Both the position numbers and the translations under genes were made by a program. Shown here one piece after another: positions 1-64,000 of a DNA stretch of 64,000 bases. Under the pieces are notes generated by a model. That model was given only the letters and a program-made list of their open reading frames with translations, ran no database searches and was not told where the DNA came from. The first letter of the stretch is position 1. Each line of letters starts with the position of its first letter. This DNA comes from an uncultured archaeon (lineage in GTDB: Archaea; Iainarchaeota; Iainarchaeia; Iainarchaeales; 1-14-0-10-31-34): contig CAZSOZ010000002.1 in NCBI GenBank assembly GCA_964608675.1, positions 192,001-256,000 on the forward strand. The letters are read 5' to 3'.

Positions 1-100
1 GAAATTTAATTGAACTCTTAAAAGAAACAACCACTGCAATCAAAATCAAAATCATGCTTGAAACATTCAGCAAAGAAGTGAAATCCAACTGCAAACCCAT
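1..100 (-). CDS. Small membrane protein (partial, runs off window start); apparent paralog of 100..423
   Basis: Manual translation from ATG at 100: MGLQLDFTSLLNVSSMILILIAVVVSFKSSIKF...; the start overlaps the stop of 100..423 (TAATG), and the N-terminus resembles MSLGFDFTSSLIS. Confidence 0.7.
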   Translation of the reverse strand, partial: MGLQLDFTSLLNVSSMILILIAVVVSFKSSIKF

Positions 101-423
101 TAAAACAACCTCTTGTTTTTCATTCCAAATTTTTCAGAAAAATTTAATGCCTCAAAAGAAGTTAAAATTAAGCCTATTGCTGTTGCAATAACAAAAAAAG
201 AACGAATAGCATAAATTAAATTAATTGAATAATCCAAATAAACCATGACCATAATAAAAAACTGGCCTGAAACAAAAATTAAAAGAGAATAAAAAAAATG
301 CCTTAAAACATTTTTTAAGTTTCCTTCGTTGAATCTGTGCATTGCCCCAAAAAACAAGGCAACAGTCAAAAACGCAATAACAAAACTAATTAAACTTGAA
401 GTAAAATCAAACCCTAAACTCAT
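100..423 (-). CDS. Small 3-TM membrane protein, possible sensor-type membrane domain
   Basis: Three hydrophobic segments; translationally coupled to 420..977. Confidence 0.7.
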   Translation of the reverse strand: MSLGFDFTSSLISFVIAFLTVALFFGAMHRFNEGNLKNVLRHFFYSLLIFVSGQFFIMVMVYLDYSINLIYAIRSFFVIATAIGLILTSFEALNFSEKFGMKNKRLF

Positions 424-977
424 TTTTTTACCTCAACAATTCTGTCACAGAACTGGCTTACTTGAGCAATAAGCCTTTCATCAACATTTTTTTGAAGAGA
501 AATCAATACTCCTTTAATTTTCCATTCCCTCATTTTTCCTGTAAGAAAATGAGCAAACTTGGTAACGCTTTTTGATTGATTATAAATCAATAAAGTGCTT
601 AAAGAATCAAAAAAAATAAATCTGTCAGTTTTTGTTTTCATAGACTTAAATGCTTCACCTAAAGCAATCCCCAACTCAGTTAAATTGTTTGGAGAATTAA
701 TAAACAAACAATTTGGAACCTCTTTTGCTTCACCCACAACAGTTAAAGTGATTGCATCAATAAAAAAAATGTTTTTTGTTTTAATTTTGTTTTTTTCCAG
801 CATTTCATTCAAAGAATTAAAAGGCCTGTTTACAGTAACATAAATTCCTTTTTCATTTAATTTGTTTGTAAGAATATCAAGTATTTTTAAGTTTGTTTTC
901 AGATATTTTTTTTCATCAGATAAAATCAAAACAATTTCTTTTTCTGAAACCTTTTTTAATTCTTTCTCTAAATCCAT
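420..977 (-). CDS. Inactive KaiC/RecA-like ATPase-fold protein (DUF835-like)
   Basis: GIYVTVNRP, FFIDAIT and FIFFDSLSTLLIYN motifs of KaiC/RAD55-like domains; no Walker A. Confidence 0.75.
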   Translation of the reverse strand: MDLEKELKKVSEKEIVLILSDEKKYLKTNLKILDILTNKLNEKGIYVTVNRPFNSLNEMLEKNKIKTKNIFFIDAITLTVVGEAKEVPNCLFINSPNNLTELGIALGEAFKSMKTKTDRFIFFDSLSTLLIYNQSKSVTKFAHFLTGKMREWKIKGVLISLQKNVDERLIAQVSQFCDRIVEVKK

Positions 978-1023
978 TTTTTTTGGCTCCTAAAAAAAGA
1001 ATGCATTTCAGGTTAATAAAACT

Positions 1024-1698
1024 TTACTTTATTATTTGAAGGATTTCATTTACGTCATTTAATTCAAAATCAGATTTCACTTTCTTAGAAAAAAACTTTT
1101 GACCGTATTTTGCAAGACAGGTTTTCATTCCTGCTTCTTTTGCTCCCTGAATGTCTCTTTCAGGGTTGTCTCCAACAAACAAAATTTCTTCAGGATTTAA
1201 TTTAAGTTTTTCTATTGCTTTCTGAAAAGGAAGTTTGTTGGGCTTCAATAAGCCTGTGTCATCCAAAGTAATAACCACATCAAAATAATGAGTCATATTC
1301 ATTTCAGCAAGCCTTAACCATGCACGCATTCTTGGGGCATCAGAAACAATTCCCAAAACAATGTTTTTTTCTTTTAATTTAACTAAAGTGCTTCTTACAT
1401 GAGGATACGGAAACAAAAATCCTGCCTGAACCCTTCTATAAGAAGCAATTCCATTAGATAAAATCCTGTAATCAATTCTCTTTAGGGTTTTTCTTAAAAA
1501 TTTTTGAAAAATAGTCTGATCTTCAATACCATACTTTTTAAATAAATCAAACAAAATTTTTTTTGCTTTCTCTTCTTTTACAGGCAGTCCAGCATCAATC
1601 ATTGCCCTGACTGCAGCTTCAGAGCTTTCGGTTTTCATTCTCATGAAATCAATCAAAGTGTTATCCAAATCAAACAAAACCGCTTTAATTTTCTTCAT
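1024..1698 (-). CDS. HAD-superfamily hydrolase (archaeal subfamily IA)
   Basis: FDLDNTL motif I, KP motif III, VGDNPERDIQGA motif IV. Confidence 0.92.
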   Translation of the reverse strand: MKKIKAVLFDLDNTLIDFMRMKTESSEAAVRAMIDAGLPVKEEKAKKILFDLFKKYGIEDQTIFQKFLRKTLKRIDYRILSNGIASYRRVQAGFLFPYPHVRSTLVKLKEKNIVLGIVSDAPRMRAWLRLAEMNMTHYFDVVITLDDTGLLKPNKLPFQKAIEKLKLNPEEILFVGDNPERDIQGAKEAGMKTCLAKYGQKFFSKKVKSDFELNDVNEILQIIK

Positions 1699-2126
1699 TA
1701 CAATTCACTTTCCAAATCCAATAAAAACAAACCTGAAGGCTGTTTTGTTCTTTCAATTTTTTGTTCAAAAGGTTTAATAAAAACTTCCAAGGTTGCTCCC
1801 ACAGTTCCTGAAACAAAATGGCCTCCAATTACACTGAAATCTTTTTTTCCTAGAGAAACGTGGACATGAAAAAAAGGTTTTCCTTCTTTTAAAGAAATGT
1901 TTCCCAGAAAAGAAATTACTTCTAAATCGCCTTCAAAGGATTTTGTTTCATAACCGTTTTTTTCAGAAGAAAAAAACCCTAATTCGGCTTCCTGCAAAGC
2001 GCCAATCCCTTTAATGGTTCCTGAAAAAATTTTTTCTTTTTCAAGGAAATCAGTAAGTTCTTTTAACACATTTTCTCCTGAAATAAATCTCAAAAAAAAA
2101 CCATTTGAAATCTTCTTGTATTTCAT
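1698..2126 (-). CDS. PPC-domain (DUF296) protein
   Basis: GIGAL, EVISFLGNIS, HVHVSLG, GGH and TLEVFI motifs. Confidence 0.9.
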   Translation of the reverse strand: MKYKKISNGFFLRFISGENVLKELTDFLEKEKIFSGTIKGIGALQEAELGFFSSEKNGYETKSFEGDLEVISFLGNISLKEGKPFFHVHVSLGKKDFSVIGGHFVSGTVGATLEVFIKPFEQKIERTKQPSGLFLLDLESEL

Positions 2127-2241
2127 TCAACCCCTCAAAAAAAACTTGTTTTCAGTCCCGCCCATTCGCGATTTCGCTCGCCAGTAACCAAACATATGAG
2201 AGATTTCACTTTTTTTAATCTCTCGATAACATTCAAAATTA

Positions 2242-2312
2242 ATTGTGTTTTCAGTCCGCCCATCTATCATCATGATTTTCAGAGTCATCGTCAGTTCATC
2301 ATAAAACACAAT
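2242..2312 (-). ncRNA. Box C/D guide sRNA
   Basis: Minus strand reads ATTGTGTTTT-ATGATGA(C)-ACTGACGATGACT-CTGA(D')-AAATC-ATGATGA(C')-TAGATGGGCGGA-CTGA(D)-AAACACAAT: four perfect boxes, 12-13 nt guides and a complementary terminal stem. Confidence 0.85.
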
Positions 2313-2591
2313 AAAATAAAATAAAAAAAAGTTTTTAAACAAAATAAAACACTTAATTATTATTAAACCAAAACAAAAAGCAAAAAACAACTGAATTTAC
2401 TTGAAAAAAAAAATGTTCAAGCTGTCTCTGGCAAGAACAGAAACAGAAGAATTAATGAACCTGCAGTTTTATGACACCAAAAAAAACACAATATGCTGGT
2501 AAGACATACAGGAAAAAAAATAAAGATTGTTTTATTTGATATTGGTTTAAATCTGCCAAAAAAAACACGCAAAATAAAAAAAAAGAATAAT

Positions 2592-2654
2592 TGTGCTGGC
2601 ATCAAAGTTCTCTAAAGTTCCGAAGAACTTTATTGAAGGCCTCTGCCAACACGC
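2592..2654 (-). ncRNA. Candidate small structured RNA (H/ACA-like layout)
   Basis: GUGUUGGCA/UGCCAGCAC basal stem, UAAAGUUC-UUCG-GAACUUUA apical hairpin, 3' ACA, TATA-like TTTTTATA (2676-2683) about 22 nt upstream and a U-tract downstream. Confidence 0.5.
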
Positions 2655-2721
2655 AAAACATTAAGATTAAAATTCTATAAAAAGATTTGTTCTTAGGAAT
2701 CCAAACTAAAAGAAAAAAAAG

Positions 2722-4218
2722 TCACCAGTAATACTGGTGTTCAACAGAATAAGAAACTGTTTTGCTTGAATTTGCAGGAACTACTATCTTGAATTCAATT
2801 TCGCTGGAAGACTTTTTTTCGTATAGATCACTGTTTTGAATTATTTCCCAGCTGGAGCCAAGGTATTCGTGAACAATAACTTCGACATCAGAATCCTTAT
2901 GATTCCTTAACTCAATTTCATAACTGCTTCTATATTTTCCTTTACTAACATTAACTGATTCAGTTTGAGTTCTTTCTCCAACAACATCAAAGGAGTCCCC
3001 TAAATAAAGATTTGATTCCTCGTCTTTTGGAGTATGATCAATTCTGTCTTCTCCAACAAACTGAAGTTTTCCTGCAGAATCCTCTTTATAAACCCTGACT
3101 TTTCCTTTTGGCAAAGGAACACCCAAAGCATTTTCTTCTGAATTCTTAAAATTTAATTTAACTTGAACTTTAGTTCCCTGAAGTCTTCCATCAAAATAAA
3201 AAATTTTTTTTACAGGAATATTTTCAGAAGCCAGCAAAGAAATTTGTTTGACTTGATTGTTCATTACATCAGTTTTTCTATCCAAAGAATACATATGATA
3301 TTCAAACAAAGCTTCTTCCACAAAACCCCCTGATTTTGGCACAGCATCCTCATAAACATAATCATACATTTCCCTGTAAGTGTAATCATAAACCCTGTGA
3401 ACGTCTCCTGCAACTAATTTAAGAGAAGCATCAGAATAAGAGGTTCCAGATTGATTGTTAATGCTGACCCACCCAAAAAAATCCATTCTTGAATCAGAAT
3501 CATTTATTTTAGCAATGTATTCAGCATGCCATTTAATGCCGTCAGTCAAATAAGAAGTCTGCGTTAACCTATTTCCTTCTTCTGAAGCAAACACTTTCCA
3601 AATCAAAGTAGGTTTAACCCACAAGTTTTCAGGAAGAGAAGGAAAAACAATTTTATCTGCATTCAAAGAAACAATTCCATTAGAAGTCTGTAAAATTAAT
3701 CCATCAGAATAACTCAAAATTTTTCCAGTATAAGTACTTGAATCATTTCCTTCAATACTTGTAACAGTAATTTCTTTATCCAAATACTTTTCCAGCAACT
3801 TTGATTTTGAAACCAAATCATATTCATAATTCTGCTCCAATACAATAGTGTCAGCAAAATCCAGGTCTTCAAACAATACACTTGTAGAATCAATTTTTGC
3901 TGCAACATCCATAAACTTAACTAAATTAACTCCCTGTTTAAGCATTAAAGTTCTTATGTCTTTAACTAAAGCAAAATTCTGGTTATAGACAGTCAATTCA
4001 GTTCCATTTTTTGTTTCGCTTGTTTCTTGTCCTTCAAACATCAATACTGCTGATTCAGGTTTTTCAGTTGAAACAACATGAACAACATCATTAATGTTAA
4101 CATTAGGCACACTAATTTTTTTTGGGTTTAAATCATCTTCAGTTCCAGAAAACTGAATTAAAACACCAAACAACAATACAGCCAAAATAAAAGAAATAAC
4201 TAAATTTGAATTTTTCAT
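2722..4218 (-). CDS. DUF4139-family secreted/membrane-anchored protein
   Basis: N-terminal TM; LTVYNQNFALVKD, LEQNYEYDL, SYLTDGIKW, LFEYHMY, PLPKGKVRVY and FVGEDRIDHTP motifs. Confidence 0.88.
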   Translation of the reverse strand: MKNSNLVISFILAVLLFGVLIQFSGTEDDLNPKKISVPNVNINDVVHVVSTEKPESAVLMFEGQETSETKNGTELTVYNQNFALVKDIRTLMLKQGVNLVKFMDVAAKIDSTSVLFEDLDFADTIVLEQNYEYDLVSKSKLLEKYLDKEITVTSIEGNDSSTYTGKILSYSDGLILQTSNGIVSLNADKIVFPSLPENLWVKPTLIWKVFASEEGNRLTQTSYLTDGIKWHAEYIAKINDSDSRMDFFGWVSINNQSGTSYSDASLKLVAGDVHRVYDYTYREMYDYVYEDAVPKSGGFVEEALFEYHMYSLDRKTDVMNNQVKQISLLASENIPVKKIFYFDGRLQGTKVQVKLNFKNSEENALGVPLPKGKVRVYKEDSAGKLQFVGEDRIDHTPKDEESNLYLGDSFDVVGERTQTESVNVSKGKYRSSYEIELRNHKDSDVEVIVHEYLGSSWEIIQNSDLYEKKSSSEIEFKIVVPANSSKTVSYSVEHQYYW

Positions 4219-4335
4219 AAATACCCTTCAAAAAATTTTTTTCTCTGAAAAATAAAATGGAATTAGTTTTATTTAAGCCTATGTTTTTAATAAGTATAAA
4301 TAATAATTTAAAAAAAAAGAAAAAAAAAGAAAGTT

Positions 4336-5346
4336 TTACAATTTAACTTTCCATAAAACCAAAATTACTGCAAGAACAGCAACAATTAAAACTACTGGAA
4401 GTGTTGCGTTTCCCAAATTTAATCCAAATAAACCAGTAGGTGAAGGATTTAGATTCGTTGTATTATTTTCTTTTTGGTTTTGTGTTGTATCAATTTCATC
4501 TGAAGTAATTCCAAGAATTTCATTTGAAGGCGCTGGAGCAGGCCCTGTATCATCAATTAAAGGAATTTCTTTTTCTATAGGTTCATCTAAAACAGTACAG
4601 TCAGCCACAGAAAAACTTAATCTGTTTTTAGGATACCCTGGCTTATACACTTCCATTTTATAGTCTTTAATTTCACTTAAATTAAAAACAAAAATTCCTT
4701 CGTCATCTGTTTTTCCTGAAATAATTTTAGTTCTGTCGTCATTATCTTCAAAAATTACTATTGTTGCATCTCTTGCAGGACTGCCATTTGAAAGCTTTAC
4801 TTCAACTTCAATATCTTCATTAAGGCATTTTTCTGAAACAGAAACAGTAAGGCCTCCGCCTCCTCCGCCTCCGCCTCCTCTGGGAGTTCCGCCAGTGTCA
4901 GCTGGAGGAGTAGAACAATTACCGCAATCCTGCGGACAAGAAGAACAACTTTCATCTCCATTACAAATTCCATCACCACAAGAAGGAGGAACTTCAACTT
5001 CAACAGAAAAATTTAATTCAGTTATTTCTCCGTTAGCAAAAACTGATTCTCCTGCTTTAACATCAAAAACAAAAAATTCAATTGTTTTTCCTGCCCTGTT
5101 ATTATTTGGATCCAATACATCAAAAGTATTCGGAGCATAACCATAAGTTCCATTTAAACTAGTGGTTGAAGCAACTTCAACTCCAGAAATTTTTGCAACA
5201 ACATTAACTCCATCTGTTGCAGGTTCTCCATTAACAAGTATTGTTCCAAAAAACCTGTTTGGAATTCCAGGAACAGCAAAAACTGAAATACAAAACAATA
5301 AACAAAAAAAGAATACACTCAAATACTTTAATTTATTAATAAACAT
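4336..5346 (-). CDS. Secreted/surface protein with Cys-rich repeat, poly-Gly linker and C-terminal TM anchor
   Basis: Signal peptide; P-x-x-F-x-G start domain; CGDGICNGDESCSSCPQDCG; nine-Gly run; SPTGLF plus TM anchor. Confidence 0.75.
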   Translation of the reverse strand: MFINKLKYLSVFFFCLLFCISVFAVPGIPNRFFGTILVNGEPATDGVNVVAKISGVEVASTTSLNGTYGYAPNTFDVLDPNNNRAGKTIEFFVFDVKAGESVFANGEITELNFSVEVEVPPSCGDGICNGDESCSSCPQDCGNCSTPPADTGGTPRGGGGGGGGGLTVSVSEKCLNEDIEVEVKLSNGSPARDATIVIFEDNDDRTKIISGKTDDEGIFVFNLSEIKDYKMEVYKPGYPKNRLSFSVADCTVLDEPIEKEIPLIDDTGPAPAPSNEILGITSDEIDTTQNQKENNTTNLNPSPTGLFGLNLGNATLPVVLIVAVLAVILVLWKVKL

Positions 5347-5412
5347 CCCCCCAAGTTCTGCTTTAAATATAGTTAGTTAGTGAAGTGAAAAGAATAAAAA
5401 AAGAGTGGCTTT

Positions 5413-8400
5413 TTAATAGCCACCGCAATTTGTAGTGTATGCATAGAGTTCTTCTTCAGGAGTAAAAATCCAATAACCTGCTCCTGGATTCATATAACTC
5501 TCATACATTAATTCCTTCCACTGGTATGGATTGTCTGCTTCCCAGTAAGTCAACAAAGAAGTCCAGCCTTTATCCATAAAAGTGCTTCCTAAAGAATACA
5601 AAGCACAATAAGCAGGTCTTCCTTCTCCTAACAAATTTGGACCATCATAGACTTCTTCTCCTTGAGTTCCAAAGTGTCCAATTAAATTCCATCCTTGCGC
5701 CAACTGTTTATCTGAAGGAGTTGTTGCTGGACTAAACAGGCTTCCTCCTAAAATCATTGTGTCTGCTTCATATGCTCTAACCCAATAACCCCAGCCTGGA
5801 AGTATTTCAGTTAAATCTGTTGCCGGACTTCCTGGATAAAAAGCATGCCATTCATCTGCAAATGCATCATAAGTCCACACTGATTCAACGTTATCTGCAA
5901 CTGATTCAAACACTGTTTCAATACTGTCATCAATTAAACTAAATGGAACTGAAATCAAATTCCATTTCTTGTTTAATTCAATTTCAAATTTAGTTCCTTC
6001 AACCTTGAATTTCTCGTCATCAATTTCTCCTGCATTTCCTAAAGCATCAACACAATAATACTGTAAATTGTGTTCACTTTCTTCAAGGAAAAAGAACTCT
6101 GTTTCATCCATTCCCAAATCACAGAAACCATCTCCATTTGAATTATAGTCTCCTTCATAGAACTCACAGTAAACTTCTGTAATGTTTTGTCCTTCGTAGT
6201 CTCCTTCAAAAAATTCAGTGCTTCCATCTAATTCAAGATAAAAGTAAGCTGAACTATGGTTAACTGGATGCGGTTCAGGATCAGTGCAATCCAAACTTAC
6301 TGGAGTCAATAAAGTTACTTTCCAGCAGTTTCCTGGAGTCAAACAGAATTCCTCTAAATCATAGTAAGCTGAATCCATTCCATTCCAAGGACTTTTTGGT
6401 TCTCCAACCAATTTATTTGGTTCAGGAGGAGTATTATCCACATATACGCACTGTTTTTTGGTTGTTTCTGTTTTGTTTACATTGTCAACTGAATAATACT
6501 CTATCAAATGACAGGATTGTTCCGAAACACTGAATGCTTCAAAGTAAGTCATCCAAGCTCCTGTTCCTTCAGCGTTCCCGCAAACAAATTCTTCGTTTTC
6601 TGGATCACAATAATTGTTATTTACTTGAGTTATTCTAAAATGAGTTTCTGCTATTCCTGTTTTATGCGGTCCAATATCTTCTGCTGTTAAAGTAATTGGT
6701 GTATTAGAAGTAATCCATTCTTTTCCGTCTTCTTCATAGAAAGGTACACCGTATTCTTTTGTTGTTTCAGGAGGAGTTTTGTCTACGTAATATGTTTCCT
6801 CTTTTGTTGTTTCGTTTCCCAAAGCATCCTTGCATGTTATTGTAAGGTTGTGCTTGCATTCTTCAGGGAAATTAATTGGAAATACATCAAATGGACCGTA
6901 AACGGTTTCATTTTCATCCAAAGTATAACTCCATTCACATTCAACATCGTTAACCGGATGTGGTTCTGGGTCAACTGTAATTACTTCAATTTCAGTTATT
7001 CCATCTATATACATGCAGGTTGTTTCTGTTGGTTCATGAGTATTCATAGCAAACACATGGAATGCTGGAATTTCCTGCGGGTGTCCTTCAAACCAAGTCA
7101 TTGAAACAAAGCCTGTTGCAGTAAAGCCGTTTATTTGATCTGCATCTGAAAGATAAACTCTTGCCCCCTTGTAAGCTTCGCTTGAATAAATGTCTCCTAT
7201 TTCCATTCCATTTACATAGACATCAGATAACAAGACATCTCCTTTTTCTGTTCCACCTTTAACAAACAATACAAGGTATTCAAAGGCTTTTTCTGAATCA
7301 TAAATCCAAGTTAATTCTGTTCCATTTACATTATATGAAACTAGTCCTGTTGTTGGATCATAATTTACTTCAAACGGAACTGGTTCTCCTTCATTTATCC
7401 AAGCAAATTCTCCGCTTGATTCAACTTGCTCTGGATTTCCATTCCAAATTGCCACATCCCAGTTTGTTGTATCTGAACGACCGGTTGTAAAGAAATCTTT
7501 TTCTCCCTCTCCCAAACAACTCCATCCTTCACACATTTCATAATAAGATTCTGTTTGATTGCAAGCTAATTCAATTTGTGGGCCAACAATTTCTGTTTCA
7601 ATATCTGGACCTACTGTATCAACTACATCAATTTCACTGAAAGTTATTGTTGAGTTTCCTAAAATGTCTTCACATTTGTATTCAAGTTCATGGCATGAAT
7701 CTTCTTCAAAGAAAATTCTTACTTGTTCTCCTTCAGATGTTGTCCAATCAGTCCACTCACTCCATTCAAGACAGTCATTGCTTATTCTATACCTGTATTC
7801 TGTTGAAACAATGTCAACCGGATGAGGTGTCTGATCAGCACAAGTCAAAGTAATGGGAGTCTGCTGAGTGATATAATAATCACAATTCAATGGGTCTTCA
7901 ATGCATTCAATTTTTGGGTCACCAACTGTTTTGTCAATTAATGGCTCTGTATTGTCAACAAATACACACTGCCTATTTGTTTCTTCTGTATTGCCTAATT
8001 TGTCCACTGAATAAAATTCAATTATATGACATGACTCTTCCGGCAGACTAACAGTATCAGTGTATTCAATAAAATCAGGTAAAACTCCTTCATAATTTTG
8101 GCATCCACTAGCTTCTGATTCACACCATATGTCTTCAACTACAGAATACCTCCAAAAAGTCTTGTTTACTCCAACTTTGTTGTCTTCAGCTGAAAAGTCA
8201 ATCGAAGTTTGAGAGGTAATAAAGTGCGGGTAAGCTCCTCCATCATTAATGTTTGCCGGATAAGCCGGTATCCCATAAGTTTTTGTTGTAACCGGCGGAG
8301 TTGAATCCACTAAAAAGGTTTCTACATCAGATGACTTATTTTCTAATGCATCCCAACAAAATACATACAAGTCATGAGTTGAATCTTCAGCGAAAATTAT

Positions 8401-9906
8401 TTCTTTGTAATCAATGAATTCCCCTGAATCAACAAGACATCTTCCAGCATTGTATTGTCCATTACAATTTTCTTGTGCTGTATGCCACCATACACCATAA
8501 GTACAATAAGTGTTGCCTGAATTGCATCCTATTTGTGTTGGATCAGGATCAGAAACTGAAATCGCTACTCCCCCTCTTCCATTGTCTGCAACAAAGCATT
8601 CATCTGATTCATCCTGTGGCGGACAATCTCCCATCCAATCAACACCAGCCTCTCCAAGCATTGTTTTTGTGATTGTAGGAGGAGTGTCATCTACTCTGTA
8701 AGTTTGTTCATAAGGTTCTTCAACAGTTCCATCTGAATTGCCTAATACATCAACACAATAATATTGTATTTTGTGCACTGATTCTTCATTGAAATAAACT
8801 TCTTTATGAACTTCAGAACCTGTTGTATCAGTCCATTCAGCCCATGTTCCACTTAAGTCGTCCCAAATTCTATAGTATAATGAAACATTGTTTACTGGAT
8901 GGTTTCCTGTATCAGTGCAGTCCAAATAAATTGGAATCTGGGTTGTAGTCCAATCAAATTCACCTAATTGCTCCTCATAATCTGAAATCATTCCTTCTCC
9001 ATGAGTTTTTTCAACCACTGGAGGAGTGTCATCCACATATACACACTGGTAGTTTAAAGGTTCTTCATTTCCTAATTGGTCAACTGCAAAAAATTCAATT
9101 ACATGGCATGACTCTTCTTCTTTGAAAAAAGTAACTGTCTCTGTATCAACAATTGTCCATCCTCCATCAGGAGAGTACTGTACATAATTGTCTGGATTAC
9201 ATGCTTGTTCTGTTACACAAATTGAATCATCTTCAACCACAAAATCTCTATAATGAAGCTCTTTTACACCAATAGCACAATTTTCTGCTCCATCAACTGC
9301 AGTTAAAGTTACATCTGAATCAAATGCTGCAATCCAATGAGGATAAGAAGCTCCTGTGTTAATTCCTTCAGGGAAATAAGGGGTTCCATAAACTTTTGTA
9401 GTGGTTGGAGGAGTATTATCTATTTTTGTAACATCTTCTAAATATACTATTGAACCGTCATTTGGAAAAGTTTCGTCTCTTGTTTCAAAATCCCAAAAAA
9501 ATTCGCAACCTGATGCTGGAGCAGTAGCTGAAAAATTAAAATCTGTGCTTTGTCCTGGCTGAATAACTGCACTGGCATCTGCAGCCACATACATACAGGC
9601 CTGCTTTGCAGAAATAAAATATAAATCCCATCCAGCTTTTGCCTCACAAGGCGGCACAGTATAAGTATAATCTTGATTCATGTAAATTCTAACTTCATCA
9701 ATATTTTCATCACTTCCAGCCAGATTATTAAATGTAGCAGTATAATTATTCAAGCTGTTAGGCACAGTCCATTCAGGCTGTAAGTCTACAGTAGAATTGT
9801 GAATTGCAGAAACAAGACCTGCGAATAAAATTAGTGATAAAAATAAAATAAAAAATTTTCCTCCAAAAACAAATAAAGAATTTCCTTTAAAATTTAGCCA
9901 AGACAT
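5413..9906 (-). CDS. Large (1497 aa) acidic, Cys-rich cell-surface protein with repeated Ig-like modules
   Basis: Signal peptide; repeated VD-x-TPP, EES-C-H-x-I-E-(F/Y) and D-x-LGN motifs; C-terminal WNLI...PG-x-GYW repeats. Confidence 0.8.
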   Translation of the reverse strand: MSWLNFKGNSLFVFGGKFFILFLSLILFAGLVSAIHNSTVDLQPEWTVPNSLNNYTATFNNLAGSDENIDEVRIYMNQDYTYTVPPCEAKAGWDLYFISAKQACMYVAADASAVIQPGQSTDFNFSATAPASGCEFFWDFETRDETFPNDGSIVYLEDVTKIDNTPPTTTKVYGTPYFPEGINTGASYPHWIAAFDSDVTLTAVDGAENCAIGVKELHYRDFVVEDDSICVTEQACNPDNYVQYSPDGGWTIVDTETVTFFKEEESCHVIEFFAVDQLGNEEPLNYQCVYVDDTPPVVEKTHGEGMISDYEEQLGEFDWTTTQIPIYLDCTDTGNHPVNNVSLYYRIWDDLSGTWAEWTDTTGSEVHKEVYFNEESVHKIQYYCVDVLGNSDGTVEEPYEQTYRVDDTPPTITKTMLGEAGVDWMGDCPPQDESDECFVADNGRGGVAISVSDPDPTQIGCNSGNTYCTYGVWWHTAQENCNGQYNAGRCLVDSGEFIDYKEIIFAEDSTHDLYVFCWDALENKSSDVETFLVDSTPPVTTKTYGIPAYPANINDGGAYPHFITSQTSIDFSAEDNKVGVNKTFWRYSVVEDIWCESEASGCQNYEGVLPDFIEYTDTVSLPEESCHIIEFYSVDKLGNTEETNRQCVFVDNTEPLIDKTVGDPKIECIEDPLNCDYYITQQTPITLTCADQTPHPVDIVSTEYRYRISNDCLEWSEWTDWTTSEGEQVRIFFEEDSCHELEYKCEDILGNSTITFSEIDVVDTVGPDIETEIVGPQIELACNQTESYYEMCEGWSCLGEGEKDFFTTGRSDTTNWDVAIWNGNPEQVESSGEFAWINEGEPVPFEVNYDPTTGLVSYNVNGTELTWIYDSEKAFEYLVLFVKGGTEKGDVLLSDVYVNGMEIGDIYSSEAYKGARVYLSDADQINGFTATGFVSMTWFEGHPQEIPAFHVFAMNTHEPTETTCMYIDGITEIEVITVDPEPHPVNDVECEWSYTLDENETVYGPFDVFPINFPEECKHNLTITCKDALGNETTKEETYYVDKTPPETTKEYGVPFYEEDGKEWITSNTPITLTAEDIGPHKTGIAETHFRITQVNNNYCDPENEEFVCGNAEGTGAWMTYFEAFSVSEQSCHLIEYYSVDNVNKTETTKKQCVYVDNTPPEPNKLVGEPKSPWNGMDSAYYDLEEFCLTPGNCWKVTLLTPVSLDCTDPEPHPVNHSSAYFYLELDGSTEFFEGDYEGQNITEVYCEFYEGDYNSNGDGFCDLGMDETEFFFLEESEHNLQYYCVDALGNAGEIDDEKFKVEGTKFEIELNKKWNLISVPFSLIDDSIETVFESVADNVESVWTYDAFADEWHAFYPGSPATDLTEILPGWGYWVRAYEADTMILGGSLFSPATTPSDKQLAQGWNLIGHFGTQGEEVYDGPNLLGEGRPAYCALYSLGSTFMDKGWTSLLTYWEADNPYQWKELMYESYMNPGAGYWIFTPEEELYAYTTNCGGY

Positions 9907-10075
9907 ATAAATAATCCCCCCAAAACGAAAAAAATTAATTTTTCCATAACTATTAATCAGTAGTTCTTTAAATACATTAAGTTTTAGTCAAAAAATTATG
10001 TAGAGAAAAATGTTTTGTTGTCACTAAAAAGTTTAAAAAGATTATTTAATAGATTTTGCTTTTGAGAGGAAACAA

Positions 10076-10345
10076 ATGAATAAAGTGAATGAAATTTTTC
10101 ATGCAAAACTTTCTCCTTTACAAAAAAAAATTTTATTAGAGTTAAATGAAAAGCCTTTGACTTTAAATGAATTAAGCGAAAAAACTAATTCAAGTGTTTA
10201 TACAATAGGAAAACAATTGTCTGTTCTGCAGTGCAGAACTAAATGCAATTGCCTCAAAAAAAAAGGAATTGAATTTCCTTTAGTGAAAAAAATAAAGGAA
10301 GAAGGAATAAAAACAACTTATTTATTGAACGAAAAAAAAAATTAA
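10076..10345 (+). CDS. Small winged-HTH regulator
   Basis: LSPLQKKILLEL...TLNELSEK...TIGKQLSVL HTH pattern; divergent from the surface-protein gene; GAGG upstream. Confidence 0.65.
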   Translation: MNKVNEIFHAKLSPLQKKILLELNEKPLTLNELSEKTNSSVYTIGKQLSVLQCRTKCNCLKKKGIEFPLVKKIKEEGIKTTYLLNEKKN

Positions 10346-10651
10346 CTGTTAAATTTTTTTTTGCCAGCTTTAATACAGCTTCTTCTTGTTTTCTCCATCT
10401 AAATATTTCCGTTAATTGTTTTGCTCAAGCATCAACAAAAGAAGGCAAAACATTAAAATGAGAAGAAATTATTTTTGTTGCTTTTTCTTTTTTCTTGCAG
10501 TTCATTAATTGTCTGAAAACTTCATGGAAGTTTTCTGTATCCAAAAGAAATGCCTGCAAAAAAGGCTTGCTTTTTTGAATTTTTCTTTTATTGCCTGCCA
10601 TGCATTGAAAACAAAAATGAAAAGTTAAATGATAAACAAAAAGAAATTGAT

Positions 10652-11524
10652 TTAAATAAGTTTTAACAACTGTTTTTTTGCTTGAAGAAAAGAAATTTTT
10701 TTGTTTTCAAATTGTTTAAGAGTTTTGTTTATTTCTTTTAGATTACTTAAAAGAAAAAAATTTAAGGAGATTTTTTCAAGAAAATTCAGATTGTTTTTTT
10801 CGGCAATCAATTCAGCAAAAAGATTTGTTGCTTGAGCTGAATTAATTAAATTATGCTTTAATCTCAAAAGAAAATCAATTGTTCTTACTTGAAATTTCTT
10901 AGAGTAATACAATGAAGTTTTATGCACTCTAAAAGAATACAAGGGTTCATTCAAATGATGTAAAAAAAATTTTTTTGAAACTCTAATCCAGTAATCAAAG
11001 TCTTCAGCCAAAATTGCTTCTTCATCGTATTCTCCTGTTTCTTGTTTAACTTTTTTTGAATACAAAAAACAGCCTCCAACTGAATTGCCTTTGCTTAAAT
11101 CAGGGTTATCCGAATACTTTACTATTCCATGAGAGTTCTTTTCAGTGTCAATCAAGAATAAATCAGTGAAAACAAAATCAAAGTTGTTTTCTTTCAGGAA
11201 AGAAACCATTTTTTTTATTGCATTAAGTGAATAAAAGTTGTCGTCTGAAGTCCAGCTCAAATAATCTCCTTTTGCATTAGAAAAACCTGAATTTAATGCG
11301 GTTGGCAATCCAAAATTTTTTTTGTGTTTAAATGATTTGATTCTCTTGTCTTTGAATTCATTTATGATTTGCTGGGTGTTGTCAGTTGAACCGTCATCAA
11401 CTATAATTAATTCAATGTTTTTATGGGTTTGATTTAAGCAGGATTCAATGGACTGCTTTAAGTAATCAGAGTATTTTGCCCTGTTGTAGGTAGGCAAAAC
11501 AATGCTGACTTTTTCTTTATTCAT
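10652..11524 (-). CDS. Glycosyltransferase family 2
   Basis: VSIVLPTYN, ELIIVDDGSTD, WTSDD and EDFDYW motifs. Confidence 0.93.
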   Translation of the reverse strand: MNKEKVSIVLPTYNRAKYSDYLKQSIESCLNQTHKNIELIIVDDGSTDNTQQIINEFKDKRIKSFKHKKNFGLPTALNSGFSNAKGDYLSWTSDDNFYSLNAIKKMVSFLKENNFDFVFTDLFLIDTEKNSHGIVKYSDNPDLSKGNSVGGCFLYSKKVKQETGEYDEEAILAEDFDYWIRVSKKFFLHHLNEPLYSFRVHKTSLYYSKKFQVRTIDFLLRLKHNLINSAQATNLFAELIAEKNNLNFLEKISLNFFLLSNLKEINKTLKQFENKKISFLQAKKQLLKLI

Positions 11525-12617
11525 TTTTTATCTCCTTAAAACAGTCAAAGATTTTTTTTGATGCAGTTCCATTTCCAAAAGGGTTTTCAGCTGAAGCCAT
11601 TTTATTGTAAAGTTCTTTGTTTTCAAAAAGTTTTTTTGTTTCTTTCACTATTTTTTGTGTTTCAACTCCGACAAGTTTTGCTGCTCCTGTAATAACTGCT
11701 TCAGACCTTTCAGTTTTTTTCCTTAAAACCAGAACCGGCTTATTTAAGAAAGGAGCTTCTTCTTGTAAGCCTCCTGAATCAGTCAACAAAATAAAAGATT
11801 TTTTCATTAAATGAACAAAAGTTTTGTAATCCAATGGTTTTGTTAGCAAAACATTTTTTTTGTTTGACAAAATTGAATTTACTTTTTTTCTTACATTTGG
11901 ATTTAAGTGAACAGGAAAAACAATAAATGAATTCTCAAACTCAGAGATTTCTTTTATTGCATTGAAAATTTTTTCTAATGGTTTTCCAAAGCTTTCTCTT
12001 CTATGGCAGGTAACCAAAACAATTCTTTTATTTTTTGGGAGTTCATCAAAAAAAGTTTTTTTTAAAAAAGGTTGTTCAATTATCCAGAGAAGAGCATCAA
12101 TTATCGTGTTTCCGGTTACAATGATTTTTTCTTTTTTAATTCCTTCATTTAATAGGTTTTGCTTTGATTCTTTTGTTGGAGCAAAAAATAAATCTGAAAC
12201 AACATCAATTATTCTTCTATTAATTTCTTCTGGAAAAGGCTGAAGCTTATTATAAGTTCTTAATCCTGCTTCAATATGAGCTATTTTAATTTTTTTGTAG
12301 TACGCTGCTAAACTTGAAGCCATTGCAGTTGTAGTGTCTCCCTGCACTATTAAATAATCAGGTTTTTCTTTTTCTAAAATTTCTGAAAGCTGAATTAAAA
12401 CTGTTTTAGTTATATGTTCTAAAGACTGGTTTTCTTTCATTAAATTTAAATTGTAGTCAGGTTTGATTTGAAAAAGTTCAAGGAAAGGTTCAGCCATTTC
12501 TTTATGCTGGCCTGTTAAACAAATTTTTATTTCAAAATCTGAATTCTTAAATTCTTTGATTACTGGAAAAAGTTTTATTAACTCTGGGCGAGTTCCAAAA
12601 ACAAAAAATAATTTCAT
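11517..12617 (-). CDS. wecB: UDP-N-acetylglucosamine 2-epimerase (non-hydrolysing)
   Basis: FGTRPE, TGQH, QGDTTT, HIEAGLR, PFPEE, HRRE, TDSGGLQEEA, NPFGNG. Confidence 0.95.
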   Translation of the reverse strand: MKLFFVFGTRPELIKLFPVIKEFKNSDFEIKICLTGQHKEMAEPFLELFQIKPDYNLNLMKENQSLEHITKTVLIQLSEILEKEKPDYLIVQGDTTTAMASSLAAYYKKIKIAHIEAGLRTYNKLQPFPEEINRRIIDVVSDLFFAPTKESKQNLLNEGIKKEKIIVTGNTIIDALLWIIEQPFLKKTFFDELPKNKRIVLVTCHRRESFGKPLEKIFNAIKEISEFENSFIVFPVHLNPNVRKKVNSILSNKKNVLLTKPLDYKTFVHLMKKSFILLTDSGGLQEEAPFLNKPVLVLRKKTERSEAVITGAAKLVGVETQKIVKETKKLFENKELYNKMASAENPFGNGTASKKIFDCFKEIKNE

Positions 12618-12837
12618 AATTAATTTATATTAAAATAGTTTTTTATAGTTTTTATCTTAAAGCAAGCAAAAAAAAAGCAAACTAATTTATTTTTTGGAGT
12701 GATAATTTTTTTGATGAAAATCAAAAAAAAATTTGGAGAACCCTGAATTGCGTTTAGCCAAAAAAAATAGGCGTGTGCCCAAAAAAAAATTTTTTTCCTT
12801 CAAAAAAAGTAATTTTGTCTTTCAGGCACTTGAATTT

Positions 12838-14466
12838 TTATTCACTGTATTTTTCTTTTATTTCCTTTATTTTTTTGTCCTGCATTTTTTCTGCTTCAAG
12901 TCTTTCTAATTTGTATTCCTTAAAGTCAACAAACTTTAATTGTTCAGTTAAAAGAGGATGCACTCTTTTTATTTCAGAAGCAATTTTTTGTGCGATTCTC
13001 CTGTAATCTGGATGGCCGTGCATTGTACTTCTTAATTCAGTTAAATGAAATGCTTCCCTTAAATTTAATTTCATGTACCATCTGATTTTGTATCCAAAAG
13101 GAACACAGTATTGAGCGCTCCAAGAATTTTTTGCTTCAATTCTTTCAAACAATTCTTTTGCGTTCTTCATCAAAGAAGTGAAGTCTTCTGTTAAAGCAAT
13201 TGAATCAAATTCAATTGGAGTAATAAAACCATGATGAGTTGACAATAACTGTCTTTCTTGTGTAAGAATTCTGTGCCTGTGCAAATCTCTGAAAATTCCA
13301 AAGTTGCCAAGCAAATCAAAAGTATAAAAAACGTTTTCAAAGGCTCTTCCAGGTTTATGCCTTCTGTTTGTCCTTAACTTTGAATAAGAATTAATTAATT
13401 CTTTTTTTTGTTCTTCACTTAAATTTTTTATTTTTTCTTTTATTTGAGTTAAAGAAAGATGTGAATTAGAATAAAGAACTGCAGAAAGCACTTTGTTTTC
13501 TGCATCAGAATCAAAATCAACTAAAACAACTTCTTGTAAATCAACAGGTTTTTCTTTTTCCAGGATTTCTTTTGTTAAATTATTGGTTTTTTTTCTTGTC
13601 CTGCTTAAAAATTCGGTTTGCTGTACTCCATATTCAGAGAAAGCTCTTTTAACAAAAGAAGGAATATAAAAAGTTAATTCTGAATGCAATTTTTGTGCAA
13701 TACTCTGTGTTTCCTGCAGAGAATAACTGTTTAGTTTTTGAATTAAGTATTCAAATGCACGTCCGTTTCCATACAAGCCGGTGTTAGTTAAAGTTGAAGC
13801 AGGCAGAAACACTCTTAAAACATCACAAGCTTTTGCTTTAACTGTTGAATTGTATGCACGGTCAGAAACTCCTTCTTCCTGAGGATTTTGTTCTTCAATA
13901 AATTTTTTCATTTCAGGAATTTTTTTAGAATAAACAGAAAACAATTCATCACACAATTCAACGTAAGAATCAGCAAACTCTGATTCCATTAATTCTTTTG
14001 GACGAAAATAAAAATAGTTTCCGTTTTCGTTTTTTTCATCAAAATAAATGTATCTAGTTGATTTTTCTAAAGGAGAAATTCCTAAACGGGAATCCTGAAT
14101 TAATTTAACTGCAATATTACTTACTTGTTCTGCTGCAACATGAGCTCCACCTAATTCTGCTACACTGTCATCTCCATAACCCAACAAAATTCTGTCATAA
14201 AATTCTTCTGCTTTTTTTATGGCTACTGCCTGTTCAATTCCTTTTCCTGTCTGATACCCAACAATTTCCTTAAAGCCGGTTTTTTCGTTTTCAATGAATT
14301 CATCTAAAAGAAGCTGTCTTAAAGGTTTAGGCGAACGTGAATAACGGGAAAATAATGCTCCCATTACTACTTCCGGAAGATTTTTTAATACAAAAATATT
14401 GTTTTTTGTACTGGAAACAAAAGCAGACAAAATTTTTTTTTGTTCTTCAGAAAAATTTTCTTGCAT
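12838..14466 (-). CDS. thyX: FAD-dependent thymidylate synthase, long two-domain form
   Basis: ALFSRYSRS, GYGDDSVAELG, LEKSTRY, RDLHRHR, NLRE and ELRS..GHPDYR motifs. Confidence 0.88.
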   Translation of the reverse strand: MQENFSEEQKKILSAFVSSTKNNIFVLKNLPEVVMGALFSRYSRSPKPLRQLLLDEFIENEKTGFKEIVGYQTGKGIEQAVAIKKAEEFYDRILLGYGDDSVAELGGAHVAAEQVSNIAVKLIQDSRLGISPLEKSTRYIYFDEKNENGNYFYFRPKELMESEFADSYVELCDELFSVYSKKIPEMKKFIEEQNPQEEGVSDRAYNSTVKAKACDVLRVFLPASTLTNTGLYGNGRAFEYLIQKLNSYSLQETQSIAQKLHSELTFYIPSFVKRAFSEYGVQQTEFLSRTRKKTNNLTKEILEKEKPVDLQEVVLVDFDSDAENKVLSAVLYSNSHLSLTQIKEKIKNLSEEQKKELINSYSKLRTNRRHKPGRAFENVFYTFDLLGNFGIFRDLHRHRILTQERQLLSTHHGFITPIEFDSIALTEDFTSLMKNAKELFERIEAKNSWSAQYCVPFGYKIRWYMKLNLREAFHLTELRSTMHGHPDYRRIAQKIASEIKRVHPLLTEQLKFVDFKEYKLERLEAEKMQDKKIKEIKEKYSE

Positions 14467-14557
14467 AATTCTGTTAAGAAAAGAATTCTTTTAAAGCAAT
14501 ACTTATTAGGAAAACCTAAAAAAAAGTATAAATACTTTTCCTTACCTTATTTTTTAG

Positions 14558-14998
14558 ATGAAAACAGAAATACAGGACATAGAATTAAAAGAAATAGCTC
14601 ATGAAAAATCAAAAGAAAACGAAGAAATGTACTTGAAAGTAATTTATATTTTAGAAGAAAAAGGAGTAAAACCTGTTTGTTCCAGTCATGTCGCAAAATC
14701 ACTGAAAATTGCTTTGCCTTCTGTCGTAGAAATGCTTGGAAAACTAGACAAAAAAAACTTAATTAAATACGATGGAAGAAAAGGAATAACCTTTAAACCT
14801 AAAGGAAAAAAAACTGCAAAAAAAATTGTAAGAAATTTAAGGCTGGCAGAACTTTTATTGACTGACATACTTAAAATGAAAGAAACAAAATATGCATGCA
14901 AATTTGAGCACTGCATGCCGGAAGAAATAATAAAAGCAGTAAACAAAAAATTAAATAACCCAAAAAAATGTCCTCATGGAAAAAAAATTCCAAAATAA
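14558..14998 (+). CDS. DtxR/MntR-family metal-dependent regulator
   Basis: EMYLKVIY, SVVEMLGKL, RLAELLL, ACKFEH, CPHGKKIP. Confidence 0.92.
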   Translation: MKTEIQDIELKEIAHEKSKENEEMYLKVIYILEEKGVKPVCSSHVAKSLKIALPSVVEMLGKLDKKNLIKYDGRKGITFKPKGKKTAKKIVRNLRLAELLLTDILKMKETKYACKFEHCMPEEIIKAVNKKLNNPKKCPHGKKIPK

Positions 14999-15036
14999 TC
15001 CAAAAAAAAACTGATTTTATTCAAAAAAGTGATTTT

Positions 15037-16206
15037 ATGCCTGCAAAAAAAACTAAAAAAAATGAAATGCTGTCAAAAGAAAACAAAAACGAACTTAAAA
15101 AACAGCAATACAAAATTTTTTCGCAAAAAAGTTTGATCAAAAAAGGAACTCTTGCGAGTTCAAAAAAAAAAGATTTGATGTTAACAAAAGAAGCAAGAGC
15201 AGAATTAGAAAAACAGCAGTACAGGATTATTGGAAGCCATTCAGCTGTAAAAGTATGTGGATGGACAAAACAAATGCTGAGAGGAAAAGGAACCTGCTAT
15301 AAACACAAATTTTACGGCATTAAAAGCAATCAATGCCTGCAGATGACTACTTCATTAAGTTGCGCTAACAGATGTTTGTTTTGCTGGAGAGGATACAAAG
15401 CTCCTGTTTCAAAGGAATGGAAATGGCAAATAGACGAACCGGAATTTATTTTAGAAGAAAGTTTGGAAGAACAAAAAAAACTGTTGTCAGGTTTTAAGGG
15501 ATTCAAAGACGTAAAAATAAATTTATGGAATGAAAGCAATACAGTAAAACATGTTGCATTAAGCTTGAATGGAGAACCAATAATTTACCCAAAAATAAAT
15601 GAATTAATTGATTTAATGCATTCAAAAAAAATCTCAACTTTTTTGGTGACAAACGCGCAATACCCTGAACAAATAAAAAAATTAAAGCCAATCACTCAAT
15701 TATATATTAGCTTGGATGCACCAAACAAAAAACTCTTAAAAAAAATTGGCTTGCCTTTGTTTTCAGATTACTGGCAAAAGTTGAACAAAAGCCTGAAAGA
15801 ATTAAAGAAAAAAAAACAAAGAACTGCAATAAGAATTACTTTAATTAAAGGATTAAATGACGTTGAACCAGAAAATTACGCTGAATTAATAAAAAAAGCT
15901 GAACCTGATTTCATCGAAGTGAAAGCTTACATGTTTTTAGGGGAAAGCCGGAAAAGACTAAAAGAAGAAAACATGCCTTTGCATTCAGAAGTAAAAAAGT
16001 TTGCAGAAAAAATAAATGATTTTTTGGAGGAGTATGAAATTGCATCAGAACAAAAATCTTCAAGAGTAGTTTTGCTGGCAAAAAAATCCTTTAAAAAAAA
16101 AGGCAGATGGTTTACTTGGATTGATTTTGACAAGTTTTTTGAATTGATTTCAAAAAAGAAAAAATTTGAATCAAAAGAATATTTAAAAGAAATGAAAAAA
16201 GTTTAG
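15037..16206 (+). CDS. taw1: 4-demethylwyosine synthase Taw1/TYW1 (radical SAM); start ambiguous (15037, 15067 or 15178)
   Basis: HSAVKVCGW, CYKHKFYGI, CLQMT, CANRCLFCWR, HVALSLNGEP, FIEVKAY. Confidence 0.92.
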   Translation: MPAKKTKKNEMLSKENKNELKKQQYKIFSQKSLIKKGTLASSKKKDLMLTKEARAELEKQQYRIIGSHSAVKVCGWTKQMLRGKGTCYKHKFYGIKSNQCLQMTTSLSCANRCLFCWRGYKAPVSKEWKWQIDEPEFILEESLEEQKKLLSGFKGFKDVKINLWNESNTVKHVALSLNGEPIIYPKINELIDLMHSKKISTFLVTNAQYPEQIKKLKPITQLYISLDAPNKKLLKKIGLPLFSDYWQKLNKSLKELKKKKQRTAIRITLIKGLNDVEPENYAELIKKAEPDFIEVKAYMFLGESRKRLKEENMPLHSEVKKFAEKINDFLEEYEIASEQKSSRVVLLAKKSFKKKGRWFTWIDFDKFFELISKKKKFESKEYLKEMKKV

Positions 16207-17483
16207 CTTATTTTTTTTCCATTTAAATGAAAAGTTTTTGCATCAGTTATTTTTGCTTTAACTGTTTTTCCTAAAAGAATTTTTTCTTCAAACAAAACCT
16301 GCTTGTAGGAAAGGTTTCTTCCAATGCTTTGATTTGATTTTTTTCCTTTTTCGTCAATTAAGACTGAACAGATTTTGCCAATCCACTTTTTGTTGTTTTT
16401 TAAAGAAATTTCTTCAAACAAATTAGTTAGTTTCCTGGAACGGGATTTAATTTCGCTTCCAGTTAACTGAAACATTTTTGAAGCCAAAGTATTAGGGCGG
16501 GACTGAAAACGAGAAATATTCAAGACTTCAGGTTTAGTTTCTTTTACTAAATCAAGTGAATCCTGAAACTGTTTTTTTGTTTCAGTTGGAAAGCCCACTA
16601 TGATATCAGTAGCAATAGTCATTTCAGGAAATTCTTTTTTGAATTCTTTAATAATTTTTTTGTAGCCTTCAACAGAATATCTTCGATTCATTTTTTTAAG
16701 TATTTCATTGTTTCCTGATTGAACTGGAACATGCAGAAACTTAAACACTTTTTTGTTTTTGAATGACTGAATTAATTCAGAAAGGCTTTCAAGAATGTAA
16801 GTAGGATTGGTCATTCCAATTCTAATTAAAAAATTTCCTTCAAGCAAAGTGATTTTATTAATTAAGTCCGGCAGTTTTGATTTGCCGTTTTCTGTTCCAT
16901 AAGCCCCATTATCCTGAGAAGTAACCCAAATTTCCTTGCAGCCGTCATCCAACGCAGTCTTCACTTCTTCAAGGATTTGTTTTTCCGGAAAAGAAACCAA
17001 AGAACCTTTAATTAATTTAGTTGAACAATAAGAGCAAAAATCATTGCATCCTGAAAGAATTGGAATTATTCCTACAATTTTGTTGATTCTTTTTTTAGGG
17101 TAATTTAATTTAATTTTTTTTTTAAAAGAAATAAAATTTTTTTCTTTTTTTATTGCATCAAAAATGTGTTCAATGTTATGAGTATTAACTACAAGAATTT
17201 TTTCATTGATTAACTTAATTTGTTTAATTGTTTCTTTTGGAACACAACCAGCAACAACAATTCTTTTTTTTGGGTTTTTTTTCAGTAATTTTTTAATTGA
17301 ATTCAGGCAGTGGTTGACTGAAGGGCCTTTAACTGAACACATATTGAACACAATTATGTCAGCTGAATCAAATTCATTTGATTCTTCTGCTTTAAAGCCT
17401 TCTTTAATTAAAATGCCTGCCATGGCCTCTGATTCAGAGAAATTATTGCTGCAACCGTAAGTTTTAAAGACAACCTTTTGCAT
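16203..17483 (-). CDS. tRNA t6A37 methylthiotransferase (archaeal MtaB/CDKAL1-like)
   Basis: TYGCSNN UPF0004 domain, GCNDFCSYC, HVPVQSG, TDIIVGFP, C-terminal TRAM. Confidence 0.9.
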   Translation of the reverse strand: MQKVVFKTYGCSNNFSESEAMAGILIKEGFKAEESNEFDSADIIVFNMCSVKGPSVNHCLNSIKKLLKKNPKKRIVVAGCVPKETIKQIKLINEKILVVNTHNIEHIFDAIKKEKNFISFKKKIKLNYPKKRINKIVGIIPILSGCNDFCSYCSTKLIKGSLVSFPEKQILEEVKTALDDGCKEIWVTSQDNGAYGTENGKSKLPDLINKITLLEGNFLIRIGMTNPTYILESLSELIQSFKNKKVFKFLHVPVQSGNNEILKKMNRRYSVEGYKKIIKEFKKEFPEMTIATDIIVGFPTETKKQFQDSLDLVKETKPEVLNISRFQSRPNTLASKMFQLTGSEIKSRSRKLTNLFEEISLKNNKKWIGKICSVLIDEKGKKSNQSIGRNLSYKQVLFEEKILLGKTVKAKITDAKTFHLNGKKIS

Positions 17484-17525
17484 TAAAAAAGTTTGGCAAA
17501 AAAAGTTTTTATAGAGGTGTTAAAT

Positions 17526-17747
17526 TTGACTGAATTAATTACAAGAAAAACAAATATCAGTGAACTTGTAAAAAAGTATCCTGAAGTAATCCCTGTTTTG
17601 TTTGAAAAAGGAATTCACTGTGTGGGGTGCCAGGCAGCAGCATTTGAAAACCTTGAACAAGGATTAAAAGCACATGGATTAACAGAAGAAGAAATACAAA
17701 AAACAATAGATGAATTAAATGCAAAAGCAGAAGAAAAAGAAAAGTGA
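17526..17747 (+). CDS. DUF1858 / hybrid-cluster-associated redox disulfide domain protein
   Basis: ISELVKKYPE, GIHCVGC, ENLEQGLKAHG; TTG start after GAGGTG. Confidence 0.88.
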   Translation: MTELITRKTNISELVKKYPEVIPVLFEKGIHCVGCQAAAFENLEQGLKAHGLTEEEIQKTIDELNAKAEEKEK

Positions 17748-17751
17748 TAAA

Positions 17752-18699
17752 ATGAAAGTAGAAAAAGTTTTTTTGGTTTCTCCAAGAGGGTTTTGTGCAG
17801 GAGTAAAAAGAGCAGTGGAAGTAGTTGAAGATTGTTTAAAGCTTTTTGGAAGTCCGGTTTATGTAAAGCATGAAATAGTTCACAACAAAAGAGTTGTAGA
17901 AGACTTAGAAAAAAAAGGCGCAGTAACAATAGAGGATTTAAATGATGTTCCTGAAAATTCTGTTGTAGTGTTTTCTGCTCATGGTTCTCCGCCAAAACAT
18001 TATGAATTAGCAAAAAAAAGAAATTTAAAGGTAATTGATGCAACCTGTCCGCTGGTAACCAAAGTTCACTTGGAAGTAAAAAATTTTGCAAAAGAAGGAT
18101 TCAAAATCATTTACATTTGCCATAAAAATCACATTGAAGCAAAAGGAGTTATGGCTGAATTAAAAGAAGGAATTTATCCAGTGGAAACAATTGAAGACAT
18201 ACAAAAACTTGAAATAGGAAAACCCCAAAAACTTGTTTATTTAAGCCAGACAACCTTAAGCGTAAACGAAACAAAAAAAATAATTGAAGCAGTCAAAAAA
18301 AAGTATCCGTATATTACTGACCCCCCAAAAGAAGACATTTGTTATGCAACAACAAACAGACAGAAAGCAGTAAAAGAATTAGTGAAAAAAGTTGATTTAA
18401 TTTTAATTATAGGCTCAAAAACTTCATCTAATTCTCAAAGACTAAAAGAAACCGCTTTGTCTCACGGAAAAAAAGCTTTTCTTGTGGGCAGAATTGAAGA
18501 CCTCAAAGAAGAATGGTTTGAAGGAATAAAAAACGTTGGAATAAGTGCCGGTGCAAGTTCTCCTGAAAAAGTAGTTGAAGAAATAGTTGACTATTTTTTA
18601 AACAAAGGAGCAAAAAAAGAACAGCTTTTAATTTTAGAAGAAAAAATGCAGTTTGTTGAACCATTTGAATTAACTAAAATGAAAAAAGAGAAAAAATAA
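17752..18699 (+). CDS. ispH: 4-hydroxy-3-methylbut-2-enyl diphosphate reductase
   Basis: PRGFCAGVKRA, HEIVHN, FSAHG, DATCPLVTKVH, HIE, QTTLS, DICYATTNRQ, SSNS and AGAS; three cluster Cys present. Confidence 0.95.
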   Translation: MKVEKVFLVSPRGFCAGVKRAVEVVEDCLKLFGSPVYVKHEIVHNKRVVEDLEKKGAVTIEDLNDVPENSVVVFSAHGSPPKHYELAKKRNLKVIDATCPLVTKVHLEVKNFAKEGFKIIYICHKNHIEAKGVMAELKEGIYPVETIEDIQKLEIGKPQKLVYLSQTTLSVNETKKIIEAVKKKYPYITDPPKEDICYATTNRQKAVKELVKKVDLILIIGSKTSSNSQRLKETALSHGKKAFLVGRIEDLKEEWFEGIKNVGISAGASSPEKVVEEIVDYFLNKGAKKEQLLILEEKMQFVEPFELTKMKKEKK

Positions 18700-18711
18700 A
18701 GAAAAAATTAT

Positions 18712-19197
18712 TTACTCTCTTTTTGCCAGCTGAGAGTCAATCATCAGCAAACCGTTTTTTGAGTTTTCAACCATTTTTAGTTTTTCAACGATTTTTCCTG
18801 CGGTGTCTTCTTCTTCAACCTGCTCTGAAACAAACCATTGAATGAAAACTTCTGTAGCAAAATCTTTTTCTGTTTTTGAAAGCTCAAAAATATTGTTTAT
18901 CTGGGATGAAACAAGCTTTTCGTGTTTTAAAGCGTCTTCAAATGCATGCAAAGGAGACTTCCATTCTGTTTCAGGAGCATTAATTTCAGTTAAAATCATT
19001 TTTCCTCCTCTTTCATGCACGAAATCAAATATTTTCATTGCATGAATCCATTCTTCTTCTGATTGTTTTTTCATCCAATGAGCAAAACCCTCTAAATTCA
19101 ACGAATCAAAGTAGGCTGACATCGACAAATACAAATAAGAAGAAAAATACTCGCTATTAAACTGCTTGTTTAAAATTTCCTCTATTTTTTTATTCAT
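18712..19197 (-). CDS. ftnA: Non-heme ferritin
   Basis: E..SSYLYLSMS, EE..HAMK, HE, QWFVSEQVEEE ferroxidase motifs. Confidence 0.95.
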   Translation of the reverse strand: MNKKIEEILNKQFNSEYFSSYLYLSMSAYFDSLNLEGFAHWMKKQSEEEWIHAMKIFDFVHERGGKMILTEINAPETEWKSPLHAFEDALKHEKLVSSQINNIFELSKTEKDFATEVFIQWFVSEQVEEEDTAGKIVEKLKMVENSKNGLLMIDSQLAKRE

Positions 19198-19268
19198 TCA
19201 TTTCACCTCAAATTTTTTTTGTTTTTTTTTATTTATTTTCATTTTATTTTTTAAGTTTTTTTTTGGCT

Positions 19269-19874
19269 TTATTTTTTTGCTTTTAAGTAGTGTTCGTTAA
19301 CTTTGTTCCAGTTAATTACATTAAAGAATGCTTCAATGTATTCAGGTCGCTTGTTTTGGTATTTCAAATAATAAGCGTGCTCCCATACATCCAAAACAAG
19401 CAAAGGAAACATTCCTGCAGTCAAAGGACTTTCCTGGTTTGGAGTCTGAATTATTTCAAGTTCTCCTTTGTTTAATACCAGCCAAGTCCATCCGCTTCCA
19501 AACAAAGTTCCTGCAGAATCAGAAAATTTTTTTTTAAAGTTTTCATAGGAACCAAATTTTTCTTTTATTTTTTCTGCGATTTCTCCTTTAAATTCAATGT
19601 CTTTTTTGAGGATTGTCCAAAAAAAGTTATGGTTGGCTACTCCTCCGCCGTTGTTTTTTACTGCAGTCCTTATTTCATTTGGAAGAGAATTTAAAGCTGA
19701 AACCAGTTCTTCAGGAGATTTTTTTTGCAGTTCTTCATGACCCTCCAATGCCTTATTTAATTTATTTACATATCCTTGATGATGCTTTGAATAATGCACT
19801 TCCATTGTTTTTGCGTCAATGAAAGGCTCTAATGCATCATACGAAAAAGTAAGCTTCATTAATTCATATTTCAT
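19269..19874 (-). CDS. sod: Fe/Mn superoxide dismutase
   Basis: YDALEP, HYSKHH, NGGG..NH, FGSGW, DVWEHAYY; start moved to MKYEL after GAGG. Confidence 0.96.
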   Translation of the reverse strand: MKYELMKLTFSYDALEPFIDAKTMEVHYSKHHQGYVNKLNKALEGHEELQKKSPEELVSALNSLPNEIRTAVKNNGGGVANHNFFWTILKKDIEFKGEIAEKIKEKFGSYENFKKKFSDSAGTLFGSGWTWLVLNKGELEIIQTPNQESPLTAGMFPLLVLDVWEHAYYLKYQNKRPEYIEAFFNVINWNKVNEHYLKAKK

Positions 19875-19934
19875 TTTTAATTCCTCCTTAAAAAATAATT
19901 TTTTTAATTTTTTATTTTTCATTCAATTTTAAAT

Positions 19935-20498
19935 TCAAATTTTTCCAACTAAATTCAAGCCGGGTTCAAGGGTTTTGTCTCCTTCCTTCCAGCCTGCAGG
20001 ACAAACCTGCCCTTTATGTTCTTCTGTAAATTTTGCTGCCTGAATTTTTCTGATTAATTCAGAGGTACTTCTTCCAATGTCATTGTGATGAAATTCAAAT
20101 GCTTTAATTATTCCGTCAGGGTCAATTACAAAAGTTGCTCTGACACTTAATCCTTCTTCTTCAATTAAAGTTCCAAAAGAAGCACATACTTTTCCTGTAG
20201 GATCTGCAACCATCGGAAAACTTATTTTTTTGATTGTTTCAGAACTGTCATGCCATGCTTTATGAACGAATTCAGTGTCCTTGCTTACACTTAAAATTTC
20301 GGTGTTCATTTCCTGAAATTTTTTGTAGTTGTCTGCCAGTTCTCCTAATTCTGTGGGGCACACAAAAGTGAAATCAGCAGGATAAAAAAATAAAACAACC
20401 CATTTTCCTTTGAAATCAGAAAGCTTTAATTCTTTTATTTTGCCGTCATGGAAAGCTTTGGCAATGAAATTAGGTGCTTTTTCATTAATTTTAATCAT
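19935..20498 (-). CDS. ahpC: 2-Cys peroxiredoxin
   Basis: FFYPADFTFVCPTE and VCPAGW; start overlaps the stop of the upstream Fur/PerR gene. Confidence 0.95.
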   Translation of the reverse strand: MIKINEKAPNFIAKAFHDGKIKELKLSDFKGKWVVLFFYPADFTFVCPTELGELADNYKKFQEMNTEILSVSKDTEFVHKAWHDSSETIKKISFPMVADPTGKVCASFGTLIEEEGLSVRATFVIDPDGIIKAFEFHHNDIGRSTSELIRKIQAAKFTEEHKGQVCPAGWKEGDKTLEPGLNLVGKI

Positions 20499-20899
20499 TT
20501 TTTTACCTTCTTTTTGCTGCATTCAGAACATAAACCATAAAAAATTACGTTAACTGAATCAGGCTTGAATTCTCTTGACTTGAATTTGTCAAGCAGGTCT
20601 TTTGGAAAATTTTTGTCAGTGTATTCAATTATTTTTCCGCAGTTCCTGCATACACAGTGTTCATGAAGATTACAGTCAGCATCAAATCTGAATTCCCCGT
20701 TAATTTCAAGCCTGCAGATTTTACCTAGTTCAGCCAGCTTGCTTAAATTCCTGTAAACCGTTGCACGGGTAATTGACGGAACCTCTTCTTTTACTGCATT
20801 ATAAATTGTTTCTGCATTAGGATGGGATTTAACTTTTTTCAGGTAATCAAGAATTTTATGCATTTGAACTGTGTTTCTTATTTCTAAAGACATAAACAA
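20495..20899 (-). CDS. Fur/PerR-family regulator
   Basis: HPNAE, ATVYRNL, RFD, HEHCVCRNCG and YGLCSEC; heads the ahpC-sod-ftn operon. Confidence 0.92.
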   Translation of the reverse strand: MFMSLEIRNTVQMHKILDYLKKVKSHPNAETIYNAVKEEVPSITRATVYRNLSKLAELGKICRLEINGEFRFDADCNLHEHCVCRNCGKIIEYTDKNFPKDLLDKFKSREFKPDSVNVIFYGLCSECSKKKVKK

Positions 20900-20991
20900 A
20901 CCTTATTTATAATAAATATTAATTAGTAGCAATTATTATTTAAAGCTTTTGGTTGGTTTTTTGGTTTAAAAGAAATTTTTTTCATAAATAT

Positions 20992-22050
20992 TTATCTATT
21001 TAAATATGCTTCAAACAAGATGTCTGAACCTGATTTGCAGAAAACCGGATTTTTTAATTGAATTGATTTGCTTATTTTTTTTGTTTCAAGCTGACCAAAA
21101 ACAGGAACTGCATCATTTCCAAAAATTTTTGGAGAAATAAAAAACATTAATTTGTCTGCAAGTTTTTCCTTCAAAAAAGAAGTAAAAATTTGAGAGCCTC
21201 CCTCAACTAAAACAGAAGAAATATTTCTTTTTCCGAGTTCAATTAAAAGTTTTTTTAAGTCAACTGAATTGTTTTTTCCTTTAATTTCTATTACTTTTTC
21301 TTTGAATTTTTTTTCTGGAAAAAGTTTTTTGTCTGTTCCTGCAATCAAAAAGTTTTTATCAGAAAAAACATTTAAGCTGGAAGAAATTTTTTTGGAGCAA
21401 ACAATTATTCTTAAAGGGTTTCTGCTTTTTGGAATCCTTGAAGTAAGTTTTGGATTGTCTTTTTTTGCAGTATTTTCTCCGATTAAAACTGCATCAATTT
21501 TTGAACGAAGAGCATGCACTAGTTTTCTTGATTCAAGGGAAGAAATCCATTTTGAATCAAAGTTTTTTAATGCTATTTTTCCATCCAAAGAAACTGCTGC
21601 TTTAAGGACTACAAAAGGCTTTCTTGTTTTTTGAAATTTAATGTATGCTTCATTTATTTTTTTTGCTTTTTTTTCAAGCAGGCCTGTTTCAACTTTTATT
21701 CCTGCTTTTTTTAATTCGTTTATTCCTTTTCCATTAACTAAAGGATTCGGGTCCTTTAAAGCAACTGCAACTTTTTTTATGCCTGACTGAATTATTGCTT
21801 TTGTGCAGGGAGGAGTTCTTCCGTAATGAGAGCAGGGTTCAAGAGAAACAAACATTTCAGCATTAACTGCTTTTTTTCCTGCTTTATTTAAAGCATTAAT
21901 TTCTGCGTGCTTTCCTGCGTTTTTTTCATAAAATCCTTCGCCAATAATTTTTTTGTTTTTAACTATTATACAGCCTACGAAAGGATTTGGAGAAACATTT
22001 GCTTTAAGGGAAATTTCCAAGGCTCTTTCCATGAATTTTTTTTTGTTCAT
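20992..22050 (-). CDS. ribD: Bifunctional riboflavin deaminase/reductase (bacterial type)
   Basis: SPNPFVG, HAE, LEPCSHYGRTPPC, SLDGKIA, DNPKLT, VEGG. Confidence 0.95.
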   Translation of the reverse strand: MNKKKFMERALEISLKANVSPNPFVGCIIVKNKKIIGEGFYEKNAGKHAEINALNKAGKKAVNAEMFVSLEPCSHYGRTPPCTKAIIQSGIKKVAVALKDPNPLVNGKGINELKKAGIKVETGLLEKKAKKINEAYIKFQKTRKPFVVLKAAVSLDGKIALKNFDSKWISSLESRKLVHALRSKIDAVLIGENTAKKDNPKLTSRIPKSRNPLRIIVCSKKISSSLNVFSDKNFLIAGTDKKLFPEKKFKEKVIEIKGKNNSVDLKKLLIELGKRNISSVLVEGGSQIFTSFLKEKLADKLMFFISPKIFGNDAVPVFGQLETKKISKSIQLKNPVFCKSGSDILFEAYLNR

Positions 22051-23234
22051 AACAAATGGCCTAATTTTTCTTTTTTTGTCTGAAAATAATTTTTTGAAAA
22101 ATTTGTTGGAGAAATCTTTAAGGGAATTCTTTTGCTTACAGTTATTCCGTTTTCTTTCAACTGCTTAATTTTTTCAGGGTTGTTGGTCATTAACTTAATT
22201 TTTTTTGCTCCAAGTTTTTTGAGGATTTCAGCTGCAACAGCAAAACTTCTTTCATCAGGTTTATGGCCTAAAGCAGTGTTTGCCTGAACTGTATCAAAAC
22301 CCTGTTCCTGCAAATGATAAGCCTTAATTTTTTCAATTATTCCTATTCCCCTTCCCTCCTGAAACAAATAAACCAGAATTCCTGCGCTTTCCTCATTTAT
22401 TTTTTGAAGAGAAGATTCAAGCTGGCTTCCGCAATCGCATTTAAGAGAATGAAAAATTTCTCCAGTAATGCACTGAGAATGAAGCCTTACCAAAACTTCC
22501 TTGTTTTTTATTTCTCCTTTAACTAATGCAAGATGAACAGAATTATCAGAAGAAAAACTGAAAGCCATTAATTTCATTAAACCAAATTTGGTTGGAAGAA
22601 CAGCAGAAGACTCAATTTTAACTAATTCATCAAATTCTTTTCTGAATTCAATTAAATCATCAATTGAAACCATTTTAATTTTGTGTTCATCAGAAAACTC
22701 CTTTAATTCATTCAAGTTTTTAACTGAACCATTTTTATTTACAAGCTCTCCTATGACTCCTGCAGGATAATGCTCAGAAAGCCTTGCTAAATCAACTGCA
22801 GCTTCTGTGTGGCCTTCTCTTCCAAGAACTCCTAAAGGATGAGCAAACAAAGGAAAAACGTGGCCAGGGAAACCAAAATCCTTTTTTTCTGCAGAAAAAG
22901 AAATTAATGTCTTAATTGTTTGATTTCTGTCTTTAGCTGAAATCCCTGAACCTACTTTATTGACGGCATCAACAGAAACAGAAAAACTTGTATTAAAATT
23001 ATCTGAACTTTTTTTAACCATTCTTGGAATACCCAATTCATTAAGCCTTTTTTCCTGCATTGGAACACAAATTATTCCAGAAGTATGGTTGACCATGAAA
23101 GCCATTTTTTGTTCAGTTAATTTTTCTGCAGGAACAAACAAGTCTCCTTCGCTTTCCCTGTCTTTATGATCCACTACAATCAAAAAATTTCCTTTCTTTA
23201 ATTCATTCAAAGCTTCAGAAACAGACGAAAACAT
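22047..23234 (-). CDS. ribBA: Bifunctional DHBP synthase / GTP cyclohydrolase II
   Basis: DRESEGD, GISAKDR, PGHVFPL, GHTEAAVDL; VRLHSQCITG, CDCG, QEGRGIG, TNNP. Confidence 0.95.
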   Translation of the reverse strand: MFSSVSEALNELKKGNFLIVVDHKDRESEGDLFVPAEKLTEQKMAFMVNHTSGIICVPMQEKRLNELGIPRMVKKSSDNFNTSFSVSVDAVNKVGSGISAKDRNQTIKTLISFSAEKKDFGFPGHVFPLFAHPLGVLGREGHTEAAVDLARLSEHYPAGVIGELVNKNGSVKNLNELKEFSDEHKIKMVSIDDLIEFRKEFDELVKIESSAVLPTKFGLMKLMAFSFSSDNSVHLALVKGEIKNKEVLVRLHSQCITGEIFHSLKCDCGSQLESSLQKINEESAGILVYLFQEGRGIGIIEKIKAYHLQEQGFDTVQANTALGHKPDERSFAVAAEILKKLGAKKIKLMTNNPEKIKQLKENGITVSKRIPLKISPTNFSKNYFQTKKEKLGHLL

Positions 23235-24116
23235 TTATTTCACCTTTAATGATTTAAAAACTGATTCAACTGAATGCCTTGCATAAGATTCAATTCTTTT
23301 AACTGCCTGTTCCTTTGAAATCCCTGGACCAGAAACTCCAAAAGCAACAGGTTTATTGAATTCAAGACTTAAAGAAAAAACTTTGTCAGCACAAGTAAAA
23401 GCAACAACTTCGTCATGAAAAGTTTCTCCTTTAATTACTGCCCCCAAAACAATCACTGCATTAATATCCTTCTCCTTTAAAAGAAATTTGACTGCCAGAG
23501 GAGCATCCAAAACGCCTGAAACATGAATTGATTCTTTTACCAGCATTCCAAGTCTTTCTGCATGAATTAAAGCAGTTGACTTCATTTTATGAGTGATATC
23601 TGAATTATAATCCGAAACAACCAAACCAAGTTTTATTGTTTTACTGAAAGGAGGCTTAATTTGCCCTTCATCAGAAAAACCCTGGCGTCTTCCTTTTCCA
23701 GCAAATTCAGAAAGAACAGTTTTGCTTTCAAGTAAAGCCAAAGCATTCAAAACATGCTTTTTTGTTCTTTGTTCAGCTATACTGTAAAGTTGTTCTTCAG
23801 TTTTTGCTTCATCCATATGAACAAAAACTTCAAGAATAAACTTGTTTTCCGACAACTGCACGCGCTGAATAGAAAGAGAAGCTTCATGAGAACAAGTTTT
23901 ATCAATTTTTTCAGGACCGGGCATCCCCAAAGCAATAACCAAATCACAATTGTGTTGCTGGAAAAGTTTTTGACAGGCAACAGGAAGGTCTTTAATGCCT
24001 GGAACCGTAAATCTTTCAATGTCTCCCTGAAAACCTGATTCAGTTAATTGCTGTTCAACAAAATCAAACATGTTTACTCTGGAAAAAGTTGTGTCAGCAA
24101 TACCAATTTTAACCAT
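23235..24116 (-). CDS. ribC-ribH: Fusion of archaeal riboflavin synthase (RibC) and lumazine synthase (RibH)
   Basis: N-half KIGIADTTFSRVNM, TVPGIKDLPVAC, ALGMPG, EVFVHMDE (archaeal RibC); C-half GLVVSDYN..IT, GAVIKGETFHD, KPVAFGVSGPG (RibH); one open frame. Confidence 0.9.
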   Translation of the reverse strand: MVKIGIADTTFSRVNMFDFVEQQLTESGFQGDIERFTVPGIKDLPVACQKLFQQHNCDLVIALGMPGPEKIDKTCSHEASLSIQRVQLSENKFILEVFVHMDEAKTEEQLYSIAEQRTKKHVLNALALLESKTVLSEFAGKGRRQGFSDEGQIKPPFSKTIKLGLVVSDYNSDITHKMKSTALIHAERLGMLVKESIHVSGVLDAPLAVKFLLKEKDINAVIVLGAVIKGETFHDEVVAFTCADKVFSLSLEFNKPVAFGVSGPGISKEQAVKRIESYARHSVESVFKSLKVK

Positions 24117-24217
24117 AAAATAAAAAGAAAACAGATTACTTAAAAATGTTTGGCTACTCAAAAAAGAGTAGATGCTTTGGGGAATGCATTCTGCTCAAAA
24201 ACAAAAACTTTTTTTTG

Positions 24218-25423
24218 TTATTCTTTGTCACGCAGTGCTTCAACAGGATCCATTAAAGAAGCTCTTCTGGAAGGAATAAAACCTGAAATCACTCCAACAA
24301 AAAAAGCAAAACCAAGAGAACCTAAAAAAAGAAATAAATTAAATTCAATAAACAAATCAACTCCTGATGAGCTTGCAATGATTCCTCCAATTAAAGCCAA
24401 AGCAAAACCAATTAAATAGCCGATAAATCCTCCAATTAAACCAATGATTCCTGATTCAGTCAAAAAAAGCGAAAGAACAATAGTGTTTGTTGCGCCCACT
24501 GCTTTCATTACTCCTATTTCTTTTGTGCGCTCAACAACAGACATAAGCATTGTATTCATTATTCCAATGCCTCCTACAACCAAAGAAATTGCAGCAATAA
24601 AAACCAAAACAATCTGAATTAAACCTAAAACACTTAAAGCAGTTTCCTGTATTTGGGATGCAGTTAAAATCTGAAAATCTTCTTGTCCGTGAGCTCTCTC
24701 TAATTCTCTTTTAATTCTTTCTTTTACTTCAGAAACATCTTCTTTATTTACTGCTTTAGCAAAAATTCTATAAGGAGTTAATTCTTTTCCTGTTATTTCC
24801 TCTAAAGTTTCATAATTCATTACAACCGCATTATCAAACATTGAACCAAAAGACTGACCTGTTGCCTTAGTGATTCCAACAACTTTTAATGAACCTCCTT
24901 CAAGAACAAGATTCTGCTTTAAATTTATTTTATTTTCAAACTTGTCTTCAGCAAAAGTTTCTCCAATTAAAACAGAATAGTTATCTGAAGAAGCCAAATG
25001 CCTTCCTTTATTTACAGTTAAAACACCCAAATCTTCAAGCAAAGACTGTTTTTTTACGTCAATTCCCAAAATCAAAGCAATTTTTTTTTCGTCTTTGAAT
25101 TCAATGTTTTCAGTTGACAAATACAAAGGAGTAGCTGATTCAACTCCTTTGACTGCTTCAACTCTGTCCGCATCTTTTTCATCAAGTTTAGCAAAAGCAG
25201 AACTCACAAAACTGGAGCCAGGCAAAACAATCAAAGTGTTTGAACCAAGTTTTTCAAATTCTTTTTCAACTGATTTATTAAATCCTTCTCCTATTGAAAT
25301 TAATGCAACAACAGAACCAATTCCAATAATTATTCCAAGCAAAGTCAAAAAACTTCTGAGTTTCTGCTTTTTAAGGTTTTCAAATGCATTAAAAAATAAT
25401 TCTCTGAAATCCATTTTTTTCAC
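24218..25423 (-). CDS. ABC transporter permease, MacB/FtsX family
   Basis: RSFLTLLGIIIGI, ISLVVGGIGIMNTMLMSVVERTKEIG, PVEALR. Confidence 0.93.
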   Translation of the reverse strand: MKKMDFRELFFNAFENLKKQKLRSFLTLLGIIIGIGSVVALISIGEGFNKSVEKEFEKLGSNTLIVLPGSSFVSSAFAKLDEKDADRVEAVKGVESATPLYLSTENIEFKDEKKIALILGIDVKKQSLLEDLGVLTVNKGRHLASSDNYSVLIGETFAEDKFENKINLKQNLVLEGGSLKVVGITKATGQSFGSMFDNAVVMNYETLEEITGKELTPYRIFAKAVNKEDVSEVKERIKRELERAHGQEDFQILTASQIQETALSVLGLIQIVLVFIAAISLVVGGIGIMNTMLMSVVERTKEIGVMKAVGATNTIVLSLFLTESGIIGLIGGFIGYLIGFALALIGGIIASSSGVDLFIEFNLFLFLGSLGFAFFVGVISGFIPSRRASLMDPVEALRDKE

Positions 25424-25449
25424 TTAACCAATTTTCTTTTTTTAATTTT

Positions 25450-26667
25450 TTATTCAAATCTTAATGCCTCAACTGGATCCATTTCTGCTGCTCTTTTTGC
25501 AGGAATCCATCCAGAAACCATGCCAACAACCAAAGAAAAAATTAATGCACCTGCAATTAATTCAATTGAAGGAAAAGCATTAAATGCAAAACCTGCATAA
25601 GAAGCAGTAAAAGACGCAAACAAAGCAATCAAAGAACCCAAAACTGCTCCTACAATTCCTCCAATTAAACCAATTAAAGCTGATTCAAACAAAAAAATCC
25701 CAAGAACTGTAGTGCTTGTAGCACCAATAGCTTTCATTATGCCGATTTCTCTTGTTCTTTCCATTACAGCCATTAACATTGTATTCATTATGCCTATTCC
25801 TCCTACTACAAGAGAAATTCCTGCAATCACAAAAACAATTAATCCTACCAAACCAAGTATTGCGTCTGCTCCCTGAAGCAGATTCTCTGAAGTCATTGTA
25901 TAAAAGTCTTTTGCCCCGTGCTTTTTTTCTAATTCGTCTTCAATTTCTTCCTGTATTTCATTAATTCTTTCAGTGTCTTCAACTGTAACCAGCAATTCAA
26001 CAGGATTTTTTTCATTAAAATAGTCTTCAACCACTCTTTTGTTTACTAACACCATATTAGAAACGCCAAAAGAAGAAGCAAAAGCATTAGGTTTGCTTAT
26101 TGCAATAACACGAAATTTTTTTCCGTTTATTTCAATGTTTTCTCTTACCTGAATTTCTTCATCAAAAGTTTCAGAAGCAAAATCAGAATACAAGCCAACA
26201 GAAAAATTGTCTGTTGAAGTAAATTCTCTTCCTTCAATTATTTGCACGTAACCCATTTGTTCAAGCAAATACATTTTGTCTGCTTCCATTCCAACTAAAA
26301 TCACTTCCACTTCCTGTCCTTTGTATTCAAGTATTGCAGAAGTTTCCCAAAAACCAGTAGCATCTTCAACTCCTCTAACTCGCTTAATTACATCCAAATC
26401 ATCTTCTTTTAAAGTACGGGCAATAGCAGTAGTGATTCCTGCTTCAGAACCAGGTTCAACAAAAATAGTGTTCATTCCAAGAGACTGAAGTTCTCCAGTA
26501 ATGAATCCCTGCAGACCCTGAACAATAGCAATCAAAGAAACAATTGCAGCAATGCCAATAATTATTCCAAGCAAAGTCAAATAACTTCTAAGCTTCTGGT
26601 TTCTGATGTTTGTAAAAGCAACAGAAAAGGTTTCAAAATCAATCATTTGCACCTTTCCTTTTTTCAT
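25450..26667 (-). CDS. ABC transporter permease, MacB/FtsX family (paralog)
   Basis: RSYLTLLGIIIGI, GGIGIMNTMLMAVMERTREIG, DPVEALR. Confidence 0.93.
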   Translation of the reverse strand: MKKGKVQMIDFETFSVAFTNIRNQKLRSYLTLLGIIIGIAAIVSLIAIVQGLQGFITGELQSLGMNTIFVEPGSEAGITTAIARTLKEDDLDVIKRVRGVEDATGFWETSAILEYKGQEVEVILVGMEADKMYLLEQMGYVQIIEGREFTSTDNFSVGLYSDFASETFDEEIQVRENIEINGKKFRVIAISKPNAFASSFGVSNMVLVNKRVVEDYFNEKNPVELLVTVEDTERINEIQEEIEDELEKKHGAKDFYTMTSENLLQGADAILGLVGLIVFVIAGISLVVGGIGIMNTMLMAVMERTREIGIMKAIGATSTTVLGIFLFESALIGLIGGIVGAVLGSLIALFASFTASYAGFAFNAFPSIELIAGALIFSLVVGMVSGWIPAKRAAEMDPVEALRFE

Positions 26668-27863
26668 TTATTTTTTTTAATGAATTTTTTATAAACAAAC
26701 CTTCCTGCAAAAAACAATACAATCAAAACAACAATCCAAAACCATAAATTAAAATCGGAAACAGAAACTTCAGCAACATCATAAACTTTTAAAATTAAAT
26801 TTTTGGTTATTGTTTTATCTGCACCATACTGGTCTTTGTACTGCATTATAATTTGAACAGGATATTCTCCTTTCTGCAAATCAGAATTCAAGTTAATTGT
26901 TTCTTTAAAAGAATCAAAGTCATCCGCATTCATGGTTCCAATAAAATGCTTTGGATTCTCAAATTCTCCTATTTCAGTTGAAAGCAGTACAACAAGAGAT
27001 TTTGCATCTCCTACTCCAACATTAAATAAATCAAAAGTTAATTCAGTTGTCCCCCCAGAATAAGGCTTGACTGAATAATTACTTATAACTGCATCCATTT
27101 CAGCGTTCTCTGCTACCTTAATTCCAATGTATTTTGTTTCAGTGTAATCAGTTAATTCTTCGTCTTTAAATTTAATTGTAATCGGCACCATATAAGTTTT
27201 CTGGTCTGCTTCAGGATTAACCCCCAAAATAATTGCAACAGTTTTTTCCTGTCCTTCCTTTAATTCATTCAAAAAAACAAAAGAACTTCCCAGCTGTTTT
27301 ATTTCTCTTTCAACAACCACTCCGGTGCTGGTTACAGTTCGATCTTCAGTGCTTCCCACTAAAATATTCAAAGCTTTCCCTGAACCAACATTCTTTAAAT
27401 TAAGGTTTACTTGAATGGACTGCCCTGGAGCAATCTCTGTCGGTTGAGCAGAAACAACTTCAATCTGAGGAGAAATCCTTAATACATCAATAGAATAAGG
27501 AACGCTTTTTTTTATGCCGTCTTCTTCAAGTACTTTCATTCTAATACTATAACTTCCATTTAATGCTTCAGAATTAACTCTGACTTTAAATTTAACTAAA
27601 AGGTTTTCGTTTCCTCTGATTGTTCCAAGCTGTTTTTCAGCTGAAACCCCTGGATCCAAAGAAAAAGGGTAATCTAAATCCAAAACAAATGAAACAGGAT
27701 TTGATTCAGCAGAACTTTTATTTTTTACTACAATCCATAATTCAGTGTATTGTCCTGGAACAGCAGGAGAAGGCGAATAAGTAACAGAATTAATATCCAA
27801 ATTTACTGCAGAAACAATTCCTACAAAAAACAAAACCAAAAAAAACAATAAAAATTTCTTCAT
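26664..27863 (-). CDS. COG1361 S-layer-like protein of archaeal ABC operons
   Basis: Signal peptide, PSPAVPG, repeated Ig-like L-x-N-x-G modules, C-terminal TM. Confidence 0.8.
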   Translation of the reverse strand: MKKFLLFFLVLFFVGIVSAVNLDINSVTYSPSPAVPGQYTELWIVVKNKSSAESNPVSFVLDLDYPFSLDPGVSAEKQLGTIRGNENLLVKFKVRVNSEALNGSYSIRMKVLEEDGIKKSVPYSIDVLRISPQIEVVSAQPTEIAPGQSIQVNLNLKNVGSGKALNILVGSTEDRTVTSTGVVVEREIKQLGSSFVFLNELKEGQEKTVAIILGVNPEADQKTYMVPITIKFKDEELTDYTETKYIGIKVAENAEMDAVISNYSVKPYSGGTTELTFDLFNVGVGDAKSLVVLLSTEIGEFENPKHFIGTMNADDFDSFKETINLNSDLQKGEYPVQIIMQYKDQYGADKTITKNLILKVYDVAEVSVSDFNLWFWIVVLIVLFFAGRFVYKKFIKKNK

Positions 27864-27951
27864 TTTTTACACCTCAAAATGACTCGGGGTATTGCATTAA
27901 ATAATTTGAATCCTGCAATAATAATTTAAATCAATAATTTAATAAACGCTT

Positions 27952-28653
27952 TCAATTTTTTTTTAGTTTTTTGTCGTCAACAATTTTTCCGTCTTTTAAA
28001 AAAATTATTCTCTGAGCTTTTTCTGCAATATCCTGTTCATGAGTTACGATTAAAATAGTTTTTCCTTTCTTTGAATGCAAATCAGAAATTAAATCCATTA
28101 TTTGGTCTCCTGATTTTGAATCAAGGTTTCCAGTAGGTTCATCTGCAACAATAATATCAGGATTAACAGCTAATGCACGAGCAATAGCCACTCTCTGCCT
28201 TTGGCCTCCGGAAAGCTCGCTTGGCTTATGGTTAATTCTGTCTCCTAAACCAACATCAGACAAAATTTTTTCTGCAGTTTTTTCTCTTTCGTTTCTTGAA
28301 GTCCCCTGAAACCACAAAGGAAGCATTACGTTTTCTTTTGCAGTCAAACGATTAATTAAATTAAATGTCTGAAAAACAAAACCAATAGTTTGTCCTCTGA
28401 TTTTAGCTAATTCATTGTCATCCATTTTTGAAATCGGCTTATTATTAATAAACACTTCTCCTGAACTAGGACGCAGTAAAACACTTAAAATGTCAAGCAA
28501 AGTTGTTTTGCCTGAACCAGAAGGCCCCATAATAGAAAGAAATTCTCCTTCCTTTAATTCAAAGTTAACTCCATTCAAAGCATTAACTTTAACTTTACCC
28601 ATAAAATAAGTTTTAACTACATTTTCTGCTTTAATAATTGTTTTTCCTGCCAT
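27952..28653 (-). CDS. ABC transporter ATP-binding protein (LolD/MacB-like)
   Basis: [35 protein letters not shown]. Confidence 0.96.
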
Positions 28654-28754
28654 CAGCACACCAAAAAAAAAAGTTTTTCAATAAAAAATGAAGTCAAATC
28701 AATTTAAATAATTTTTGAAATGTAATTTTTTTATTAAAAAAAAAAGAGAAAAAA

Positions 28755-30290
28755 ATGAATAAAAAAGATTTAATAAAAAAAATAAAAGAAAACTGCACTT
28801 TAATTAAAAATCCTTTACCAGAGGAATTAAGAGAAACTGCCAAGCCAATGGAAAAAACAACTGAATTTGGTTCAGCATCATATGTGACAAAAATAAGAAG
28901 CAGAAGCGCAAAAAAAACTTTTATTGTGCCAGAAATAAAACTGGGAATAAAACAACAGGAAATAAAAGAAAAAGAAGCAGATGAACTCGCAGAAAAAGTT
29001 TTTGAATACCTTAAAGGAAAAGAATTAATTCAATTAGACAAAACAATGTGTACAAAACAGGAATACGAAATTCCCTGCAGGCTTTATGTAAGCAAAGAAC
29101 AAGCAAAACTTGCTTTCATGTGGAATTATATGCTGTTTGAATCAAAGCCTGCTGAACCGGAAATGATTTCAATTCATATTCCTGAATGGCCTGAAACAAA
29201 AATATTTTGTTATCCAAAACAAAAAATTACTTTTTGTCTGGGTTCAGATTACTTTGGAGAAGTAAAAAAAAGTTTTCTGAGAATGGGCATGTTTTATCAT
29301 AAAGAAAGAACAAAAGGATTAGGATTTCATGCAGGAAGCAAACTACTTAAAGTAAAAAACAAAAACAATGAATTAAAAGAAACCGGTTTTATTATGTTTG
29401 GATTAAGCGGAACAGGAAAAACCACTTTAACAATCCACAACCATAACTTAACAGGAGAAGAAGAATACAGCATAAGACAGGATGACGTAGTGTTTATGAA
29501 CGAAAAAGGATTCTGTGCAGGAACAGAATACGGTTTTTTTATTAAAACAGAAGGATTAGATGAAAGCCAAAAAGTTTTATATGAAGCAGCCACAAAACCC
29601 ACTGCAATCTTTGAAAACGTAATGGTAAAAGAAAACGGAAAAATAGACTTCAAAGACTTAAGTTTGACTTCAAACGGAAGAGGCGTTTTGCCCAGAAATT
29701 CAGTTGAAGGCGCAGGACCAGAAATAAATTTGCCTAAAGCACACAAAATAATTTTTATTACAAGAAGAGAAGACATTGTTCCAGTAATAGCAAAACTTTC
29801 ACCAGAGCAGGCAACAGCATTCTTTATGTTAGGAGAAAGCATTGAAACTTCAGCAGGAGATCCTTCAAAAGCAGGGCAGTCAAAAAGAGAAGTTGGAACA
29901 AACCCATTCATTATAGGAAAAGAAGAAGAAGAAGGAAACAGATTATATGAAATACTCAAAAAAAACAAGGACATTGAATGCTTTGTAATGAATACAGGAG
30001 GCATTGGAAGAACAGGATTCGGAAAAGGAAAAAACATTTCAATTAAACTGTCAACCGATATAATGAAATTTATTGCAAAAGACATGATTGAATGGATAGA
30101 AGACTCTCACTGGAATTATTTAGTGCCAAAAAACATTCCTGGATTTGATTTCTCTGAATTTGATCCGGCAAAATATTATTCTCCAGAAGAATTCGAAGAA
30201 AAAATCAATAAACTAAGAACAGAAAGAAAAGAATGGTTAGCTCAGTTTCCTGGACTAAAAAAAGAAATAATTGAATCAATTGAAAAATGA
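28755..30290 (+). CDS. pckA: Phosphoenolpyruvate carboxykinase (ATP)
   Basis: GSDYFGEVKK, GLSGTGKTTL, QDD, TEYGFFIKT, FENV, NGRG, NPF, NTG. Confidence 0.88.
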   Translation: MNKKDLIKKIKENCTLIKNPLPEELRETAKPMEKTTEFGSASYVTKIRSRSAKKTFIVPEIKLGIKQQEIKEKEADELAEKVFEYLKGKELIQLDKTMCTKQEYEIPCRLYVSKEQAKLAFMWNYMLFESKPAEPEMISIHIPEWPETKIFCYPKQKITFCLGSDYFGEVKKSFLRMGMFYHKERTKGLGFHAGSKLLKVKNKNNELKETGFIMFGLSGTGKTTLTIHNHNLTGEEEYSIRQDDVVFMNEKGFCAGTEYGFFIKTEGLDESQKVLYEAATKPTAIFENVMVKENGKIDFKDLSLTSNGRGVLPRNSVEGAGPEINLPKAHKIIFITRREDIVPVIAKLSPEQATAFFMLGESIETSAGDPSKAGQSKREVGTNPFIIGKEEEEGNRLYEILKKNKDIECFVMNTGGIGRTGFGKGKNISIKLSTDIMKFIAKDMIEWIEDSHWNYLVPKNIPGFDFSEFDPAKYYSPEEFEEKINKLRTERKEWLAQFPGLKKEIIESIEK

Positions 30291-30361
30291 AGCGGATTGA
30301 TTTAAATTTGTTTTGCGCATTCTATTTTATGAAAAATTATGAAGTTTTTTGGAGGGGTTGA

Positions 30362-31561
30362 ATGCCGGAAATAAGTAATAGAACAAAAAATTTAGGAACC
30401 GAAAATGCTTTTGTTGTGTTAGGAGAAGTCAACAAAAGAATTGCACAAGGAGAAAAAATAATTAGTTTTTGTATAGGCCAGCCTGATTTTGATGCCCCTG
30501 AAAACGTAAGAGAAGCAGCAAAAAAAGCAATTGAATCAAATAAATCAGGGTACACTTCTTCCTGCGGAGTGCCTGAATTAAGAAAAGCAATAGCAGAATA
30601 CGAAGGAAAAGCAAGAGGAATAGAAATTAACCCTGACTGGATTGTAGTTGATTCAGGAGCAAAAAGCTTTATTACTCATTCAATTATGACAACAACAGAC
30701 TACGGAAAAGGAGACGAAATAATGTACCCTAATCCAGGATACCCAATTTATTCAGCACAAACAGAAGTAAACGGAGCAACAGGAATCCCCTACAATATTC
30801 TGGAATCAAAAAACTTTAATTTTGATTTAGAAGAATTCAAAGAAAAAGTTTCAAATAAAACAAAATTAATTATAATTAATTCCCCGCAAAACCCAACAGG
30901 AGGAGTTCTCACAAAAGAATCATTAAAAGGAATAGCAGACATTGCATTAGACAAAGACATATGGGTTTATGCAGACGAAATCTATCAGCACATAATGTTT
31001 GACGGAAAATTTGAAAGCATTGCTTCATTAGAAGGAATGCAAGAAAAAACAATTATTGCAACAGGAGTAAGCAAAACTTTTGCAATGACCGGCTGGAGAA
31101 TAGGATATGCAATAAACGAAAAATTAGCTAAACCTTTTACTACCTGGGTTACAAACATTAATGCATGCGCAGGACACGTCAACCAGTTTGCAGCAATAGC
31201 CGCACTAAAAACAGCAGAAGAAGACGCAAAAAAAATGACTGAATCCTTTCACAAAAGAAGAGATTTAATTGTAAAACTAGTTAACGAAATTCCCGGATTC
31301 AAATGCTTGAATCCAAAAGGAACTTTTTACATTTATCCAAATGTAAGTGAAGCATGCAAAATGATTAACACAAAAGATTCAGAAGAATTAAGAAAAAGAA
31401 TTTTAGATGAAGCAAAAGTAGCTGTTCTGGCAGACATTCATTTCGGAAAAAAAATCCCGTCAGAAGGCGAACACTTAAGATTTTCTTTTGCAACATCAGA
31501 CGAAAACATAAAAGAAGGAACACAAGCAATAAAAGAATTCATGGAAAAAAACTCAAAATAA
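30362..31561 (+). CDS. PLP-dependent aminotransferase class I/II (AspAT-like)
   Basis: GQPDF, NSPQNPTG, DEIY, SKTFAMTGWRIG. Confidence 0.93.
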   Translation: MPEISNRTKNLGTENAFVVLGEVNKRIAQGEKIISFCIGQPDFDAPENVREAAKKAIESNKSGYTSSCGVPELRKAIAEYEGKARGIEINPDWIVVDSGAKSFITHSIMTTTDYGKGDEIMYPNPGYPIYSAQTEVNGATGIPYNILESKNFNFDLEEFKEKVSNKTKLIIINSPQNPTGGVLTKESLKGIADIALDKDIWVYADEIYQHIMFDGKFESIASLEGMQEKTIIATGVSKTFAMTGWRIGYAINEKLAKPFTTWVTNINACAGHVNQFAAIAALKTAEEDAKKMTESFHKRRDLIVKLVNEIPGFKCLNPKGTFYIYPNVSEACKMINTKDSEELRKRILDEAKVAVLADIHFGKKIPSEGEHLRFSFATSDENIKEGTQAIKEFMEKNSK

Positions 31562-31563
31562 AA

Positions 31564-32796
31564 TCAAGAAGAATTTGAATCCATGGGAACAACCTGTTCT
31601 TGAACATCCTTCTCCACTTGAGAAGAATTTAAACTGCATACAGCTATTTCAGAATAATCAAAGTCATTCAAAAAATAATTAAAAGTAAAATTTTCTTTTA
31701 CATTAAAAGAAGAAAAATCACCAGACAACGAAATTGCAGTAAAAACCCCCGGCTTTAAAGTATAAGGACAAACAACACATTCAGTTTCCAAAACAGAAGT
31801 TGTCACATCATTTAATTGAATTTCGTTTTCAGTTAAATTAATTAAACCAAAAACAAGAAAATTGTCCTGCAAAGAAACAGATTGAATTTTAATGTTAGAT
31901 GAAATAAAAGTGCATTCACTTTCTTTTTGAGGGCTTTCAGAGTTCATAATGCTGACTCCCATCATCAAAGCCTTAAAGCATGCTCCAACGGCTTCAAAAG
32001 CTTCAGTCATTTCTTGGATTTCTTCTTTAGAAGCATGCGTTGAAGTAAGCTGTCCAGAAATCAGCTGAGCAGAATTATTATTTAAATTAACTTCAATTAC
32101 AGCAATGTCATCCTGGTCTTCAAATTCCCTTGAAGAACTATAACCCTGATAAAAGCATTCTCCTAAAGCTTTAATTGAATAAGAAACAAGAAATTTTTTG
32201 CTTCCAGAATTACTTATTTCTCTTTTTAAAACAAGACTGCAGGATTCAATATTAGAAATTTGTTTCTCCAAATAAGAAATTTGTTGAGAATCAAGAGAAT
32301 CCAAAACATCAAGTGAATCAGAACTCAAAGAAGACAATTCATAAAAATCCTTTAAATTATTAATGTAAATCCGGGCATTGCATTCATTTTGTTTTAAAAG
32401 AGAATCATCAATTACCTTCAACATTTTTCCTACAGGAGTTTTTGATTCAGCCAAAGAAAAAATTTTATTATCAAGGCTTGATTCATTAAATTCCACTTGA
32501 ATTTCATCAGAAAAAACTGTTTCTCCTGCAAAAACAGTAATAACTGCAGTTGAACCAAAAGAAACACAATTTAATTTAATTTTATTTGCGCCCTGAATCA
32601 AAGAAAAATCATCATCACACAAAATTTCATCATCAGCAGAAGACAACTGGACTTTAACATCAACCTGCTTGTTTGAATGCAATTCAATCAAAGTTGAATC
32701 TCCTTCAACTGACGCAGACTTAATTAAAATCTGAGGCTGAAGAAGACAGCCAAAAAAAACAACAACCAAAACTAACAACAAGAAAAATTTTTTCAT
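31564..32796 (-). CDS. Hypothetical lipoprotein
   Basis: MKK + hydrophobic stretch + FFGC lipobox-like signal; long ORF, no recognised domain. Confidence 0.65.
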   Translation of the reverse strand: MKKFFLLLVLVVVFFGCLLQPQILIKSASVEGDSTLIELHSNKQVDVKVQLSSADDEILCDDDFSLIQGANKIKLNCVSFGSTAVITVFAGETVFSDEIQVEFNESSLDNKIFSLAESKTPVGKMLKVIDDSLLKQNECNARIYINNLKDFYELSSLSSDSLDVLDSLDSQQISYLEKQISNIESCSLVLKREISNSGSKKFLVSYSIKALGECFYQGYSSSREFEDQDDIAVIEVNLNNNSAQLISGQLTSTHASKEEIQEMTEAFEAVGACFKALMMGVSIMNSESPQKESECTFISSNIKIQSVSLQDNFLVFGLINLTENEIQLNDVTTSVLETECVVCPYTLKPGVFTAISLSGDFSSFNVKENFTFNYFLNDFDYSEIAVCSLNSSQVEKDVQEQVVPMDSNSS

Positions 32797-32849
32797 TTAA
32801 ACTAAAAAGTAAAAACACTTATTTAAACCTTTGCAAAAATTAAAGTTTT

Positions 32850-33413
32850 ATGGAATTAATTATTGCAACAGGAAACAAACACAAAGTCCAGGAAATCAAA
32901 AAAATTTTAGGAAAAAAAATTACATTAAAACAGTTAAATGTTGAACTGCATGAACCAAAAAGCAGTTCACTTGAAAAAATTGCAGAAGCAAAAGTCAGAC
33001 AGGCATACAAAAAAATAAGAAAGCCATTGATTACAGAAGATACAGGAATTTACTTTACTGACTTAAATAATTTTCCTGGAACAGAACCAAAAAGATGGTT
33101 TCTAAAATTAGGTTTTGATGGAATTCTAAAAAAACTTAAAGAAAAAAAAAGAAATGCCTACTACAAAACAGTTATCTGTTTTTTTGACGGAAAAAAAAGC
33201 AGGTTTTTTACAGGAAAATTACAAGGAAAAATCACAAAAAAAGTTTTTTTTCCAGAAAAAGATGTAATGGCATACGAAAAAATATTTATTCCAAAAGGCA
33301 AGAAAAAAGTTCTTGCATTCTATTCAAGGAAAACAAAAAACAGTTTTTCTCATCGCGCTAAAGCAGGCAAAAAATTAAAGGAATTTTTGAAAAAAAAATT
33401 CACAAAAAATTAA
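32850..33413 (+). CDS. Non-canonical purine NTP pyrophosphatase (HAM1/RdgB)
   Basis: ATGNKHK, EDTG, FPG, SHRAKA. Confidence 0.9.
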   Translation: MELIIATGNKHKVQEIKKILGKKITLKQLNVELHEPKSSSLEKIAEAKVRQAYKKIRKPLITEDTGIYFTDLNNFPGTEPKRWFLKLGFDGILKKLKEKKRNAYYKTVICFFDGKKSRFFTGKLQGKITKKVFFPEKDVMAYEKIFIPKGKKKVLAFYSRKTKNSFSHRAKAGKKLKEFLKKKFTKN

Positions 33414-34407
33414 TTATAGGATTTAAAATCAAATAGCTTAAAGCTCCAATAAAAGCAGTAACAGGAATAGTTAAAATCCATGCCCAAACAATGTTTCTTG
33501 CAATACTCCATCTTACAGCTGAAGCCCTCCTGCTTAAACCCACTCCCATAATTGAACCAGAAATTACATGAGTAGTGCTAACAGGAATTCCAAACAAAGT
33601 GCTTGCAATAATTACTCCTGCCCCGGAAGTTTCAGCACAAAAACCATTAACAGGCCTTAACTTGGTTATTTTTGTACCCATTGTTTTCACTACTCTCCAG
33701 CCTCCTGCAATAGTCCCTAAAGCAATCACCGAATGAGACAAAATTATAACCCACCAGGGAACATCAAACTGGCTTCCAAGCATTCCTCCAGAAAAAAGAA
33801 GCAAAGAAATTATTCCCATTGTTTTTTGAGCGTCATTTGTTCCATGGCCCAAAGAATAAACTGAAACAGAAATCAATTGAAGACGCTTAAACAAATTATT
33901 TACTTTTCCAGGAGGAGTTTTTTTAACCAGCCTTAAAATCAACGCAGAAAACAAAAAAGAACCAACCATTCCAAGAACCGGCGCAACAAAAATAAAAGCA
34001 AAAATAATTATAATACCTGAAACAATCAAAGAATTAAATCCTGCTCCAATTAATGCTGAACCAACAAGACCGCCAATTAAAGCATGAGAAGCAGAAACAG
34101 GCAAACCAATAAAAGAAGAAAAATAAACCCAAACAATAGATCCTATTAGACCAGCTAAAACAATTGTAGTAGTAACAACTTCAGGATTCACTAATCCTTT
34201 TCCAATAGTTTTTGCTACAGCAACAGAAAAAAGAAATGCAGCAACAAAATTAAAAAAAGCAGAAAGAAGAACTGCCGCACGAAGGGAAAGCACCCTTGTA
34301 GCAACAACAGTTGAAATTGCATTAGCAGCATCATTTAATCCATTTCCAAAATCAAAAGCCAAAGCCAAAACAATTCCAATTAAAACCAAAATAAAAAGAT
34401 CAAGCAT
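33400..34407 (-). CDS. pit: Inorganic phosphate transporter, PiT family
   Basis: GLNDAANAI, PVSASHA, HGTNDAQK, PVSTTH. Confidence 0.95.
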   Translation of the reverse strand: MLDLFILVLIGIVLALAFDFGNGLNDAANAISTVVATRVLSLRAAVLLSAFFNFVAAFLFSVAVAKTIGKGLVNPEVVTTTIVLAGLIGSIVWVYFSSFIGLPVSASHALIGGLVGSALIGAGFNSLIVSGIIIIFAFIFVAPVLGMVGSFLFSALILRLVKKTPPGKVNNLFKRLQLISVSVYSLGHGTNDAQKTMGIISLLLFSGGMLGSQFDVPWWVIILSHSVIALGTIAGGWRVVKTMGTKITKLRPVNGFCAETSGAGVIIASTLFGIPVSTTHVISGSIMGVGLSRRASAVRWSIARNIVWAWILTIPVTAFIGALSYLILNPIINFL

Positions 34408-35041
34408 GCTTTATCACAATGCCTTCAATTATTCTTGCAACATCCTGTGTCCTGTCAATTAATGCCTCTAATTCAGTATACAACTCCTTTCTTCTAATAA
34501 TATTTACAGGATTCTTTTCTTTTTTGAATAAGTCAGTCATTGCCCTAAAATAAATTTCGTCTCCTTCATCTTCAAGGTCATGAATTTTTCTTAAATGAGA
34601 AGAAATATTTTTTGGTTTTTTTAAGCAGGAAACAGCCTTATAAACTTCATGCAATGACTTCAAAGAAACAACAGACAATTCAAACAAGTCTTTGGGAATT
34701 TTGTTTATCTGATACTGAAGGCATTTTTGGGAAATGTCGTCCATTGAGTCAACTAAATCATCAAGCAATTCAGTTAACTGATGAATGTCTTCCCTATCAA
34801 TCGGAGTAATAAAACTTTTATGCAATAATTCAACTGTTTCATGAATTAATTTGTCTGCTTCATGCTCTCTGTCATTTATTTCCCTGATTTTTTTCTTTCT
34901 TTGAGACCAAGACAAAGAATCATAATCCCTTAAAAACTTGCCAAACAAAGTTCCTGTTTCACAAACCACTTGAGCCTGGTTTTTTAATAAATCGAAGAAA
35001 ATGTCTTCTTTTGGCATAAAAAAATTAATTATTCTCTTCAT
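34400..35041 (-). CDS. DUF47/PhoU-like Pit accessory protein
   Basis: EHEAD, FITPIDREDI, LEDEGD; coupled to pit. Confidence 0.93.
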   Translation of the reverse strand: MKRIINFFMPKEDIFFDLLKNQAQVVCETGTLFGKFLRDYDSLSWSQRKKKIREINDREHEADKLIHETVELLHKSFITPIDREDIHQLTELLDDLVDSMDDISQKCLQYQINKIPKDLFELSVVSLKSLHEVYKAVSCLKKPKNISSHLRKIHDLEDEGDEIYFRAMTDLFKKEKNPVNIIRRKELYTELEALIDRTQDVARIIEGIVIKHA

Positions 35042-35130
35042 TCAAAAATTTGCTCAAGAAAAATATTTAAACAGTTCTCAAACAAAAGAAACTTTAAAAT
35101 AAAAACTTTTGGCAATACAAATAAATGTCT

Positions 35131-35214
35131 GCAGGAGTAGGAAAGCGGTCAAATCCGCAGGGTTTAGGACCCTGTCCCTTAGTGGGTTCGCAGGTTCGAA
35201 TCCTGTCTCCTGCA
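35131..35214 (+). tRNA. tRNA-Leu(TAG)
   Basis: Acceptor GCAGGAG/CTCCTGC, anticodon arm CAGGG-TTTAGGA-CCCTG, long variable arm, GGTTCGAATCC; no encoded CCA. Confidence 0.96.
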
Positions 35215-35277
35215 AAACCTTTTCCAAAAGGTTTAACAAAATGTAGGGGGCAAGCCCGTACTGCAAAAAATTAAAGG

Positions 35278-36099
35278 ATGTTTATGTTTGCGACAGATTT
35301 AGGTTTAAGTTCATTCAAAGCAGTTGAATTCAAAAACAAAAAAATCAAAAAAAAGAAAAGAATTTTTTTAAACGAAAAAGAAAGCATTGAAAAACAAATA
35401 AAAAAATTTTTTTCAAGCAGATTTTTTCCAAGAAAAAAAGCAATTGCTTTAACTGGAGCACACTCACAAAAAGCTGTTTCAATATTAAAAAAAAAAAAAT
35501 TCATTTTAGTAAACGAAATTGAATCAATTGCAAAAGGAACTGCATCAATGTCAAAACAAAAAGAATTTCTTGCAGGTTCAATCGGAACAGGAATCTGTTT
35601 TGTTTCAGTGAAAAAAAATAAATGCATGCACATAGGAGGCACAGCAGAAGGAGGAAAAACAATAACCGGTTTAGGAAAGCTTATTGCAAAAGAAAAAAAC
35701 TTTAAAAAAATTGAATTGAATGCAAAAAAAGGGAACTATAAAAAAATTGATTTAATGCTTTCAGATGTTTATCCAAAAGGAATAGGTCTGCTTAAAGGAA
35801 ATGTTTCAGTTGCAAACTTTGGAAAAATAAAAAGCAAAAAAAAAGAGGATTTATGCGCAGGAATATTCAACATGGTTTGCCAGGGAATTTCAACTCATGC
35901 ATTGCTTGCAGCAAAATCTGCAGGACACAAAAAAATAGTTTTTGTAGGAAGCCTGGCTGAAAGCAGTTTATTCAAAAAGACTTTCAATGAATGCAGGAAA
36001 GTTTTTCCTTTAGCCAAAGGAATTTTTCTGAAAAATGCAGGTTATGCAACAGCAATCGGAGCAGCATTAATTGCATCAGAAACAAAAAAGAAAAAATGA
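35278..36099 (+). CDS. Type II pantothenate kinase-like (ASKHA) protein
   Basis: DLGLSSFK, LTGA, VNEIESIAKG, SIGTG, HIGGTAEGG, IDLMLSDVY, ANFGK, VFVGS, AIGA. Confidence 0.8.
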   Translation: MFMFATDLGLSSFKAVEFKNKKIKKKKRIFLNEKESIEKQIKKFFSSRFFPRKKAIALTGAHSQKAVSILKKKKFILVNEIESIAKGTASMSKQKEFLAGSIGTGICFVSVKKNKCMHIGGTAEGGKTITGLGKLIAKEKNFKKIELNAKKGNYKKIDLMLSDVYPKGIGLLKGNVSVANFGKIKSKKKEDLCAGIFNMVCQGISTHALLAAKSAGHKKIVFVGSLAESSLFKKTFNECRKVFPLAKGIFLKNAGYATAIGAALIASETKKKK

Positions 36100-36131
36100 G
36101 TTTTAATATAACTTTTTTTAAAAGTTGTTTT

Positions 36132-36204
36132 AGGAGAGTGGTCTAGTGGCTATGACAACGGCCTCACACGCCGTAGATCGGGAGTTCGACTCTCCCCTCT
36201 CCTA
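36132..36204 (+). tRNA. tRNA-Val(CAC)
   Basis: Acceptor AGGAGAG/CTCTCCT, anticodon arm ACGGC-CTCACAC-GCCGT, GAGTTCGACTC; TATA-like TTAATATA about 25 nt upstream. Confidence 0.95.
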
Positions 36205-36207
36205 CTT

Positions 36208-37704
36208 TTAAGATTTTTTTATCACTAAAACTTTGCCGGTAAAGCCGTTAGCACGAATTTCAGACAAAATCGAATTCATTCCCCATAAATAAGAAACTTT
36301 TTCTTCTACAACCAAATCAGTTGAATTTTCTTTAAAATTATCTTTTTTTTCAAGAACCTTTATTCCAAGAAAACTGTCTTTAATTAATTTGTTTGAATCA
36401 AATTCGTTGTTAAACCACAAAATTTTATATGCTTCAATTTCTTTTACAGGAGTTGACTGTTCCACATACAAATAAGAATTTTCGCTGAATTTTTTCTTTA
36501 AAATTAATTCCAATTCAGACATGCGAAAATTTCTTTCAGGTTTAATTAAAACAAAATAACTCCAGCCTGATTTATCAGAATAAATTATTTTGCCAAACTG
36601 TTCTGCTTCAAAATCAACTTTTTCTTTTTCTAGTTCTTCAGGAAGCCCGTAAACAAACAATCCTCCTTCTGCTTTTTCTTCCTGAAAAGAATAAATAAAA
36701 TAATTCGGCTGTATTTCCCTGCCAAAAGAAAAATCAAGAAACTGGGAAGCCGACAAAACAAAAGAAGCCAACAAAATTAATGCAAGAACTGCATTCAAAA
36801 AAGAAAAAGAAAGTTTGCCAAGTTTTTTTTCAATAAAAAAATAGTAAGCCAAACCAAAAAACAAAATCATAGAAGATGCATAAAAATTATTTCCAATTTC
36901 CAAAGGAAGAATTACATCAGCAAAACCAATAAAGCTTATTACAAACAAAGGAAGCAAAGTCGCAATCGAATGATTTTTTAAAGACAAATAATTCCTTGAA
37001 AAAAACAATGCAAGAAAGAATACAGCCATCATTGCTGCACCAGAAGCAATTCCTCCATCCAAAACAGAAATTAATACTGCAAGAAAGCCTGCAAGAAATA
37101 CAAGGAAATCAAACAAAGAGATTTCTTTTAATTTAGAGTTAATGTAAAGCAAAGCAGAAAAGAAAACAATTAATTCAATTAAAAGATAAAAGACAGCCCA
37201 CAAACCAGCATCGGGAATAAAAGAATACCATGGAAAACCATTGTCATAATTCCCCCCAAAATTGGCTCCTAAATTTTTTTCCAATACATACAACGAAGCC
37301 TTGGGAAAATGATTATGGCTTAACTTTGAAGCCTGCCAGCTGATTCTTTCATTATTTTCTGCAATTGTAGCAAACGGCCCCAAAGAATTAAATTCCATTG
37401 AAATCAAGCCAAACTGAATTAAACCCAAAGCATAGCCTAAAAAAGCAAAAAACAAAAAAACACGCAGAAATGTTTTTGAATAAACTTTAAGTTTTTCAGT
37501 TAAATTAAATTTCAAAAACAAAAAAGAAATTAAAGGCAACAAAAAAAACCATAAAAGCATTACAAAAGTTTTTCCAGTTGAATTTCCTTCAAAAACCGCC
37601 TGGCTTAATCCATGCAATAAAAGCATGAAAAAATCAATTAAAATTGCAAGTAAAGCAAAAACCACAGTAAAAGCTGAAAACAACAAAAGAATTTTTTTAT
37701 TCAT
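36208..37704 (-). CDS. Multi-pass membrane protein of unknown function
   Basis: About 9 TM segments followed by a soluble C-terminal domain. Confidence 0.7.
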   Translation of the reverse strand: MNKKILLLFSAFTVVFALLAILIDFFMLLLHGLSQAVFEGNSTGKTFVMLLWFFLLPLISFLFLKFNLTEKLKVYSKTFLRVFLFFAFLGYALGLIQFGLISMEFNSLGPFATIAENNERISWQASKLSHNHFPKASLYVLEKNLGANFGGNYDNGFPWYSFIPDAGLWAVFYLLIELIVFFSALLYINSKLKEISLFDFLVFLAGFLAVLISVLDGGIASGAAMMAVFFLALFFSRNYLSLKNHSIATLLPLFVISFIGFADVILPLEIGNNFYASSMILFFGLAYYFFIEKKLGKLSFSFLNAVLALILLASFVLSASQFLDFSFGREIQPNYFIYSFQEEKAEGGLFVYGLPEELEKEKVDFEAEQFGKIIYSDKSGWSYFVLIKPERNFRMSELELILKKKFSENSYLYVEQSTPVKEIEAYKILWFNNEFDSNKLIKDSFLGIKVLEKKDNFKENSTDLVVEEKVSYLWGMNSILSEIRANGFTGKVLVIKKS

Positions 37705-37776
37705 TTAAATACCCAAGTAATTAAAACAAGATAAAATTAAATAGATATTCTGTATTAATAAATTTGGTGGGATTAA

Positions 37777-38466
37777 ATGATTAATGAAAAAGTTCAGTTA
37801 AGAGAAGCAATAAAAAAAACTGAAAGCAGTTTATATAAAATTTCCAATCAATTTGAAGAAACAGAAAAAACAATTCAAATGTTAAAAGAAATTTACAGTA
37901 ATATTCTTTTAATGGAAAAAATAACCGAAGAAAATCCTTCTCTGAATTCAACTGCAACAAATGCAATAAAAGAAAAAAAACTGGTTTCTTTACACAAAAA
38001 AATGCAGGAAAAATTTGAAAAAATAAAACAGCAAATTAATTCATTTGAAGATAAAAGCATGAGAGCACAGCTTTTTCTGGAAAACTTCAGGACTGCAAGA
38101 ACATATGAATTCAAAGACACGAATTCAATGGCAGAATTCGTAAAAGAAGCTTATCCATTATTTTCTATTTCAAGAATTACATTCAAGCCGGAATTCATTG
38201 GAACCGTTGACCTAAAAAAAATAGCAGAAGAAATCAAAGAAGAACCCAAAGGAAACCAAATGATTCAAATTCCAACAGAAAAACTTCCAGAACTAATTGA
38301 ATTAATAGAAAAAAAAGGATTATTCAAAAACGCAAAACTTGAAAACGAACTCCTCAAAGTTTTCTTAAAAGGGAACACAGAAGTAGTAGTTGATTCAGAC
38401 AACACAAGAATAAGAAGACTGGACAGGTTATGCAAGCAATATGATGGGGAATGCAAAGAAGACTAA
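37777..38466 (+). CDS. Hypothetical protein with coiled-coil N-terminus
   Basis: 229-aa ORF, GGTGG RBS-like motif, typical codon bias. Confidence 0.65.
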   Translation: MINEKVQLREAIKKTESSLYKISNQFEETEKTIQMLKEIYSNILLMEKITEENPSLNSTATNAIKEKKLVSLHKKMQEKFEKIKQQINSFEDKSMRAQLFLENFRTARTYEFKDTNSMAEFVKEAYPLFSISRITFKPEFIGTVDLKKIAEEIKEEPKGNQMIQIPTEKLPELIELIEKKGLFKNAKLENELLKVFLKGNTEVVVDSDNTRIRRLDRLCKQYDGECKED

Positions 38467-38544
38467 ACAAAACTTTTAGAAAAAGTTTTATCAAAAGAGG
38501 ATTGAACCAAAAAAATAAAAACCAATAAAGCAAGTGATTTATTT

Positions 38545-39414
38545 ATGAAAAGAGAAAGAATAAACAAAGGCCTGGCAAAAATGTTCAAAGGCGGATGCAT
38601 AATGGATGTAACCAACGCCAAACAAGCCAAAATTGCAGAAAAATCCGGAGCCGTATCAGTAATGGCATTAGAAAGAATTCCTGCTGACATAAGAAAAGAC
38701 GGAGGAATAGCAAGAATGTCAGACCCTGCACTAATAAAAGAAATAATGAAAACAGTTTCAATTCCGGTAATGGCAAAAGTCAGGATAGGGCACTTTGGAG
38801 AAGCACAAATTCTAGAGTCATTAGGAGTGGATTTTATTGATGAATCAGAAGTATTGACTCCAGCAGACCAAGAATTTCACATAGACAAAAAAAAATTTAA
38901 CACTCCATTTGTTTGCGGAGCAATAGATTTAGGTCAGGCTTTAAGAAGAATAAATGAAGGAGCTTCAATGATTAGAACAAAAGGAGAAGCAGGAACAGGA
39001 AACATAATAGAAGCAGTCAAACACATCAGAACAATTAACAGAGAAATAAAAGAACTAAAAGAAAAAGATTCAGACAGACAGAAAATTTGGGCAAGACAGC
39101 AAAAAATTCCTTTTCCATTATTAGAAGAAACACTAAAAAAAGAAAGAATTCCTGTTGTGAATTTTGCTGCAGGAGGAATATCCACTCCAGCAGACGTAAG
39201 TTTGGTAATGCAGTTAGGAGTAGAAGGAGTATTCGTAGGTTCAGGAATCTTCAAGTCAAGCAATCCACTAAAATTAGCTAAAGCAATAGTTCAAGCCACA
39301 ACATACTTTGATGACCCAAACAAACTGGCAAAAGCTTCATTTAATTTAGGGAAAGCAATGAAAGGAAACGAATTAAGTGAACTAAAAGAAAGATACGCCA
39401 AACGCGGAAAATAA
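38545..39414 (+). CDS. pdxS: PLP synthase subunit PdxS
   Basis: [53 protein letters not shown]. Confidence 0.97.
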
Positions 39415-39428
39415 AAAAAAGTGATTTA

Positions 39429-39992
39429 ATGCTGATTGGAATTCTTGCATTACAAGGAGATTTTGCTGAACACAAAAAAATCCTGGATAAACTAAAAGTT
39501 GAAAACATCTTTGTAAAGACAAAAGAAGATCTAAAAAAAATTGACGGATTGATTTTACCAGGCGGAGAATCAACCACAATAGGCAAAATGTTAAAAGAAA
39601 CAGGAATAGGAAAACAAATTATTTCAAAATTCAAGAAAAACAAATTAGCTGTTTTTGGAACCTGTGCAGGCGCAATCTTGTTGTCAAAAAAAGTGATTGG
39701 AAACAAAGTTTTTTCCCTTGGATTACTGGATGCTGAAATTGAAAGGAATTCTTATGGAACACAAAAAGATTCTTTTGAAGAAAAAATTCAAACTGAATTT
39801 GGAGAATTAACTGCTTCTTTTATTAGGGCGCCAAAGTTTAAAAAACTAGGAAAAAAGACAAGGGTTCTTGGAAAAATAAAAAAACAGCCAGTGATTGTAC
39901 AACAAAAAAAAATTCTTGCTTCAACATGCCATCCGGAAATAACTTTGGACTCAAAATTGCATGAATATTTTTTGGGAATGATTAAAACTTAA
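39429..39992 (+). CDS. pdxT: PLP synthase glutaminase subunit PdxT
   Basis: LALQGDF, LPGGEST, GTCAG, FIRAP, HPE. Confidence 0.96.
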   Translation: MLIGILALQGDFAEHKKILDKLKVENIFVKTKEDLKKIDGLILPGGESTTIGKMLKETGIGKQIISKFKKNKLAVFGTCAGAILLSKKVIGNKVFSLGLLDAEIERNSYGTQKDSFEEKIQTEFGELTASFIRAPKFKKLGKKTRVLGKIKKQPVIVQQKKILASTCHPEITLDSKLHEYFLGMIKT

Positions 39993-40770
39993 TCCATACA
40001 CAAACTTGAAGAAGTTTCTTCTAATACTTCAACTTTATTTTTCCATGGATCAATATTAAAAGAAAGCAAATATACTTGTTGACAACCCCTCTCCTCTTTA
40101 ATTTCAGAATGAATTATTGCTCCAATAACATCATCAGATATTCCTTCTTCAGGGTTTTTTATTTTCCAGCCAACCAAACCATACCTAGAATTTGAGTATT
40201 CTTGTTTAAATTCGATTAATTCTTCATTTTTTTCTAAAAGTTCTAAAGATTTTTCAGCTAATTCATCTGGAACATCATAACCCGCTGATTGATGCCAAGT
40301 GTCTAATTTAAAAGAGCGTGTTTCTGGATCAAAATCTAAATAAAAAGAAAAATCATCAAAGCCTGTATTAGAATAATCCCGTAATGGACTGTGCTTTAAA
40401 GAAAGATCAAAATTTCCTAAAGTTTTTTCTCCAGTATAAGCTCTCACATAAACTGTTATCCTGTTTTCTATAGAAGCAACAGGGCTAATATTAACCATTT
40501 CAACATGTTTATACTGATAACCTTTAATAGCTCTAACATAAGGCTGAATTATCTTCAATAAATCTTCAGTTTCTTTTTCGTTTAATTCTGGAGGAAAAGT
40601 TCCCTTATAAGTGGTAACCTTAAAAAAATTTACTTTTTCTTTTAAAAGAGTCAAGGAGTTTGCTTAATTTCTTCTGATAGCCCTAAACCTTGATTTTTAT
40701 CCTGTTTAATAATATCAGTACAACCAAAAAGAAAAAAAATTAAAAAAACTAAAACAAAAAATTTTTTCAT
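39989..40770 (-). pseudogene. Frameshifted lipoprotein gene (signal-peptide ORF 40651..40770 plus body ORF 39989..40654)
   Basis: Upstream frame MKKFFVLVFLIFFLFGCTDIIKQDKNQGLGLSEEIKQTP* stops at 40651-40653; the body continues in another frame with only a TTG start. Confidence 0.6.
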
Positions 40771-40776
40771 TTCAAA

Positions 40777-42072
40777 TCACTCAGTGAAAGCAGAAGCAGT
40801 TACGCCTCCGTCCCAGGAAAATCTAGGTCTAATCTTAACCATCCACAAATTCTCTGTATTGTCGTCAAGTATGAGTGCAAAGCCTTTTGAGCGAGGCATT
40901 TCTTGATAATACCTGTCAAAGTTTTGATGCATGTAAGAAGGCCTTAAAGCAGAAACAGCCTCAATGTCTGGCTGGGAAGTCATTCTGTGGCTAATGAAAA
41001 GGTCACACTGGGAAATGGAATCAGGATGCAATTTGTTCGGCCTCTGGGTAGCAAGAACTAAACTTAGGCCAGGCTGTCTTCCAACTCGAACCCATTCAAG
41101 CAGGACTTTGAGAGCAATACTTTCACGGTCTTTTGGCATAAACATATGAGCTTCATCAATCAGCATCCAGACAATAGGCATATCTGATTCTTTTTTTTCT
41201 CCTTCAATTAACTTTATTTCTTCTTCTTTTCTATACAGCATTCTTTCTTCAAATAATTTTTTTCCAAGCAAAGCAACAATGATTTCTCTTGTGCCTTCCA
41301 TTCCAATTGCCTGCCTGTAAGCAGAAACATCAATAATAGTTATTTTTCCTGGTTCAGCTAAATCCTTGATTTTGGTTCCTTCTTTTTCAAACAAGCCCCA
41401 AGATTTTGCTACTTTTAATCTTCCAATAACTGCGTCCTTTGTTTTTTTGTCTGCATCCTTGTCTAATTTAACTGCATCAATTAATTTCTTGAAGCCATAC
41501 AATGTTCCAAGCTTTTCTTTTACTTCCTCAATTATTCTTGAAAGAAGAACTCCTTCTGGTTCCTTCCATGAAAGATTAAATAACGCAAGCCATTCTTCTG
41601 CTTCCAGTTCTGAAACCTTTAAAGTAAAAGGGCCATCCACAGGAATCTTTTTTTCTTTATAGAAATCAATTTTTCCTTTTGGAACCAAAACTCTTGCATC
41701 AGTTTTATCCGGAGTCAAATCCCAATTAAATAATTCAGCTTTTTCTTCTTTGTTTGGAATCTTTAAAGTCCAAAAAATTCCCACAGTATCAATTGCAATA
41801 ACTGAAATTCTTTTTCTAACACTGATTGGAAGCCTTGCAAATTCTTCTAACATTACAGATAGAGTATATGACTTTCCGCCTCCGCGCTTTCCGCAAATTA
41901 AAACTACATGAGGTTTGGCTACATCCATTAAAATTTTTCTTCCCAAAACAGGGTTTTCCCCTGAACTCATTACAACTTTGCCGATATAAGCAGTGCCTTT
42001 TTCTTTATATTTTTCTAAATCATGAAGGCTTCTTCCAATAACCGTTTTTTTTTCACTTAAATCCAAAGCCAT
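40777..42072 (-). CDS. HerA/FtsK-like (DUF87) ATPase
   Basis: PHVVLICGKRGGGKSY Walker A, LIDEAH Walker B, RVGRQPG, LATQRP; start at MALDL. Confidence 0.88.
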   Translation of the reverse strand: MALDLSEKKTVIGRSLHDLEKYKEKGTAYIGKVVMSSGENPVLGRKILMDVAKPHVVLICGKRGGGKSYTLSVMLEEFARLPISVRKRISVIAIDTVGIFWTLKIPNKEEKAELFNWDLTPDKTDARVLVPKGKIDFYKEKKIPVDGPFTLKVSELEAEEWLALFNLSWKEPEGVLLSRIIEEVKEKLGTLYGFKKLIDAVKLDKDADKKTKDAVIGRLKVAKSWGLFEKEGTKIKDLAEPGKITIIDVSAYRQAIGMEGTREIIVALLGKKLFEERMLYRKEEEIKLIEGEKKESDMPIVWMLIDEAHMFMPKDRESIALKVLLEWVRVGRQPGLSLVLATQRPNKLHPDSISQCDLFISHRMTSQPDIEAVSALRPSYMHQNFDRYYQEMPRSKGFALILDDNTENLWMVKIRPRFSWDGGVTASAFTE

Positions 42073-42279
42073 AAATCTCAATAATACAACACAAAACACA
42101 ATTAAATAGTTTGCGTTTTTAATTGGATTATATAAAAAAAATATTGTTAACTCTTTATATTCAAAAAACCTATTTAAACACAAAAACTTAATTTAAAGTT
42201 TTTAGACAACACTGTTTTAGTTTTTTTGTTTTAAAAACTTCCAAAAACCAATAAAAATAGTTTTAAACAAAAAAATATT

Positions 42280-42852
42280 ATGGAATACATTATAATTGAC
42301 ACTGAAACCTGTCCGGTGAAACTGGAAAAATATTTAGAATTAAGCGAAACAGACAGAAAAAAATTATTGAATCCAATTGACTCAAAAGTGTTTGCAGTCG
42401 GTTTAAGATATAATTCAAAAAATATAGTTATTCAAAACAACAACGAAAAAGTAATGCTGGAAGAATTCTGGAAAGAACTTGAAAACTTTATCGGCAAAAA
42501 CTTAAACAAAAAAATTGCAGGATTTAATATAAAAGATTTTGATTTGCCTTTTCTGGTTACAAGAAGCTTCATTAATAACGTAAAGGTTTTCCCATTTAAA
42601 CTAAAAGAAATAATTGATTTAAGAGAAAAAGTTTCAGCTTTCAGGTACGGATTTACAAGAGGAAAACTAAAAGAATTCGGAAAAGCATTAGAAATTGAAC
42701 TGCCTGAAATGAATGGAAGCATGGTTGCAGAAGAATGCATTAAAGGAAACACAGAAAAAATCAAAGAATACTTAAACAAGGACTTGGAAATAACAGAAAA
42801 AATGCTTAAAAGAATAATTGAAACAAACATAATTGAAATAGAAAGATGGTAG
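42280..42852 (+). CDS. Stand-alone DEDD 3'-5' exonuclease (PolB-exo/RNase H-like)
   Basis: IDTET (ExoI), GFNIKDFDLPFL (ExoII), YLNKDL (ExoIII). Confidence 0.85.
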   Translation: MEYIIIDTETCPVKLEKYLELSETDRKKLLNPIDSKVFAVGLRYNSKNIVIQNNNEKVMLEEFWKELENFIGKNLNKKIAGFNIKDFDLPFLVTRSFINNVKVFPFKLKEIIDLREKVSAFRYGFTRGKLKEFGKALEIELPEMNGSMVAEECIKGNTEKIKEYLNKDLEITEKMLKRIIETNIIEIERW

Positions 42853-42869
42853 CCTAAAGCAATGCCAAA

Positions 42870-43946
42870 TTAAAAAAAGACATTGAATAAATAACCCAAA
42901 ACAAGAATTTGAGGCACAGTAATTAAAGGAACAAAAAAAGCAGTTCTTTTTCCAATGTTGCTGTACAACAATCCAATCTCAGTGTAATCAGTTGCAACTC
43001 CAGCCATCAAAAAAACAAAACTGTTTCCAAAAGCTCCTGTCTGATTAAAGATTTCAAAAGCCAAGGGAGCAGTTCCCTCACTGCACACTTCAATTATTGT
43101 TGCAAGAATCAAAGTAATGAACAACCCAAAAATGGTCGCGCCCAAATAAGCTGAAAACATTTCATGAGAAATATAAGCTCTTGCAAGGCTGGCGAAAAAC
43201 ATTCCAATCAAAATCCACCATAAAACCATTTTAGTTAACCTCCAGCTTCCCTTTAAAATTCCAATAAAAGTTTTTTTTAAAGCAGAAAAAGAAAAAGAAT
43301 AATTCTGAAACCTTTGCTTTACATCCTTCCTAATAGAAAAAATTTTATCTTCTTTAACCTGCCTGCTTGGTTCAATTAAATTTTTTCTGTCAAGAGCCTG
43401 AAAAACTAATCCAGTAATAACTGCAATAATAACAGCAGAAACAATAATGAAAAAAGCCTTAACACCAAAAAACCCAAACAATAAAATTGTTATCGGCAAA
43501 TTTGCCCAAGGAGAAGCAATCAAAAAAGCAATAACAGAAGGAATTGAAGCTCCCTTTTTATATAATTCAATTGCAATAGCAAGAATTCCATGAGAACACG
43601 CAGACATCAAAAAACCAAAAATAACTGAATAAAAAATAGTTCTCTTCTTTTTTTTAGATAAAAATTTTTGAATGTATTGCTCAGGAACAAGATAATCAAT
43701 TACTCCTCCTAAAAAAAAACCTAAAAGCAAAGCCCACCAAATTAAATCCAAATAATCAACAAAAGCAGTTAAAACTGGATTCAAAAAAGAAACAAAAAAA
43801 GAAATTACAAGAAAAATTCCAATAAATAAACTAACCAAAAAAAGCTTTTCCTTGTACCATTTTTTTTGAGGTTCAGCACAATGAATGCATTTTTCTTCAC
43901 TTTCTTTTTGTAAATGATTATGTTCATAGTCAAGTCCATGTTTCAT
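42870..43946 (-). CDS. ArsP/DUF318-family permease
   Basis: SACSHG, AFLIASP, EVCSEG, FLMAG; His-rich N-terminus. Confidence 0.85.
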   Translation of the reverse strand: MKHGLDYEHNHLQKESEEKCIHCAEPQKKWYKEKLFLVSLFIGIFLVISFFVSFLNPVLTAFVDYLDLIWWALLLGFFLGGVIDYLVPEQYIQKFLSKKKKRTIFYSVIFGFLMSACSHGILAIAIELYKKGASIPSVIAFLIASPWANLPITILLFGFFGVKAFFIIVSAVIIAVITGLVFQALDRKNLIEPSRQVKEDKIFSIRKDVKQRFQNYSFSFSALKKTFIGILKGSWRLTKMVLWWILIGMFFASLARAYISHEMFSAYLGATIFGLFITLILATIIEVCSEGTAPLAFEIFNQTGAFGNSFVFLMAGVATDYTEIGLLYSNIGKRTAFFVPLITVPQILVLGYLFNVFF

Positions 43947-44262
43947 ATAAGGTTTACCTAAGAAAAGTATTAAAAGAATTAGTGGAAAAACGCTTTGCTA
44001 AAAAGCAAAGCGCTCCAAAGTTCTGCAAATTTTTAGGAAGTTTTTTTTCTTTTATGGCAAAGAAGGTTTTTTTGGTTTTTAATGAACCTTTTTTGAAAAA
44101 GGTTCTGGTATTGAAAGTAAAGGAAGTTAAGCAACTTTTTGGTTTTTTGATAAATCTTTTTTCTGAAAAAAGGTTTTGTGCCAAACTGAAAATTTTTTTT
44201 TAAAACTGGGGGGTTTTAATTAGTGATTTTACAGCTTGGCACAAATGGTGGGAGTAAACTCT

Positions 44263-44730
44263 TTATCTCTTGATAAAGTATAATACTTTTTTTCCTGACT
44301 GGGCTTTCTTTAGGTATCCTTCCTTAAACAATTTATTTAACCTCTGAGAGGCAGCATTAACTCCTTTGTAATCCAGTTTTGACTGAACTTCAGAGGCAGT
44401 GACTGCGTTTTTTTCTGAGATTAAATCCATTATTTTTTTGTCTTGTTCTGCAAGCAAAACAAAAGAATTTTCTTCTTTTACTTCAGAAGGAGAACCTGTT
44501 TTTAATTCCAGCATTATTTTGTCGTATTTTTCGTTGATGTCATTGAGTATTTTGTTTGTTGCTTCCCTTTCCTGTGCCAACTTAAATAACAGCATTGCAA
44601 CGAACATTGGGTCCTTGCTTTGCTGGAACACTTCATGAATGTCCATAGTAAGTTCATCGAATTTCGGAGAAAGCTTTTTTACGGTTTCCCTGCTTTTCAA
44701 TAACTCTTCAAACATGTCATGATTGTTCAT
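44263..44730 (-). CDS. Coiled-coil plus C-terminal winged-HTH protein
   Basis: VTASEVQSKLDYKGVNAASQRLNKL...G.KVLY. Confidence 0.7.
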   Translation of the reverse strand: MNNHDMFEELLKSRETVKKLSPKFDELTMDIHEVFQQSKDPMFVAMLLFKLAQEREATNKILNDINEKYDKIMLELKTGSPSEVKEENSFVLLAEQDKKIMDLISEKNAVTASEVQSKLDYKGVNAASQRLNKLFKEGYLKKAQSGKKVLYFIKR

Positions 44731-44897
44731 GTCATATCATGATAGCATCATGATATTTAAATACTTTTCGTTCGAGGAAATAAAACCAGCATTTATAAAG
44801 GAAAGTTATATATGCAAACCCAGAACCGGTTTTCTTCAAATTCCTTTCAATTATTTTTTAAGTCATGCTGTTCATTTTTTCTTCAAGCTCTCTTTCT

Positions 44898-45068
44898 TCA
44901 GTCATAAGTAAAAGCAGTCACTTCTCCGCCAGTTATTTCCTGAAAGCCTGCAACAAATTTTCCGCCAACCCCTCTTGTTCTACAAGTTATTCCTATAACC
45001 AAACCCAAATTTTTTACTATCTTATATTCATAGAGAATAGGCATAGTCACCATACAGATATCAACCAT
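44898..45068 (-). pseudogene. Truncated YbjQ/UPF0145-family gene
   Basis: Manual translation MVDICMVTMPILYEYKIVKNLGLVIGITCRTRGVGGKFVAGFQEITGGEVTAFTYD* matches the N-half of YbjQ (about 105 aa in intact members) and stops early. Confidence 0.7.
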
Positions 45069-45132
45069 AAAATCAGCTAAATAATAAAGCTTTCTTTATT
45101 TTAAATATTCCTCGTTTTACGTTATGTTTAAG

Positions 45133-45168
45133 CCATATATATAATTAAAACCAAAAACAACACTTTCA
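45133..45168. repeat. Left copy of 36-bp direct repeat flanking VapBC
   Basis: CCATATATATAATTAAAACCAAAAACAACACTTTCA; 33/36 identical to 45878..45913. Confidence 0.9.
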
Positions 45169-45579
45169 CAAAAATTCAACAAGTTGTTTTGTTGAATAAA
45201 CCTTGACTTTATTTTGTTTCTTGAAATGCTTGTCGTCAGACCAAATAGGAATATTTCCTAACTCAAGTGAAAGAGCAATAAAAACAACGTCATCAACATC
45301 AATTTCTTTCATTATTTTAAGTGCCTTATTAATTGAATTCTTTGAAATTTCTTCCTCAGAAAAAACCTTTATTTTAGACATCAATTTTTGCATTAACGAA
45401 TTAAATTCATCTTCATTAATTCTGGCTTTCTTTTTTATTAAGGGCTTGTATTTGACTACTTCCTTTAAACCAAATTCAACTGTAAAGAAAGAAAACTTCC
45501 TGCTTAAAAGAATTCTCCTGCTATACCCATCTTTAATCAAAGAGGCGATAATCCTGTTTGAGTCTGCAACTAGCTCCAT
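45166..45579 (-). CDS. PIN-domain toxin (VapC-like)
   Basis: LVADSN, E.., DVDDVVFIALS, IWSDDKHF acidic tetrad. Confidence 0.9.
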   Translation of the reverse strand: MELVADSNRIIASLIKDGYSRRILLSRKFSFFTVEFGLKEVVKYKPLIKKKARINEDEFNSLMQKLMSKIKVFSEEEISKNSINKALKIMKEIDVDDVVFIALSLELGNIPIWSDDKHFKKQNKVKVYSTKQLVEFL

Positions 45580-45809
45580 GAACCAAACCTTTTCTCAAAC
45601 CTTTTCCTGATTTCAGCCTTAATTTTATGCCCTATTTCTTCAGCATCCTTTTCAGTAAACTCGCTGTCCTTTAAAACCTTATCCATCCACTCCAGTTCTT
45701 CAACTCTTTTCTCAAAAGCTTCTCTTGCAACCTCGCTCCATCTCACTTCAGAATGCTTTTTCATTCTCTCCCTTAAAGGATTTGGAATAGCCAAAGTCAT
45801 ATTAGCCAT
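45570..45809 (-). CDS. RHH-type antitoxin (VapB-like)
   Basis: MANMTLAIP..L..RMKKHSEVRWSEVAR; GGTGG RBS; overlaps the PIN gene. Confidence 0.85.
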   Translation of the reverse strand: MANMTLAIPNPLRERMKKHSEVRWSEVAREAFEKRVEELEWMDKVLKDSEFTEKDAEEIGHKIKAEIRKRFEKRFGSWS

Positions 45810-45877
45810 AAAAATACCACCAAAATAATTATGTGAAAACACATATTTAAACATTTGGTTTGTTTTCAGAAAATCCT

Positions 45878-45913
45878 CCATATATATAATTAAAACCAAA
45901 ACCATTACTTTCA
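45878..45913. repeat. Right copy of 36-bp direct repeat flanking VapBC
   Basis: CCATATATATAATTAAAACCAAAACCATTACTTTCA. Confidence 0.9.
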
Positions 45914-45972
45914 TAAATATATTTTTCGGTTTAAAATTTCAATAAAAAGATAAATTATATAAATTTATATAA

Positions 45973-46263
45973 TTAGATTTTTGAAAGGAATTTTTCTAAA
46001 TCCCTGTAATTCTTTTTTCTTTCAAGAAGACACACAAGCAAAATGTTTGGTTCCAAAATAACATAAATTAATCTGGTTTCTTTTCCCTGAAGATTAAACC
46101 TGACTCGAAAAACTTTTCTGAAATGCCTTGAGCGAATTGCTTTAAACCTGAAAGGATCCTGTTTTATTAATTTGATTTTTTCTTTTATTTTTGCCTTGCT
46201 TTTCTCATCCAAAGCATTTACTTGCCTAATAAAAGTTCCCAAAGACTTAACCTGAAAAGTCAT
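45973..46263 (-). CDS. RelE/ParE-like toxin
   Basis: Small basic protein with F..QV..LD, I..IKQDPFRFK, VFRVRF, RLIY and R..NY. Confidence 0.75.
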   Translation of the reverse strand: MTFQVKSLGTFIRQVNALDEKSKAKIKEKIKLIKQDPFRFKAIRSRHFRKVFRVRFNLQGKETRLIYVILEPNILLVCLLERKKNYRDLEKFLSKI

Positions 46264-46514
46264 TCCAGTGCCTTCATCAGCTCTTTTTCATCAACAAAAT
46301 CTTTTTTCTTTAAAGACTTTTCAATTATTTTATCAATCAACTCAATCTCTTTTTCAGAAAAAGATTCATCATAATCACTTTTCTCAAAAATCTTTTCCCT
46401 TAAAGAATCTGCAATCAAATCCTGGACATTCCTGTAGCCATAGCTTTCAGCAAAGGACTCGGCAGACTTATACAGAACAGAAGACATCTTAACATTAACC
46501 TGTTTGGTATCCAT
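46260..46514 (-). CDS. RHH-type antitoxin for the RelE-like toxin
   Basis: QVNVKMS..LY..AESFAESYGYRNVQDLI; acidic C-terminus; ATGA overlap with the toxin. Confidence 0.75.
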   Translation of the reverse strand: MDTKQVNVKMSSVLYKSAESFAESYGYRNVQDLIADSLREKIFEKSDYDESFSEKEIELIDKIIEKSLKKKDFVDEKELMKALE

Positions 46515-46566
46515 AGATATCAATAGATACCTAAGGTTTTTTAACTTTTTTTGTTCGTTGATTCAG

Positions 46567-46745
46567 GATTTCCATATTCTAAAAAACAAATTTGCAAATA
46601 ACTTAAAATTCAAGAGAGGAACTGGAATGATTAATGAAGTTCTGGTAAAATCCTTTTGCCAGAACATCTGTGTATTAATTCAGGAAATCCATGAAATTGG
46701 CTTAGAAGTCAATTATTGTGCAAAAATCATGCCCTGTACAACAAA
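46567..46745 (+). mobile_element. C-terminal remnant of a DDE transposase
   Basis: FHILKNKFANNLKFK...INEVLVKSFCQNICVLIQEIHEIG resembles the F-x-x-(L/I)-K-x-K-F...NE...HNI tail of IS4/IS5-like archaeal transposases; no N-terminal part. Confidence 0.55.
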
Positions 46746-47006
46746 CACTTTTATTGAATTATTTGCCATGCAAAGCCTGCACCTGTTTTTAAAAAAAAAG
46801 TTTTTAAACTTTAAAAAATATTGTTTTTCAATAAAAACCAAAAAAAAGTTAACTTCAAAAAAAAACCCTTAAAAAAAGAACAAAAAATGGAAGAGAAATA
46901 ACTTTTGAAAGAAATACTTTAAGCAGGCTGATGGATTTGGAATCCAAAAATTGAATTCAGAAAAAAAACTTAAAAAATAAAAAGAAAAAAAAGAAGGGAA
47001 TTGAAA

Positions 47007-47279
47007 TCATTTTTTCATTGTGATTTCAATTGAAGAAACTTTTAAGGGCCCACCTTCTTCTGATGGAATCTCTTCTGTTGCAGTTGTAATTGAATCAACT
47101 TTTAGGTCTTTCATAAACTTGTTTCTGACAATTTCTGATACATCAACTGCTCTTGAAATTGCTTTTCCTCTGGCTTTAATTGTTATATCACTTGCTCCTG
47201 AATTAACTTGAGTTACAACAGCTAAAACATAAGCCATGGTCCCTTTTTTTCCGATAAAAATAGTATTTTCTTCTGCCAT
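47007..47279 (-). CDS. albA: Chromatin protein Alba
   Basis: [34 protein letters not shown]. Confidence 0.97.
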
Positions 47280-47409
47280 AATTACTGCACCTCCAAAATG
47301 TTATTTATAGTTTACTGAATATGGCTGTAATTAATAATGAAAGCTTGTATTTATTAAACTTGCGTTAAAGAAAAAAAACAGAAAAAATAAGAAGAAAACT
47401 TGAGATAAT

Positions 47410-48258
47410 TTATCTCAAGTAGTTTAGTGTTGCATCAAAGATTCCTTTTGAAATTCCGGGATCGTATCCAAAATAAAGGCTTTTTCCAATTACAAGCTTT
47501 TTTTCTACGATTGCCGGATACTGATTTACTTCCTGTTCGAATGGATACATTTCAATCCATGCAATCTGATTTCCTGAAATATTAACCGGAAGAGTTTCAA
47601 GCAAATAATTATAGCCTTCTTCTCTTGGAGCATAATCGATTCCTTTCATTATAGAATGCTTTGGGTCATCCCTGTAAATTCTTCCTGTAACATACACGTT
47701 TTTAATACAGCTGGGAATATCATCTTCTCCTTCTAAATCACAGGTAACAGGAACAATGTCTCCAAAAGTTGCTTCCCATCCAAGAATAGCTGAATCATTT
47801 GTTCTTCGAATTCCTGAATCCATTACTAAAATAAATTTGCCTCCAGAAGAAACATAACTCTGAATTGCTTCTCCTAACTGCCTTGAAATATCTTTTTCTG
47901 CTTCCAGATGCTGATCTAAAACAACAACATCATATTGAGCTAAAGTTGCTTCAGGATTTGTTTTAAGCCTGTCAGCACTTCTAATTTGATACCTTACTAA
48001 ATCCTTTGATTGATTTAAAACAGTTTTAAAGTCATCTGAAGGGCTTCCAATAATCAGCATTTCCATTGGACCTCTGTCTGTAAGGCCAGGAATATGCCAG
48101 AAACCAAATTGATGCCCTAAAAAAGCAATTATAACAAGAATTAAAATTAATGGAATTATTCCTTCCAAAGAATACTTTAATTTTGACTGAACTCCTGAAT
48201 CCCCTGAATCAAAATCCTGTGGAACTGGTTCAGGTGCCATTCCGCCTTCATCGTACAT
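47410..48258 (-). CDS. Membrane-anchored hypothetical protein (glutamine amidotransferase-like fold suspected)
   Basis: Single TM, then YDVVVLDQ...YVSSGGKFILV. Confidence 0.65.
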   Translation of the reverse strand: MYDEGGMAPEPVPQDFDSGDSGVQSKLKYSLEGIIPLILILVIIAFLGHQFGFWHIPGLTDRGPMEMLIIGSPSDDFKTVLNQSKDLVRYQIRSADRLKTNPEATLAQYDVVVLDQHLEAEKDISRQLGEAIQSYVSSGGKFILVMDSGIRRTNDSAILGWEATFGDIVPVTCDLEGEDDIPSCIKNVYVTGRIYRDDPKHSIMKGIDYAPREEGYNYLLETLPVNISGNQIAWIEMYPFEQEVNQYPAIVEKKLVIGKSLYFGYDPGISKGIFDATLNYLR

Positions 48259-48429
48259 TCTCTTTCCTCCTAAACTTTTTATATACATTAATTGTATTTA
48301 GTTCTTTAAATATTTTATGTTAATTAAATGGAAATATTAAAGCTTTTTAATATTTAAAGCTTTCTAATGCATTTTTTTTGCTTCAAAAAAAAAGAAAAAT
48401 TAATAAACAAAAAAAAATAAAGTATTAAC

Positions 48430-49089
48430 ATGAAAAAAAATTTTTTGATTTTAATTTTAATTTTAATTGTTTTCTTTTTTGGCTGTTACGGCCCTGAACC
48501 TGCAGGAGAACTTGAAATGCAATTTGAATCCAGCGGATGCAAGAAAAACTTTAACGCAAATAAAACAATTGAACAAAAATGGCTGGATGAAGCAACACTT
48601 CAAATTAAAGTTTTTGTCAGCCTGAATTGCGCAGACAAAATAATTGAAGGAGACTTAGATATAAAAGGAAACAAAATGGTTTTATCATTACTGGAATCAG
48701 ACAATTACCCTAAACTGAAATGCACATGCCTTCAAGAAGCAAAATACACAATACATAACTTGCAAAAAAGAGATTATGAAATAGAATTATACAGAAAACA
48801 AAAAACAATTACTGAAGGAAACTTTGAATGGAAAAAAGAAAAAGAAGGAATCTGGAAAAGAACAAAAATTGAATGCGAATACGAATTCAATTATTTATGC
48901 GAAGAATTCTGTTATGAAAACAAAGAAGTTGAAGTAATTGAAAACATTAAATGGAATCCATGGAACTGCGAATGGAAGGAATTCTTTGAAAAAACCACGG
49001 CTCCTGACAAAAAAAAAGTTTTATGCTTTGAACACGGTTGCATGCCCGAAAAAAACTGTGAACTGGCCTGTCCTGATTACCAAAACTGA
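48430..49089 (+). CDS. Cys-rich lipoprotein
   Basis: FFGC lipobox-like signal; SGC, LNC, KCTCL motifs. Confidence 0.65.
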   Translation: MKKNFLILILILIVFFFGCYGPEPAGELEMQFESSGCKKNFNANKTIEQKWLDEATLQIKVFVSLNCADKIIEGDLDIKGNKMVLSLLESDNYPKLKCTCLQEAKYTIHNLQKRDYEIELYRKQKTITEGNFEWKKEKEGIWKRTKIECEYEFNYLCEEFCYENKEVEVIENIKWNPWNCEWKEFFEKTTAPDKKKVLCFEHGCMPEKNCELACPDYQN

Positions 49090-49144
49090 ACAAAGTAAAA
49101 TAGAACATGTTCTTAAATAGTAAAACAACAAGTCTCACATCAGT

Positions 49145-49207
49145 TGATTTCAGTGCTATCCCAGATAGCACGCATTACAGCCGGACGCAACCGGCTTATT
49201 CAATCAA
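49145..49207. ncRNA. Candidate structured RNA element (three-way junction)
   Basis: GC-rich island: GTGCTATC/GATAGCAC and AGCCGG/CCGGCT hairpins, possibly closed by TTGATT/AATCAA. Confidence 0.4.
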
Positions 49208-50158
49208 AGCATAATACATGTTTTCTACAAACAAAAAAGTTTTTTTAGGCTGTCCTTCCATTGCAAAAGTTTCAGGAGGAACAGCATAATACACTACGCT
49301 TTCACCTAAACCTGAAGGAGAAGAAACCATTATTACAGGAAAAGTGTCACCGTAATTTGTTCCCTTAGAATCAACAATTCCTTTTTCGTCAATTACTGCA
49401 CTTAATGAATCAACAGATAAAACTTCATTGTTATATTTATCCAAGCGTTTTTTTACAATAGAAAAATTTCCTCTCATTTCAAATTTAGGATTAAGTCCTT
49501 TAATTAAATCATGTGCTTCCCCAGGAGTTTTTCTAAAGTAGCCAATAAAAGGAAGATCATTCTGGCATTTTTTTATTTCACAAAAATTTCCAATAAATTC
49601 AACAGACAAAAGCTTGTCTAATTCAACTGCATAATTTCCGTCGTCTCTTGAAACTTTTCTTGCCCACGGACTAATTGGGGTATCAGGGCTTCCTGGATTT
49701 CTTTCTGATTCCAACAAAAGTTTGTCGTCTTCATACGGTTGAGTTCCTGAATCAGCAATCCAAACTAGTTTTCCTCCTGCTGCAGCATAATCAATAAACA
49801 ACTGCATTTCTTCAGTACTCATTTTTTTTGCTCTGTCAACAATAACTAATTTATAGTTTTTTAATAAACCCGGACTAATGTATTTTAATTGATACAAATC
49901 TGCTCTCTTGCCTAAATGTTGGGGATGCTCAATTGCATTCTTTAACAAAAAGGGATCCCCTAAACCTTCTTCTCCGTAAACAATCAGAATATTTGGTTCT
50001 CCTGCAAAAAAATAATAAACAGAACACCATCCAGGAATAGAAGAACATTTTGTTATACCTGCCCAAGTTAAAATTCCAAGGATTACTGCAACCAAAAAAA
50101 TTAAAGTTAAAACATGAAATGTGTCAGTTAAATATCTTCTTATCTGAGTTTCTTCCAT
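49196..50158 (-). CDS. Membrane-anchored hypothetical protein, paralog-like to 47410..48258
   Basis: Single TM, then YKLVIVDR...YAAAGGKLVWIADSG. Confidence 0.65.
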   Translation of the reverse strand: MEETQIRRYLTDTFHVLTLIFLVAVILGILTWAGITKCSSIPGWCSVYYFFAGEPNILIVYGEEGLGDPFLLKNAIEHPQHLGKRADLYQLKYISPGLLKNYKLVIVDRAKKMSTEEMQLFIDYAAAGGKLVWIADSGTQPYEDDKLLLESERNPGSPDTPISPWARKVSRDDGNYAVELDKLLSVEFIGNFCEIKKCQNDLPFIGYFRKTPGEAHDLIKGLNPKFEMRGNFSIVKKRLDKYNNEVLSVDSLSAVIDEKGIVDSKGTNYGDTFPVIMVSSPSGLGESVVYYAVPPETFAMEGQPKKTFLFVENMYYALIE

Positions 50159-50252
50159 TAAACATTACCTTTTTAATTCCTCTTAAATCCAATTATAATA
50201 GAATTTATTTCTTATTAAACTTTTTGTTAAAAGAATATTAAAGTGATGTTTA

Positions 50253-50426
50253 ATGGTTAAAATGACTAAAGGGCCCGGCGCCCAAGGGCCAAGTTCTTCT
50301 CTGGGAATAATGCGGTTTTTTGATGTAGATACAGGCGGACCAAAACTTTCTCCTGAATTTGTAGTTATTACAGCTTTAATGCTGATTATAGTAATTGTTT
50401 TAGTTAAAAACTTGAATTTAATTTAA
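50253..50426 (+). CDS. secG: Preprotein translocase subunit Sec61-beta (archaeal SecG)
   Basis: Manual translation MVKMTKGPGAQGPSSSLGIMRFFDVDTGGPKLSPEFVVITALMLIIVIVLVKNLNLI; G-x-x-RFF...K-x-x-P plus TM signature; absent from the ORF track. Confidence 0.9.
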   Translation: MVKMTKGPGAQGPSSSLGIMRFFDVDTGGPKLSPEFVVITALMLIIVIVLVKNLNLI

Positions 50427-50483
50427 CTAAAAAAAAAAGAAAAGATTTAAATTAAGTGAATTGTTTTTATTTAATGAGATAAA

Positions 50484-50663
50484 ATGCCTAAACCAAAAAA
50501 ACCATTTAAAAAAAGGCTTCCAAGAGAAACCGCATACTTAAAAAGCACTTCAGCAAAAATCCCTGTTATTGAGTCTGCAAAAAAACTTGCCGGACAAGGA
50601 AATAATTTTGTTGGAATCAAAAAAAATGCTGAAGGAAAAAAAGTTTTTGTTTACCGAAAATGA
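50484..50663 (+). CDS. Small basic hypothetical protein (59 aa)
   Basis: Manual translation MPKPKKPFKKRLPRETAYLKSTSAKIPVIESAKKLAGQGNNFVGIKKNAEGKKVFVYRK. Confidence 0.55.
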   Translation: MPKPKKPFKKRLPRETAYLKSTSAKIPVIESAKKLAGQGNNFVGIKKNAEGKKVFVYRK

Positions 50664-50733
50664 TTTTTTGATTTTCTTGGGGAAAAAAAACAAAACAAAC
50701 TTTTTTAACTTACTTTAACCTAATTTTAGAGAA

Positions 50734-53355
50734 ATGACAGAATATTATTCTTTAAATTTGAATGAAACATTCAATAAATTGAATTCAAATGAAAAAGGAT
50801 TAAATGATGCAGAAGCATTCAACAGAAAAGAAAAATACGGTTTAAACAAATTAAAAAAAGAAAAAAAAACAAGCAAACTTGAAATTTTAGTTAATCAATT
50901 CAAAAGCCTGATTATCTGGATTTTAATTGCCGCAGCATTAATTTCTTTTTTTATAGGAGAAACAGTTGATTCAATAGTAATACTTGTTTTAGTGATAATT
51001 AATGCAGTTATTGGTTTTATTCAGGAATACAACGCGGACAAATCAATTGAAGCACTAAAAAAATTAATGAACTTAAAAGCAGTAATAAAAAGAAACGGAA
51101 AAATAATTGAAATAAATGCAGAACAGCTTGTGCCGGGAGACATAATTTTATTAGAAGAAGGAGCAAAAATTCCTGCAGACATAAGATTAATTGAAGCAGT
51201 TTCACTTGAAGCAATAGAGGCATCTTTAACAGGAGAAAGTCTTCCAGTAAAAAAGCAGACAAACAAACTAAATAAAGGCATTAATCTTGCAGAAAGAACC
51301 AACATGCTTTTTTCAGGAACAATTATTTCAAGAGGGAAAGGAAAAGGAATTGTGACTGCAACAGGAATGAATACAGAAATAGGAAAAATTGCAGGAATGC
51401 TTCAAGAACAAAAAGAACCGCCTACTCTGCTTCAAAAAAGGCTTGCAGTTCTTGGAAAATGGATTGCAATAGCAACCATAATAATTTGCATAATAGTTTT
51501 TTTCAGTCAAATAATTCTTCATTTAGAAGGAATAACAGAAAAAGAAATAACAGAAGCATTTATGACTGCAGTAAGCCTTGCTGTTGCAGCAATTCCTGAA
51601 GGCCTTCCTGCAATAGTAACTATTTCTCTTGCATTAGGAATCCAAAGAATGGTTAAAAAAAAGTCTTTAATCAGAAGGCTTCCTGCAGTTGAAACTTTGG
51701 GAAGCGTGGACGTAATTTGTTCAGATAAAACAGGAACTTTAACTAAAAATGAAATGACTGTAAGAGAAATATATTTTTCAGGAAAAAAAATTAAAATAAC
51801 AGGAGAAGGATACCAAACAAAAGGAAACTTTATTTCAGAAACCAGTGAATCAGTTGACTTAAGTTTGATTTTAAATGCAGGAGTTTTATGTAATAATTCT
51901 ATTTTAGAGGAAACCGAAAGAATAGGAGACCCCACTGAATTAAGTTTGCTTGTTGCAGGAGAAAAAGCTGGAATAAAAAAATTCAAGTTAGAACAATTGT
52001 ATCCAAGAACAAGCGAGATTCCTTTTAGTTCAGAAAGAAAAATGATGACAACAATTCATTCACATAAAGGAAAAAAAATTTCTTTTACAAAAGGAGCGCC
52101 TGATGTAGTATTAGAATTGTGCACAAAAATATTTGAAAACGGAGAAATAAGACAAATAACATTCAAAGACAAACAAAAAATAAAAGAAATAAACGAAAGA
52201 ATGGCAGAAAAAGCAATGAGAGTTTTAGGGTTTGCATTCAAAGAAGAAAATGAAAGCCCGGCAGAACAAAAACTTGTTTTTTTGGGTTTGCAGGCAATGA
52301 ATGATCCCCCCAGAAAAGAAGTCAGGCATTCAATTGAATTATGCAGACAGGCAGGAATAAAAGTAATAATGATTACAGGAGACTATTTAGGAACAGCAAA
52401 AGCAATAGCACAAGAATTAAGTTTGGGAATTAATTCAATGACAGGAAAAGAATTAAATGAAATAACAGAAACAGAACTTGCAGAAAAAATTGAAGGAATA
52501 GATATTTTTGCAAGAGTTAATCCATCACATAAAATGAAAATTATTAAAGCATTGCAGGAAAAAAACCATGTTGTTGCAATGACCGGAGACGGAGTAAACG
52601 ATTCCCCTGCATTAAAAAAAGCAGACATGGGCATATCCATGGGAATAAAAGGAACAGACATCGCAAAAGAATCCAGTGAAATGGTTTTAATGGACGACAA
52701 TTTTGCTTCAATTGTTGATACAGTAAAAGAAGGAAGAGGAATTTACGACAACATAAGAAAGTTTGTGAATTATTTGCTTTCATGCAATTTAGGCGAAGTT
52801 CTCTTGATTTTTTTTGCAATATTAATTTGGTGGAATGAACCAGAAATAATTATTCCTTTAGTACCAATTCAATTATTATGGCTTAATATTGTCACAGATG
52901 GACTCCCTGCATTAGCTTTAGGATTAGATCCAGCAGAAAAAGGAATAATGAAAAGAAAACCAAGAAAAGCAGAAGAACAAATATTAAATAAAAAAATGTT
53001 TTATTCAATTGCATTTATTGGTGTTTTGATTGCAATAGGTTCTCTTGCATTATTTGCATTTCATTTGCCTGACTTAAGGCTGGCGCAAACAGTTGCATTC
53101 ACTTCATTAGTTGTATTTGAAATCTTTAGACTGCAAACAATAAGAACAGAATTTAATATAGGAATTTTTTCAAATAAATGGTTAATAGGGGCAGTAATAA
53201 CATCAATTCTGCTTCAACTTGCAGTAATTTACACTCCTTTAAATGTCTTCTTTAAAACAGTTCCATTAGGAATAAATGAATGGATTTTAATTATTGCAGT
53301 TTCAATACTGCTTTTTTTGACTGCAATGATTTTCAACAAAATAATAAAAGATTAA
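50734..53355 (+). CDS. P-type ATPase, P2A (Ca2+-transporting-like)
   Basis: [57 protein letters not shown]. Confidence 0.95.
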
Positions 53356-53359
53356 ATAA

Positions 53360-53869
53360 TTATTTTTGAATGATTTGAGTTTCTTTTGTTCCAAAAATAA
53401 TTTCACAAAATTTTTTGAGTCCGGTTACAATCAAATCACGACAATAATCAATTATATCTGGTTCATCCAATACAAAAACATTAAAAAACCCTGTTCCTGT
53501 GTACCCTGATCCAGTAATGATTTCTGCAGTATAATCTCCTGTATGCCAGAGGGAACCAAAAGCCAAAGAAGCACTTGTATCAAGAGTCCAGAAAGCTTTT
53601 CCCTGCGAATTTGTTAATTTAGAATCATCAAGAGGAATGCCTTGATTTTGGTTTTCGTCAATAATTCTTAATTCAACTATTTCTCCTGAAACAGGATGTT
53701 TTGTTTCATATTCATCTAAAGTATAAACATAAACAGTTATTACAGTTGAATCTCCTTGTTCAACAAAAAGAGGGTCAGCAGAAACTTCAACATGTTGAAC
53801 TACAGCAAAAACAAAACTTATAACTAATAAAAAACAGAAAAAAAATAATACACTAAACTTTTTATTCAA
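53360..53869 (-). CDS. Secreted Ig-like hypothetical protein
   Basis: Signal peptide; TNSQGKA..T beta-sandwich motif. Confidence 0.6.
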   Translation of the reverse strand: MNKKFSVLFFFCFLLVISFVFAVVQHVEVSADPLFVEQGDSTVITVYVYTLDEYETKHPVSGEIVELRIIDENQNQGIPLDDSKLTNSQGKAFWTLDTSASLAFGSLWHTGDYTAEIITGSGYTGTGFFNVFVLDEPDIIDYCRDLIVTGLKKFCEIIFGTKETQIIQK

Positions 53870-53944
53870 TTACTCCAAAAAAAAAAATAATGAAACAAAC
53901 TATTTAAAAAATAGTGGATTGAAAACGAAATCAGCCAAAAAGAC

Positions 53945-53995
53945 AAAAAAAAAATATTTCGGTTGACTTTTGCTTTTAGTGCATTCAACCGAAAT
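53945..53995 (-). terminator. Hairpin plus U-tract downstream of 54002..55594
   Basis: 11-bp inverted repeat ATTTCGGTTGA (53956-66) / TCAACCGAAAT (53985-95), followed on the minus strand by a T10 run. Confidence 0.5.
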
Positions 53996-54001
53996 CAAAT
54001 T

Positions 54002-55594
54002 TTAACAGCTTCCTGCAGGAACTGTGCCGGAATTTCCTGAAAGCTCTGCATCACAGCCTTCCAAGCCGGAATTATAAGAACAAACTATTTTCTGTATTTC
54101 TGCAGGAGTATAAGTAAAAGTCTGGCTTGGCTTCAATACAATTTGTCCGTTAAAAACAAAGTTTGGTGAACCGCTTACTCCATATTCAGATGCAACAGAA
54201 ATGTTTTCTTTAAATAATTCTTTTCCTTGAGTTGAATAACAGGATTCAATTGTTTTTACATCAATTTCGTTCTTAATTGCACAGGCTTTCCAGTTTCCTT
54301 CAACGTTTTTAATGTCTTCATTAACACATTCAAGGTAATCCAGTAATTTATCAGGATAATTTCTTTGAATGCAAACCTGCCTTATTCCTTCGTTTACTTC
54401 AACTTGTCCATGCAAAGAACTAAAACCTGATTCAGTTGTTTCGTCTTCTGAAGCAATAAAATAAAAACTGTAAGTTAAATCAGGCATTACTTCAGCAACC
54501 TGCTTTAAGTTTGTTTCAGCTTTTATTCCATAAGGACACTGGCTCATAACAAACAAATCAATATGATTTGGTTTTTCTGTTCTTTTAAAGAATTTTATTC
54601 CATTAAAATTCAAGGCATACAATTCCTCGTTTTTTGCAGTATAAATTTTAAAGTCTTCAAAATTATAGTGTTTAGTTAAAGTTTCATCAAAGTACATAAA
54701 AGGAAGTGTTTCAACCTGAAATTTTTCTAGAACTGTTTTTCCTTCCTCTGAATCAAAACTTATTTCTTTAACATTTAATTCAGGAAACCAGCTTTTTATT
54801 TGAGGAATAATCCAGGAAACATCACATTCACTGCAAGTTGAATCATTTACAATAAAAAAATTCACTGGAGTTTCTTCTGGAAGAGTTGAACAAACTTCTG
54901 CGTCAGTCAAAGAACACAAATGCCTTGTAATTTGTTCAGCTGTTCTTCCCTCTGAATAAAGTTCATCGTTAATGTAATAAGTAGGAGAAGCATTAACCAT
55001 TAAGTCTTTAGACAAAGCAACATTTTCTTTGAATGATTGTTTTCCTTCCTCTGAATTAACGCATGATTCAACTTCTGAAGGATTAATTCCTACTTTTTCT
55101 GCACAGGATTTCCAGTTTGACGCAACATTAGAAATATCAGAATTAACGCATTCAAGGTAATCAAATAATTGTTTTTGAGAATAATTTTCCTGAATGCAGT
55201 TCTGCCTCATGTCTTCCTGCAGTTCAGCCATTCCATGCAAAGAAACAAAACCGTTTTCTGTTTCAGATGCAAGGAAATATAATTTAAAGTCAACTTTGTC
55301 TCCAAAAGACTCAATTACAGGCATTATTGTATCTTCTGCCTGTGTTCCATAAGGACACTGACTCATAACAAACAAATCAAGAGAAACAGAATCAGCGTTT
55401 GTTTTATTGCCAGCATCTGTTTTATTGTTATTGTTGTTTAATAAAATAATTTTTCCTGTTGGATTCAATTCATTAAATCCATATGTTCCAAATGCAATTC
55501 CTACAATTAAAATTACAGCCAAAGATATAATCAAATTTCTTCCAGCCAAAAAAGTTTTCGGTGCAATTTTTTCTGAATTACTCTCTTTTTCCAA
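54002..55594 (-). CDS. Membrane-anchored tandem thioredoxin/DsbA(GILT)-like protein
   Basis: Two copies of DLFVMSQCPYG...SLHG..E...RQ.CIQ...SP; central CSEC module. Confidence 0.75.
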   Translation of the reverse strand: MEKESNSEKIAPKTFLAGRNLIISLAVILIVGIAFGTYGFNELNPTGKIILLNNNNNKTDAGNKTNADSVSLDLFVMSQCPYGTQAEDTIMPVIESFGDKVDFKLYFLASETENGFVSLHGMAELQEDMRQNCIQENYSQKQLFDYLECVNSDISNVASNWKSCAEKVGINPSEVESCVNSEEGKQSFKENVALSKDLMVNASPTYYINDELYSEGRTAEQITRHLCSLTDAEVCSTLPEETPVNFFIVNDSTCSECDVSWIIPQIKSWFPELNVKEISFDSEEGKTVLEKFQVETLPFMYFDETLTKHYNFEDFKIYTAKNEELYALNFNGIKFFKRTEKPNHIDLFVMSQCPYGIKAETNLKQVAEVMPDLTYSFYFIASEDETTESGFSSLHGQVEVNEGIRQVCIQRNYPDKLLDYLECVNEDIKNVEGNWKACAIKNEIDVKTIESCYSTQGKELFKENISVASEYGVSGSPNFVFNGQIVLKPSQTFTYTPAEIQKIVCSYNSGLEGCDAELSGNSGTVPAGSC

Positions 55595-55699
55595 ATATAT
55601 TCCTCCAATTAAAAAGGCAAAAAAAAACCCTTATTTTCTTAATTAATAAGGGTTAAAAAAGTATTTAAAGCATTTTATTTGGTTAGCTTTAAATGTAAT

Positions 55700-56104
55700 T
55701 CAGCACAACTGAATTGTATCTAATTTATCAAATTCTGTATTGCATTCATGAGAATCAATGCATTTTCTTGTTTGAATGCCTTTAGTGCATGGCCCCCATT
55801 CCTGACATTCCCATTCTTCAATGCAGTCTTGAATTCTAGGGCAGCCGTCATTTGGAACGTCTTTGCATTCAAGCCATACGCCGTTAGAACAATGCTGTAT
55901 TCCCTGACAGTCTTCCAAAGCAACACAAGGCCTTGATTCATTGTCATTGCATTCAGGTTCACCTGCATCAGAAGAAACTGAAATTTTGTTATCAGCTTTT
56001 TCCTTTGAATTCAAATTTATTATAGCGTTTCCAGTGGGTTCCTCTGAACATCCAGAAAAAGCCAGAATTAAAACTAAAAATCCAACAAAAAACAGTTTAT
56101 TCAT
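55700..56104 (-). CDS. Cys-rich lipoprotein
   Basis: FSGC lipobox, PTGN, CxExWxCxxWxxC...QTRKC (TSP1-like). Confidence 0.65.
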   Translation of the reverse strand: MNKLFFVGFLVLILAFSGCSEEPTGNAIINLNSKEKADNKISVSSDAGEPECNDNESRPCVALEDCQGIQHCSNGVWLECKDVPNDGCPRIQDCIEEWECQEWGPCTKGIQTRKCIDSHECNTEFDKLDTIQLC

Positions 56105-56167
56105 TTTTTTTTCCTCCAAAAAATTTTTCATAACAAACTAAACCCAGTTCTCATATAAAAACTTTTC

Positions 56168-56593
56168 TTAAATTTTTGATTTAATTTGAGACAAACTTTC
56201 TTTTATTTGATCCAAGTCTTCCTGCATGTCTTCAATTTCTCTTTCAGCTTTACGGTTAATCCTGTAATCTCTTTCAGCTTTAGTTCTGTCTCTCTGCATC
56301 TGTCTGTTCTGGCTCATTAAAATAATTGGAGCCTGAATTGCAGCCAACAAACTTAAACCAAGGTTAAGCAAAATGAATGGATAAGGATCCCATACTCCAA
56401 CAATCAACCCATACAAATTTAAAGCAATCCAGACAACAACAACCATTCCAAAAATAATTATAAAAGTCCAGCTTCCTCCAAATTCAGTTATAACATCTGC
56501 TGCTTTTTCTCCAAAATTCCTTTTTTTTGGATAATAATGAGAATTCACATTAAAAGCATCTAGTTTGTTTATTGGCTTTTTTATTTTTTTCAT
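56168..56593 (-). CDS. DUF1003 membrane protein
   Basis: FGGSWTF, DPYPFILLNL, QAPIILMSQNRQ. Confidence 0.93.
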   Translation of the reverse strand: MKKIKKPINKLDAFNVNSHYYPKKRNFGEKAADVITEFGGSWTFIIIFGMVVVVWIALNLYGLIVGVWDPYPFILLNLGLSLLAAIQAPIILMSQNRQMQRDRTKAERDYRINRKAEREIEDMQEDLDQIKESLSQIKSKI

Positions 56594-56665
56594 TCACAAA
56601 GAAAAGGAAAAACTAGTTAATAAAAATTACTATTGATGTTTTTTTGTTTTAATAGGATTGGCTGA

Positions 56666-56911
56666 TCAAAAAACAGGTTCTTCTTTTATTAGTTTACCTG
56701 TATTTCCATCAAAAATTCTTCTTTTTGTATTTAAAGAATGAGGGCGTATTTCAATATATGTATGGGTTTTTGGGTCATAATGAAAATGCCTGCTTTTGTT
56801 ATTGAAGGCCTTCATCATTTCTTTTTCAGTTAATTGTTTTCCTCTTAAAACATTAAATAAAGTTCTTATTTTTCTAATTGGCTTTTTCTGAAAAAAAGGT
56901 TTTTTTGGCAT
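56666..56911 (-). CDS. Small basic hypothetical protein
   Basis: MPKKPFFQKKPIRKIR..., directly downstream of valS. Confidence 0.55.
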   Translation of the reverse strand: MPKKPFFQKKPIRKIRTLFNVLRGKQLTEKEMMKAFNNKSRHFHYDPKTHTYIEIRPHSLNTKRRIFDGNTGKLIKEEPVF

Positions 56912-56919
56912 AAAAAAAA

Positions 56920-59307
56920 TCACTCCACAAGCTTTATATGAAAGTTTCCTTCAGAAACTTTTTTTGTATTCAAAACAGCTTTCAAGTCATTCAAAGCATT
57001 ATCTATTCTGTTCAGCTTTTTTTTCTCTAAAGTTAATTCTATTTCTGCTTTAACTGAAACCTGCTTTGATGCCTTAAATTTCCTTACAGAAGAAATAACT
57101 TTAACTGCTTCTTCTCCTGCAAGAAAAGCTTTTTCATTTACAAGAGTTTTATTAAATTCAGGGAAATTAGATATATGAATACTTTTTTGTTTTTCTTTTT
57201 CTGAAAAATACAAATGATAAATTTCTTCTGTAATAAAAGGCATGATTGGAGCAAAACCCTTTAAGATGCCAAACAAAATTTTTTCTAAAGTGAATTGAGC
57301 AGACTGTTTTGATTGTTTTCCTCTTTTGTCAGGATTATAAATTCTGTCTTTAATTAACTCCAAATAATTGTCTGTAAAATCCTGCCAAAAAAACAATTCA
57401 AGTTCTGCTTTTGCTTTGCTGTATTCATATTTATCAAAATGATCAGCCATAGATTTAACAACTGAATTAAATTTATGCAAAATCCATTCATCCATTAACT
57501 CAAGTTTTAAAGGTTTTTTTCCGTCAAAATCTTCCAGATTCATAATTGAAAACTTTGAAGCATTCCAGAGTTTAGTAATTAATTTTTGTCCTGTTTGAAC
57601 GTCTTTTTCCTGAAAAGGAGCATCGTTTCCTAAATTAATGCTTGAAGCCCAATACCTTAAAGCGTCAGCTGAATATTTTTCAATTATCTGCTGAGGAGTA
57701 ATTATATTTCCTTTTGATTTGCTCATTTTTTTTCCTTTTGAATCCAAACCCCATCCTGAAATCATTATGTTCTCCCATGGAATTTTCTTTGTATGCAGAA
57801 TGCTTTTTACAACTGTATTGAAAGCCCAAAAAGAAATAATATCATGAGCCTGAGGCCTTAAATCCATAGGAAAAACTTTTTTATTGAAATTTTTTCCATT
57901 CCATTCAGCATTAATTAAAGGAGTCAAAGAACTTGTAGCCCAGGTATCTAAAACATCTTTTTCGGATTCAAATTCATTTGAACCACACACACAAGATTTT
58001 TTTGGTTTGTCTTTTAACGGGTCAACAGGCAAATCTTTTTTGTCTGCCAAAATTATTTCTCCGCATTTTTTGCAGTACCAAACCGGAAAAGGAATTCCAT
58101 AAAATCTTTGGCGGGAAATACACCAGTCCCACTGCAAGCCTTTAATCCAGTTATCATATCTGTGCTTCATGTAATCAGGAAACCAGTTTAATTCATTTCC
58201 TGCTTTTAAAAAATCTTCTTTCAAGTCAAGGTATTTGATAAACCATTGTTTTGTAACCAAAAATTCAATAGGTGTCTGACATCTTTCATGCACATTTACT
58301 GTGTGTTTTATTGGCCTTTGCTCTTTCAATAAACCTTTTGATTTCAATTCATCTAAAATTGCTTTTCTTGCTTCAAAAAGTTTAAGGCCTGCAAACTTTC
58401 CTGCTTTTTCATTTAATCTGCCGTTTTCATCAATAATGATTCTCAAAGGAAGATTATATGCTTTCCACCACTCCATGTCCACTTGGTCCCCAAAAGTGCA
58501 GTTCATTACAATTCCGCTTCCCTTTGATGGATCAACTCTTGTATCTCCAATTACTTTCACTGAATAATTCATTAAAGGCACTTTAATTTTTTTTCCAATT
58601 AAATCTTTGCTTCTTTTGTCTTCAGGGTTAACCATTACAGCAACACAAGCAGGAATTAATTCCGGGCGGGTAGTAGAAATAATAATTTTTTTTCCGCCCT
58701 CTAATTCAAAAAAAATGTCATTAAAAAAAGAATCAAATTCTTTGTCTTCTAATTCAACCTGTGAAATAGCTGTACGGCAGTCAGGACACCAGATTGTAGG
58801 AGCTTCCTTTCTGTATTCTCTTCCCATTTCATACAATTCAATAAAAGAAAGCTGGGAAATTTTTCTTGCTTCAGGGCTTATAGTACTGTAAAATAAATTC
58901 CAGTCACAGCTGATTCCAAGGCTGTCCCAGACTTTTTTATATTCTTCTTCTGCTTTAGCTGTTTCTTCCAAACAAATTGAAATAAATTCATTTCTGTCCA
59001 TTTTATTTGCTTTAATTTTTCTTTTTTTTTCAACAAATTTTTCTGTCGGGAGGCCGTTGTCATCAAAACCAAATGGATAAAATACATTGAATCCTTTCAT
59101 TCTCTTATATCGGGCAATAAATTCTGCCTGTGAATAAGAAAAAGCATGGCCTATATGAATTGTTCCAGAAATAGTCGGCGGAGGAGTATCAATTGAATAA
59201 ACTTTTTTGCTGTTGTCTTCCCTGAAAACAAAAAACCTTTCTTTTTTCCAAAAAGCACTCCACTTTTTTTCTGATTCCTTTGAATTATACTTTTTTGGCA
59301 GTTCCAT
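56920..59307 (-). CDS. valS: Valyl-tRNA synthetase (archaeal type)
   Basis: IDTPPPTISG, HIGH, DWCISRQR, DTWATSS, RPQAHDII, KMSKS. Confidence 0.97.
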   Translation of the reverse strand: MELPKKYNSKESEKKWSAFWKKERFFVFREDNSKKVYSIDTPPPTISGTIHIGHAFSYSQAEFIARYKRMKGFNVFYPFGFDDNGLPTEKFVEKKRKIKANKMDRNEFISICLEETAKAEEEYKKVWDSLGISCDWNLFYSTISPEARKISQLSFIELYEMGREYRKEAPTIWCPDCRTAISQVELEDKEFDSFFNDIFFELEGGKKIIISTTRPELIPACVAVMVNPEDKRSKDLIGKKIKVPLMNYSVKVIGDTRVDPSKGSGIVMNCTFGDQVDMEWWKAYNLPLRIIIDENGRLNEKAGKFAGLKLFEARKAILDELKSKGLLKEQRPIKHTVNVHERCQTPIEFLVTKQWFIKYLDLKEDFLKAGNELNWFPDYMKHRYDNWIKGLQWDWCISRQRFYGIPFPVWYCKKCGEIILADKKDLPVDPLKDKPKKSCVCGSNEFESEKDVLDTWATSSLTPLINAEWNGKNFNKKVFPMDLRPQAHDIISFWAFNTVVKSILHTKKIPWENIMISGWGLDSKGKKMSKSKGNIITPQQIIEKYSADALRYWASSINLGNDAPFQEKDVQTGQKLITKLWNASKFSIMNLEDFDGKKPLKLELMDEWILHKFNSVVKSMADHFDKYEYSKAKAELELFFWQDFTDNYLELIKDRIYNPDKRGKQSKQSAQFTLEKILFGILKGFAPIMPFITEEIYHLYFSEKEKQKSIHISNFPEFNKTLVNEKAFLAGEEAVKVISSVRKFKASKQVSVKAEIELTLEKKKLNRIDNALNDLKAVLNTKKVSEGNFHIKLVE

Positions 59308-59361
59308 TCTAAAAACAAGCAAAAAAAGAATTAATAAAGTATTCCAACAAAAAGTATTATT

Positions 59362-60114
59362 ATGGCTGAAATAAAGAAAGAAAAAGGAAAAATTTTTCTG
59401 GAATTAAATGAAAAAGAACAAAAAGAGCTTGAAACAGAAAAAAACTTGTTTGAATTAAACAAAGTGAAAGATGTTTTTTTACTGACTGAATCAGAACAAG
59501 AAATAAAAAAAGAAAATAGTTTGTTTGACGAAAAAAATCAAAAATTTGATGAAAAAATTTTTGAACTGCTTTCAGAAAAAGGAAAGCAGGCTTTATCAAA
59601 AAAAGTTGAAGGAGAATTCGAAAAACAGTTGTCAGACAAAGAAAAACAAAGATTTGAAGAATTACTGAAAGAAGGATTAATAGAAAAATTCAAGTTAAAT
59701 GAATCATACAAAAAAGCAATTTACAGGATTTCATCAAAAGGAAAAAAAATAAATAAAAAAAACTTTGATATTAATTCAAATGCAAAAACCATTGAATCAA
59801 ACGGATTTCAGGTAATGGTAAATGAAGGGCAAGCAAAAAATTTCTGCGAACAGTTTGCAGGAGAAATAAAAGAAAATCAAATTAAAGGAACAAGAGGATT
59901 TGACGGATACTTTTATGCAATAGATTCAAGCCTGCTTGAAGAATTAAAACCAAAAATAATTAATGCATTAAAACAACAGAACACTGTTTCTTTATCACAG
60001 TTAAATGAAAAAACTTCACTTCCAAATCCATTAATCAAAGGAATACTGGAATTCTTAAAAGAAGACGGAGAAGTTTTAGAAAAAAGAAAAGGAATCTATC
60101 AATTAATCGAATAA
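59362..60114 (+). CDS. Hypothetical protein with winged-helix-like segments
   Basis: 250 aa; C-terminal LSQLNEKT...LEFLKEDGEV..K..G.Y. Confidence 0.65.
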   Translation: MAEIKKEKGKIFLELNEKEQKELETEKNLFELNKVKDVFLLTESEQEIKKENSLFDEKNQKFDEKIFELLSEKGKQALSKKVEGEFEKQLSDKEKQRFEELLKEGLIEKFKLNESYKKAIYRISSKGKKINKKNFDINSNAKTIESNGFQVMVNEGQAKNFCEQFAGEIKENQIKGTRGFDGYFYAIDSSLLEELKPKIINALKQQNTVSLSQLNEKTSLPNPLIKGILEFLKEDGEVLEKRKGIYQLIE

Positions 60115-60174
60115 ACATACTTGATTAATGGTTGTAGAGGTAAGAATTTTAAACCAGTAAAGCGTTATTCAATT

Positions 60175-60768
60175 ATGAAAGTATTAATTCCTCTGTTATC
60201 AAAATATGAACTGAATGAAGATTTTTTGGATAAAGCAGTTAAAGGCTCCAGTGAAGTAATTCTATTAATGGTAATTGATGCAGAAAAAGGAAGTTCATTA
60301 AAGGCATCAGATATTTCAAGTTCAACTCATTTCATGGAAGAAGTAAAAAAAGCAATAGGAAAAAAAAGAAAGTCCTGCGAAGAATTCACTGAATGGGGGG
60401 AGCCCGCAAAAAAAATCAAGAACACTGCAATCATAAATAAGGCAGACAAAATCGCTTTATTAAAACAGGAAAACCAGTGGTTTGAAAAAATCCTTGAAGA
60501 ACTAAAAAAAGAAAAAGAAATCAAAAACAGGCTTCATGTAATTGAAGTTGATTTTCAAAAACCTGAAATAGAAGATTTAAAAGACTGGGAAGAAAACAAA
60601 GAAAAAACAAAAAAAGAAAACAAAGAAACAGAAGAAGAAAAAAAACTTGTTCAAAAAAAAGATTTAATAAATGAAACAAAAAAAATTGCAGACAAACTCC
60701 TTAAAACAGGCTTCAAAGGAATTGATTCAATCAAAAAAATCCGATTCAAAAAAAACAAAGAAGACTAA
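60175..60768 (+). CDS. Universal-stress-protein-like domain with charged tail
   Basis: MKVLIP, VILLMVID, WGEPAKKI...ADKI. Confidence 0.6.
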   Translation: MKVLIPLLSKYELNEDFLDKAVKGSSEVILLMVIDAEKGSSLKASDISSSTHFMEEVKKAIGKKRKSCEEFTEWGEPAKKIKNTAIINKADKIALLKQENQWFEKILEELKKEKEIKNRLHVIEVDFQKPEIEDLKDWEENKEKTKKENKETEEEKKLVQKKDLINETKKIADKLLKTGFKGIDSIKKIRFKKNKED

Positions 60769-61409
60769 CGAATGTCAATTAAAGGCATGAAAATAAACTG
60801 CTTTTTTTTGTTTACGCCCAACAATAAAATATTGGTTGGCATAATGCTTATTTCATTAAAAAGCTGGATTGCTGCACTTTCAAGTTGTTCTTTGTTTACG
60901 CCGTGCTTTTTGCTTAATTTTCTGAAAAACCTTGTTCCTTTTATTGTGGTTGAAGACAGAACAACTCCTTTAGAATCAAAATATTTAATATGGCCTAAAA
61001 TTTCATTAACTGAAGGCTTGTTTGTTTTAGCCATTGCAACCAAACCGTTTCCAATATCATATGCAATCGGTTCACGAAGAACAAAACTTTCATTTCTTTT
61101 TTTTTGCTGTTTTATTTTTTTATTGTAATTTTTTACTCTGGATTGTATTTCTTTTAATTCTGTGTGTGTTGCTGTTCTGTCATTATGCGTTCTCTTTACA
61201 ACCAATTTTACTTCAGGATAATTTCTTGAAACATTCATCTGCCTTATTCTTCTGCCCCACTCAAAAGTATTTTCAGACATTATTTTTTTTCTGCTGAAAT
61301 CATTTTTTCTGTAATCAACATTCTTCATTTTTCCAAGAAAGCGGACAATAACACTTGAAACTTTTTTCAAGCGAAAAACCAATGATTTAGGCAAAGGCTT
61401 AACAGGCAT
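60765..61409 (-). CDS. Basic orphan protein, possible degenerate kinase-like fold
   Basis: MPVKP start; LVVKR, LREPIAY, NILLLG...PLID. Confidence 0.55.
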   Translation of the reverse strand: MPVKPLPKSLVFRLKKVSSVIVRFLGKMKNVDYRKNDFSRKKIMSENTFEWGRRIRQMNVSRNYPEVKLVVKRTHNDRTATHTELKEIQSRVKNYNKKIKQQKKRNESFVLREPIAYDIGNGLVAMAKTNKPSVNEILGHIKYFDSKGVVLSSTTIKGTRFFRKLSKKHGVNKEQLESAAIQLFNEISIMPTNILLLGVNKKKQFIFMPLIDIR

Positions 61410-61440
61410 AAAAAAAATAGAAACTTCTTTCTTTAAATAG

Positions 61441-62529
61441 TTATTTAATGAATTTCCACTGCTTTTTTCGCTTTTTTGCACGCTCAAGTTTTTTCTGGAA
61501 ATCTTTTTGAAAAGAAATCATTAAATTGCATGCATTCTGTTTATCTTCTTTGCATAACAGTTTTCCTGCTTTGCAGTCATCATAAATTTTCTGCAGTTTT
61601 TTGTTGTCTTCAATTAAATGTTGTTTGTATAATTCAAAAACCATGCATTTTTCTGGAATGCCTCCAAGCTTTTTTTGTTCTTCAATTGTATTTCTTCCTC
61701 CAGTTAAAGCTTTAAGCATTTTTTTTCCTGCCTGTTCAGGGTTTTCAGGAATAGAAATAAAAGAATCAGGAGAAGACTTTGACATTTTTGTTTCTCCCTG
61801 CAGAGAAGGAACAAACTTATGATAAGTAGCAGAAGGCAGAAAAAAATTGAATTCTTTTTTTGTTCTCCTTACAATGTCCCTTGTCAAACGAATATGAGGA
61901 CTCTGGTCTATTCCGACTGGAATCACTCCAGGCATTCTTTCCTCTAACTGAGGAAACAAAATATCTCCTGCCTGAGTTAAAGTTGAAAGAATTCTTGAAG
62001 GATGAATATTTCCATAAATGCTTCTGAATTCATTCAAAGTAATTTTTTGGGAAAACAAATAAGTTAAATTTTTTACTTCAGTGTTTTCTGACTGAAAATA
62101 AAAAAAAGTTTTTTTTGGATCTAAACCCAAAGCAATATATGCAGGAATATAAAAATTTAAAGCTCTTTCTCTTGCTTCCTTTAAAGAAATTCCCCGTGTA
62201 GCAGCAGACTCCAGGTCTGCAATCAAAACAAAAGTTTTTGCTTTTTGTTTCTGAAAATATTTAACCATTTCAATAACAGATTTGGTTCCAAAATGAATTC
62301 TTTCAGAAGAAGGCATTATTCCGGTAAGACAATAAAACGATTTTTTTTCTTGAATTGCTTTAGATAATTCATTCAAACCCTGTCCTGCAAAAACAATTTT
62401 TCTTTGCATTAAATGATTTGGTTCAGGAAAATACTTCAAAAAAGAATCCATTGGCTCCAAACCAAAATCCTTAATTAATCTGGAATAATCTTCAATTAAA
62501 TGAGTACTCCAAGGATCAATTTTATTCAT
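61441..62529 (-). CDS. trpS: Tryptophanyl-tRNA synthetase
   Basis: IDPW, TGIMPS, HFGT, PVGIDQSPH, KMSKS, ALTGGR. Confidence 0.96.
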   Translation of the reverse strand: MNKIDPWSTHLIEDYSRLIKDFGLEPMDSFLKYFPEPNHLMQRKIVFAGQGLNELSKAIQEKKSFYCLTGIMPSSERIHFGTKSVIEMVKYFQKQKAKTFVLIADLESAATRGISLKEARERALNFYIPAYIALGLDPKKTFFYFQSENTEVKNLTYLFSQKITLNEFRSIYGNIHPSRILSTLTQAGDILFPQLEERMPGVIPVGIDQSPHIRLTRDIVRRTKKEFNFFLPSATYHKFVPSLQGETKMSKSSPDSFISIPENPEQAGKKMLKALTGGRNTIEEQKKLGGIPEKCMVFELYKQHLIEDNKKLQKIYDDCKAGKLLCKEDKQNACNLMISFQKDFQKKLERAKKRKKQWKFIK

Positions 62530-62658
62530 GATAAAAATATGCCGGAATAATATAATAATCTTTTCATTTTAGGAAAAACAGTTAATTCAACCAAAAAAAA
62601 AGATTAAAATAATATATAATCTTTTTCTTTCAATAAATGAATACAAAAAGAGGATTTT

Positions 62659-63177
62659 ATGGCAGTAAAAAATTTGCTTTTAGCAGACAAAATTTTAGTT
62701 AAAAAAAACAAAGACAAAAGTTTGTTCAGCCAGAAATCATTTGGAGAAAAAAACAAGCTTGATTATGTATTGGATTTAATTGAAGGCTATTATTTAATGG
62801 AAAAAGGAAAACTTGAAATAGAAGACAAAAAAGGAAAAAAAATTGAATCAGAAGAACTATTAAAAAAAAGCCAGAAAAAAATCAAGGATTTTTACAAAAA
62901 ATTTTTGGTTTACCAGGATTTAAGAGACAGAGGATATGTAATTAAAACCGGATTCAAGTTTGGATTTGATTTAAGAGTTTATCCGAAAGGAAAAAAACCC
63001 GGAGAAGAACACACTCAATGGGTTATTGCAGTCAAAGGACAAAATGACAGAATTAATTTTATTGAATTAAGCAGAAAAGTAAGGTTAAGCGGAAACATTA
63101 AAACAAAATTAATGTTTGCAGTAGTTGATTCAGAAAATGACATTAACTATTATGAATGCGTCAGGATAACTCCTTGA
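62659..63177 (+). CDS. endA: tRNA-intron (splicing) endonuclease subunit
   Basis: LDLIEGYYL, VYQDLRDRGYVIKTGFKFGFDLRVY, EEH, AVVD...INYY. Confidence 0.9.
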   Translation: MAVKNLLLADKILVKKNKDKSLFSQKSFGEKNKLDYVLDLIEGYYLMEKGKLEIEDKKGKKIESEELLKKSQKKIKDFYKKFLVYQDLRDRGYVIKTGFKFGFDLRVYPKGKKPGEEHTQWVIAVKGQNDRINFIELSRKVRLSGNIKTKLMFAVVDSENDINYYECVRITP

Positions 63178-63610
63178 GTTTTAAAAAAAGGAAGAAATTG
63201 AAAAAATTGATTAAAAATGAATTCTCCTGAAAAAAAGAAAGGGCCTCCCTTCAAGAAAAAAAAGAAAAAGAAAATCAAGATTCCAAAAGAAGATATTCAG
63301 CAATTGCCTTCAGAAAAAGAATACGGTGACAAATACCATTAAAAAAATGTCAAAAAAAAAGCAGGGGAAATCAGGAAGCATCCGGCTCAAAGACTGCCAG
63401 AGAAATTTCAAAAGAAAAATCTTTTATCTGCTTCCTGAAAAGCGAGAAATCTGAACTAATTGATTTCATTTCAACCTCAAAGATTACTTTACAGCAAAAC
63501 TTAAAGTTTTGGAAACCCCTTGATGCCGGTGAAACAAAATTGCATGGGATTTAAAAACTTTTTTTGAGAACAAATAGTAAAAACCAAAACTGTTTTGGGG
63601 GGAAAAATAA

Positions 63611-64000
63611 ATGGAATTAGTTTTTTATTCAATTATTGCAGGCTTAATTGCATTGCTTTATACGGTTTTATTAAACAATAAAATTTCTTCAAAAGAAACC
63701 GGAAACCAGAAAATGAAGGAAATCAGTTCAGCTATAAGAGAAGGAGCAATGGCTTTCCTTAAAAAAGAATACAAACTGCTGGCAATATTTATTGCAGTTG
63801 TATTTGTTATTCTCACTATTTTAAGCCAGATTTATCCAACAGCAATGAGTATTTTTGTAGGAGTATCTTTTATTGCAGGAGCATTATGTTCTGGTTTAGC
63901 TGGCTGGTTGGGGATGAATACAGCAACAAAAAGCAATGTGAGAACCACACAAGCAGCAACAACTTCAATGTCTGAAGCACTAAAAATAGCTTTTTCTTCC
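63611..64000 (+). CDS. hppA: Membrane-bound H+/Na+-translocating pyrophosphatase (partial)
   Basis: Manual translation MELVFYSIIAGLIALLY...GNQKMKEISSAIREGAMAFLKKEY...GMNTATKSNVRTTQAA; runs off window end. Confidence 0.92.
   Translation, partial: MELVFYSIIAGLIALLYTVLLNNKISSKETGNQKMKEISSAIREGAMAFLKKEYKLLAIFIAVVFVILTILSQIYPTAMSIFVGVSFIAGALCSGLAGWLGMNTATKSNVRTTQAATTSMSEALKIAFSS

Follow-up and report, generated by a model that had tools for sequence, protein, structure and literature searches.

A fused riboflavin synthase and lumazine synthase gene in an uncultured archaeon and its relatives

Archaeal riboflavin synthase (RibC), a homopentamer with its active sites between adjoining subunits, is a paralog of lumazine synthase (RibH), and the two enzymes catalyze consecutive steps. 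The pair has become the standard example of a particle in which two enzymes recycle a substrate, of which the bacterial form (a trimer in a 60-mer) alone is understood; as far as our literature search reached, the archaeal pentameric enzyme has no described complex. The window analyzed here (64,000 nucleotides; contig CAZSOZ010000002.1 of assembly GCA_964608675.1, positions 192,001 to 256,000), from an uncultured archaeon of the Iainarchaeota, contains a locus, here called ribCH, in which a RibC and a RibH domain lie in one open reading frame. Do the two enzymes form a single protein, how could such a protein have arisen, and how might it be arranged in space? We regard it as highly probable that ribCH is a real, bifunctional fusion derived by stop loss. 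A natural, recurrent head-to-tail fusion of this kind offers a direct handle on whether two paralogous pentamers act as one particle.

Reading frame, domains, and operon of ribCH

The ribCH frame is uninterrupted on the minus strand, running from an ATG at 24116 to a stop at 23235-23237, and it heads a tight ribCH-ribBA-ribD operon. The ribBA ATG directly abuts the ribCH stop, and ribD and ribBA overlap by 4 nt. The features of the operon are as follows.

23235..24116, minus strand: ribCH, a single ORF of 293 aa (293 codons plus TAA), fused riboflavin synthase and lumazine synthase
23658..24116, minus strand: RibC domain (residues 1-153), archaeal pentameric-type riboflavin synthase including the invariant C-terminal AGxGxRQG tail
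23637..23657, minus strand: junction (residues 154-160, KPPFSKT), the sole residues outside both family models
23238..23636, minus strand: RibH domain (residues 161-293), lumazine synthase of the short archaeal type
22047..23234, minus strand: ribBA, DHBP synthase plus GTP cyclohydrolase II (PF00926, PF00925, TIGR00506, TIGR00505)
20992..22050, minus strand: ribD, bacterial-type bifunctional deaminase/reductase (TIGR00326 eubact_ribD, 354.4 bits; cut-off, 156.35)

An upstream TTG at 24161 is the start given for ribCH in the ORF list and would yield 308 aa; the ATG at 24116 is preferred because residue 3 then aligns with residue 4 of the Methanocaldococcus jannaschii RibC. The first-pass annotation of this locus had described one ORF with an archaeal RibC followed by RibH and had proposed a search for two tandem DMRL-synthase-fold domains. 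This description is borne out by two NCBIfam equivalog models with curated cut-offs, both of which are exceeded (i.e., TIGR01506 ribC_arch on residues 3-153, with 172.8 bits against a cut-off of 100.55 and model positions 1-151 of 151 covered, and TIGR00114 lumazine-synth on residues 161-291, with 133.5 bits against a cut-off of 84.6), and by the Pfam family PF00885, which matches ribCH twice (RibH half, 156 bits; cut-off, 26.7).

The RibC half aligns without gaps to the M. jannaschii RibC (MJ1184; 2B98/2B99) over query residues 3-152 (phmmer E value, 1.1e-42) and has the same fold, including the C-terminal AGxGxRQG. The M. jannaschii protein is a stand-alone enzyme of 156 aa, whereas in ribCH the same tail continues into a second enzyme. 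Residues A139, G140, G142, R144, Q145, and G146 of this tail are invariant in an alignment of 66 fused homologs and are also found in the M. jannaschii RibC. The nearest sequences to the RibH half are stand-alone archaeal RibH proteins (~134-153 aa; P0138 and P0148-P0151), with 47-53% identity over the whole domain; unlike these, the RibH domain of ribCH has no free N-terminus. Compared with the bacterial lumazine synthases 1HQK and 1W19, it is without ~11 N-terminal residues, as are the short archaeal RibH proteins.

The 18-residue linker proposed by the first-pass annotation is mostly the conserved tail of RibC itself, and, judged from the extent of the family models, the real junction is ~7 residues with no added spacer. 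Among 118 fused homologs, the distance from the RQG glycine to the first RibH strand glycine ranges from 13 to 48 residues (median, 16) and amounts to 15-17 residues in 88. In split relatives (e.g., the same-genus genome G014), the RibC tail and the RibH N-terminus sum to approximately the length of the fused junction, and thus no spacer was gained at fusion.

A RibA or RibBA homolog lies just downstream in all 22 other fused loci, and ribD is present in 13 of these 22, a count limited by the short length of several loci; the corresponding figures for 89 split loci are 30 with RibA/RibBA downstream and 7 with ribD. The early riboflavin enzymes encoded at 20992-23234 (minus strand) are of bacterial type, namely, a RibBA with GTP cyclohydrolase II and a bifunctional eubacterial-type RibD. 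Together with the archaeal-type RibC and RibH of the last two steps, they make up a mosaic riboflavin pathway. The same pairing of bacterial-type RibBA/RibD with the fused gene was seen in Micrarchaeota loci.

Split gene pairs, distribution, and recurrence of the fusion

The first-pass annotation had also stated that the two genes are normally separate. They are indeed two genes in most of the other archaea sampled, yet they are neighbors in the same order there and often overlap. In all 112 archaeal loci that we compared (a count that takes in the window and three duplicate records), ribH comes after ribC on one strand; fused frames account for 23 of them, in-frame split pairs for 70, and pairs split in another frame for 19, the 70:19 proportion being a selection effect of a search ranking that favors in-frame pairs. 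Split pairs occur in records titled Thermoplasmata, Methanomassiliicoccales, Methanosarcina, Methanospirillum, Methanoregula, Woesearchaeota, and Iainarchaeum, among others, and their holders include the cultured M. spelaei MC-15 (Methanosarcina). These adjacent pairs share gene order, strand, and domain content with ribCH but, unlike it, have a stop and a separate start, giving two polypeptides.

The split state also occurs within the genus of the source genome. In G014 (locus L095; G014:C2:165400-168300), RibC and RibH are encoded by two distinct genes, with the ATG of ribH falling within the final ribC codons in a different frame; this arrangement could be ancestral, a reversal, or a single-base assembly error. 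In four near relatives, the ribC stop and the ribH start overlap or nearly touch. Given the overlapping or near-touching signals in G014 and these relatives, one indel or the loss of a stop would suffice to turn a translationally coupled pair into the fusion, which is thus a small evolutionary step from a common neighboring gene pair. In the scenario that we favor, the ancestral state would have been ribC followed immediately by ribH, often with translational coupling; the stop would then have been lost (or a small frameshift acquired) such that the natural tail of RibC runs straight into the first strand of RibH, and this event would have recurred in small-genome DPANN archaea. Gene fusion would thereby complete, in streamlined genomes, what translational coupling began.

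Within the phylum of the source genome, 57 of 215 species genomes gave a match, and an open fused frame, checked on the DNA in each case, was found in 6. Those of the same genus comprise complete fusions in the source genome, G012, G013, and G015 and a contig-end fragment across the junction in G011; G045, from another family of the phylum, carries a complete fusion. A protein from the same genus bears the NCBI label Micrarchaeota. In a large protein collection, a search returned 491 matches, and 118 of the best 120 are full-length fusions of 279-353 aa with 41-77% identity, so that at least 118 fused protein clusters (90% identity clustering) are counted among the best 120 of the 491 matches. 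Clustering at 50% leaves at least seven representatives (P0121-P0126 and P0128) that extend over both domains. True fusions number 17 among the best 80 of 593 genome loci, and their records are titled Micrarchaeota, Micrarchaeia, Bilamarchaeaceae, or plain archaeon, with the single exception of "Ca. ainarchaeum sp." The fusion is therefore not rare and is widespread in related uncultured archaea.

Single matches extending over both domains in 13 genomes of the phylum and in 59 of the 80 loci were rejected as fusions, these being in-frame neighbors with an intervening stop; G171 was left out. Two metagenomic proteins combine the domains differently and represent inventions separate from ribCH: P0171 (316 aa) has the reverse order, a type II RibH followed by RibC, and P0235 (327 aa) is a tandem RibH-RibH. 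Several other proteins (P0133, P0137, P0189, P0196, P0198, P0209, P0217, P0224, and others) are stand-alone RibC or RibH with N-terminal extensions of 220-360 residues, which gave no match to a Pfam or NCBIfam family.

Public entries for the fused proteins are mostly named just "riboflavin synthase," although one JGI entry names both activities. Given this label, pathway reconstructions for DPANN archaea may wrongly score lumazine synthase as missing. A full-text literature search, with a coverage that excluded most subscription journals and PDF supplements, yielded no description of a ribC-ribH fusion. The words "fusion" and "fused" occur 0 times in a 2026 Biochemistry review (PMC13151069); in the available part of PMC5397151, the fusions described concern RbkR rather than ribC-ribH; and one searched text supplement of PMC8561730 makes no mention of it, while the PDF supplements of that paper, which lay outside the search, may discuss riboflavin "gaps" in Micrarchaeota. 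Within this limited coverage, the literature agrees with the first-pass annotation, which knew of no characterized example, and the fusion has apparently never been studied, though each half is an ordinary family member.

To examine how often the fusion arose, we built a tree of the RibC domain with a quick IQ-TREE search (138 rows, 49 of them fused). The rows comprise all sufficiently covered loci and 27 of the 118 fused proteins, which were picked before the tree was seen as the nearest relatives of the window or for their unusual junctions. A Micrarchaeota clade (28 rows, 27 fused; support, 99) is separate from the clade containing the window (13 rows, i.e., 12 fused plus the split G014; support, 98). 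The fused state requires seven changes on this tree, at least five of which are forced by strongly supported branches. Constraining all fused forms to a single clade cost 109 log-likelihood units, and the AU test rejected such a clade (p 0.035), a marginal value obtained with quick-search trees. The RibH-domain tree is poorly resolved and requires 10 changes, 2 of them forced by supported branches. Judging from these trees, which are unrooted and in which gain and loss are indistinguishable, the fusion arose at least twice and probably several times. The RibC of the window groups with sequences titled Woesearchaeota or Nanoarchaeota, apart from the bulk of its own phylum (a split clade of 25 rows), a hint that the gene pair may have moved between DPANN lineages.

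Recurrence of this kind is also what one would expect if the fusion were neutral, with stop loss in a coupled pair being fixed by drift during genome streamlining and the two rings remaining independent on a flexible tether, with neither channeling nor a new architecture. The junction consists of just two natural termini with no added spacer, at least one apparent split form occurs within each fused clade (G014 and L083), and the fused forms occur in small DPANN genomes of ~1-1.5 Mb, all of which fit this account. However, the large Micrarchaeota clade retains the fusion in 27 of 28 rows, and the distance between the domains is held within narrow limits (15-17 residues in 88 of 118). We therefore consider neutrality possible but somewhat unlikely; retention and tight spacing suggest that the fusion is at least harmless and that its geometry matters.

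Possible arrangement of the two pentamers

It is well established that riboflavin synthase forms riboflavin from two lumazines and releases one pyrimidine, which lumazine synthase uses again as a substrate. In ribCH, the C-terminal RibH domain would convert 5-amino-6-ribitylamino-uracil and DHBP into 6,7-dimethyl-8-ribityllumazine, and the N-terminal RibC domain would dismutate two of these lumazines to riboflavin, handing one pyrimidine back to RibH. Five chains would form a RibC ring stacked coaxially on a RibH ring (5 x 32.6 kDa, ~163 kDa), which would fix a 1:1 ratio and hold the product and the recycled substrate near each other. This double ring appears to be the most likely architecture because both parents are pentameric and the tether is short; argued from those parents, the case for it stands about evenly poised between acceptance and doubt.

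An AlphaFold2 model of ribCH has a mean pLDDT of 95.2 and a pTM of 0.72, with a pLDDT of ~80 for residues 141-160, including the coil between the helix at 134-138 and the strand at 161-168. In the differing chains of 2b98/2b99, 139 to 152 of the 156 residues are aligned or modeled, which indicates that the tail before the junction is flexible. Given such a tail, the two rings need not form a fixed stack, and a loose tether is also conceivable. A complex prediction with RibC (residues 1-153) and RibH (residues 161-293) as separate chains with alignments gave scores of 0.26 and 0.19, against a mark of 0.32.

In Bacillus subtilis heavy riboflavin synthase and in the lumazine synthase/riboflavin synthase inclusion complex of Aquifex, the same two consecutive enzymes likewise share one particle in which the pyrimidine is recycled (available text of PMC7369331). 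That complex is non-covalent, with a trimeric RibE that is targeted by a C-terminal peptide and enclosed in a 60-mer, whereas ribCH is covalent and 1:1 and has no RibE, its RibC (a lumazine synthase paralog unrelated to RibE) being attached at the outward N-terminus of RibH. The Bacillus complex contains 3 alpha subunits to 60 beta subunits, and the 1:1 ratio of ribCH is so far from 3:60 that a kinetic benefit is not obvious. According to the available text of PMC7369331, the N-termini of lumazine synthase point outward on the outer face; an N-terminally fused RibC would consequently sit on the outer face, outside any cage. The analogy to the Bacillus enzyme drawn in the first-pass annotation thus fails in topology, as judged from that text, and no trimeric RibE was found in the genome.

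A different outcome would be a cage with spikes on its outside, i.e., a RibH icosahedron of 60 subunits with a RibC pentamer on the outer face of each of its 12 pentamers (~1.96 MDa). The active sites of lumazine synthase face the cage interior, so that a RibC on the outside would gain little proximity; M. jannaschii RibH, for its part, reportedly forms capsids. Lumazine synthases are assembled from pentamers into particles of 5, 10, or 60 subunits. Many form 60-mers and tolerate N-terminal fusions, their termini being outward (available text of PMC7369331), and a designed icosahedral cage (5im5) employs the RibC pentamer as its five-fold component. With these points set against the poor gain in proximity, we regard the cage as unlikely, and the stacked double ring remains our preferred architecture. 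The columns corresponding to L121 and I125 of the Aquifex enzyme were tried as a sign of pentamer versus cage and discarded, as they are charged or variable in fused and equally in split archaeal RibH.

By "Rosetta stone" reasoning, the fusion might reveal that archaeal RibC and RibH pentamers dock ring on ring in all archaea with a coupled pair, a generalization that we consider doubtful. If it were true, such docking would give archaea an equivalent of heavy riboflavin synthase, assembled from two paralogous pentamers, with the fused DPANN proteins as its hard-wired form and an easy route to solving the structure of the complex. Should RibH also form a 60-mer, the particle would be turned inside out, its 12 riboflavin synthase rings lying outside the cage. 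For protein engineers, the double ring would represent a natural two-ring C5 module, both parents of which already serve as cage building blocks (5im5; lumazine synthase vaccine scaffolds).

Integrity of the enzyme halves, the junction, and neighboring genes

In the RibC half, family-invariant columns served as a proxy for active-site residues: all 27 N-domain columns that are invariant among 66 fused homologs hold the same residue in the M. jannaschii RibC (comparison by eye). For the RibH half, we considered Phe22, Glu58, Thr86, His88, and Arg127 (Aquifex/Bacillus numbering), which we take to be catalytic or substrate-binding residues of lumazine synthase. In the alignment to the Aquifex aeolicus enzyme (1hqk), which stops at residue 129-131, short of Aquifex K135, residues Y170, D204, T232, H234, F259, and R274 of ribCH fall at F22, E58, T86, H88, F113, and R127, respectively. 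Of the 118 fused homologs, all retain the His, Thr, and Arg, 116 have an aromatic residue at the F22 site, and all have Asp or Glu at the E58 site. Foldseek comparisons of the RibC half with 2b98/2b99 gave target-normalized TM scores of 0.94-0.96 (rmsd, 1.2-1.5 A), and those of the RibH half gave TM scores of 0.78 to 1hqk and 0.82 to 1w19, the pentameric Mycobacterium tuberculosis enzyme. By sequence and fold, then, neither half looks dead, and both appear to be intact enzyme domains.

The source genome (1.21 Mb in 53 contigs) is 94% complete. No further PF00885 domain was found in this 94%-complete assembly beyond the two in ribCH, and PF00677 (bacterial-type RibE) gave no match in it, while the same search was positive in 11 of 14 control genomes. 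As far as this assembly shows, ribCH therefore appears to be the only source of both activities in the genome. As the sole copy of both RibC and RibH, ribCH would carry out both steps if the cell makes riboflavin.

The possibility that one domain is catalytically dead had been raised in the first-pass annotation, and one form of it would be a dead scaffold, e.g., a RibH-like ring retained merely to pentamerize RibC. Both domains are paralogous and share one fold, which lends the idea some sense, but the catalytic equivalents are kept in both halves family-wide, both halves score above their equivalog cut-offs, and no other copy of either enzyme was found while ribBA and ribD are intact; we regard this explanation as very improbable.

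The same annotation had called for verification of reads across the linker, which we carried out at the level of assembled (Logan) contigs from two samples of the same study, these contigs standing in for raw reads. A contig from run X1, possibly the source sample, spans 23000-24400 as one piece with 0 differences, and a contig from the second sample, X2, spans 23525-23707 and crosses the junction (23637-23657) with neither a difference nor a gap; neither contig contains the stop or frameshift in the linker that the annotation had considered. That an assembly or gene-calling artifact merged two genes is hardly credible, for although G014, with its two overlapping genes in different frames, illustrates how a single-base error could fuse or split such a pair, the contig from the independent sample X2 is identical over the junction, and the fusion is also present in the same-genus genomes G012, G013, G015, and G011 and in 118 clusters of many sources. 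The fusion is genuine and no assembly error.

Several neighboring genes of the window deserve mention. Directly downstream of ribD, on the same strand (18712-20899, minus), lie genes for a Fur-family regulator, an AhpC/TSA peroxiredoxin, an Fe/Mn superoxide dismutase, and a ferritin; the position of the operon beside these genes suggests a possible link of flavin synthesis to iron or oxidative stress. A gene at 17719-18699 (plus strand) strongly matches LytB/IspH (309.9 bits). IspH catalyzes the final step of the bacterial-type MEP isoprenoid pathway and is unexpected in an archaeon, and the gene may stem from gene transfer. Upstream of ribCH, the region at 24218-28659 (minus strand) encodes two paralogous MacB/FtsX-type permeases, a weakly CARDB/NEW3-like surface protein, and an ABC ATPase, which together look like a MacB-type export system.
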